Notes under the pieces: model-generated | The model's input: the letters and a program-made list of their open reading frames with translations, nothing else | Told to the model about the DNA's origin: nothing | Database searches by the model: none | Translations under genes and position numbers: made by a program | Part shown: one piece after another, positions 1 to 29,567 of the stretch | Layout: every line of letters begins with the position of its first letter | Position numbering within the stretch: the first letter of the stretch is position 1 | From: Minisyncoccota bacterium | GTDB lineage: Bacteria; Patescibacteriota; Minisyncoccia; UBA6257; HR35 | Assembly: GCA_028276075.1 (NCBI GenBank) | Contig: JAPYXA010000001.1 | Location: 1 to 29,567, forward strand | Direction of reading: 5' to 3' | Length of the DNA stretch: 29,567 nucleotides

Positions 1-854
1 ATCATTCCTTTTGTCTCAAGAGCCCAACCAGGATTATCTGTTCCTATACCAATTTTAACAATCCCATCAAGGCCTTGTCTTATAGTCATAGCTGGGATAA
101 AATTAACTGCCCAACCGTCCTGGCCTTCAGAAGTATCAAGTTTTTTTGAAGTTGAAAAACCGAATATCATGCCACCTTCAACAGTTGGATCATCATCAAC
201 CTTTTCAATAATTAAAGCATCATTGTAAGGCCCATCTGGAAAATAATTAAGATGTCTTATTCTCAATCCTTCACTACCAAAAAATCCCACATATCTTTTA
301 GAAGCATCAGAACGATTAGGATAAACATTGACAATATCTCCTAATCTTACAGACCCTTTAAAGTAAGCATTTCCTGTAGAACCTTCAATCCAAACATCAG
401 CAGAAGATGTTGGAGATGAACCAAAGAATATTTTTCTTAAAGGATTGACACCTATAAAAAGATCCTTGTCTATTTCCTGAGAAAATATTCCTGGAACATT
501 AAAGACCCCTCCTATTCTTACTCTTCCCGCCCTTTCTGAATCTTCAAAATAGTTTCTATATGTTCCTGCTTCAAACACTCCTATTTGAGCAAATTTAACA
601 TTGCCTATAGAAACTGTTAATTTAGAATTAGGGTTATCATTTCCTATAGAGACCAAGGAATCTTTGAGATATATTCCAGTTGAAGTTGTCTGCCACAAAT
701 AAGAAACAAAACAATTAGTTTCTCCGGGTTTACAAACTGGATCTAATGTTTCTCCAGGATTATAAGGAGAATGTGGAGGCGCAGCGTTTGTCAAAGAATA
801 AAAAGTGAATAAGAAAGCGAAAAATAAAGTTCTTTTAATGAATCTCGATTTCAT
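1..854 (-). CDS. Secreted/surface protein with tail-fibre-like 'IGxxxP' motifs (5' part; runs off window edge)
   Basis: Not in the ORF track. ATG at 854, frame open to the window edge: MKSRFIKRTLFFAFLFTFYSLTNA (signal-peptide-like), then APPHSPYNPGETLDPVCKPGETNCFV, SIGNDNPNSKLTVSIG and KIGIGTDNPGWALETKG. Confidence 0.75.
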   Translation of the reverse strand, partial: MKSRFIKRTLFFAFLFTFYSLTNAAPPHSPYNPGETLDPVCKPGETNCFVSYLWQTTSTGIYLKDSLVSIGNDNPNSKLTVSIGNVKFAQIGVFEAGTYRNYFEDSERAGRVRIGGVFNVPGIFSQEIDKDLFIGVNPLRKIFFGSSPTSSADVWIEGSTGNAYFKGSVRLGDIVNVYPNRSDASKRYVGFFGSEGLRIRHLNYFPDGPYNDALIIEKVDDDPTVEGGMIFGFSTSKKLDTSEGQDGWAVNFIPAMTIRQGLDGIVKIGIGTDNPGWALETKGM

Positions 855-1025
855 TTTTTTAAAAAAAATTTATTAAACACATTCTTAATTATGCGACCAT
901 AAAAAATTAAAGTATTTAAATTTAAGATGTTATAATTTAAATTAAAAAAATATACCTTAATGTGCTTTATATAACTTTATCATAAAAATATATAAAAGTC
1001 AATAATAAAATTAAAATAAATAAAT

Positions 1026-1421
1026 ATGGAAATTCAAGTTCAAACTAATTCAAAAAGGCAAATAATAGATATAACTAATAAAATAGAAGATATAATCAAA
1101 AAAAATCAAAGAACTACTTCAGGAATTATTAATCTTTTTCTGCTTCACACGACCTGTGCATTAACAACTGCTGACCTAGATCCTGGCACAGATTTTGATT
1201 ATTTAGATATTTTAGAAAAGATTGTACCTAAATTGAATTTTAGGCACCCTCATAACCCTTCTCACTTACCAGATCATTTTCTTTCTCTACTTATAGGAAC
1301 ATCTTTGAACATACCTTTTGAAAATAAAAATCTCATATTAGGAAGCTGGCAAAGAATAATTTTAATAGAATTTAATGGTCCAAATACAAGAAAAATTAAA
1401 ATAACAATTTTAAATAAATAA
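1026..1421 (+). CDS. yjbQ: YjbQ/UPF0047 family protein (secondary thiamine-phosphate synthase-like)
   Basis: HTTCALT, 'PDHFLSLLIG' and 'LGSWQRIILIEFNGP' match the family motifs (HTTA, LGTWQ.I..E.DGP). Confidence 0.9.
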   Translation: MEIQVQTNSKRQIIDITNKIEDIIKKNQRTTSGIINLFLLHTTCALTTADLDPGTDFDYLDILEKIVPKLNFRHPHNPSHLPDHFLSLLIGTSLNIPFENKNLILGSWQRIILIEFNGPNTRKIKITILNK

Positions 1422-1547
1422 CTCTAATTTTTAATTTTTATTTTTTACTGTTTTAAGTTATAATATTACTAAATTATTAAATATTAAATTAAATAAGAAT
1501 AAATAAGAAAGTAAATAAAAGGCCGAAATTAAAAAAAATTTTTAAAA

Positions 1548-2090
1548 ATGAAAAAAATATCTTTATTAAAGGTCTTATTTATTAATCTTCTTTTTATTTT
1601 TGTTTTTGCCCAAGCTCAAATGTTTAAAAATCCTAACAGAAGCAGTGCTGCTCCTTCTTTTAATCCTGTACCCAGACAAAGACTTCAACAAAGATTATTA
1701 CAAACAGCAACAACAACAAACTCTGCAACAGCCACATTAAATTTTGCTACAACTAATTATCCAATAGTTAATTTAGAATGTATGAAAAATGCGATTTTAA
1801 ATAGAGAGGAAGCATTAAAATCAGCAAGAGAAACTCAATTTAATAAAGTAAATCAGGCCTATGAAGAAAGAAAAAATTCTCTTTTAAACGCTTGGACAAT
1901 TCAAAATCTTCAAGATAGACAAAAAGCTATTAAAGACTCATGGCTAAAATTTAAAACAACAGTAAATCAAGCAAAAGAAGAATATAGAAAAAAAAGAGTT
2001 GAAATTTGGCAAAATTTTATAAATGAAAGAAAAAAGTGTAAAGCATTACCCACCGGAGAAGATCCTAATAATGACATTTTAAATCTATAA
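1548..2090 (+). CDS. Secreted hypothetical protein with Thr-rich linker and Cys-bracketed helical domain
   Basis: Basic then hydrophobic N-terminus ending AQA; TATTTNSATAT linker; helical region between ECMK and RKKC. Confidence 0.75.
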   Translation: MKKISLLKVLFINLLFIFVFAQAQMFKNPNRSSAAPSFNPVPRQRLQQRLLQTATTTNSATATLNFATTNYPIVNLECMKNAILNREEALKSARETQFNKVNQAYEERKNSLLNAWTIQNLQDRQKAIKDSWLKFKTTVNQAKEEYRKKRVEIWQNFINERKKCKALPTGEDPNNDILNL

Positions 2091-2212
2091 CCCTATAATC
2101 CATAGAATAATAAAAATTTAAATTCAATAAAATAATAAACAGTATTTTAAATTTAAAATAAAATTTATTTATTTAAAATTACCTATAGAATTTAAAATTA
2201 GCAAAAAAAATA

Positions 2213-3007
2213 ATGAATTTTTTCCAATCTTTTTTATTGGGGGTAATAGAAGGTTTAACTGAATTTTTACCAATATCTTCAACGGCTCATTTAATTTTAA
2301 TATCAAAAATTCTAAAAATAGAATCAAATGACTTTCTTAAATTCTTTGAGATTTTCATTCAGTCTGGAGCAATTTTGGCTATTATAATTTTATACTTTAA
2401 GAAAATTTTTTCCCGTAAAAAAATAATTTTTTTCATTTTCACTTCTTTTATAGTCACATCGCTTATAGGTGTGTTGTTTTATAAAACCATAAAAAAGGAT
2501 TTATTTGAAAATCTAAAGTTAATTATTTTCAATCTTTGGTTTTTGGGAGTTGTATTTATCATTTTAGAAGAATTAATAAACAGAGGGAAAATTTATCTTA
2601 ATAAAACCTTACAAGATTTATCTATCAAAGAAGCTCTACTTATAGGATTATTTCAAGGATTATCAATAATGCCCGGCATCTCAAGAGCAGGATCAGTTAT
2701 TTTAGGGATGATGATCCTCGGGTACAAAAGAGAAGACTCGGTTACTTATTCATTTTTTATTTCTGTGCCAACAATAATATCTGCAGGTTTATTTGATTTT
2801 TATAAATCTGGGATAAACCAGGCTTTTTTATCAAGTCAAAATTTATTTTTTTTAATAACTGGGTTTTTAAGTGCTTTTTTGTCAGCTATTTTAGTTATAA
2901 ATTGGTTTATAAAATATCTCCAAAAAAACAATTTAAAAATTTTTGGTTATTATAGAATATTGTTTGCAATTTTTATATATTTTTATTTATTTTTTTATAA
3001 AAGTTAA
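2213..3007 (+). CDS. uppP: Undecaprenyl-diphosphate phosphatase
   Basis: EGLTEFLPISSTAH, IQSGAILA and PGISRAG motifs; multiple transmembrane segments. Confidence 0.95.
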   Translation: MNFFQSFLLGVIEGLTEFLPISSTAHLILISKILKIESNDFLKFFEIFIQSGAILAIIILYFKKIFSRKKIIFFIFTSFIVTSLIGVLFYKTIKKDLFENLKLIIFNLWFLGVVFIILEELINRGKIYLNKTLQDLSIKEALLIGLFQGLSIMPGISRAGSVILGMMILGYKREDSVTYSFFISVPTIISAGLFDFYKSGINQAFLSSQNLFFLITGFLSAFLSAILVINWFIKYLQKNNLKIFGYYRILFAIFIYFYLFFYKS

Positions 3008-3926
3008 AGCCATTTTTTAATTTTAAAAATAATAAACAAAATAATCATAGAAAAAATAGAAACTAAAATAACAAGAAAGTAGGCGAACGGATTATTCTCT
3101 AAAGGAAGTTTTAAGTTCATCCCAAAAAAGCTTGTAATCATTGTGGTACAGAAAGAAGTATCGTAAAAAATATTAAAATCTTTAAAACCTTATTTACAGT
3201 ATTTGTAAATATACTTTCATAACCTTCTCTAATGTTTGCAATATTTCTTATATTAGCGCTTGCTAGTTCTTCAAGCTGTTGAGCTTTTAAAAATAAATTT
3301 TCAATTAATTCTCTATCAGGACTAAAAAGCTTTAAATATTCTTGCTTTAATATACTATTAAATACTACTTTGGTTGCTAAAAAAGCGTCTAAGAAGTCAT
3401 TAAGAATAACTTCAAAACGAATAAATCTTTTTATTTCTTCGTCTTCAACTTTAGCTGTCTCAAAAGCTATTTTTCTTACTTCTTTATTAATTTTTAAAAT
3501 TAAACGATTGAACTGTTCGTATATTTCATAAAGAATTTGAATAAAAAGTCGTGTTTTTTGAGTTGTAACAATAGGCGTTTTATTCTCCAAAATAAATTTT
3601 TCCAAAAAATCAATTTTCGATTTTGAAAATATAAGAAAAAAATTTTCAGAAATAACAACAAGCAAAGTTGTAGTAAAAACATCTCTTAACCTAAAGACAG
3701 GGACTCTTAAGAATATATAAATTAATCCGTCTTCTTTCTCAATTCTGGGTATTTCATAAGGATCCATTCCGTCATTTATTAAAATATCATTCAATTTTAA
3801 ATTTTCTGTTAAAAATTTCAAGTCATCCTCTTCGGGTTCAAAACAAATTATTAAACACCCTTTTCTTAGTTTTTCAATTTTAGCTAAATTCAAATCTTGT
3901 ACAGATCTATAATATAAAGAAATCAT
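3004..3926 (-). pseudogene. corA: CorA-family Mg/Co transporter, split by a 1-nt deletion near 3141-3146
   Basis: Frame 1 ends LSVPQ* (TGA 3138-3140). The shifted frame continues TMITSFFGMNLKLP...IKKWL* (stop 3004-3006), carrying the GMN signature and TM2. Likely start MISLYY at 3926. Confidence 0.85.
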
Positions 3927-4202
3927 TTTTAAACAATTTTTAAATAAATTAAAACAATCTAACAATCCTTAATCAAAATTCAATCCTAACTTATTATATC
4001 CTAAAAAATAAATAATAGATAATTATATTATATTAACAAAGAGACTGATTTAAATTTGAGAATTTAGATAAAATTTCTTTTTTGTAATTGTTTATTCTCT
4101 CAAAAATTACTTCTTATATATTTAGCACATCTTTAATAAAAAAGTCAACAGCCTCGTTAGGATTGTTGTCAATCAAGTTGATAAAATTAATTAAATATAA
4201 TT

Positions 4203-4246
4203 TTTCTACTATTTTCTATTTACATTTCTACTATTTTCTATTTACA
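4203..4246. repeat. Perfect 22-bp tandem duplication over the permease stop codon
   Basis: TTTCTACTATTTTCTATTTACA at 4203-4224 and 4225-4246. Confidence 0.95.
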
Positions 4247-5010
4247 AAAAATAATGATATTAGAAAAAACAAGAAGCCGGATATTACAATCATAAGACCA
4301 GCCGGCAATTTTGTAAAGTTATAAATTAAAATTCCTGAGATTGCTGAAAGCATACCAAAAATTAAAGATCCCAAAGAATATTGATTAATATTTTTAGCAA
4401 TATTTTTTGCTGTTAAAGATGGAATAACCATTAAAGCAACCGGCAAAAGTCCTCCAACCAATTTTACTGTTAAAGCAACAATAAAAGCAATACAAGATAA
4501 ATAAATAAAATTATACTTTTCGACATTAATTCCTTCTGTCTTTGCCAAATCTTCAGAAATCTCAAATAAAAGTATTTTTGAATATATTCTTCTTATTATT
4601 AAAAAGACCAAAACAGATAAAACCACTGATAAAATTGTGTCAAAAAAACTAATTTTTGTAATATCTCCAACTAAAGCCTCCTCTAATTGATGTTCATCAG
4701 AAAAAGGTAATATTAAAAATCCCAAAGCAACACCAGTTGTAAAAACTAATCCAGTTAAAGCCTCTAAAGGAGACTTTGTCTTTATTTGTAAAAACAAAAT
4801 AAAAATCTCAGCTAAAATTATAGCTAATAAAGCTCCTAAAAAAACATTAAACTGATAAGCTAAAGCTAAACCAACTCCAGGTAAGGCTAAATGGCCCAAC
4901 GGTTCGCCAACCAAACCCATTCTTTTTGTAATCATTAAAGAACCCAAATATCCCGCTACCCCCCCAATAAAAATTCCTGAAATTAAACTTAAAGTAAATT
5001 GATCAATCAT
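4231..5010 (-). CDS. Metal (Zn/Mn) ABC transporter permease, ZnuB/MntB-like
   Basis: ABC-3 motifs GEPLGHLALPGVGL and ALVGDI. ATG at 5010 overlaps the ATPase stop by 8 nt and is preferred over the track start at 5043. Confidence 0.9.
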   Translation of the reverse strand: MIDQFTLSLISGIFIGGVAGYLGSLMITKRMGLVGEPLGHLALPGVGLALAYQFNVFLGALLAIILAEIFILFLQIKTKSPLEALTGLVFTTGVALGFLILPFSDEHQLEEALVGDITKISFFDTILSVVLSVLVFLIIRRIYSKILLFEISEDLAKTEGINVEKYNFIYLSCIAFIVALTVKLVGGLLPVALMVIPSLTAKNIAKNINQYSLGSLIFGMLSAISGILIYNFTKLPAGLMIVISGFLFFLISLFFVNRK

Positions 5011-5710
5011 GTTTATAATCATAAAAATTAATTTCTGCCCCATAAATTTTTTCTAAAGAGTCTGGAGTTAAAATTTCTTTAGGTTTCCCAAAACAACAAA
5101 AACCCTTTTTACTTAAACACAAAACATTTGTAGCATATTTATAAACAATGTTTAGCTCATGCGTAATTAAAAAAATAGTAATTCCTTTTTCTCTCCAAAA
5201 TTTTTCTAAAAGAGAATAGATTGTTTCCTCTCCTCCTATGTCAACACCCGTAGCTGGTTCATCAAAAAACAAAACCTCTGGTTCTTTAATAAGACTCCAA
5301 GCAATAAGCATTCTTTGAAATTGTCCTGAAGATAAATTAACAGGATTTTTGTTTAAAATTTCTTTTGGTTCAAGACCAACCGCTTCCAAAACATAGGAAA
5401 TTTTCTCTTCTGACTCCTCTTTAAATTTAAAAAAATCATTAATAGTAATTGGTAGATCATAAAACCTTTCTCGACTTAACCTTTCAGGCAAATAACTAAT
5501 CTTAGGTATTTTCCCCCTCTGCCAAATAACTTCACCACTTGAGGGAATTAAACCTAAAATAGCCTTAAAAAGAGTTGTTTTGCCCGAACCATTGGGTCCT
5601 AAAACAATTAAAAATTCTCCTTTTTCAACTTCAAAAGACAAATTTTTAATCACTTCTTCTTCCCCAAATTTAACACTTAAATTTTTAACCTCTAAAATTT
5701 TCTCTTTCAT
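5003..5710 (-). CDS. Metal ABC transporter ATP-binding protein, ZnuC-like
   Basis: Walker A GPNGSGKT, signature LSSGQFQR, Walker B FFDEP, H-loop ITHEL. Confidence 0.92.
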   Translation of the reverse strand: MKEKILEVKNLSVKFGEEEVIKNLSFEVEKGEFLIVLGPNGSGKTTLFKAILGLIPSSGEVIWQRGKIPKISYLPERLSRERFYDLPITINDFFKFKEESEEKISYVLEAVGLEPKEILNKNPVNLSSGQFQRMLIAWSLIKEPEVLFFDEPATGVDIGGEETIYSLLEKFWREKGITIFLITHELNIVYKYATNVLCLSKKGFCCFGKPKEILTPDSLEKIYGAEINFYDYKHD

Positions 5711-5859
5711 CTTAAAATTATATTACATTTAAGTTAGTGCTTCAATTAATTTCTCTTTTAAACTTTTTAGATAAGATTTTACTAACTGTCACCACCTCTT
5801 AATCTAGGTCAAATACAGAATAACCTCCACCACTAAAACTACAGGGTTTATCATTTAAA

Positions 5860-6002
5860 ATAAGAGACAAGACTATAACTTTTGAATATAGTCCTTGGTT
5901 TAAAATTTTAAAGAAACACTCCACACTGCTTACTTTGTTTGTACCATTGAAAGCATTATAAAACAAGCTTTTTAAGAAGTGAAATTAAAAATTAGGAATA
6001 CT
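5860..6002 (+). repeat. Junction J1: degenerate copy with a 91-bp internal deletion removing the core
   Basis: Matches J3 on the left (TTTGAATATAGTCCTTGG...AAGAAACACTC) and right (ACTGCTTACTTT...ATTAGGAATACT). The segment equivalent to 17539-17629 is missing, joined at a CTC microhomology. TGG is replaced by TAA in the frame. Confidence 0.85.
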
Positions 6003-6037
6003 TGTGATGTTTTAAACAAAGTATAACACTTTATTTT

Positions 6038-6265
6038 TTAATTTCTCAGTAATTTTAAAAATTCTTCTACTGATAAGCCTACTTGTTTAATAATGGCTTT
6101 TAGTGTGCCTTTCTTTAAATCTTTAGTATGATAAGGAATTGTAATACCGATGCTACCCTTAACATAAATTCTATGACTTCCTTTTTGTCTCACAAAAACA
6201 AAACCTAATTTTTCTAAAACTTTAATCACTTCCTTAGACTTTAAGGATGGCAGTTTCGGAGACAT
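6038..6265 (-). CDS. hicA: HicA-family mRNA interferase toxin
   Basis: LEKLGFVFVRQKGSHRIY motif; 'TIPYHTKDLKKGTLKAIIKQ'. Confidence 0.93.
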   Translation of the reverse strand: MSPKLPSLKSKEVIKVLEKLGFVFVRQKGSHRIYVKGSIGITIPYHTKDLKKGTLKAIIKQVGLSVEEFLKLLRN

Positions 6266-6514
6266 TTAAATTCTTACTTTAACAGGAGCGAGGATTATTT
6301 CCTCATCGTCTTTGATTTTCTCTTTATCTTTTTTCATAACTTCAAAATATAGAACTATAGCTTCTTTAATATTCTTTAAAGCTTCATCAAAAGTATCTCC
6401 TTCAGAAATACAACCAGGCAAAGAAGGCACAGTTACTGTATAGCCACCATCCTCATTTTTCTCAAAAACAGCTGTAAATTGATAGATTTTTTTCTTTAAA
6501 GATCTTTTAGCCAT
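6266..6514 (-). CDS. hicB: HicB-family antitoxin (short form, no evident DNA-binding domain)
   Basis: EDGGYTVTVPSLPGCISEGDTFDEALKNIKEAI; abuts the hicA start. Confidence 0.93.
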   Translation of the reverse strand: MAKRSLKKKIYQFTAVFEKNEDGGYTVTVPSLPGCISEGDTFDEALKNIKEAIVLYFEVMKKDKEKIKDDEEIILAPVKVRI

Positions 6515-6549
6515 TAGTAAAATTTGTTTGATTTGACCTCTTTTAAGAA

Positions 6550-6558
6550 ATTATAACA
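6550..6558 (-). promoter_or_regulatory. Extended -10 promoter (TGTTATAAT) for hicBA
   Basis: Perfect TGnTATAAT on the minus strand, 35 nt upstream of the hicB ATG. Confidence 0.6.
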
Positions 6559-6574
6559 TAACCAAAAATAAACT

Positions 6575-6688
6575 GCTAATTTTGAGAAAATTCATTCTGA
6601 AATGCTCCGCACTGCTTACTTTATTCGAACCATTGAAAACATTATAAAACAAACTCCTTGGGAAGTAAAATTGAAAATTAGAAATACT
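6575..6688 (+). repeat. Junction J2 (attP-like): 32-bp core 6578-6609 plus 79-bp right arm
   Basis: AATTTTGAGAAAATTCATTCTGAAATGCTCCG is identical to 17600-17631 and 18322-18353. Arm 6610-6688 differs from 17632-17710 at 8 of 79 positions. Confidence 0.95.
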
Positions 6689-6741
6689 TGGGAGGTTTTG
6701 AGTGTTATATAATTAAAAAAAACAACTATTTTACAACTATT

Positions 6742-6893
6742 ATGCCTAATCCAAATATAAAACCAAGGTGGAAGAAAGGAGAATCAGGAAACCTGCTAGA
6801 AGACCGAAAGAATCAAGGAATTATAAGACTTTATTCCGTGAAGCATATGTGGCTATTGCAAGGGATTTAAGATTAGGAAAAGACCCAGATGTT
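6742..6893 (+). pseudogene. Frameshifted, truncated DUF5681-like (GxSGNPxGRP) phage-type gene relic
   Basis: Restoring one C at AAC CTG gives MPNPNIKPRWKKGESGNPARRPKESRNYKTLFREAYVAIARDLRLGKDPDVL, cut off at the stop of the 1155-aa gene. Confidence 0.7.
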
Positions 6894-9800
6894 TTATTCT
6901 CTAATAATATCTTCTAATTTCCAAAATAATCTGCCACCTTTTTCTAAAAGTTCGTTAATAAGAGAAATTACTCCGTCTTTTATTTTTTGATTTTTATTTT
7001 TATAAAGAATATTAAATGCTTCATACCATTCTTGATCTATATGAATTAACATTCTGTTTTCGCGTTTATTCTCTAAAATACTATTTAAAAATAAACTTAA
7101 AATTTCTAATGTTTTTTCAGGAGATTCTTTGGCTAATCTAACAATATTTTTCATTAATGCATAATCCCAATCTAAAACGCCTTCTGTTTTTTCTAAAGTT
7201 CTTTTAACCAAATCAGCTAATTCTTCACCTTTGAAAATTCCTTTATCTAAATCAATCCAAAATCCGAATGCTTCAAATGGTTTTTTGTCTTTTGTATATT
7301 TCTCAAGCATCCAATTCCAAAAATCCTTAATTCTTTTCTTAATATTTAAACCATCTTTTTCTATTTTCTCAATAAGATTATCTTCTCTTGTTATAATATA
7401 ACGTCCGATAAAATCTACAAAATGAAAATGTTCTTTTGAGCTTCCTTCTTCCCAGAATTTTTTAAATAATTTATTTTCAAAATCAAATTCTTTAAAATGT
7501 ACAAAAGCAAGCGCTAAATGAGCAGCAATTCCTTCGTCTAAATCTCTAAAATTTTCTTGATTATAATCTTCTTCTTTTAATATAATTCCGTATTCATATA
7601 ATTCCTGAATTTTTAGATCAAAAAATAGTTCTTTGTATAAATTTTGAGACAAATATCCTTGCCAACTTGCGGTATAAAGCCGATTATTTTCTTTTGGAAA
7701 TATTTTAGAAAATAAACTTCTTACCCATTCTTTATCTCTAAAATAAAATGATGGCAAATAATAACCAAACATAAACATTAAAGCCCGAGTATTTTCTTTC
7801 TCTAAAACTTCTTTAAATATTCCTTTTACATCCTCTTTTAGCTTCTCACCATCCTGATAAATAAACAAAACAAAATCTTCAAAAGCTCTACCTCTAACTG
7901 AATTAATTGCTATTGTAAAAGGATCAGAAATCTTTTTTTCTTTCCCTCTTTCAACTGTCATTTTTGCTGTTTTAATATCTTCATCTTCTGGAATTGGATC
8001 CGGATAATTCAATAAGTATTTAATTATTTTCAACAACTCTCCTCTGTATTTGCTAAAATCAATTACAACTATACCATCTTCGCTTTTTAATAATTCTCTA
8101 ATAACATCAGTCATTGCAAAATGAACCGAATTCCAATTAGCTAACAATGTATAACCAAACTTCTGCTCTTGAGGTTCGTTATAGAAACGCTTTTTCTCTC
8201 CTGATTCTTTAATTTTTAATAAAAGGTCAATTAAATTTTTCCCATCAATATCTTTTGCTTTCGCTCTATTATTTTTTATTGCTTCTTGAACACCAGCCAG
8301 AAAAGAATAAGTATAATGAGGATGCAATTTTTCTCTATTAAAAAACTCAGTTGAATATTCTAAATATTTTTCTAATCTTTCTGGGACATTTCTTTTAATA
8401 TGGTCACCGATACCACCAGCATTTATTAAGTCAAAAATATCATATTTATCCTTGTATGTTTGGTAAAGATTTTCAGGAGTCCATTCAGCAGTCAATTTTT
8501 CTAAAATTTCTTTAATTTCCATTTTTGAAAATTCCTCATAAGATATTGGCGATCCACTTCTAACAGTACCGAATTTTACTTCTACTTCCGGCTTTATCTC
8601 AATATCTGGATTTAATTCAAATCCATTGTCTTTTGATTTTAATTTCTCTTTTTCTGTAAGATGATTAAAAATCAACGAAAGTATTTTTGAACCATCTTTT
8701 ATAATCCATTCTTTATCTGGATTTTTCTCTTTTTGTCCTACAAAAAATTCTATAACTTGCTTTACATAATCTCTTTTGTCTTTTTCTTCTAAAACTCCAA
8801 AACAATTCTGAAGTAATTTTTCATATTCAACTGTCAAAATATCATAATACCTATCGCCAACATTAAAAATTCTAAATAACGTTTTTTTAATTTCGTCTTT
8901 GAAGATTGAGCAATCTAATTGTAAAATGGCTAACCTCAATTTCCATGCTGAATATGTATCCGGTAATATTTCCACATTTTCAAAATCTAAAATGTCTTTA
9001 AAAATTTTTCTTAAATCTTCTTTATTATCTTTATATTTTTCTTTAATTAATCTTCTTGAAATTTCTAAAATAGCAGCAATAAGTTCTTTGATATTATCTT
9101 TGCCCCATAAATCTTTATCTTCTCCAACTTTTAAATCAGAAAAATCTTCATAGAAATAAAGATTATCTTTTAACTTAAATATACTTTCTTCACTTTTTTC
9201 AGATGCATTATTTATAACCTCTTTTAAAATTTTTATTGATAAATCTAGAACTTTTTCCAAATATTCATCATCAATATTAACCAAATACCAAAAAACTCTT
9301 GTATAAGATAAATTTTCAAAATAAAATGGACTTTCTGGAAATCTGTTTTGACTTTTTATTTCTTCCCTGCTTTTAACAGATAATATCGCTTCAACAAGAA
9401 TTAATAAATTATCAAAATTTTTTGCCTCAAATAGTTTTTTAAGTATTTCCTCGTATTCAAAACCCCATTGATTAAAAACACCCATTAAAGGAATCCAGTT
9501 TTCATCTTTTATTTTCTGAACAATTCTAACTAATTGTTTAACTGGTAATTTACTACAAATATAAACAAATCTATCTATTACTTCTGGATTAAATGTTTCT
9601 TTTGAAATCGAAACCTGAAGTATAATATCTACAACTTTTTCCGGTACTTTTTCAGCTACTTTTACTAAATAATTTAATTCTGGAGTTTTATAACTATAAC
9701 GAGTTGGATCTTCTGCTTTTTGCTTAATTGCATCTAAAAATCCATTTCCCCAAAGCCAATCAATCCATCGTTCGTCTGCTTTATAAAAGAAATAATAATG

Positions 9801-10361
9801 GGCATCACTATTTATATTGATCAGAGCTTCAATTTCATTTTTCAGTTGTTCCTGTTGAAATTCTATCGGCTCTTTCTCTAAAATTTCATCAATAAATTTA
9901 TGTATATCTGTTTGATATGCTAATGCTTTCTTTATAACCTTTATGAATTCTTGGCGTAAATTTTCAAAATCTTCTATGAGTCTATGATGAGCAACATCTT
10001 GTAATTTATTATAAAGTTTTCCTATTTCTTCATCTTTTATTAGTTTTGACCCCACAGAACCAAATTTTTCAAAAGCTTTTTTCTTTTTATCTTTAACTTG
10101 CTTGATTTGCGGACTAAAAAATGGATAAAGAATTTCTCTTAAGGAATGAGTTGCTTGAGATAACCAATCAGGATTAGATCTATTTTCCTCTCTAGCAGCA
10201 AAAATCGAGCCTTTATAGAATTCAGATGGTTTTTTATTCAAATTATAATATTCATAAAATTTATCCAATTTCCGACACAAATATTCTTCCTCCGGAGATA
10301 AAATAACGGGCGGTAGACGTGTAATTCCATAAAACTCTGGTAAATTTTTATCCTGTTCCAT
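6894..10361 (-). CDS. Large hypothetical protein (possible HEPN-like N-terminal domain + long alpha-helical region); putative defence effector
   Basis: 1155-aa ORF overlapping the MTase stop by 14 nt. N-terminal NPDWLSQATHSLREIL and KLQDVAHH. No Walker motif seen. Confidence 0.8.
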   Translation of the reverse strand: MEQDKNLPEFYGITRLPPVILSPEEEYLCRKLDKFYEYYNLNKKPSEFYKGSIFAAREENRSNPDWLSQATHSLREILYPFFSPQIKQVKDKKKKAFEKFGSVGSKLIKDEEIGKLYNKLQDVAHHRLIEDFENLRQEFIKVIKKALAYQTDIHKFIDEILEKEPIEFQQEQLKNEIEALININSDAHYYFFYKADERWIDWLWGNGFLDAIKQKAEDPTRYSYKTPELNYLVKVAEKVPEKVVDIILQVSISKETFNPEVIDRFVYICSKLPVKQLVRIVQKIKDENWIPLMGVFNQWGFEYEEILKKLFEAKNFDNLLILVEAILSVKSREEIKSQNRFPESPFYFENLSYTRVFWYLVNIDDEYLEKVLDLSIKILKEVINNASEKSEESIFKLKDNLYFYEDFSDLKVGEDKDLWGKDNIKELIAAILEISRRLIKEKYKDNKEDLRKIFKDILDFENVEILPDTYSAWKLRLAILQLDCSIFKDEIKKTLFRIFNVGDRYYDILTVEYEKLLQNCFGVLEEKDKRDYVKQVIEFFVGQKEKNPDKEWIIKDGSKILSLIFNHLTEKEKLKSKDNGFELNPDIEIKPEVEVKFGTVRSGSPISYEEFSKMEIKEILEKLTAEWTPENLYQTYKDKYDIFDLINAGGIGDHIKRNVPERLEKYLEYSTEFFNREKLHPHYTYSFLAGVQEAIKNNRAKAKDIDGKNLIDLLLKIKESGEKKRFYNEPQEQKFGYTLLANWNSVHFAMTDVIRELLKSEDGIVVIDFSKYRGELLKIIKYLLNYPDPIPEDEDIKTAKMTVERGKEKKISDPFTIAINSVRGRAFEDFVLFIYQDGEKLKEDVKGIFKEVLEKENTRALMFMFGYYLPSFYFRDKEWVRSLFSKIFPKENNRLYTASWQGYLSQNLYKELFFDLKIQELYEYGIILKEEDYNQENFRDLDEGIAAHLALAFVHFKEFDFENKLFKKFWEEGSSKEHFHFVDFIGRYIITREDNLIEKIEKDGLNIKKRIKDFWNWMLEKYTKDKKPFEAFGFWIDLDKGIFKGEELADLVKRTLEKTEGVLDWDYALMKNIVRLAKESPEKTLEILSLFLNSILENKRENRMLIHIDQEWYEAFNILYKNKNQKIKDGVISLINELLEKGGRLFWKLEDIIRE

Positions 10362-13300
10362 AATTCTCTATAATTTTAATCTCGTCTTCGGTTAAGTTAT
10401 AAAGTTTATAAACTAATTGGTCTATTTGTTTTTCGTATTCGGTTGTGTCGGCTTTTGAGTTTTGATTTTTAAGAGATAGAATTTTATCAACTAATGATTC
10501 TATTTGTTTTGTCAGTTGTCTATTATTTTCAGAAATGTAAGGAATTGGGAGTTTTTCTAAAAATTCTTTTTTATATCTATAACCCTCGTCTCCTAAACCG
10601 CCACCTGCGTAGAATTTTCTAAAAAAATATGTAACCGGTTTTGAGTTTAATAATCCGCAGATGTATTTAATATTTTCTCCTGTCATTAAAAATGCAGTTG
10701 CTTCAATATAAAATTTATTTTCATCAAAATAAAACTGTGGTTCTTGCACTATTTCTGAATATACTATCTTCTCCTTCTCAAACTCCGGATAATAAGCACA
10801 ATGGCGTAATTCCCACCAGTAATCACCTTGATCATCTCTTTTTTTAGCTTCTTTCTCAAATTTTTTTAAATATTTCATTAAAGATGGAAAGGTTTTTTCA
10901 ATAAATATTTCTGGTTTTTCTTCTCCTCTATTTTCATCTGTCCAACCAGCTGGAATGACTATAACCCACAAACCTGCCCACTCATAATAATATCTTTTAA
11001 TATCTCTCCCTCTTAAAATTGGATTGATGATTGCTTCGGTTCTTTTTCGTTCTTCTTCGTCTTTACAATTGGCTAAAATTTGGTTTCTTTTTTCTGTGGT
11101 TATGATAAAAGCTTCATTTAAACCGGTTTTGATACCGTAGTAAATTTTTACATCCCAATCTTTTAAAGGCTTGCCAATTTTTTCAATTTTTTCTTTTAAT
11201 TTTCTTTCTGCTTCGGTGCCAATAAACCAAGCTTCTGATGTAAGATTAGAAAGCAAAATGCTTTTTTCTTTAAATACTTCATCAATATTGTTTTTATCTT
11301 GTTTTTCAAGCTTTAAAGCTTTTAATTTATTTTGATTTTGCGATTTTTGAATTATTAAAATACAAGTATCCACTGTCGCGCTTTCAAAAACTCCAGGACC
11401 CAAATCAATAAGCTTAATTGGATTATATTTAATAAAAAATTCTCTTAATTTTTTACCATAGCCAGCCCTCATCCATTTATTAGAAGAAATATAAGTTAAA
11501 ATTCCATTTAATTTTAAAAGTTGTATCCCCTTTTCATAAAAAAGACAATAAATATCTCCAGTTCTATCAAATGTTTCATATCCTTCTTCTTTGTATAAAT
11601 CAGCATATTTTTTCTCTTTATCAAAAGCTTTTTGAAGTTGAATATAAGGTGGGTTAGCAATCACAATATCAAAACCATCACTTAATCCAAACATCCATTC
11701 TGGCTCAAACCAAGGATTAGAATAATTTGGATCAAAAGGTTTAAAAGCAAGAATTTTTTGAGCTGTTTGTTTTAAAGCATCTCCAGAAATAACTTTTTTA
11801 ATTTCTTCTATTTTCTTATTAACTTCTTTTAATTCTTTTAATTTACTCTGAATTTTTCCTTGCTTTAAATCAATACTTAGTCGCATAGTTTTGCCGAATA
11901 ATCTTTTTTGCTCAATAACCTGAAATTGCTCTGGCTCTAATTTAATTTTTTCAATCTCTTCTTGAATTTTTTTTGCTTGCGAAATCAATTGTCCTAATTC
12001 TCTTTTTTTCTCTATTTTAATAGTAGATTTCAAGCTTTCAGATAATTTCTTTTCTAATTTTTCTATATTTTCTCTTATCTTTTTCTTATCTCCTCTTAAT
12101 TTTGCCCTAAAATAACGATGATATTGTTCTTTAATATCATTAAAAAGTTTTTGGATTTTTTCATCTTTAAATAATGTAAGTTGGATATCTTTTTTAATAC
12201 CTAAACCAATTAGAGAATTAGCAGTGATAAATTTCAAATCAAGATTTGGCAAAGGAATAATTCCAAAATTTTCTTTATTTTTATCAACTTTTTGATCAAT
12301 GATTAAAGAAATAAAAAATCTTAATTTGCTTAATTGTGTAGCAATTTGCTGAATATCAACTCCGAAAATACAATTTTCTATTAAATAAAGTTTTCTGGCA
12401 TAATCAGGGTAAAAAAGATTTTCATTAAATGTTTCTTCTAATTCTTTAAAATGTTCTTCTATTTCTTTTTCATCTTTTTCTGATAATTTTTTAAGTTCTT
12501 CTTTTAATTTTCTTATTTGAATTTTTTTCCAATATTCATTTTTGGGGTCTATTTTCCCTAAAACATAAACCAACTTATTTAAAATACCCATTGGAAAAGC
12601 ACCAGAGCCACAAGCAGGATCGATTATTTTAATTTCGCTTATTATTTCTACGATTTTTTCTTTTTGTTTTTCTTCAGGTTCAATTTCTTCATCTGAATAA
12701 GATAAAAGTAAATCAAGGGTTTCTTCTGGTATTTCGGGAAGCTTAGTTTTAAAATATTCAAGAAGGCTTTGATGAACCATATATTCAACAATTTCTCTTG
12801 GAGTATAATAACTACCTGTTGCTTTTCTTGCTGTGGTTGCGGTTTCCGGATTATAGACTGCCAAAAGATTTTCAAAAATTTTTCCTAAAAGTTCTGGGTC
12901 CAAAGCAACTTCTTGGTCAATTGGAGTTGCTTCATCTATCGTAAAATTATAGCTTTTTAATATATTAATAAGTCCTCTTGCTTTTTGATTTGATTTAATT
13001 TGGTATTTGCTTAAATCAGTTTTAATTTCTTCGCTAAAGAATAAATAATCAGGAATTTTTGCTTGTCTCTTTTCTTCTCGTGAAAAACCATCAACATAAA
13101 TTACTTTTCCGTTTTCATCTTCTTTGTCTAAACAATCAAAAAGACCACCATTGATAAAAGGAATCTCAGAGAATATTTCTTGTACTTCTTCAGGAGAAAT
13201 TAAAAATTTGTCTTCGTATCTATATAATTGTTTAATCCCATAAGTATTCCTATTTTCCGGAAACCCCTTGTTAAAAGCCCAACCTCTATCTTTAATTGGT

Positions 13301-14073
13301 TGATTTAATGTAGCAAAGAATAAATTTTGCAAAATTGCGTTGTAATAATTACAAGAATCTTGGGAAACATTAAAATCTTTAATTACTCCTTTAATTTCTT
13401 TTTGGTTAAAAATTTGATCTGGAATTAATCCTTTTTGCTTAATAAACCAAATAAAAATTAATCTACTTAATAATCTTATAAGATGTAGAGGCTTGGTTTC
13501 TTTTTTATTATCTGGAAAATGTATTTTATCTAAAGCGGTAAAGAACCATGTTTGGATTTCTTTATAAAATTCTTTTGTAATTGGCTCAACAGAAAATGCT
13601 TCTTTTATTTTTTCTAAAGATGAAAAATCTCCATCTCCTACCTGACGTAAGAATGTATTATTTGTCTGATCTTTAGACACAAAATAGGTGAATCTCTTGA
13701 AATGACTAAACTTTCTTTTAGTACCAAAGTATTCTGTATAAATTAAAGAAAATCTGAATTTATTATCATTGTCATAAAAAATAAATATTCCAGCATCTGC
13801 ATTTTCATTTTTTAAAATTTTTTTCCCAATTTCGTATTGTTTTTTCTTGCCGGATCTTTCAGTTAATTCTTTTAAAACTTTAAATGTACAAAAAATAATG
13901 TTATTATCTTGAAATTGAATTTCTCCGATCTTTTTTGATAAACTAAAATCTTCATTTTCAATTCCTAAATTAATTTCTAAAGGTCTAAAATTATGATTTT
14001 TAATTCGAAAAAAATTAATAAATTTTTCTGGAGAAAAATCTTCAATTATTTGTCTTAAAATTTCTCTGCTCAT
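10348..14073 (-). CDS. Eco57I/TaqI-like N6-adenine DNA methyltransferase with C-terminal target-recognition domain
   Basis: FINGGLF, PELLGKIFENLL, GSYYTPREIV, motif I DPACGSGAF, motif IV IANPPY, TaqI_C-like C-terminus. Confidence 0.93.
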   Translation of the reverse strand: MSREILRQIIEDFSPEKFINFFRIKNHNFRPLEINLGIENEDFSLSKKIGEIQFQDNNIIFCTFKVLKELTERSGKKKQYEIGKKILKNENADAGIFIFYDNDNKFRFSLIYTEYFGTKRKFSHFKRFTYFVSKDQTNNTFLRQVGDGDFSSLEKIKEAFSVEPITKEFYKEIQTWFFTALDKIHFPDNKKETKPLHLIRLLSRLIFIWFIKQKGLIPDQIFNQKEIKGVIKDFNVSQDSCNYYNAILQNLFFATLNQPIKDRGWAFNKGFPENRNTYGIKQLYRYEDKFLISPEEVQEIFSEIPFINGGLFDCLDKEDENGKVIYVDGFSREEKRQAKIPDYLFFSEEIKTDLSKYQIKSNQKARGLINILKSYNFTIDEATPIDQEVALDPELLGKIFENLLAVYNPETATTARKATGSYYTPREIVEYMVHQSLLEYFKTKLPEIPEETLDLLLSYSDEEIEPEEKQKEKIVEIISEIKIIDPACGSGAFPMGILNKLVYVLGKIDPKNEYWKKIQIRKLKEELKKLSEKDEKEIEEHFKELEETFNENLFYPDYARKLYLIENCIFGVDIQQIATQLSKLRFFISLIIDQKVDKNKENFGIIPLPNLDLKFITANSLIGLGIKKDIQLTLFKDEKIQKLFNDIKEQYHRYFRAKLRGDKKKIRENIEKLEKKLSESLKSTIKIEKKRELGQLISQAKKIQEEIEKIKLEPEQFQVIEQKRLFGKTMRLSIDLKQGKIQSKLKELKEVNKKIEEIKKVISGDALKQTAQKILAFKPFDPNYSNPWFEPEWMFGLSDGFDIVIANPPYIQLQKAFDKEKKYADLYKEEGYETFDRTGDIYCLFYEKGIQLLKLNGILTYISSNKWMRAGYGKKLREFFIKYNPIKLIDLGPGVFESATVDTCILIIQKSQNQNKLKALKLEKQDKNNIDEVFKEKSILLSNLTSEAWFIGTEAERKLKEKIEKIGKPLKDWDVKIYYGIKTGLNEAFIITTEKRNQILANCKDEEERKRTEAIINPILRGRDIKRYYYEWAGLWVIVIPAGWTDENRGEEKPEIFIEKTFPSLMKYLKKFEKEAKKRDDQGDYWWELRHCAYYPEFEKEKIVYSEIVQEPQFYFDENKFYIEATAFLMTGENIKYICGLLNSKPVTYFFRKFYAGGGLGDEGYRYKKEFLEKLPIPYISENNRQLTKQIESLVDKILSLKNQNSKADTTEYEKQIDQLVYKLYNLTEDEIKIIENYGTG

Positions 14074-17000
14074 AAATTCCTATTTTCTATCGCAATAATA
14101 ATTTCTTTACTAATTTCTTTTAATTTTTCTTTTTCTTTTAATAAGTAATTTTCTCCCCCTAACTCATCTTTTAATTTTTCTAATTCTTTTATTGTATTTT
14201 CCATTTCATCGTCCGAAGCTTTTAATTTTATAATTCTGCGCAAAGTATAATCAGATAGAGTACCATAATCTGTAATATCTTCTCGCAAAGTGCGTAAGAA
14301 TTCTTTTAGTGGAGATAATTTTTCATTGTTTAAGTTAAGTAAAGTTTTAATATTGTTTAATGCTTTTTGCTCTAAACTTGCTTCAGGAATAGGCAACCTT
14401 TCTTCTCTTAATTCTTTAACAATTTCGTATTTTTCCCAAAAATTGTCACTTAAATCTATCAATTTTTCATTTTTGGGGCAACGAATTCTATCTATTATTT
14501 CTTCAAGTATAACTGGCTGTGGTTTATTTTGGTCGTTGTAATCAATTTTTTGGATATACAGTCTTCTTTTTTTAATAAACACAAGAAGTTCATCTTTATC
14601 GGATTTTTTTGCAACTTTTACTCTTGGTGGACAATTTTTTATATTCTCAACAATTTCGGGGTATTCTTTTTTAATTCTTTCAAATTCATTCAAAATTGTA
14701 GTATAAAAACTCTCACTTTCTATTTTATCTGGGTTTTGTTGTATTCTTTGATACAGTTCGGAAGGAATTGGTTCTTCATCAATATCAAATATTTTAGCAT
14801 CTTCTCCAAGCACATTATGAATTAAAAACATTTTTTGCGCCGCTATTTCTCTTGATTTTACAAGTTCGGATCCTTTTTCAGTTGGAAAAAAGTTTGCTAT
14901 ATAAACTTTATCAAAAACTTTTTTACCAATCCTATTGATTCTACCCACTCTTTGAATAACTCTTACCGGATTCCAAGGTATATCATAATTTATTACAAGA
15001 CCAGCTCGATTTAAATTAAATCCTTCAGAGATTCTATCAGTAGATAAAATAATATCGTATTTGTTTTCTTTCTTTTCTTCTGGATAAGAAGCGTCAAAAT
15101 TTTTATTTATTTCTTCTATTTTAGTTTTTGTTAGATCACCAGCAATAACTAAAACACTATCATTAAAGTATTTTTGTAATGGGTTTTTAAGATATTTAAC
15201 TGTATCAAGATATTCTGAAAATATAACAATTTTTCTGCGAGGATCTATTTTCCTCCATTCTCCTAATTTGTTTATTAAACACTCCAATTTAGGATCGTTA
15301 TTTACTAGTCCTAAAGCATCTAACCTTTTTAAAATTTCTTCAAATAAATTAAGATCAGATTTTATATCCTCAAGAAAAAGATCTTTTTCTTTCAGTTTTT
15401 CTATTTCGTATATATCCGAGTTCTTTGGATAAATTCCTTCGTTCAATTTTTGAGCGTATTCTTTAAGTTTTTCTTCTATTTGTTCAGGTTCTAATTCACA
15501 AATTTTTTCCAGGAAGTCTCTGTCTAAAATAAATTTATTGGTTTTATTTATAAATTGGAGGCAATGATCTGTTATGTTTCGGAAGTTTTCTATACTTTGC
15601 TTAAATGCTCCAAAAGAACTTTCAAATCTTTTAACAAGCAATCTTCTCATAAAGTCATACAAATTAAATTGTTGTTGAAATCTTCTATTATCTTCTTCTG
15701 ATAAATCAATTTCTGTATCTTCATATTTAACTCCTGCTTTATATTCAAAAGGCCTGTAAATTGCACCTTTAAATTTTCCGCCCTCTTCTGGATAATTAAA
15801 ATAACTTATTACTTCGTCATAAAATTTAGACTGCTCTTTGGATAATTCAAAAAACCATTCCTGAGGATCTGCAACTTCAGTTAAATTTTTAACCTCATCT
15901 TTATAAAATGGATTCTTTTGTAAATCAAGTCTATTTCTTCTAATTGTTACAGGTTCAATAACGTCTCTTATTTGTTTTGATAAATATTTTGCTCTTTGAG
16001 TAACTTTTCTTAGATCTATTTCGTCCTCTCCGAATAAAGATTTGTAATATGCTTTTGCCTTTGAAGATTTGTTTTCATCGCCTAAGTTGTGATATTTTTT
16101 AATATAACCAAGTTTATCAAAGGTAGTTTTAAATATCCTAAACTTATCTAATAAATTATTTTCTAATGTAATTGTCGATTTTTTAGGAGATATAAATAGT
16201 TTTAATAATGACAAAATATCACCGGGGCGATTATTAAATGGAGTTGCAGTAAGCAAAATTACTATTTTATCACGACAAATATTTTTTAATTGTTCGTATG
16301 ATTTGGTATCTTCATTTCTAAATCTATGCGCTTCATCAACTATTATTACTTCAATATCTCTTAATCCTTTTAAAGATTTTATAAAATCTTTATTGCCTAA
16401 TTTTCCTATTGATTCTGCTCGCCAATCGTATAATCCAAAAGCTTCAAGATACCATCTCCACCCTGATTTTTCCTTTTTTTCGTCTCCTATAAGGCCTGGT
16501 GGACACAAAACAATGCCTCTTTTTCTTAATTGCCTAGCTACTAAACAGGAAATTATTGTTTTACCTAAACCAACAACATCAGCTATTATAACTCCATTAT
16601 TGTTTTCTATTATACTAAGCGCTTGTTTAACAGCATGTATTTGATAAAGATAAGGAGCAAAGCCATTTTTTTCCATAACTGATTTAATGCTTTCGTCACC
16701 AACATCTTTAAGAGAGAAAGTGTCAAGATAATTTTTTAAAACAAGAGAATATGCTTCAAATGGAGTAATTTTCTTTATTAAAGTTTTATTTTCAATAGTA
16801 CTTATTAGTCGCTCTTTTATTATATTATTTTCTGTTATCTGGATTGCCTCTTCCCAAAGATTATCAAAATATTCTTCCGCCTCTTTTGATCCATAATCAC
16901 TTATTTCTACATTAAATTCTTGTTGTTGTTCTAAACCAGCCGATGTTAAATTACTACTGCCTGTTATAAAAATAGTATTTTTTACTTCTCCGGGTTTTAA

Positions 17001-17417
17001 TTTAAAAATATACAATTTAGCATGATTTGGTTTATAAGTTTTTCGAATTATTAATCTATTTTCTTTTATTAAATCTATGAAAAATTTAACTTGTTCGTAA
17101 AATTCTCTTGTATCAAAATCGTCTGAATTGATAGAAATTGCTAAAGATTTGAAAAAAAGATCTAATTTTTCTTGACCTGATATACTTGAATCTCTCTCAG
17201 TAATTTCTATAAGTCCATAAGTTATCTTATCAACATTTAAACCAACTAAGATTTTTAATTTAGCAGAAGGATTGTTTTTTAACCCTTCGTACAATTCTTT
17301 TATTCCGGAAAAATAAAAGAAACCCACTAAAAATTTTAATTCATTGCTTTTGGATATTAACTCACTTATCCTATCTTTCAAATTCCCAACTCCGCTATTG
17401 GTTATAAAATTAGCCAT
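14070..17417 (-). CDS. PLD-nuclease + SNF2/SF2 helicase fusion
   Basis: PLD-like NHAKLY...GSSNLT; helicase motifs IADVVGLGKT, DEAHRFRN, LTATP, SEGFNL, NYDIPWNPVRVIQRVGRINR. 4-nt overlap with the MTase start. Confidence 0.93.
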   Translation of the reverse strand: MANFITNSGVGNLKDRISELISKSNELKFLVGFFYFSGIKELYEGLKNNPSAKLKILVGLNVDKITYGLIEITERDSSISGQEKLDLFFKSLAISINSDDFDTREFYEQVKFFIDLIKENRLIIRKTYKPNHAKLYIFKLKPGEVKNTIFITGSSNLTSAGLEQQQEFNVEISDYGSKEAEEYFDNLWEEAIQITENNIIKERLISTIENKTLIKKITPFEAYSLVLKNYLDTFSLKDVGDESIKSVMEKNGFAPYLYQIHAVKQALSIIENNNGVIIADVVGLGKTIISCLVARQLRKRGIVLCPPGLIGDEKKEKSGWRWYLEAFGLYDWRAESIGKLGNKDFIKSLKGLRDIEVIIVDEAHRFRNEDTKSYEQLKNICRDKIVILLTATPFNNRPGDILSLLKLFISPKKSTITLENNLLDKFRIFKTTFDKLGYIKKYHNLGDENKSSKAKAYYKSLFGEDEIDLRKVTQRAKYLSKQIRDVIEPVTIRRNRLDLQKNPFYKDEVKNLTEVADPQEWFFELSKEQSKFYDEVISYFNYPEEGGKFKGAIYRPFEYKAGVKYEDTEIDLSEEDNRRFQQQFNLYDFMRRLLVKRFESSFGAFKQSIENFRNITDHCLQFINKTNKFILDRDFLEKICELEPEQIEEKLKEYAQKLNEGIYPKNSDIYEIEKLKEKDLFLEDIKSDLNLFEEILKRLDALGLVNNDPKLECLINKLGEWRKIDPRRKIVIFSEYLDTVKYLKNPLQKYFNDSVLVIAGDLTKTKIEEINKNFDASYPEEKKENKYDIILSTDRISEGFNLNRAGLVINYDIPWNPVRVIQRVGRINRIGKKVFDKVYIANFFPTEKGSELVKSREIAAQKMFLIHNVLGEDAKIFDIDEEPIPSELYQRIQQNPDKIESESFYTTILNEFERIKKEYPEIVENIKNCPPRVKVAKKSDKDELLVFIKKRRLYIQKIDYNDQNKPQPVILEEIIDRIRCPKNEKLIDLSDNFWEKYEIVKELREERLPIPEASLEQKALNNIKTLLNLNNEKLSPLKEFLRTLREDITDYGTLSDYTLRRIIKLKASDDEMENTIKELEKLKDELGGENYLLKEKEKLKEISKEIIIAIENRNL

Positions 17418-17476
17418 AATTATATTTTAATTTTACCATTCTATATTTAGAGTTCAAATTTTAAAGAAAGATTTTA

Positions 17477-17743
17477 ATAAGGAATATGGTCATAAGTTTT
17501 GAATATAGTCCTTGGTTCGCAATTTTAAAGAAACACTCTAGACTTATTAAAGAAATTTGCGAACTCGAAAAAGATAAGATTTTACAAGGAGAAAAAGCTA
17601 ATTTTGAGAAAATTCATTCTGAAATGCTCCGCACTGCTTACTTTATTCAAACCATCGAAAATATCATCAAACAAACTCCTTGGGAAGTAAAATTAAAGAT
17701 TAGGAATACTTTTCAAATAATTAATGAAGTCTTTGGGCATTAA
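17477..17743 (+). pseudogene. Junction J3: most complete copy; 85-aa ORF reading through the core (probable C-terminal remnant of an element gene, possibly a recombinase)
   Basis: Core 17600-17631 lies within ...KANFEKIHSEMLRTAYFIQT.... Homology to J1 extends upstream of the ATG (IRNMVISFEY vs IRDKTITFEY), so the ATG is probably not an original start. Confidence 0.6.
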
Positions 17744-18142
17744 AATTTTTAATTTATGTTTAGAAGCAAAGTTTATCACTTTTTGATTTAGAAACCCTTT
17801 ATCTAAAGTTAAAAGAAAATTAACTTTTTCCTTTATTGCTGAAGCTAAAATAGGAGCATCTTTTTCTTCCACTAAATTTTTTAATTGTTTTAAATCTTTT
17901 TTATTCGGGTTATTCACAATAGAGATTTCTCCTAATGTTAAAATTTCAAAAAATCTCATTAAAAGATTAGGAAATTTTCTTTCAACAACATCTAAAAGCT
18001 CTTTTAAAATAAATTCTGAAATAAACAATTTATAACCTTTGTTTTTAGCTGAAACTAAACAATAATATGAAGCTCCTTTATTAGAAATCAAAGAAGAAAT
18101 GATAACACTTGAATCAACAAAAACTTTTTTATTGTTTTCCAT
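17693..18142 (-). CDS. PIN-domain (VapC-like) toxin
   Basis: VFVDSSVIIS, SEFILKEL, KDAPIL and LLTLDK supply the PIN acidic residues. Start MENNKK at 18142 preferred, since the longer track start lies inside the antitoxin ORF. Confidence 0.9.
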   Translation of the reverse strand: MENNKKVFVDSSVIISSLISNKGASYYCLVSAKNKGYKLFISEFILKELLDVVERKFPNLLMRFFEILTLGEISIVNNPNKKDLKQLKNLVEEKDAPILASAIKEKVNFLLTLDKGFLNQKVINFASKHKLKILMPKDFINYLKSIPNL

Positions 18143-18302
18143 AATATTTCTTATAAATTTTTGCTCTAGATTTTTTAAGATCTTTTCTAACTTTCTCCCA
18201 TATTTTTTTGTCAACACTAAAATCAATTTTTGGGCTAATAATTGTCTTCAAAACCTTCAATTCTTTTTCTAATTTATTTATTCTTTCTAAAACTTTTACC
18301 AT
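18129..18302 (-). CDS. Putative antitoxin (57 aa) for the PIN toxin
   Basis: Not in the track. MVKVLERINKLEKELKVLKTIISPKIDFSVDKKIWEKVRKDLKKSRAKIYKKYYGKQ*; overlaps the PIN start by 14 nt. Confidence 0.7.
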   Translation of the reverse strand: MVKVLERINKLEKELKVLKTIISPKIDFSVDKKIWEKVRKDLKKSRAKIYKKYYGKQ

Positions 18303-18311
18303 CTTATTTAA

Positions 18312-18320
18312 ATTATAACA
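18312..18320 (-). promoter_or_regulatory. Extended -10 promoter (TGTTATAAT) for the PIN TA pair, near-leaderless
   Basis: Perfect TGnTATAAT with 9 nt between it and the ATG at 18302; immediately adjacent to the junction core. Confidence 0.65.
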
Positions 18321-18321
18321 A

Positions 18322-18353
18322 AATTTTGAGAAAATTCATTCTGAAATGCTCCG
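18322..18353 (+). repeat. Junction J4: 32-bp core overlapping the tRNA-Asn 3' end
   Basis: Identical to the J2 and J3 cores; its last 5 nt (18349-18353) are the tRNA 3' terminus. Confidence 0.95.
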
Positions 18354-18420
18354 GGGGCAGGATTCGAACCTGCGACATCGCGGTTAACAGCCGCGCGTTC
18401 TACCGCTGAACTACCCCGGA
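18349..18420 (-). tRNA. tRNA-Asn (GTT), CCA not encoded
   Basis: TCCGGGG/CCCCGGA acceptor stem, GTTC/GAAC D-stem, CGCGG-CT-GTT-AA-CCGCG anticodon arm, GCAGG-TTCGAAT-CCTGC T-arm, G discriminator. Confidence 0.98.
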
Positions 18421-18463
18421 ATTAAAAAATTTAGAATTTAGAGTGCATATAAATTATACAACA

Positions 18464-18901
18464 TTACCTTAAAACAATCAAAATTGCTCCAACGATCACA
18501 CAAGTTATTCCTAAAATTGCTTTCCAATTCAATGTCTCTCCTAAAATAAAAACAGAAAACAAAAGAACAAAAACCAAGCTTAATCTATCAATAACTGCCA
18601 CATTAGTTGCTGGACCGAATTTTAAAGCCCAGAAATAAAAAAGCCAAGACAAAGCACCAAAAATTCCAGATAAAACAATCCACTTCCAATCTTGAGAAGA
18701 TAAAGTACTCAGAGAAATATTTGTTAATTTTCCTAAAGATAAACTCGTTAAAACTAAAAATCCAGCCATAATTATAGCTCTTATAGTTGTTGCTAAAGTA
18801 GGATCAACGTTCTTAAGACCTAATTTTCCAAATATCGCAACTAAACTTGCTGTTATAGCTGAAAGTAAAGCAAAACTTATGTATAAAATTTTACTTGACA
18901 T
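18464..18901 (-). CDS. EamA/DMT-family membrane transporter (single repeat)
   Basis: AIFGKLGLKNVDPTLATTIR, ALSWLFYFWAL, VIDRLSLVF, ILGETL. ATG at 18901 preferred. Confidence 0.88.
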   Translation of the reverse strand: MSSKILYISFALLSAITASLVAIFGKLGLKNVDPTLATTIRAIIMAGFLVLTSLSLGKLTNISLSTLSSQDWKWIVLSGIFGALSWLFYFWALKFGPATNVAVIDRLSLVFVLLFSVFILGETLNWKAILGITCVIVGAILIVLR

Positions 18902-19015
18902 GTTATAATTTAAGAAAATTAACAAAAACTAAATTGCTAGATTAATCTTTTACTAATTGACAACCAATTTTTTATTTAACTAATTATGTACAAATTATAA
19001 ATCTTATTTTAAATC

Positions 19016-19897
19016 ATGAAAAAATATTTTCAAAATTTAATTAAAAAAGCGATTATACCTGTAGCGGGTTTAGGCACAAGATTTTTACCAGCCACCAAAG
19101 CTCAACCCAAAGAAATGCTGCCTATAATTGACAAACCTGTTATTCAATATATTGTAGAAGAAGCAACTTTATCAGGAATTGAAAATATAATTTTTATAAC
19201 AGGAAGGAACAAAAGAGCAATTGAAGATCATTTTGATTATATTCCAGAATTAGAAAATAAACTTTTTCAAAAAAATGAACACGAAAAAATCAATCAAATA
19301 AGATCTATATCTCATTTAGCCAATTTTATTTATGTTAGACAAAAATTACCAAAAGGAGATGGAGATGCTATATTGCAAGCTAAACATTTAATTAATAACG
19401 AACCATTTGCTGTACTTTTTGGAGACGATATCGTAATTTCTAAAAAACCATCAATTTTTCAACTTATAGAAGTTTTTAAGAAATATAGAGACTGTGTTAT
19501 AGCATTAGATGAAGTAGAAAAAAAAGAAGTAAGTCAATACGGAATAGTTAAAGCAATCAAAATAGATAGAAATATTTACGAAATAAAAGATATAATTGAG
19601 AAACCAAAACCCAATCAAGCCCCATCGAATTTAGCTATTATAGGTAAATACATTCTTATACCAGAAATAATGAATTATTTAGAAAAAATAAATTACCCTG
19701 AAGATAAAGAAATAAGGCTTGCAGATTCTTTAAAAGAAATTCTTAAGGAAAGACCTATTTATGGAGTAAAGATAGAGGGCAAAAGATATGATTGCGGAAG
19801 CAAAGTTGGCTTTGTAAAAGCTATTATTGATTTTAGTTTTAAACACCCAGAAATCAAAAAGGAGATTAAAAAATATATTAAATCATATAGAGTCTAA
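19016..19897 (+). CDS. galU: UTP--glucose-1-phosphate uridylyltransferase
   Basis: KAIIPVAGLGTRFLPATKAQPKEMLP, EDHFD, FAVLFGDD, RYDCGSK. Confidence 0.96.
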   Translation: MKKYFQNLIKKAIIPVAGLGTRFLPATKAQPKEMLPIIDKPVIQYIVEEATLSGIENIIFITGRNKRAIEDHFDYIPELENKLFQKNEHEKINQIRSISHLANFIYVRQKLPKGDGDAILQAKHLINNEPFAVLFGDDIVISKKPSIFQLIEVFKKYRDCVIALDEVEKKEVSQYGIVKAIKIDRNIYEIKDIIEKPKPNQAPSNLAIIGKYILIPEIMNYLEKINYPEDKEIRLADSLKEILKERPIYGVKIEGKRYDCGSKVGFVKAIIDFSFKHPEIKKEIKKYIKSYRV

Positions 19898-19967
19898 AAT
19901 TTAAAATTTTACTCTCAATTCTTAACTTAATTCTTTTCCAAAAATATTTACTTCTTTATTACACTTT

Positions 19968-20648
19968 TTAATATATTATAGTCCCATCAAATTTTTTATT
20001 TTCTAAATATTTCTTAAAATTTTTTAATTTTCTTCCATTTATTATTATCACTTTTAAGTTAAATTTTTTAGCTAATCTAGAAGCAATGGGATCAAAAGGA
20101 GCTGACATTCCTGGCATCCATTTTCGTTCTATAAGTTTTAAATAATATTTCCAAGAAATTTCTTTAAATGGTTTTGCATCTTTAAATCTATTTGGGTCTT
20201 TATCATAAACATAATCGACATTTGTTAAATTAATAATTGTTGGTGAATTATATGTTTTTGCAAGCAAAACTGCATCATAATCTGTACTAAAACCCGGTTT
20301 CCAACCTGCGGCGATTAAAATCTTTTCTTTAAATTTAATTTTTTCTTTAGGATTTTTAATTATTCTATAGTAGGCCACATTTCTAAAAATAGTCAAAAGT
20401 AAGTGAGCGTTAATCCTTGTTGCATGTATTCCCAACCAGTCAAGATCCTCATTTGAAATTTCTGTTAATTTTTTACTAGAGTTTTGATAATTTCTTGCAG
20501 TTTTACCTCCTCCTACAATAATAATAAATTTTTTATCTTTTTTTATTTCCTCTTGAATTATATTTTTAAAATTCCTCAAAAACTTAATATCTATTTCATT
20601 GGGGACCAATAAACTACCTCCAAGAGAGATTATAAAAAGATTATTCAT
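19968..20648 (-). CDS. pyrH: UMP kinase, archaeal type
   Basis: SLGGSL, GGGKTARNY, DWLGIHATRINA, PGFSTDYDAV, NVDYVYDKDP, PFDPIA. Confidence 0.9.
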   Translation of the reverse strand: MNNLFIISLGGSLLVPNEIDIKFLRNFKNIIQEEIKKDKKFIIIVGGGKTARNYQNSSKKLTEISNEDLDWLGIHATRINAHLLLTIFRNVAYYRIIKNPKEKIKFKEKILIAAGWKPGFSTDYDAVLLAKTYNSPTIINLTNVDYVYDKDPNRFKDAKPFKEISWKYYLKLIERKWMPGMSAPFDPIASRLAKKFNLKVIIINGRKLKNFKKYLENKKFDGTIIY

Positions 20649-20691
20649 TTTATAAAATTTTATCAGAGAAAATAGATAAAAATATAATTAT

Positions 20692-21612
20692 CTAAAATCT
20701 TCCTTCAAGTTCTCTAAATTTTGAAATCTCTTTACATAAATTTTCTAGTTCTTCAATGCTAATATGTTGATCTGTATCAGTTTTTGAAATTCCTGTCTCA
20801 ATTAAAATACCATCATATAAATAGTTTTTATCATCAATTTTCATTTTCATTGCTTTAATTGTGGCAGGTAAAATTTTATCTCGCATTTTAGGACCATAAG
20901 AATGAGACGGATCAAAAAACAATAAGCAACCTGTATGTTGTTTTACCCTCATTGCTAAATTATGAACTGGATAATTTCTATAACCTCTTTTTTCAGCTAT
21001 ATCCACTCCCCTGTGAATCAAAATGATCTTTTCTTTTTCAAGCCCTGAATAACGCACTAAACCTTCCCAGGTTTTTTCTGCTGTTGTTCTATCTTTATAA
21101 TTTTTTGAATCTGCTCTTTTTAAATAATCTCCCAACCATTTTGGATTTTTAATACCTAAATACCATTTGTTTCTTTTTATAAATTGAGACATAACAAAAA
21201 TTGGCCAACCAAGTTGATTGACCGCCGGATTCCATAAAAGCAATTTATTTTTGGGGATAATTTTTTCATATAAAATAGGCTGAAGCAAGGGATCCATAAT
21301 CTCTGTAGCTATTAATAAATTAGTCTCCTTATAAATTTTTTGCGCGATTTTCATACTTTTAAAAATTTTAATATGATGAAAAGTTTTAGTTTTTAATATT
21401 CTTTTTATGCTTTTTGTATAATCTTTAAAATCAATGCCCATTCCTTCACCATCTTTATAAAAAGAAGTTCTTGATTTAAGACCAACAACCCTTGTTCCCC
21501 ATATGCAAGGTTTTTTATATACTTTTATTTCTGCTATTTTATATATCTCTGAAAGATTTTTTAAATCAACAGAACACGGTCCAGCTATAATTTTTAAACT
21601 TTTGTTTTTCAT
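20692..21612 (-). CDS. Divergent DAHP synthase I/KDO8P synthase family protein
   Basis: IIAGPCSV, KSRT (cf. KPRT), IHRG, DPSH, GILIE...TDTDQ. Confidence 0.7.
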   Translation of the reverse strand: MKNKSLKIIAGPCSVDLKNLSEIYKIAEIKVYKKPCIWGTRVVGLKSRTSFYKDGEGMGIDFKDYTKSIKRILKTKTFHHIKIFKSMKIAQKIYKETNLLIATEIMDPLLQPILYEKIIPKNKLLLWNPAVNQLGWPIFVMSQFIKRNKWYLGIKNPKWLGDYLKRADSKNYKDRTTAEKTWEGLVRYSGLEKEKIILIHRGVDIAEKRGYRNYPVHNLAMRVKQHTGCLLFFDPSHSYGPKMRDKILPATIKAMKMKIDDKNYLYDGILIETGISKTDTDQHISIEELENLCKEISKFRELEGRF

Positions 21613-21737
21613 TATTTATTTTTAAAAACTAAAAAATTAACTATAAAAAATCTCTATTAAAATATATTATAATATTTTTTAAAATCTTATTGATTTTTTA
21701 CTTTATTTTTTAAAATATATTAATCAATAAAAATTCA

Positions 21738-22646
21738 ATGATTATAAAAAATCTAATTTTAAGTAAAATCTCAAATTACAATTTTAAAATTATAAAAATA
21801 GAAAGCTTAAACAATGAATTTTTAAAACTTATCAACAAAAATACAAAAAAATTGGAATCTGATTACAAATTTTTAAATAAATTAAAAAAATTAAAAAATA
21901 ACCATCTTGATAACTTTGTATTTTTATTAAGAGCCCTTGATTTTAGATTATGGCAATATCCTCAAAATTGGAGATATAAAAACGAACAGGGGTTTTTTGG
22001 ATTAATGGAAAGATTAATAAAGCTGTTTGAAGTATTACAATTTAAAGAAAAGAAATATTTAGATTACAAAGCAGATTTTTCTGTTTTCAAAAAAATTATT
22101 TCTCCCCAAGAAAACATAACATTAGCCAAACTAAGATATAAAATCTTTAAAGATTGTTTAAAATGGCTTAGAAATTATGACTATAATTTCTATAATTATT
22201 TTCAAGAAAACAAAGATGCTTTTAATTTTTGTTTTAATTTATTTGAGTTAGAAAAATTTAAAGATTATTATAAAGATATTTATTTTTTAAAACCAAATCA
22301 ACTTTTATATCTAGAATATTTACTTGCTAAAAATTTAACGGAAAATTATAAAAATGAGTTAGAGATTTTAACAATTTTTGCAGATTATAAAATACCTCAA
22401 ATATTTATTAATCTCGATCTTATAAAAATTCCATTAAAATATTTGAAAATTTTAAAACAAGGTAAAATAATAAGAAAATTCTCATCTTTTGAAAATGAAC
22501 TAAGATGCGCTTCGATTTTAATAGGAGAAGAAATCAGCCAGAAACTAAAAATACCAAACTATAAAGTAGATAACATTTTATGGGAGCTTTCTCATAAAAT
22601 AAAGTTAAAGATTCCAAATCCAAAAGTAAAAACAATTTTTTATTAA
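21738..22646 (+). CDS. Queuosine salvage protein, Qng1/DUF2419-like
   Basis: LTIFADYKIPQ, ENELRCAS, VDNILW and C-terminal KTIFY; directly upstream of tgt. Confidence 0.75.
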   Translation: MIIKNLILSKISNYNFKIIKIESLNNEFLKLINKNTKKLESDYKFLNKLKKLKNNHLDNFVFLLRALDFRLWQYPQNWRYKNEQGFFGLMERLIKLFEVLQFKEKKYLDYKADFSVFKKIISPQENITLAKLRYKIFKDCLKWLRNYDYNFYNYFQENKDAFNFCFNLFELEKFKDYYKDIYFLKPNQLLYLEYLLAKNLTENYKNELEILTIFADYKIPQIFINLDLIKIPLKYLKILKQGKIIRKFSSFENELRCASILIGEEISQKLKIPNYKVDNILWELSHKIKLKIPNPKVKTIFY

Positions 22647-22706
22647 CCTGATTAATTTGAATTTCAAATTAGAGGAAGACAGATAATTTATAATTAAACA
22701 ATTAAG

Positions 22707-23969
22707 ATGTTTAGTTTCAAAATTATTAAAAAGGACAAAAATAGTAAGGCAAGATTAGGATTACTTAAAACACCCCACGGTAAAATTAACACACCCAATA
22801 TTGCTATTGTTGGAACTAAAGGTTCTATAAGAGGATTAAGTTTTGAAATTGCAAGAAATCTCGGAGCAGAAATTTTTATGATAAACACCTTTCATTTTTT
22901 TCATAATGATAGATACAAAATTGTAGATAAATTTGGAGGACTTCATAAATTTTTAAACATCAATTACCCTTTAATGACAGATAGTGGCGGTTTTCAAGTC
23001 TTCAGCCTAGGTTTTGGAATTGAACACGGAGTAGGAAAAATAGCAGACATATTTCCCTTAGAAAAGCAGAATAACGCTGATTTTAACTCTCATAAAAGCA
23101 GATTAAATAAAAATCAAAAATCTCTTGTAAAAATTTATGAAGATGGAGTAGAATTTGCTTCTCCTTATAGTGGAGAAAAATTATTTTTATCTCCAGAGCT
23201 TTCGATTAAAATTCAAAAAATATTAAAAGCGGATATAATTTTTGCTTTTGATGAATGTACTTCTCCTTTATCAGGTTATGAATATACTAAATTAGCAATG
23301 AAAAGAACGCATAATTGGGCAATAAGATGTTTAAATGAATTTAATAAAACCTTGATAAGACACAAATCAAACAAATTAGACATAAATTTTCATCAATCTT
23401 TATCCAATCAAGTTATGTTTGGTATTGTGCAAGGAGGAGAATATCAAGATTTAAGAAAAGAATCAGCAAAATTTATTAATTCTTTGCCATTTTTTGGTTT
23501 TGGCATAGGTGGTAGTTTAGGTAAAAACAAAAAAGATATTATCAAAGTTTTAAATTGGACCATTCCTTTTTTAGATGAAAACAAACCACGACATTTATTG
23601 GGCATAGGAGAAATTGATGATATATTCAATTCAATTGAACAGGGAATTGATTTGTTTGATTGTGTTATTCCTACAAGATGGGCAAGACATGGAGCAGGAT
23701 TTACTTTTAAAGGAAGAATAAATTTAAAATCAAGTAAATATTTAACAGATAAAAAACCAATTGATTCTAAATGTAAGTGTCAAATATGTAAAAAATATTC
23801 AAGGGCTTATATTTCGCATCTTTTAAAAGAAAAAGAGATTTTCGGAATAATTCTTTTAGCAGAACATAACGTTTTCTGGATTTTAAATTTATTTAAAGAA
23901 ATAAGAAGATCTATTAAAATTGGCAATTTTCAGCAACTAAAAAAAGAATTTTTAAAACATATCAAATAA
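22707..23969 (+). CDS. tgt: tRNA-guanine transglycosylase
   Basis: TDSGGFQ, DECT, GIVQGG, PRHLLGIG, DLFDCVIPTRWARHG, Zn site CKCQIC...HN. Confidence 0.96.
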   Translation: MFSFKIIKKDKNSKARLGLLKTPHGKINTPNIAIVGTKGSIRGLSFEIARNLGAEIFMINTFHFFHNDRYKIVDKFGGLHKFLNINYPLMTDSGGFQVFSLGFGIEHGVGKIADIFPLEKQNNADFNSHKSRLNKNQKSLVKIYEDGVEFASPYSGEKLFLSPELSIKIQKILKADIIFAFDECTSPLSGYEYTKLAMKRTHNWAIRCLNEFNKTLIRHKSNKLDINFHQSLSNQVMFGIVQGGEYQDLRKESAKFINSLPFFGFGIGGSLGKNKKDIIKVLNWTIPFLDENKPRHLLGIGEIDDIFNSIEQGIDLFDCVIPTRWARHGAGFTFKGRINLKSSKYLTDKKPIDSKCKCQICKKYSRAYISHLLKEKEIFGIILLAEHNVFWILNLFKEIRRSIKIGNFQQLKKEFLKHIK

Positions 23970-24135
23970 AAAATAATAAAAATAAATTTATAATAACAAT
24001 ATAAATTTAAAAATATTTTGTCCTCTAGTTTAAATTGATATATATTTAAAAATCTTATAAGAAAGAAAAATTTTAAGGAAATTAAGGGTTTAGATATTTT
24101 TTTTAAAAAATAGATTTATAATTAATTATAAAAAT

Positions 24136-25428
24136 ATGAGAGAGGGATATTATTACCGTAGAAAAAAGTTAAGTAAAGATAAAAATAAAATACCAGAAAG
24201 AAAAAAAGATAGCTTGAAAATAACAAGGAGGGAACTTTTAGGATTAATTGGCGCTTCTGCTTTTATGATATTAGCAGGCAAGTATTTACGTGATATCTTT
24301 TCTGAAAAAAAACCAGAAAAATCGGAAGAAAAAGAATATCTTGAAAAATTATCTGAAATAGAAAAAAATAATAATCGTTATTCAACAGAAGACCTGCAAA
24401 TAGAGAAACCCCAAAATGGCGGCATATTATCAGAAGCTTATTTATCAGAAGATTCAGTATCTGCTTTAGTATTCTTATGGAATAAAAAGATTGAAAGGGT
24501 TAAAAAGCGTATTGAAAATTTGAAAAATAGAAGAAAAATAAAAACTGCAGCAAAACTCAAAGAAAGAATTAATAAATTTAAAGAGCTCCAAAAGAAATCA
24601 TCAGATATGTGGCAGAGAGAAAAAGGATTTGTAAAAGATTTAAATGAATTTGAAGAGTATCTTAATTTATGCACTTTAGAAACTTTAAGTAATTTTGATA
24701 TTGATAAATTTTTAAATACAAAAAAATATAATGAAGATAAAATTCTATCAATAAAAAAATTTCTTTTTTTATTTTTTTTGCAAATTCATAAATTCTTAAT
24801 TAATCTAATTATTACAGAAGTTTGCCATTTAGATAAAGAGGATCCAAAAGAAAATTTTAAAATACTAACCTTTATTCTTAGAAAACATGGATTAACATTT
24901 CTTTCTTTTATCCCTGCTTTACACGACAATCTAGTATCCTTTGGCCCTTTTCAACTAACACCACTTGTTATTAATTCAGAAGATGAAGAAAATATTTACC
25001 CTATAACTTATATGAACAAATTTCTTAAAGAAAATCATAAACTGCCCAATAATTTAGAGGAATTTAGAGTAAGAGACCATTATAAAGCTGAGATTTTGCT
25101 GTCTTTATATTATGTTGCAGACATATTAAAAACTCCAAAAATTTTAGATAATATTGAGTCAATTTTAAGCAATGAAGAAAATCTTAACTGGTTTTTAGAG
25201 CAAATATTTTATTATTTAGCAGGAGCCCATCATTATCCTGGTCCAACAAAAGAGAATTTCGAAAATTTTATGGAAAAATTTTTTACTGAACAGTTTAATC
25301 AAAAAACGGAAAAAGAATATTTTTTAAATTACATAAAAGAATCATCAGAACATGGCAAATACATCAAAAGGTTTGATAGATATTATTCATTATATAAGCA
25401 GAACTCATATCCTCAAACTAAAGTTTAA
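24136..25428 (+). CDS. Hypothetical membrane-anchored protein with twin-arginine-like N-terminus and possible lysozyme-like domain
   Basis: ITRRELLGL followed by a hydrophobic segment; LIITE...SFGPFQLT...LAGAHH. Confidence 0.7.
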   Translation: MREGYYYRRKKLSKDKNKIPERKKDSLKITRRELLGLIGASAFMILAGKYLRDIFSEKKPEKSEEKEYLEKLSEIEKNNNRYSTEDLQIEKPQNGGILSEAYLSEDSVSALVFLWNKKIERVKKRIENLKNRRKIKTAAKLKERINKFKELQKKSSDMWQREKGFVKDLNEFEEYLNLCTLETLSNFDIDKFLNTKKYNEDKILSIKKFLFLFFLQIHKFLINLIITEVCHLDKEDPKENFKILTFILRKHGLTFLSFIPALHDNLVSFGPFQLTPLVINSEDEENIYPITYMNKFLKENHKLPNNLEEFRVRDHYKAEILLSLYYVADILKTPKILDNIESILSNEENLNWFLEQIFYYLAGAHHYPGPTKENFENFMEKFFTEQFNQKTEKEYFLNYIKESSEHGKYIKRFDRYYSLYKQNSYPQTKV

Positions 25429-25437
25429 CAATTATTT

Positions 25438-27177
25438 TTAGCATACTTTAAAGGTTTTTATAAATTCCACAAATAAAGGATGAGGGTGTAAAAATCTTGA
25501 TTTAAGTTCTGGATGAAATTGAGTACCTAAAAAGAAAGGATGAGTAGATTCTGGAAGTTCTATTATTTCTACTAATAAACCTTTTCCTGAGATTCCTGAA
25601 AAAATTAGTCCATTCTTTTGTAAAATTTTGTGAAATTTAGGATTAACTTCATAGCGATGACGATGTCTCTCTAAAATTAAATTTTTTCCATAAGCTCTCC
25701 AAGCAATTGTCTCTTTTTTAATTTCACAACTCCAGTCTCCAAGTCTCATTGTGCCTCCATATAGTTTTCCTTTTAGAAATCTCTTTTGCTCTTGTAAAAT
25801 ATCAATCACTGGGTATTTTGTTTTTGGATTAACTTCGGTAGTATGCGCATTTTTTAGACCACAAACATTTCTTGCAAATTCAACAACCATAAGCTGTAGG
25901 CCATAACATAAACCTAAAATAGGAATCTTATTTTTTCGACAATATTTTATAGCTAAAATTTTACCTTCTATTCCCCTAGAACCAAAACCACCAGGAATGA
26001 TTATACCTTGATAATTTTTCAATTCAGAAAGTTTATTTTTATCTTTCTCATATTCTTCTGAATTCAACCAGTTTATAATAGGCTTATATCCTAAATGCCA
26101 ACTAGCATGCTTAATAGCTTCTATTACGGAAATATAAGAATCTGACAAAACAAAATCTCCTGTTTTAAAATATTTTCCTACAATTCCAATTTTTATTTCC
26201 TTATTTAATTTTTCAATTTTTTCAATTTCCTTTTCCCAAAAAATGTACTCATATAAATAAAAAGCAGATTTATGAGAATCTTTTTTGTCTGTTTTTATCA
26301 GTTTAGCACTATCACCTCTCATTAGCTCATTTTTGTCCTTAATAATTCTTTCAGAATCCTTAATAAGGGGCGATAAACCCAAGCTCTTTAAAATCTTTTT
26401 TCCTATTTTTTCTTTTTCAAAATTTAAAGGAATTTTATAAATAACCTTTTCATCAGGTGCTGATATGATATTCTCTTGTGGGATACCGCAATTGAAAGCA
26501 ATTTTTTCTTTTCTTTTGTTGTCTAAAGAATATATAGCTCTAGCTAAAATAAAATCAGGATTAAGACCTGCGGAATTTAGTGTTCTTATAGCATATTGCG
26601 TAGGTTTAGTTTTTAATTCTCCCCCTTCCCCTTGATACGGCAAATAACTAACCAAAATCAAAACAACATCTTTAGGATTTTTAAATTTTAAAATTCTAAC
26701 AGCTTCTAAAAAAAGTAAATTTTGATATTCGCCTATTGTTCCTCCAATTTCAGTAAGAACTATATCTGCTCCTGTTAACTTCTGAGCTTTTTGGATTTTT
26801 TCTATAACTTCAAGAGGAACATGAGGAACAACTTCTACGCACTTGCCATCAAAATACAAACTTCTTTCTTTCTCAATCAAAGATAAATAAACACTTCCTG
26901 TTGTCATATAGTTTTCTTTTGTTAACTCTTGATTTAAAAATCTTTCGTAATGACCCATATCTTGATCACACTCTGTACCATCTTTTAAAACAAATACTTC
27001 TCCATGTTCAACTGGGTTCATAGTACCAGCATCTACATTAACATAAGGATCAATTTTTATACAAGTTACTTTATAGCCATACCATTTTAAAATAGTTGCT
27101 ATAGAAGCAGTGGCTATTCCTTTACCAACTCCAGACATAACTCCTCCACAAATAAAAATATACTTTGGCGTTTTCAT
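25438..27177 (-). CDS. pyrG: CTP synthase
   Basis: GGVMSGVGKG, KIDPYVNVDAGTMNPVEHGEVFV, GLCYG, RHRHRYEVN, QFHPE; elongated interdomain linker. Confidence 0.97.
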   Translation of the reverse strand: MKTPKYIFICGGVMSGVGKGIATASIATILKWYGYKVTCIKIDPYVNVDAGTMNPVEHGEVFVLKDGTECDQDMGHYERFLNQELTKENYMTTGSVYLSLIEKERSLYFDGKCVEVVPHVPLEVIEKIQKAQKLTGADIVLTEIGGTIGEYQNLLFLEAVRILKFKNPKDVVLILVSYLPYQGEGGELKTKPTQYAIRTLNSAGLNPDFILARAIYSLDNKRKEKIAFNCGIPQENIISAPDEKVIYKIPLNFEKEKIGKKILKSLGLSPLIKDSERIIKDKNELMRGDSAKLIKTDKKDSHKSAFYLYEYIFWEKEIEKIEKLNKEIKIGIVGKYFKTGDFVLSDSYISVIEAIKHASWHLGYKPIINWLNSEEYEKDKNKLSELKNYQGIIIPGGFGSRGIEGKILAIKYCRKNKIPILGLCYGLQLMVVEFARNVCGLKNAHTTEVNPKTKYPVIDILQEQKRFLKGKLYGGTMRLGDWSCEIKKETIAWRAYGKNLILERHRHRYEVNPKFHKILQKNGLIFSGISGKGLLVEIIELPESTHPFFLGTQFHPELKSRFLHPHPLFVEFIKTFKVC

Positions 27178-27237
27178 TTTATATAAAAACTATTTATTTT
27201 ATTCCAAATTAATTTAAAAATTAAAAATTATTTTAAA

Positions 27238-27489
27238 TTATCTAAACATAGTTAAAAGATTCGCTTCATTTTCTTTAAATTCTAAAATAGCATCGTTTAA
27301 TAAATCAAGTTCCTCGATATCATCATTTTCATTTCTAAATCTTATCTTCCCGCTATTTACAACAGTAATTATAGGACAATGATTGGGTAAAATAGATATC
27401 TCACCTAAAGGAGTAGACAATATTAAGGATTTAATATCCTTTTGGAAATAAGTTCCATCTATATCAATTAATTTTAATTTAAAAGTCAT
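27238..27489 (-). CDS. atpC: F1 ATP synthase epsilon (N-terminal beta-sandwich only)
   Basis: TPLGEISILPNH motif; directly downstream of atpD; 83 aa. Confidence 0.85.
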   Translation of the reverse strand: MTFKLKLIDIDGTYFQKDIKSLILSTPLGEISILPNHCPIITVVNSGKIRFRNENDDIEELDLLNDAILEFKENEANLLTMFR

Positions 27490-27509
27490 TTATTGAATAA
27501 TTTAAATTT

Positions 27510-29567
<2,058 letters not shown>

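Follow-up and report, generated by a model that had tools for sequence, protein, structure and literature searches.

The locus described here lies in a window of 29,567 nt (the whole stretch of DNA analysed) from a tiny hot-spring bacterium, in which a stack of three units adjoins a tRNA-Asn gene. This gene, tRNA-Asn(GTT), was located with ARAGORN at positions 18348-18420 on the minus strand and is the integration target; the intact large serine recombinase (LSR) ORFs of relatives read into the same flank. An exact 32-bp sequence (the 32-mer) occurs at 6578-6609, 17600-17631 and 18322-18353, with start-to-start spacings of 686, 11,022 and 722 bp. Given the position and strand of the tRNA gene, the third copy extends 6 nt into its 3' end, and the last 5-6 nt of the tRNA are part of a shared core. 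The initial annotation, which had reported three identical copies, the overlap with the tRNA and units of about these lengths, was accurate on each of these points. No further copy was found when up to 3 mismatches were allowed, and 0 of 100 dinucleotide shuffles contained any match, none being expected by chance. A copied tRNA end as the source of the 32-mer was ruled out, as only 6 nt overlap and the other 25 nt are missing from empty sites. None of the junctions contains an inverted repeat of 18 nt or longer. The G+C profile shows no shift across the region, so G+C content cannot mark an island here.

The 32-mer is accompanied by two repeated arms, and the direct repeats in the region measure 112-127 bp. 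The right arm (C-arm) is present at 6610-6689, 17632-17711 and 5925-6003, and the left arm at 17476-17599 and 5859-5932. Both are repeated as had been described for junctions of tandem elements, and the junctions are of the att type. Of the 8 differences between two C-arms, 7 are synonymous, and therefore these arms diverged as coding DNA rather than as copies made in situ. A fourth, core-less copy of the repeat (5859-6003) corresponds to the deleted copy previously placed near 5922. In a pairwise alignment, 5853-6010 matches 17470-17720 with a single 91-nt gap (equivalent to approx. 17536-17626), which leaves just the last 4-5 nt of the 32-mer and has a short CTC microhomology at its edges.

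Every family-supported ORF in 5860-18420 is located on the minus strand, like the tRNA gene, and the cargo consists of two toxin-antitoxin (TA) pairs and one restriction-like defence operon. Its common direction and its TA or restriction-modification (RM)/defence character had both been noted before and are borne out by the HicAB pair, the PIN pair and the RM-like operon with PADLOC matches. Unit E1 (722 bp core to core; 17632-18321, minus strand) is composed of a C-arm (17632-17711), a PIN toxin gene within 17693-18226 (Pfam PIN_3/PIN; TIGR00305) and, upstream, an unannotated partner ORF of 57 aa (18129-18302). Unit E3 (686 bp; 5925-6577, minus strand) carries a C-arm (5925-6003) followed by hicA (6038-6265) and hicB (6266-6514), assigned by Pfam HicA_toxin and HicB_lk_antitox. 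Look-ups of the exact sequences of HicB and of the 57-aa partner returned no record. On reading of the sequence, each small unit has its own predicted promoter, a TGTTATAAT element directly upstream of the operon: in E1 it is a -10 element at 18312-18320 (minus strand), abutting the tRNA-proximal junction O3, and in E3 it is at 6550-6558 (minus strand).

Unit E2 contains three large genes on the minus strand. The first (14070-17417; 1115 aa) encodes a PLD nuclease fused to an SNF2 helicase (Pfam PLDc_2, SNF2-rel_dom, Helicase_C; PADLOC matches DrmD and HKD+Snf2), and the second (10348-14073; 1241 aa) a type IIG-like N6-adenine methyltransferase (Pfam Eco57I, TaqI_C, N6_Mtase; PADLOC REase_MTase_IIG, 9e-157), which scores under the BREX PglX cut-offs. 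The product of the third (6894-10361; 1155 aa) belongs to no Pfam family and shows a weak Dsr1-like match. The proteins of this operon match PADLOC defence models, yet fall under the NCBIfam cut-offs for BREX and DISARM. The left end of E2 (6610-6899, plus strand) is made up of a C-arm (6610-6689; a P' half-site with LSR tail codons) and the relic of a DUF5681 gene (6742-6899), which is frameshifted, truncated and spread over two frames (tblastn). Over 290 nt, this end shares 84% identity with the left end of an intact 14.9-kb element of the related genome G010 (L062), whose corresponding gene gives the DUF5681 Pfam match.

As the initial annotation had stated, there is no integrase in cis: none of the ORFs of 5860-18420 is a recombinase gene or contains a recombinase domain, and only 3' remnants are present. 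The longer remnant of a type-A LSR gene (17420-17631, plus strand; about 71 codons with one stop) ends in the junction O2 (17600-17631) and matches residues 439-512 of protein P0007 at 73% identity, and residues 456-512 at 88% (tblastn). The second (5848-5932, plus strand; about 25-30 codons by tblastn) is fused to the C-arm of E3 by the 91-nt deletion. Because the window holds LSR genes as 3' stubs only, its units are derivatives and not autonomous members of an LSR element family. The elements of relatives do carry, at one end, an LSR gene with Resolvase, Recombinase and zinc-ribbon domains. The 66%-complete genome did not yield an LSR gene, and its single PF00589 match sits on another contig. 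An 85-aa ORF (17486-17743) joins the type-A remnant to the C-arm across O2, and its residues 2-49 match the C-terminus of a 522-aa LSR of genome G014, which has Resolvase and Recombinase domains and whose 3' end overlaps tRNA-Asn. Weak DEDDh_C and PDC-M38B matches had made this ORF a candidate for a gene of its own; this was dropped in favour of a recombinase-tail junction. A search of 1.84 billion representatives with the 85-aa ORF returned short junction ORFs only, with no full-length LSR carrying N-arm, core and C-arm in frame, and hence a type-A LSR with a C-arm of its own was not found in that set. The viral collection contained neither an LSR relative nor a match to the C-arm.

The recombinase whose 3' end carries the junction, which the initial annotation proposed should be sought, is an LSR, and it is intact in relatives (G014, L077 and L078). 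Intact LSRs of relatives (511-546 aa) run into the antisense tRNA-Asn at exactly the point of the 32-mer. Among 19 other genomes of the family with a tRNA-Asn hit, intact or long LSR ORFs enter the tRNA in G007, G009 and G014, and truncated stubs do so in G015, G016, G020, G021 and G022; the break point follows TG|CTCCG in all of them. In G001 a long ORF runs into a tRNA hit of 77% identity. Tails read from the antisense tRNA ('DSN') terminate at least 51 of the 120 best LSR homologues. The 32-mer comprises the final 11 codons of a type-A LSR gene. The empty attB of G010 (C32) and the attL of L077 have their left flank in common, which provides a clean set of attB, attL and attR. TGCTC(C)G is all that the empty site of G010 has in common with the attL sites of L077, G014 and L030 and with every attR site, which resolves the 32-mer into a P half-site of about 25 bp and a 7-bp crossover core.

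Elements of a second LSR family (type B) have the right arm as their far end, and there the LSR frame continues into a conserved tail. The C-arm forms the far end of intact type-B elements in L063 and, at tRNA-His, in G010, where the frame likewise runs on into the tail. L063 and G007 have the same stub of N-arm and core to the left of the C-arm, and in G007 this junction is approx. 12.3 kb from an intact, tRNA-proximal type-B LSR, consistent with the layout in L063 and G010. The corresponding far end of intact type-A elements is referred to as the X-arm. In the right half-sites examined, the tRNA T-arm box CGAAC is found at +14 where the half-site belongs to tRNA-Asn or tRNA-His and at +19 where it is a C-arm or an X-arm (12/12 sites). 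In attP half-sites of serine integrases the zinc-ribbon-domain motif is 5 bp further from the crossover than in attB (PMC3783163), and the 5-bp offset between the P' arms and the tRNA matches this attP versus attB geometry. The symmetry of the left half-sites showed no clear pattern with respect to the +5 rule.

With these parts identified, the window contains two attP-like junctions, one attR-type junction and one dead junction. O3 (18322-18353, plus strand) is of the attR type: a 25-bp P half-site made of type-A LSR 3' codons and the core TGCTCCG are followed by the tRNA (B' half-site), with CGAAC at +14 after TGCTC, and both the LSR C-terminus and the antisense-tRNA tail were matched by tblastn. 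O2 has an attP-like P-core-P' structure. O1 (6578-6609, plus strand), also attP-like, consists of P half-site and core followed by the C-arm; it measures 35 bp with 6575-6577 counted, and no LSR remnant lies on its left. At the fourth junction the 91-nt deletion left only the last 4-5 nt of the 32-mer, so the P half-site is destroyed and the junction is dead.

Based on these observations, we suggest, with a probability of about 0.8, that LSRs placed a tandem stack of integrative elements, now decayed, at the 3' end of tRNA-Asn, because the 32-mer consists of LSR 3' codons, its core is present in the empty site and the right arm is the end of a second element family. Type-A and type-B elements would have inserted in turn at tRNA-Asn, giving rise to the hybrid P-core-P' junctions, and later deletions would have taken both recombinase genes and most of the element genes. 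What was left would be two self-promoted TA pairs, the RM-like operon, half-sites, LSR stubs of 71 and about 28 codons and a DUF5681 stub, and the region may now serve as a defence/addiction island. The region lacks an intact element, and the order of events had to be reconstructed instead of being observed directly. Every unit of the window has a left end of type-B style and a right end of type-A style, which requires either a collapsed B+A pair in each unit or an unsampled type-A-LSR element with a C-arm. Tandem integration of a serine integrase into attR or attL is non-canonical (PMC3783163). The lack of a G+C shift and the nearly exact retention of the half-site in both small units also count against this reading. 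Any movement of the units at present would require an LSR in trans and relaxed site-pair rules.

The cargo at tRNA-Asn differs among relatives, as a comparison proposed with the initial annotation revealed. A metagenome contig from a related hot-spring population (L079) contains HicAB, a different 2.1-kb unit and PIN, and another population (L030) has HicAB, an MjaV RM unit and the tRNA. E1 is 93.6% identical in L079, and E3 is 87-88% identical in L030 and L079, where it has other neighbours. Unit content also varies in G013, G015, G007 and L063, in each case with breakpoints at the repeats. Since the breakpoints coincide with junctions, accretion or replacement by whole units is real, and this part of the proposal of an accreting array stands. 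Present-day excision or shuffling is not supported by the public contigs, which break at the repeats and, among those listed, contain no core-to-core joint; the site pairs are non-canonical, and no LSR gene was recovered from the 66%-complete genome.

The most serious rival reading, which we nevertheless consider unlikely, is that of an active cassette system, in which the units are non-autonomous elements and an LSR whose gene lies elsewhere still acts on the attP formed by 32-mer and C-arm, with integron-like reshuffling. It draws on the change of the middle unit between populations while HicAB and PIN stay, and on the common chassis of E1 and E3 (C-arm, TA pair, TGTTATAAT element and a bare half-site of 32-35 bp). 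Two deletions ending at most 3 nt apart within a 1.6-kb gene are improbable by chance, the three cores are identical even though roughly one in four synonymous sites differs between the arms, and the inner stretch AAATTCATTCTG was kept together with the core at five recombinase-less junctions in three samples. Against this, pairs of attP-like sites, or of an attP-like site and attR, are normally not synapsed by serine integrases (PMC3783163), and the incomplete genome did not supply the recombinase. The divergence of HicAB (87-88%) is about that of the flanking housekeeping genes (72-88%), which fits vertical descent and not recent transfer. The half-site of the HicAB unit shares an identical run of 28 nt with the L030 copy, which by our estimate is not significant at 87% identity. 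The listed Logan contigs of four runs contain no circle, empty-site or core-to-core joint, although contigs of this kind break at repeats and cannot show such forms. Attachment sites of the attI type, a Pc promoter and a resident integrase are likewise missing.

A related reading, which we likewise regard as unlikely, concerns the 0.7-kb TA units. These would be true non-autonomous cassettes (P' arm, swappable TA pair, own promoter and 25-bp P half-site), moved in trans by two LSR families, each using the attR of the other. If this were the case, tRNA-Asn in these Parcubacteria would be the serine-recombinase counterpart of an integron platform, one which reads the universal tRNA T-arm box as a zinc-ribbon motif.

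It is very improbable that a single att region was duplicated locally or copied by homologous recombination to give the repeats, with no separate integrations. The cores are indeed identical, and RecA-type exchange could make use of the direct repeats of 112-127 bp. However, the divergence of the arms is mostly synonymous, as in separate coding copies, the junctions break at the same nucleotide as the attL and attR of relatives, each end of E2 matches that of a different element family, and each unit has unrelated cargo and occurs separately in other samples. The least credible explanation is a misjoining of the MAG contigs at the repeat: Logan contigs of the likely source run do break at every repeat (one of 752 bp spans exactly core to core), but read-level assembly can resolve a 32-bp exact repeat that is shorter than a read and has arms differing at 8 sites, an independent contig (L079) has the same order from HicAB to PIN, L063 and G007 contain the same junction of N-arm, core and C-arm, and contigs of run X1 align to each unit with 0 differences.

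The decayed LSR stack proposed here represents island building of a known kind, here unusually compact, and the analogy with integrons drawn in the initial annotation is weak. Chromosomal integrons likewise form one-way arrays of small units, including TA cassettes, with recombination sites between them. They depend, however, on the tyrosine recombinase IntI, attI, Pc, folded single-strand attC sites and mostly promoterless cassettes, none of which is found in the window, where the small units have their own predicted promoters and the junctions, unlike attC sites, are in-frame coding sequence of a recombinase tail.

Closer precedents, in which tandem accretion of recombinase-less units at one att site has already been published, are the ssrA islands of Dehalococcoides (PMC3146451), the SCC composite islands of staphylococci and the CIMEs of streptococci. 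In Dehalococcoides, multiple tandem islands follow a single small-RNA gene on its downstream side, with direct repeats of the gene 3' end as their borders; they were inserted by a serine recombinase of about 540 aa, and fifteen islands without an integration module were proposed to be cis-mobilizable elements (McMurdie et al. 2011, PMC3146451). The target there is tmRNA instead of a tRNA, with a repeat that copies 20 bp of the gene end (PMC3146451). Those islands are large and carry rdhA genes, and their recombinase (the CcrB-like DsiB) acts together with a second, small one, with no att site reported within the DsiB gene. In the window, by contrast, most of the repeat codes for part of a recombinase, LSRs of two families alternate, and two of the units measure just 0.7 kb.

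Staphylococcal SCC and pseudo-SCC elements are stacked by the serine recombinases CcrAB at the 3' end of orfX (rlmH). They differ from the window in having a protein-gene target, two recombinases, resistance or virulence cargo, and an attSCC outside the ccr coding sequence. Some units of SCC islands lack ccr genes and retain flanking repeats (PMC7029136). CIMEs (ICESt1/ICESt3; Pavlovic et al. 2004), in the outline given where they are cited in PMC3146451, are att-flanked, have lost recombination and transfer genes and stand next to related elements in tandem, following site-specific accretion and deletion; they involve a tyrosine integrase, a conjugative partner and the fda 3' end. An attP within the integrase coding sequence, where integration creates a new 3' end, is known from IntP/IntX of the myxophage Mx8 (PMC6070905). 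This is a tyrosine integrase of a single prophage, with no stack of recombinase-less units. In comparison with CIMEs, no autonomous partner is left in the array described here. Its units have att-derived repeat borders at one site and no recombinase or transfer genes, as do cis-mobilizable or pseudo-SCC-type units.

Bacteria of the candidate phyla radiation have tiny genomes, and few mobile elements have been described in them. The tRNA-Asn locus shows a route by which such bacteria can build and vary a defence island: serine recombinases whose own final codons contain the attachment site dock at the tRNA end, decay, and leave cargo and half-sites behind. It might also be of interest for work on serine integrases and genome-engineering tools, as two recombinase families alternate at a single site, the P' arms contain a mimic of the tRNA T-arm box with the +5 spacing of attP, and the locus supplies natural sets of attB, attL, attR and hybrid attP-like sites. 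The smallest units retain little beyond a half-site. In both of them this half-site is kept almost exactly (32 and 35 bp), which is not predicted by random deletion.

The repeat and unit layout described in the initial annotation was confirmed with respect to the repeat copies, their spacings, the flanking arms and the gene strands. Exact copies of the 32-mer lie at 6578, 17600 and 18322 (junctions O1, O2 and O3), and the spacings of 686, 11,022 and 722 bp correspond to the HicAB unit (E3), the unit with the restriction-modification (RM)-like operon (E2) and the PIN unit (E1), respectively. With up to three mismatches allowed, no extra copy was found in the window, and shuffled sequences gave no match. 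ARAGORN identified a single tRNA, tRNA-Asn(GTT), on the minus strand (18348-18420), whose 3' end is overlapped by 6 nt by the third 32-mer. The first two 32-mers are followed on the right by a C-arm of ~80 bp (6610-6689 and 17632-17711), of which a more diverged third copy occupies 5925-6003; the second 32-mer is preceded on the left by an N-arm of ~125 bp (17476-17599), which recurs at 5859-5932. The segment 5859-6003 is thus an N-arm fused to a C-arm via a 91-nt deletion, which left only the last few bases of the 32-mer. Between the O1 and O2 C-arms there are 8 differences in ~80 sites; as 7 of these are synonymous in the recombinase frame, the two arms evolved as coding sequence in different elements and did not arise by local copying.

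N-arm, 32-mer and C-arm together constitute one 85-aa ORF (17486-17743, plus strand), residues 2-49 of which match the C-terminus of a 522-aa protein of the related genome G014. This protein bears Resolvase and Recombinase domains, and the 3' end of its gene overlaps tRNA-Asn convergently. Using close homologues as tblastn queries, we found two stubs of large serine recombinase (LSR) genes in the window, i.e. the last ~71 codons at 17420-17631 (plus strand) and a shorter remnant at about 5848-5937, and nothing else. Neither PF00239 nor a whole-protein search revealed a recombinase in the 564-kb, 66%-complete genome. The tRNA-Asn flank was then surveyed in the 19 other genomes of the same family with a tRNA-Asn hit. 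An intact or long LSR ORF runs into it in three (G007, G009, G014) and truncated stub ORFs in five (G015, G016, G020, G021, G022); in G001 a long ORF runs into a tRNA hit of 77% identity, and the remaining genomes have no LSR ORF or stub at this flank.

In all occupied sites surveyed the breakpoint follows TG and precedes CTCCG (..TG/CTCCG), and the 32-mer and the unoccupied sites have only TGCTCCG in common. The 32-mer therefore comprises ~25 bp of element sequence and a 7-bp core, and for the same reason it is not a duplicated tRNA end. The ~25 bp are an attP half-site (P) built of recombinase codons; an LSR subunit is known to contact 25 bp of an attP half-site (Rutherford et al., PMC3783163). 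The left flank is the same in the empty site of G010 and at the left junction of the L077 element, so that attB, attL and attR can be matched cleanly and the crossover is placed within TGCTC(C)G. Of the 120 best homologues of the G014 protein, at least 51 carry a terminal antisense-tRNA 'DSN' tail, and another group has extended ..FRT.. tails, which indicates that the in-gene attachment site is a trait of this LSR family in Patescibacteria. An attachment site within the integrase gene has a precedent in Mx8, whose integrase is of the tyrosine type (PMC6070905). No literature on this LSR family in Patescibacteria was found, which is weak evidence of absence. Another contig of the window's genome carries a further decayed 3' end of a recombinase gene of the window type (type A, below; G000:C13:6614-6649; L006:1514-1549; 36 nt, 89% identical), without the core and with no tRNA nearby. 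The genome's only tyrosine recombinase match (G000:C6:7343-7717) is cut by the contig end.

Two LSR families occupy these tRNA sites in relatives. The window's stubs derive from type A, whose tail reads ..NFEKIHSEMLR (carriers G014, L077, L078 and the protein P0007). Intact type-A elements (4.6-8 kb) encode the LSR together with GP3_package, DUF5659 and a 410-aa protein; the arm at their far end, termed the X-arm, was observed in G014 and L077. Type-B recombinases, ending in ..ENQSGLLR, are only 27% identical to type A; their sites are tRNA-Asn (L063, G007, G009) and tRNA-His (G010). The far end of the intact type-B elements (L063, G010) is a C-arm of the window type (86-92% identical), and in G010 it carries the recombinase frame on into a conserved tail, ..FIRTIENIIKQTPWEVKLKIRNT, of which the X-arm encodes a diverged version. 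In G007 (Candidatus Parcubacteria bacterium KatS3mg094, a member of the window's family), an N-arm+core+C-arm junction lies ~12.3 kb from an intact tRNA-proximal type-B LSR, a distance consistent with the L063/G010 layout. Both L063 and G007 have a type-A N-arm+core stub directly before the C-arm of the type-B element, i.e. a hybrid junction of the same type as O2. Every window unit is of type-B style at its left end and of type-A style at its right end.

The simplest, and in our view most likely, history of the array is repeated insertion of elements of both LSR families at the tRNA-Asn, followed by deletions that would have stripped both recombinase genes and most element genes and left the toxin-antitoxin (TA) pairs and the defence operon. 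A type-B element entering beside a resident type-A end would create the hybrid P_A-core-P'_B junction that is seen intact in L063 and G007, and the attR of one family is possibly still usable as a target by the other, which would lead to alternation. Neither a type-B stub nor the X-arm is present in the window, and elements of a further, unsampled type that combine a type-A LSR with a C-arm of their own may have contributed instead.

A complete 14.9-kb element with a type-B LSR resides at tRNA-His in G010 (L062, contig C38, 387-15311) and encodes a DUF5681 protein, a DnaJ-domain protein, zinc-ribbon proteins and a primase-helicase fusion. It shows what the window units looked like before decay, and also that the type-B family switches tRNA targets. 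E2 and this element are 84% identical over 290 nt at their left ends, a stretch in which E2 retains the initial 53 codons of the DUF5681 gene in frameshifted and truncated form. The P half-sites of types A and B are identical at 18 of 26 positions (window 18322-18347 versus reverse complement of L063 6322-6347), a likeness that, despite 27% protein identity, hints at a common DNA-reading mode or a common-target constraint.

In serine integrase sites, the motif of the zinc-ribbon domain lies 5 bp nearer the centre in attB than in attP (PMC3783163). The T-arm box CGAAC begins 14 nt past TGCTC in every tRNA half-site and 19 nt past it in every C-arm and X-arm, and the tRNA-His pair of G010 has the same 14/19 offsets. 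We infer from this spacing that the P' arms (the other attP half-sites) mimic the tRNA T-arm box at attP spacing; if true, this would account for the family's use of many tRNAs as targets.

Every supported gene in 5860-18420 is encoded on the minus strand: hicA and hicB, a PIN toxin gene with a 57-aa upstream partner, and a three-gene operon (6894-17417) encoding a PLD+SNF2 helicase, a type IIG-like adenine methyltransferase and an 1155-aa protein. The last could be assigned to no Pfam or NCBIfam family; its only PADLOC match is weak and Dsr1-like, without the SIR2 part. The operon proteins match defence models, yet far under the curated BREX and DISARM cut-offs, and no curated defence system was matched; the operon is therefore named RM-like and left unclassified. 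Its genes overlap by 4 and 14 nt, an arrangement that suggests translational coupling. Within the SNF2 gene, 40 nt (16305-16345) show very high contig depth (~1760x in sequencing run X1, 165x in X4), probably due to unrelated abundant organisms with a common helicase motif.

The initial annotation regarded the region as an accreting defence array, a functional analogue of an integron whose units can be excised or shuffled by a recombinase encoded elsewhere. Accretion is supported, but the region lacks the hallmarks of an integron, namely the integrase, attI, Pc, attC and promoterless cassettes. We have high confidence in unit-wise turnover over evolutionary time. Present-day mobilization of the units in trans, as an active cassette system, seems unlikely, even though the two small units have one chassis (C-arm, TA pair, TGTTATAAT element, then only a 32 or 35 bp half-site) and the three cores are identical while the arms differ. 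Related hot-spring populations (the runs containing the window sequence are hot-spring metagenomes) also differ by whole units, and the 11-kb operon is at the tRNA-Asn site in none of the relatives examined. The order in L079 is HicAB (88% identical), a 2.1-kb unit of different content that encodes two unknown proteins, and PIN (93.6%); in L030, HicAB (87%) has an attB-like flank on its left and, on its other side, an MjaV-type RM unit that carries an X-arm; and in L033 a homologue of the operon methyltransferase (77% identical) stands beside another N-arm+core stub. Against mobilization, no recombinase gene was found in the 66%-complete genome, and divergence of the HicAB unit is close to that of neighbouring housekeeping genes (72-88%), fitting vertical inheritance. 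Moreover, synapsis occurs only between attP and attB, attL and attR being auto-inhibited, and the window site pairs are non-canonical substrates (PMC3783163). Circle or deletion joints are absent from the run contigs, a data type unable to reveal them.

Architectures of this kind have already been published. In Dehalococcoides, islands are arrayed in tandem downstream of ssrA; they are bounded by repeats of the ssrA 3' end and were placed by a CcrB-like serine recombinase, and 15 of them have no integration module and were proposed to be cis-mobilizable elements (PMC3146451). SCC composite islands and CIME accretion follow a common principle with these islands. The window array is a variant form of tandem accretion beside a small-RNA gene, notable for its CPR host, the in-gene attachment site, two alternating LSR families, the putative +5 T-arm mimicry and units of 0.7 kb that hold only TA pairs.

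A relic of a PIN unit away from any tRNA site is found near ileS in another organism, where, in three independent assemblies (L080-L082), a truncated Exo_endo_phos gene is joined to the C-arm and the final ~100 nt of the PIN gene. In several relatives a group I intron (RF00028) splits the anticodon loop of tRNA-Asn, e.g. L030:3269-3591 (55.9 bits versus a gathering score of 50, E 1.8e-13), and likewise in G020 (L017/L057), the second copy of G009 (L054/L058), G018 (L049) and the end of L063. The tRNA-Asn of the window has no intron, and contigs of run X3 branch off at 18386 into intron sequence, which indicates that both tRNA-Asn alleles exist in related populations.

Follow-up and report, generated by a model that had tools for sequence, protein, structure and literature searches.

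We propose, with a probability of roughly 0.7, that the repeat described here constitutes the 3'-terminal part of a gene for a large serine recombinase (LSR), that this gene spans its own crossover at tRNA-Asn, that integration swaps the tail of the encoded enzyme, and that the window retains relics of this arrangement. The window is the entire 29.6-kb contig that was analyzed, part of a 564-kb assembly of 98 contigs (26% GC, 66% complete). An exact 32-nt core occurs in it three times (6578-6609, 17600-17631, and 18322-18353), and a search of the 564-kb assembly found the repeat confined to this contig. The junctions, J1 to J4, their right arms (P-right), and the target gene are as follows.

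5859-6027, plus strand: J1, a decayed junction; integrase-end relic fused to a HicAB-type P-right
6578-6609, plus strand: J2 core; last 32 nt of the integrase frame before the crossover, exact triplicate
6610-6712, plus strand: J2 P-right; alternative integrase tail (27 conserved codons, 7 cassette-specific codons, stop)
17420-17632, plus strand: serine integrase relic; residues 439-512 of P0007, 73% identity (tblastn)
17486-17743, plus strand: J3 85-aa open reading frame (ORF); integrase-end relic, core, and PIN-type P-right in one frame
17600-17631, plus strand: J3 core; exact triplicate
18322-18353, plus strand: J4 core; its final 6 nt are the 3' end of tRNA-Asn
18348-18420, minus strand: tRNA-Asn(GUU), the integration target (ARAGORN); its antisense encodes the 11-aa integrated-state integrase tail

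The initial annotation had reported 8 differences over 79 nt, seven of them synonymous, between the right arms of J2 (6610-6688) and J3 (17632-17710), and direct comparison confirms this count. The differences fall at positions 6627, 6634, 6640, 6643, 6646, 6673, 6676, and 6682; all are synonymous third-codon-position changes in the plus frame except that at 6627, a second-position change that exchanges R and Q. The chance that at least seven of eight changes would fall at third positions is 0.0026. The same annotation had described the frame RTAYFI(R/Q) as continuous with NFEKIHSEML across the core, and so it is: the plus frame is uninterrupted across the 32 nt, running open in J2 from 6572 to the stop at 6710-6712 and forming part of the 85-aa ORF in J3, while each of the other five frames is interrupted in the arm of at least one of these two copies.

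Full-length homologs of the 85-aa J3 peptide were sought as a check on what this frame encodes, and they proved to be LSRs. Two short homologs (P0002 and P0003) extend the frame N-terminally, and the full-length proteins P0007 to P0010 (511 to 526 aa, within an overall homolog range of 511 to 546 aa) carry PF00239 and PF07508. Three of these (P0007, P0008, and P0010) end in NFEKIHSEML followed by RGQDSNLRH, which is the J4 core followed by the antisense of tRNA-Asn; thus, the integrated-state gene crosses the junction and stops within the tRNA gene. The frame passes the core in all full-length homologs, namely, these three proteins, L043, and the members of a second family, LSR2, from L017, L035, G107, and G142. 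LSR2 is 27% identical to P0007, and its L017 representative carries PF00239, PF07508, and PF13408. An intact LSR adjoins tRNA-Asn at five loci (L005, L006, L008, L026, and L043, the last a Candidatus Saccharibacteria MAG). These comparisons establish the identity of the gene and the continuity of its frame, and they support the earlier suggestion that an element gene crosses attP, with the junction encoding its C terminus; that gene is the element's own LSR.

That suggestion requires refinement for the window itself: the coding origin stands, and the frame found here is a relic, corresponding to residues 439-512 of an integrase of ~520 aa and devoid of the catalytic domain, which abuts the start of the PLD-SNF2 gene. 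The 85-aa ORF (residues ~467-512 plus the tail) has no LSR domain according to Pfam, which returned only a sub-threshold DEDDh_C match, and PADLOC returned nothing for it; we therefore treat it as a relic and not as a member of the LSR family. No LSR was detected anywhere in the 66%-complete assembly. An assignment to HEPN/DUF86, in which PWEVKLKIRNT was read as a truncated RNxxxH motif, was dropped given that the homologs show an LSR C terminus.

The architecture of the elements can be read from relatives, where 41 metagenome loci carry parts of the junction. Many of the supporting loci are short metagenome contigs that may be misjoined at the repeat, and the closed genomes and the window are the firm cases. 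In the complete LSR2 elements (L017, L035, G107, and G142), one end is formed by the integrase, which overlaps tRNA-Asn, and the opposite end carries an in-frame P-right. The L017 element comprises 5,569 bp between 30-nt repeats, and those in the closed genomes G107 and G142 measure ~11.3 kb and ~12.5 kb. The ends of the G107 element share only CTCCG, which places the crossover there, and the codon phase at CTC CG is the same at both element ends. Throughout both LSR families, P-right is in phase with the integrase; since the matching phase is found at the far end, circularization would extend the integrase by RTAYFIRTIENIIKQTPWEVKLKIRNT plus 7 to 10 residues. In L003 and G142, an LSR1-type relic and a core are followed by the P-right of an LSR2 element, so that the LSR2 element lies between the older relic and the tRNA, which indicates that new arrivals insert on the tRNA side. 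The junction was found in 7 of the 24 genomes of the window's family and in none of 376 from elsewhere in the same order; one close locus from a GTDB scan ends 6.6 kb upstream of the integrase, short of the left end of the LSR1 element.

No full-length integrase contiguous with P-right was found among the loci, proteins, and viral contigs searched. A word-index search of longer proteins with residues 46-85 returned no protein of this kind. In a HMMER scan of 1.84 billion representatives, the hits were confined to short ORFs and one unrelated 159-aa fusion, and IMG/VR yielded no tail and only LSRs that are 26 to 42% identical. Where the integrase end, core, and P-right do occur together (window J3, L002, L003, L007, and G142), the integrase is truncated; the L002 relic ORF is broken by a stop, and that of L003 consists of the last ~46 integrase residues behind unrelated sequence. 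Translation of the tail within an active enzyme, that is, in the attP form, is thus something that we infer. P-right is also kept intact in cassettes without any integrase.

Several other arms occur beside the core in these loci. A second right-arm family (AYILDLR.LD.Y.I.Q) is in frame with the integrase end in L014 (5713-5760), L016, and L022 and in P0006 and P0018; it has CGAA at positions 19-22 from the crossover, the same distance as in P-right, and it may be a divergent alternative tail. In L041 (3586-3620), a hybrid arm has a tRNA-like fragment (GAGGCAGGATTCGAACC) that runs straight into P-right downstream of its own ATTCGAACC, as though recombination between the tRNA and P-right had taken place at the 9-mer that they share. 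Elsewhere, the core adjoins arms that resemble neither P-right nor the tRNA, one reading SEMPYT (L004, 864-930; L027, 3001-3070) and one beginning CGCAAATTGG (L040, 2267-2330). Neither the PYT arm of L004 and L027 nor the arm of L040 and L042 contains a P'-type motif, and these may be the ends of other elements, secondary sites, or assembly joins. Separately, a repeat of ~51 nt with an internal palindrome is present in two to three copies upstream of the gene for an AAA_25 (RepA/KaiC-like) ATPase (L017, 1771-1955; L035, 7014-7128); these repeats look iteron-like, which suggests that the LSR2 elements replicate when excised.

Whether the synonymous bias persists in a larger set of copies had been set beforehand as a refutation test, and the bias holds. 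Across 19 distinct P-right copies drawn from the 41 loci, Fitch changes are distributed over the three codon positions as 24/19/56 (chi-square p = 5e-6), and 23 of 46 single-nucleotide variant codons are synonymous, versus 21 to 27% expected (p = 3e-5). The pN/pS ratio is 0.18 to 0.23 overall (pairwise, 0 to 0.36). In comparisons with the most distant copies, G107 and G142, ~12 of ~18 synonymous sites differ, which is near saturation, and the peptide is retained. The stop position is likewise conserved: the tail measures 36 aa from M47 and ends 36 codons past an M or L located two codons before the junction, with 39 in the PIN-type cassette. Stops or frameshifts have disrupted roughly one copy in four, as would be the case for relics. 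The differences between J2 and J3 represent the divergence of two cassette lineages that evolved under coding constraint. J3 itself is a tandem junction, in which the integrase relic end of an older element is joined to the tail of the next cassette, and is not a live attP, so that the selection signal is inherited from mobile ancestors and may no longer act on the window copies.

What protein does this coding sequence belong to? P-right could instead be a stand-alone micro-gene of 36 to 39 aa, started from the ATG or TTG of the core and acting in trans like an RDF, with its phase relative to the integrase incidental or secondary. Gene callers do annotate such an ORF (P0012, P0014, and P0019), and in 9 of 15 copies, an ATG or TTG precedes the tail by two codons. 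The tail is also conserved in length and persists in integrase-less cassettes, and the complex model considered below passed with the tail in trans. Against this, the start codon is missing from several open copies (e.g., CAA in L027 and AGA in L033), the core ATG in the window is not preceded by a Shine-Dalgarno-like motif, and the frame is in phase with the integrase every time in two LSR families that are merely 27% identical. On balance, we regard a separate micro-gene as unlikely and favor a tail that belongs to the integrase.

Conservation of the arm purely as DNA, as a P' half-site or another protein-binding site with the open frame as a by-product, is a different matter, given that the first ~25 nt must serve as an integrase-binding half-site and that the arm carries a motif placed as attachment sites would have it. 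The motif is found twice beside the core.

6623-6631, plus strand: ATTCGAACC in P-right, 13 nt beyond the core
18362-18370, plus strand: ATTCGAACC in the tRNA (T-arm antisense), 8 nt beyond the core

ATTCGAACC is therefore 5 nt farther from the crossover in P-right than in the tRNA, and with the center placed between CTC and CG, it occupies half-site positions 11-19 in the tRNA and 16-24 in P-right. The zinc-ribbon motif of LI integrase shows this same shift, at bp 16-24 of attP and bp 11-19 of attB (PMC3783163). In G107, the reconstructed naive attB is a pseudo-palindrome around the same center, with ATTNGAA at positions 11-17 on both sides. The left half-sites have no clear motif, and a hand alignment of the core with the tRNA half-site yielded matches (GAA at 15-17) too weak to be relied on. 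Judged from sequence, the anatomy of the site is suggestive of an LSR attP/attB pair. A half-site accounts for only part of the arm, however: conservation extends over 81 nt, ~3 times an LSR half-site (roughly 25 bp), and the three-base periodicity in one frame, the pN/pS of 0.18, and the conserved stop position are not expected of a binding site. P-right thus shows the conservation of a coding sequence, a pattern that a purely DNA-level role does not explain, and we consider the DNA-only explanation quite improbable.

The window also contains an array of such units. The order toward the tRNA is J1, HicAB, J2, the 11-kb defense operon, the integrase relic with J3, the PIN pair, and J4 with the tRNA, each unit of the array consisting of P-right, cargo, and at least 32 nt of the integrase 3' end. 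With no intact integrase in the window, J1 to J4 are the relic ends of successive insertions, and they bound three integrase-less cassettes.

6038-6514, minus strand: HicA/HicB toxin-antitoxin cassette, J1 to J2 (Pfam PF07927 and PF15919)
6894-17417, minus strand: 11-kb cassette, a three-gene operon (Dsr1-like protein, type IIG methylase/restriction enzyme, PLD-SNF2 helicase)
17693-18302, minus strand: PIN toxin and 57-aa partner, the J3 to J4 cassette (Pfam PF13470)

The HicAB cassette adjoins tRNA-Asn in L018 and L031, and its right end is joined to at least five different partners, with breakpoints within the last nucleotides of the core. Of the three proteins of the 11-kb operon, one (1155 aa) resembles Dsr1 weakly (8.7e-14), and the others are a type IIG enzyme (9e-157) and a DrmD-like PLD-SNF2 helicase (1e-34); the operon moves as one cassette (L011, L012, and L033) and lies directly at tRNA-Asn in L011 and L012, while L004 corresponds to the window minus this unit at 93 to 96% identity. 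The PIN pair is also found in L002, L004, and L041.

Three further observations concern the array. J1 carries an integrase-end relic at 5860-5922 and has suffered an internal deletion, an in-frame stop, and a frameshift; the deletion (5915-5925) joined AAACACTC of the integrase relic to a point just past the core, at a CTCC microhomology, and L014, whose flank is 96.5% identical, shows the undeleted state followed by a different right arm. On the minus strand, TGTTATAAT, an extended -10 box, occurs at 6550-6558 and 18312-18320, 19 nt from the J2 core and 1 nt from the J4 core, and points into hicB and the PIN partner gene, respectively; the small cassettes thus each seem to carry a putative promoter of their own beside the core. 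Just inside the 11-kb unit, at 6743-6890, lies a frameshifted relic of a DUF5681/gp3-like DNA-packaging gene, and intact homologs directly follow P-right in L001, L017 (PF16677), and L027 (PF18932), from which we conclude that the 11-kb unit descends from a small phage- or satellite-like element.

Could the copies simply be paralogs of a small host gene, spread by homologous and not by site-specific recombination? There are three to four copies on the one contig, and the 85-aa ORF has its own ATG; yet this ORF is the C-terminal 15% of an LSR, the junctions of relatives abut tRNA-Asn and intact LSRs, and the breakpoints with varied right-hand partners all fall in the last few nucleotides of the core, so that we find this origin highly improbable. 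Scarcely credible is an antisense origin of the synonymous pattern, through cargo gene ends or terminators that overlap the arm, because although the last codons and stop of the PIN gene (17693-17695) do come from the J3 arm antisense, the arm is conserved while the cargo differs (HicA ends 11 nt past the J1 tail stop, and a DUF5681 relic follows the J2 arm), and every antisense frame is interrupted in the arm of J2, of J3, or of both.

In total, the observations outlined above are what one would expect if the repeat is the end of an LSR gene that spans its own crossover, and they lead us to the following proposed mechanism. The LSR gene is carried by small integrative elements of a single Saccharibacteria-like family, whose insertion site is the 3' end of tRNA-Asn. 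It occupies the tRNA-proximal edge of the element and reads over a crossover that falls inside CTCCG, among the final 6 nt of the tRNA. Once the element is integrated, the ORF ends with ~11 codons taken from the tRNA antisense, while in the circular form (attP), or where a tandem element lies downstream, the frame would continue into P-right. P-right would then add a conserved 34-residue tail, with the consensus RTAYFIRTIENIIKQTPWEVKLKIRNT followed by 7 to 10 variable residues, and its place in the integration-competent integrase would account for the purifying selection on it. We predict that the tail folds back onto the coiled-coil base and the zinc-ribbon domain, where directionality is controlled in the LSRs studied so far. 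If so, integration may switch the state of the enzyme by swapping its tail and thereby alter directionality, a regulatory role that we infer from the modeled position of the tail.

This prediction comes from modeling residues 140-530 of the L017 LSR2 in complex with the 34-aa tail, which gave a median ipSAE of 0.68, compared with 0.01 for the best of three controls. Among reference cases, 58 solved complexes out of 80 attained this ipSAE mark, as did 2 of the 110 mismatched pairs, a calibration that is rough here given the use of custom alignments. The score calls for some caution, given that fragments of a single protein often pass such a test and that the model may owe part of the value to LSR-RDF structures already deposited in the PDB. 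Three model runs agree in at least 74% of contacts, with a partner pLDDT of at least 77, and the predicted contacts of the tail are with LSR2 residues 357-364, 435-467, and 484-486. In the AlphaFold model of LSR2, which is mediocre (mean pLDDT of 65, nine-row alignment), a zinc ribbon is followed by a long helical hairpin at 351-429, and the contacts map to the start of the outgoing coiled-coil helix (H351-398) and to the helices and hairpin after the returning helix (436-483; H436-468). Residues 488-541 are predicted to be disordered, which would suit a linker. The tail is thus predicted to bind the coiled-coil base of the integrase. LSRs that are more distantly related stop immediately past the post-coiled-coil hairpin and lack a tail (L063), which indicates that the tail is not needed for the basic fold and is an accessory module. 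We found no sequence similarity between the tail and known RDFs. In the SPbeta integrase, the RDF and the extreme C terminus act at the junction of the coiled coil and the zinc ribbon, and the extreme C terminus is required for excision and has been termed a directionality "toggle switch" (bioRxiv 10.1101/2025.01.03.631226).

We speculate further, as a tentative possibility, that the exchange works as a switch in cis. In such a scheme, the 34-residue tail of the excised form would dock on the coiled-coil base, and its short tRNA-encoded replacement would change which pairs of sites are recombined without the need for an RDF. Integrase-less cassettes (the TA pairs and the 11-kb defense operon) would stay mobilizable in trans because their left half-site lies inside the retained 32-nt core, and the result would be an integron-like, serine-recombinase defense array at the tRNA-Asn of reduced CPR genomes. 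The array is not an integron as such: no tyrosine recombinase was found, and its junctions are LSR coding sequence and not attC hairpins.

How does this arrangement compare with known systems? The closest parallel is provided by the SSV-type ("suicidal") tyrosine integrases of archaeal viruses and plasmids, whose attP lies inside the integrase ORF and whose target is a tRNA (PMC7253208; PMC8371274). The elements of our full-length homologs likewise target tRNA-Asn and have attP inside the integrase ORF; in both systems, integration separates the parts of the gene, and hybrid ORFs arise from different elements. The homologs are nonetheless serine recombinases and lack the tyrosine recombinase fold. 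Whereas integration of an SSV-type element leaves an archaeal tyrosine recombinase in two inactive halves, the bacterial LSR would have ~34 residues swapped for ~11 encoded by the tRNA, with its catalytic and DNA-binding body intact when integrated.

A second parallel is the integration-dependent immunity of mycobacteriophage BPs, where attP lies near the 3' end of the repressor gene and integration changes the C terminus (PMC4557955). There, as proposed here, attP is in a coding region near its 3' end, and integration alters the C terminus of the protein and thereby its behavior; in BPs, however, the gene encodes a repressor and the integrase is a tyrosine enzyme, while here the gene encodes the serine integrase itself. 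For the SPbeta and phiC31 serine integrases, directionality is set by the coiled-coil base on the zinc-ribbon domain together with the extreme C terminus (bioRxiv 10.1101/2025.01.03.631226; PMC5737554). This is the region in which our tail is predicted to bind. In those enzymes, a separate RDF does the switching and the C terminus is fixed, whereas here the C terminus itself would be exchanged.

Two further systems resemble the array and its conservation. SCCmec-type islands, moved by the serine recombinases CcrAB and CcrC, target the 3' end of rlmH and restore the frame of the host gene. They form tandem arrays at one site, with direct repeats that contain the end of a coding frame and with recombinase-less pseudo-elements beside recombinase-bearing ones, as in the present case; unlike those islands, the elements described here target tRNA-Asn, and the frame in their repeats belongs to the recombinase itself. 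Phage 21 and e14 insert into icd and supply a substitute 3' end, and the duplicated segments differ mainly synonymously, both having evolved as coding sequence. That arrangement preserves a host gene, whereas here it is the recombinase of the element that is concerned.

An attP inside an integrase ORF with a tRNA target is thus known already for archaeal tyrosine enzymes, as is a C-terminal swap for mycobacteriophage repressors. Our literature search turned up no serine integrase that has been reported to exchange its tail on integration and no account of such elements in Saccharibacteria. The finding would extend the principle that an integrase gene can span attP from archaeal tyrosine to bacterial serine enzymes. 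The control of directionality is a central open question for serine integrases and limits their use in genome engineering; if our proposal is true, a recombination-driven exchange of the C terminus at the directionality site would constitute an RDF-independent switch. It would also explain how tiny Saccharibacteria-like genomes (about 0.6 Mb) gather and reshuffle defense and toxin-antitoxin modules at one tRNA gene.

Follow-up and report, generated by a model that had tools for sequence, protein, structure and literature searches.

Relic attachment junctions beside tRNA-Asn in a Minisyncoccota genome point to large serine recombinases whose genes span their own attP

We analysed a 29,567-nt stretch of DNA from a Minisyncoccota bacterium (the window), in which the sole tRNA called by ARAGORN is tRNA-Asn(GTT), at 18348-18420 on the minus strand. 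A plus-strand frame at 18322-18387 runs into this gene: its terminal 40 nt are antisense tRNA-Asn, and the TAA that closes it (18385-18387) is the antisense of the tRNA anticodon loop. The sequence-only reading had translated this frame as NFEKIHSEML-RGQDSNLRHRG*, drawing the second part from the reverse strand of the tRNA; the translation is exact and ends at that TAA, and the minus-strand ARAGORN call agrees with the 40-nt overlap. The first 32 nt of the frame (18322-18353) have exact further copies at 6578-6609 and 17600-17631, where 100 shuffles give an expectation of 0 matches. No ORF of at least 40 aa is present in this frame. An in-frame TAA at 18316-18318 lies two codons 5' of the first residue of the quoted translation and the sole ATG is the Met codon at 18346-18348, so that the longest possible peptide has 13 residues. 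By tblastn, the frame matches residues 502-522 of LSR1 at 100% identity; LSR1 is a large serine recombinase of related bacteria that is described below. On the basis of the exact repeat, the tblastn match and the in-frame TAA, we assign 18322-18353 (plus strand) to a junction, J4, that reads as a relic attR, in which a 32-nt P half-site and core are fused to the tRNA. The tRNA gene itself, identified by ARAGORN and by sequence, forms the B' side of the attachment site, and its last 6 nt fall within the common core. The tRNA-adjacent copy retains only the 32-nt half-site, so 18322-18387 yields no protein. We conclude that this stretch is a fossil junction with one recombination half-site left, not an expressed gene and, judging from its sequence, that the 32 nt at J4 are the final codons of a lost large serine recombinase (LSR) gene.

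The remaining copies of the repeat mark two further plus-strand junctions. At J3, 17420-17631 is the 3' remnant of an LSR1-type recombinase gene that ends in a P half-site and core (73% identity by tblastn, supported by genome search and alignment) and corresponds to LSR1 residues 439-512. It continues in frame into a P' arm (17632-17743) encoding an alternative tail of 37 residues. An ATG at 17486 opens an 85-aa ORF within this stretch (17486-17743), and the frame at 17600 accordingly runs 37 residues past the repeat, to the stop of that ORF. A DEDDh_C Pfam match of the 85-aa ORF (E 0.007, below cut-off) was rejected as chance. J2 (6578-6709) consists of a minimal P half-site and core (6578-6609) followed by a P' tail (6610-6709); the frame at 6578 runs 33 residues past the repeat, and tblastn found no recombinase remnant upstream. 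A third plus-strand junction, J1 (5860-6023), is decayed: what is left of the 3' end of a recombinase gene runs into a P' tail that carries an internal stop, and the P half-site has been deleted. The break (5905-5930) falls between two similar short words, gaaacactcc and gaaatgctccg, with the entire P half-site gone, which suggests deletion between short repeats.

These junctions delimit an array of 12.6 kb that extends from ABC-transporter genes to tRNA-Asn and comprises three units, each with a P' tail at its left and a P half-site at its right. All cargo genes lie on the minus strand. Cassette 1 (6038-6514; Pfam) encodes a HicA toxin (6038-6265) and a HicB antitoxin (6266-6514). Cassette 2 (6894-17417; Pfam and PADLOC) is a three-gene defence operon encoding a 1155-aa protein for which only the C-terminal two-thirds of Dsr1 is matched (E 9e-14), a methyltransferase like those of type IIG RM systems (E 1e-156), and a PLD and SNF2 helicase protein close to the DrmD and HKD+Snf2 models. 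Its three genes are translationally coupled, and their combination as a whole is not a listed system. Cassette 3 (17693-18302; Pfam) encodes a PIN-domain protein (17693-18226) and a 57-aa partner (18129-18302). At 17693-17743 the PIN gene draws its last codons and stop from the strand opposite the conserved P' tail; across loci, one of the tail's reverse frames has a pN/pS of 0.38.

The P half-sites of the minimal cassettes are directly flanked on the outside by ATTATAACA, both in the window (18312-18320 and 6551-6559) and at L028, L058 and L027. On the cargo strand this motif reads as TGTTATAAT, an extended -10 element, and each cassette therefore seems to bring its own promoter; in cassette 3 the TGTTATAAT-type -10 element, the reverse of 18312-18320, abuts the P half-site of J4. 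At J2, J4, L028 and L058 the P arms are all cut back to the half-site, with a TGTTATAAT-type promoter ahead of them on the cargo strand, which suggests a class of minimal, recombinase-less cassettes.

Neither the window nor the remainder of its 66%-complete genome gave a match to PF00239 or PF07508; at that completeness a recombinase could sit on an unassembled contig. Decay is ongoing, since the near-identical strain at L024 keeps 167 LSR1 codons before the same tail, compared with 73 in the window. The units of the array have functional-looking att sites and no recombinase in cis within this 66%-complete genome. We conclude that the recombinase has been lost from the window, and that a recombinase-less array of three att-bounded cassettes has been kept. 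Canonical LSRs are not known to pair attP with either attL or attR, so the formation of a tandem array is unexplained by canonical attP × attB chemistry; co-integrates and homologous exchange are possibilities.

Intact counterparts of the lost gene are present in relatives. Residues 2-49 of the 85-aa ORF end exactly at the end of the 32-nt repeat and match the C-terminus of a 522-aa protein in G012, a genome of the same family as that of the window, where the gene ends 40 nt inside tRNA-Asn. Its Resolvase and Recombinase domains identify this protein as a large serine recombinase, LSR1. We found four intact LSR1 genes (P0006-P0009, 511-526 aa), three of them from other assemblies, and all stop in antisense tRNA-Asn. 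They sit at the end of small elements together with a GP3_package-like gene, a DUF5659 gene and a gene of ~410 aa. In the intact gene at L018 (P0009), 18 codons before the core are absent relative to its relatives, and the tRNA-Asn there is short of one G after the core; the resulting frameshift within the tRNA makes the ending 20 residues long. Recombinases of a second family, LSR2, share 27-30% identity with LSR1 and align with it from end to end, including a C-terminal extension; they end in antisense tRNA-Asn at L046, L026 and L025, and as frames of 503 aa or more in G002 and G016. PF00239 is matched with E values of 2.6e-21 in P0007 and 8.3e-18 in the LSR2 of L046; both families also match PF07508, and LSR2 matches PF13408. 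Residues R10, S12 and S13 are invariant in alignment A4, identifying in these relatives' genes a resolvase-type catalytic domain with a serine nucleophile. C285, C288, C305 and C311 are likewise invariant in A4 and are followed by a long helical stretch rich in K and E, in keeping with a four-Cys zinc-ribbon domain and its inserted coiled coil. Among 25 genomes of the window's family, an intact LSR is present at tRNA-Asn in G012, G002 and G016, and remnants occur in at least six others, including that of the window. A scan of viral contigs with P0007 returned only an unrelated recombinase, 31% identical. In the complete genome G002, a long composite island of ~21 kb occupies the same site (contig 1, 555.6-576.4 kb); a single strand carries an entire tRNA-Asn together with an intact LSR2-like gene, as well as a B|P' junction and additional half fragments of tRNA-Asn.

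The sequence-only reading had proposed that the parent element encoded an integration-state-dependent protein, possibly the recombinase itself, and had pointed to recombinase ORFs with LRGxDSN-type tails. The first proposal holds in relatives, where LSR1 and LSR2 read across the P|tRNA-Asn junction, and the second point is borne out by intact LSRs that end in antisense tRNA-Asn. Intact genes reading into the tRNA thus do exist, namely the four LSR1 genes and the LSRs of the second family, and the domains of the encoded proteins in relatives are Resolvase, Recombinase and zinc ribbon. The supposed intact parent gene is found in those relatives, but none survives in the window.

The core common to attP and attB is TGCTCCG, and attB is the 3' end of tRNA-Asn. 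From the sequence we predict an attP-type site of ~50 bp at 17602-17652, in which an outer TTTGA (17603-17607) mirrors TCAAA (17647-17651) around a centre near 17627, inside the core; the 32-nt exact repeat starts 2 nt outside the 25-bp P half-site. The motif TTCGAACC occurs 10 nt from the core in the tRNA arm, within the antisense T-arm, and 15 nt from it in P'. This spacing fits the 5-bp difference described for the Listeria integrase, which has 25-bp attP half-sites and a zinc-ribbon-domain (ZD) motif that lies 5 bp closer to the centre in attB than in attP (PMC3783163). The P and B arms are only weakly symmetric, and on inspection the B arm did not convincingly mirror the tRNA arm. Four kinds of junction occur around the core: P|tRNA (attR type) at J4 in the window and at L008, L010, L017, L018, L020 and others; P|P' (attP type) at J3 and J2 in the window and at L009; B|P' (attL type) at L046, L038, L012, L013 and others; and B|tRNA, a likely empty site in G024 whose left arm is that of the attL-type junctions L034 and L037. 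As judged from their sequences, these four types are the set expected of site-specific recombination around TGCTCCG.

Some loci depart from this scheme. At L011 (G005), L015 (G018) and L021 (position 369 onward) the P arm is joined to another conserved right arm, CTATAT...TTGCGAA...TTAGATAG, which is probably a second P' family, with unrelated tails of 5-55 residues. Between an TTAGATAG-type arm and an ordinary P' tail, L021 carries a 1.7-kb segment with a Peptidase_S51 gene. At L014 (G011), L020, the right end of L025 and L086 (G002), the P arm is followed by only the 3' half of tRNA-Asn, as far as the anticodon loop. Past this half, unrelated DNA starting CACTTACCC..TAAGTT lengthens the integrase tail to 17 residues. 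The half tRNA-Asn looks like a displaced fragment from a second kind of element, with its crossover in the anticodon loop of the same tRNA.

We searched metagenomes for the P' tail with a tail-only alignment, A2; a first, mixed alignment (A1) had contained no conserved stretch. The scan identified 38 loci, several of them with LSR2. At L046 it recovered a complete element of ~4.85 kb that runs from a B|P' tail through GP3_package, HTH_17, an AAA_25 ATPase and LSR2 to P|tRNA-Asn; its HTH_17 (Xis-like) gene is a candidate directionality factor. When three complete LSR2 elements (~5-6 kb) were excised in silico, the recombinase gene joined the tail in frame in each. The LSR2 product is 556-557 aa after in-silico excision, compared with 533-538 aa in the integrated form, and it ends in a conserved tail of ~35 residues.

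We next examined selection on this tail using 28 unique intact tails. Over tail codons 9-31, pN/pS was 0.21 in the recombinase frame and 0.96 and 1.28 in the other forward frames. Entropy was 0.79 at third positions, compared with 0.35 and 0.32 at positions 1 and 2, and the position of the stop was conserved. The first 8 tail codons, which overlap the P' half-site, had a pN/pS of 0.83, and we conclude that they are constrained as a DNA half-site and not as protein. The substitution pattern of the remainder indicates that the P' tail is coding sequence under purifying selection. For LSR1, protein searches found no full-length enzyme carrying the P' tail, the form expected from a free attP; LSR1 fused to the tail was seen as truncated remnants only (J3 in the window, L024 and L025). 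Nor was a P' tail found upstream of the intact LSR1 genes at L017, L018 and L019, where two of the contigs break off within the element and the P arm of L018 is a variant. An AlphaFold model of the 99-aa C-terminal extension plus tail showed a beta-hairpin followed by four helices, one of which spans the crossover; at a mean pLDDT of 68 this model is too weak for a functional claim.

To gauge how widespread the design is, we searched with a profile of LSR1 and LSR2, which gave 5449 cluster representatives at E < 1e-30. At least 61 of the 150 best representatives end in antisense-tRNA-type peptides, and another group among the same best 150 has P'-like tails of varied length, ~7-30 residues past the half-site. 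At 25 of the 30 best loci the ORF ends inside an antisense tRNA called by ARAGORN, with an overlap of 12-93 nt. The target tRNAs of the clade are Asn, Asp, Gln, Trp, Lys, Ser, Arg and Gly, and an LSR of the same clade is present in 216 of 401 sampled genomes of the phylum. The tRNA-derived endings are 3-20 residues long (3, 13, 17 or 20), as set by single-base differences between tRNAs, and we conclude that they are filler and not a conserved peptide. Because tail lengths vary across the clade (~7-30 residues) and the second P' family is unrelated, a conserved function of the tail is not general. We found no description in the literature of serine integrases with an attP-spanning design, and a tRNA-targeting clade of serine integrases that span their own attP is apparently undescribed.

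Taken as structure, the locus is very probably the fossil attR of an LSR-using element whose attP lay inside the 3' end of the recombinase gene, as the shared sequences of the window and its relatives suggest. In the sequences of this element family the attP, of ~50 bp, lies inside that gene ~35 codons before its stop. With attP in the gene and attB in the 3' end of tRNA-Asn, the integrated gene runs from its own P half-site into the antisense tRNA, which provides a stop after 3-20 arbitrary residues. The circular form, as read from the sequence, encodes a protein that is ~20 residues longer and ends in the conserved P'-encoded tail. Functionally, removal of the tail and placement of the 3' end within a convergent tRNA gene may change integrase activity or abundance when the element is integrated. 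A regulatory switch of this kind is plausible by analogy with IntP/IntX of phage Mx8, and we would put an altered activity or abundance in the integrated state only a little short of even.

The strongest alternative is that the arrangement is a neutral by-product, the att site having come to lie in a dispensable C-terminal extension of a compact element, with both isoforms equivalent. Such neutrality would accommodate tRNA-derived tails that are free to take 3, 13, 17 or 20 residues, the many P'-type tails of the wider clade that stop ~7 residues past the half-site, a crossover situated ~35 residues past the final beta-hairpin of the canonical fold, and integrated genes that are intact in 25 of the 30 best loci. 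It sits less easily with the purifying selection on tail codons 9-31 (pN/pS 0.21) within the tail's own subfamily, with the conserved stop position, and with a tail common to elements whose recombinases are only ~30% identical; in the Mx8 precedent, moreover, the swap is reported to alter activity (PMC6070905). We consider a neutral by-product a serious possibility, if appreciably below even. A second alternative, which we judge improbable, treats the P' tail as an independent small gene, for example one encoding a 37-residue peptide that starts at an ATG or TTG in the core and is expressed at the left junction. The core does contain an ATG (in LSR1 and B arms) or a TTG (in LSR2) in frame with the tail, and purifying selection alone does not tell which start is used. 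However, the sequence upstream of the core at left junctions differs from site to site and has no conserved promoter or ribosome-binding site, the recombinase reading frame is the only constant upstream context, and continuity of frame is kept with two recombinase families that are ~30% identical.

Integration-dependent immunity of the type known from mycobacteriophage BPs (PMC4557955) is a far weaker candidate. In BPs, attP reportedly lies within the repressor gene, the integrase is a tyrosine recombinase, and integration removes a degradation tag from the repressor. The sequence-only reading had drawn this analogy, and the formal likeness, an attP inside a coding region, stands; the closest analogue, however, is Mx8, in which the att-spanning gene is the integrase. 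Here the spanning ORF is a recombinase with Resolvase, Recombinase and zinc-ribbon domains, the 85-aa ORF is without a helix-turn-helix or repressor domain and has only a sub-threshold Pfam match, and none of 32 tails has an ssrA-like ending. We saw neither an affected repressor, nor a tyrosine integrase, nor tag removal, and given the domain content of the spanning gene we reject the repressor reading as very improbable. That 18322-18387 is a chance open frame without a history, as its closure two codons upstream and its want of a usable start might suggest, is hardly credible and is rejected given the 32-nt exact repeat found three times with 0 expected and the 100% identity to residues 502-522 of an intact LSR1.

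In the textbook picture, it is tyrosine integrases that target tRNA genes, and the attP of a serine integrase lies outside the integrase gene. SCCmec/ccrAB islands and CIMEs, which grow by accretion, form tandem arrays at one att site and include recombinase-less units, presumably moved in trans; they insert at the 3' end of rlmH or other genes rather than at a tRNA, and their att site is not inside the recombinase gene. The three recombinase-less, att-bounded cassettes of the window match such recombinase-less units. Phage-type LSRs (Listeria A118/LI, phiC31, Bxb1, SPbeta) share with the present enzymes the order Resolvase-Recombinase-zinc ribbon with a coiled coil, as well as short att sites, 25-bp attP half-sites and a motif shifted by 5 bp between attP and attB, but in the known examples attP lies outside the gene and the targets are protein-coding (PMC3783163). 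The SSV-type 'suicidal' integrases of archaeal viruses and plasmids are tyrosine recombinases whose gene is split in two and inactivated by integration (PMC8371274, PMC7253208), and a 2021 review describes self-disrupting integrases as exclusively archaeal (PMC8371274). In the elements described here, by contrast, the exchange is confined to ~35 C-terminal codons and leaves the catalytic and DNA-binding domains intact, and the hosts are bacteria.

The nearest precedent is phage Mx8, in which attP lies in int and integration is reported to create a new 3' end and to alter integrase activity (Tojo 1996 and Magrini 1999, summarised in PMC6070905); the Mx8 integrase extends across attP (PMC4383910). 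In both cases attP lies within the integrase coding sequence and the integrated (prophage) enzyme has a different C-terminus. The Mx8 target is reportedly also a tRNA gene. As in Mx8, the crossover in the present elements lies inside the integrase ORF, so that the C-termini of the free and integrated forms differ; in the window itself only remnants of this arrangement are seen (J3 and J4). Mx8 encodes a tyrosine recombinase in a 50-kb phage, whereas here the enzyme is an LSR in elements of ~5-6 kb, the design is clade-wide, and it is known from sequence. The domains are those of serine recombinases and not of the tyrosine enzymes of Mx8 or SSV-type elements, and the resemblance is therefore one of design, not of family.

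The furthest-reaching interpretation, which on balance we hold to be doubtful, is that the tail swap acts as a state sensor across this apparently undescribed clade and that the minimal cassettes are riders moved in trans. The full-length, tailed enzyme would then be made only from the circle, and the integrated gene would give a truncated form altered in directionality, stability or expression. The window cassettes, each consisting of a 32-nt P half-site, promoter, cargo and P', would be non-autonomous riders on such an enzyme. If true, this would be a serine-recombinase equivalent of integron cassettes, with defence and toxin-antitoxin genes as the cargo. The design offers a testable idea of how small elements that lack an evident directionality factor might detect the state they are in. 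For the organism of the window, the defence and toxin-antitoxin genes beside tRNA-Asn arrived as att-bounded cassettes whose recombinase is now gone. More widely, around half of the genomes sampled from the phylum carry serine integrases of a clade whose genes terminate within tRNA genes, and the C-terminus of the enzyme is thus rewritten at each insertion or exit. This explains many annotated recombinase ORFs with odd, tRNA-like C-termini, and the clade is a source of compact integrases with natural tRNA-gene targets.
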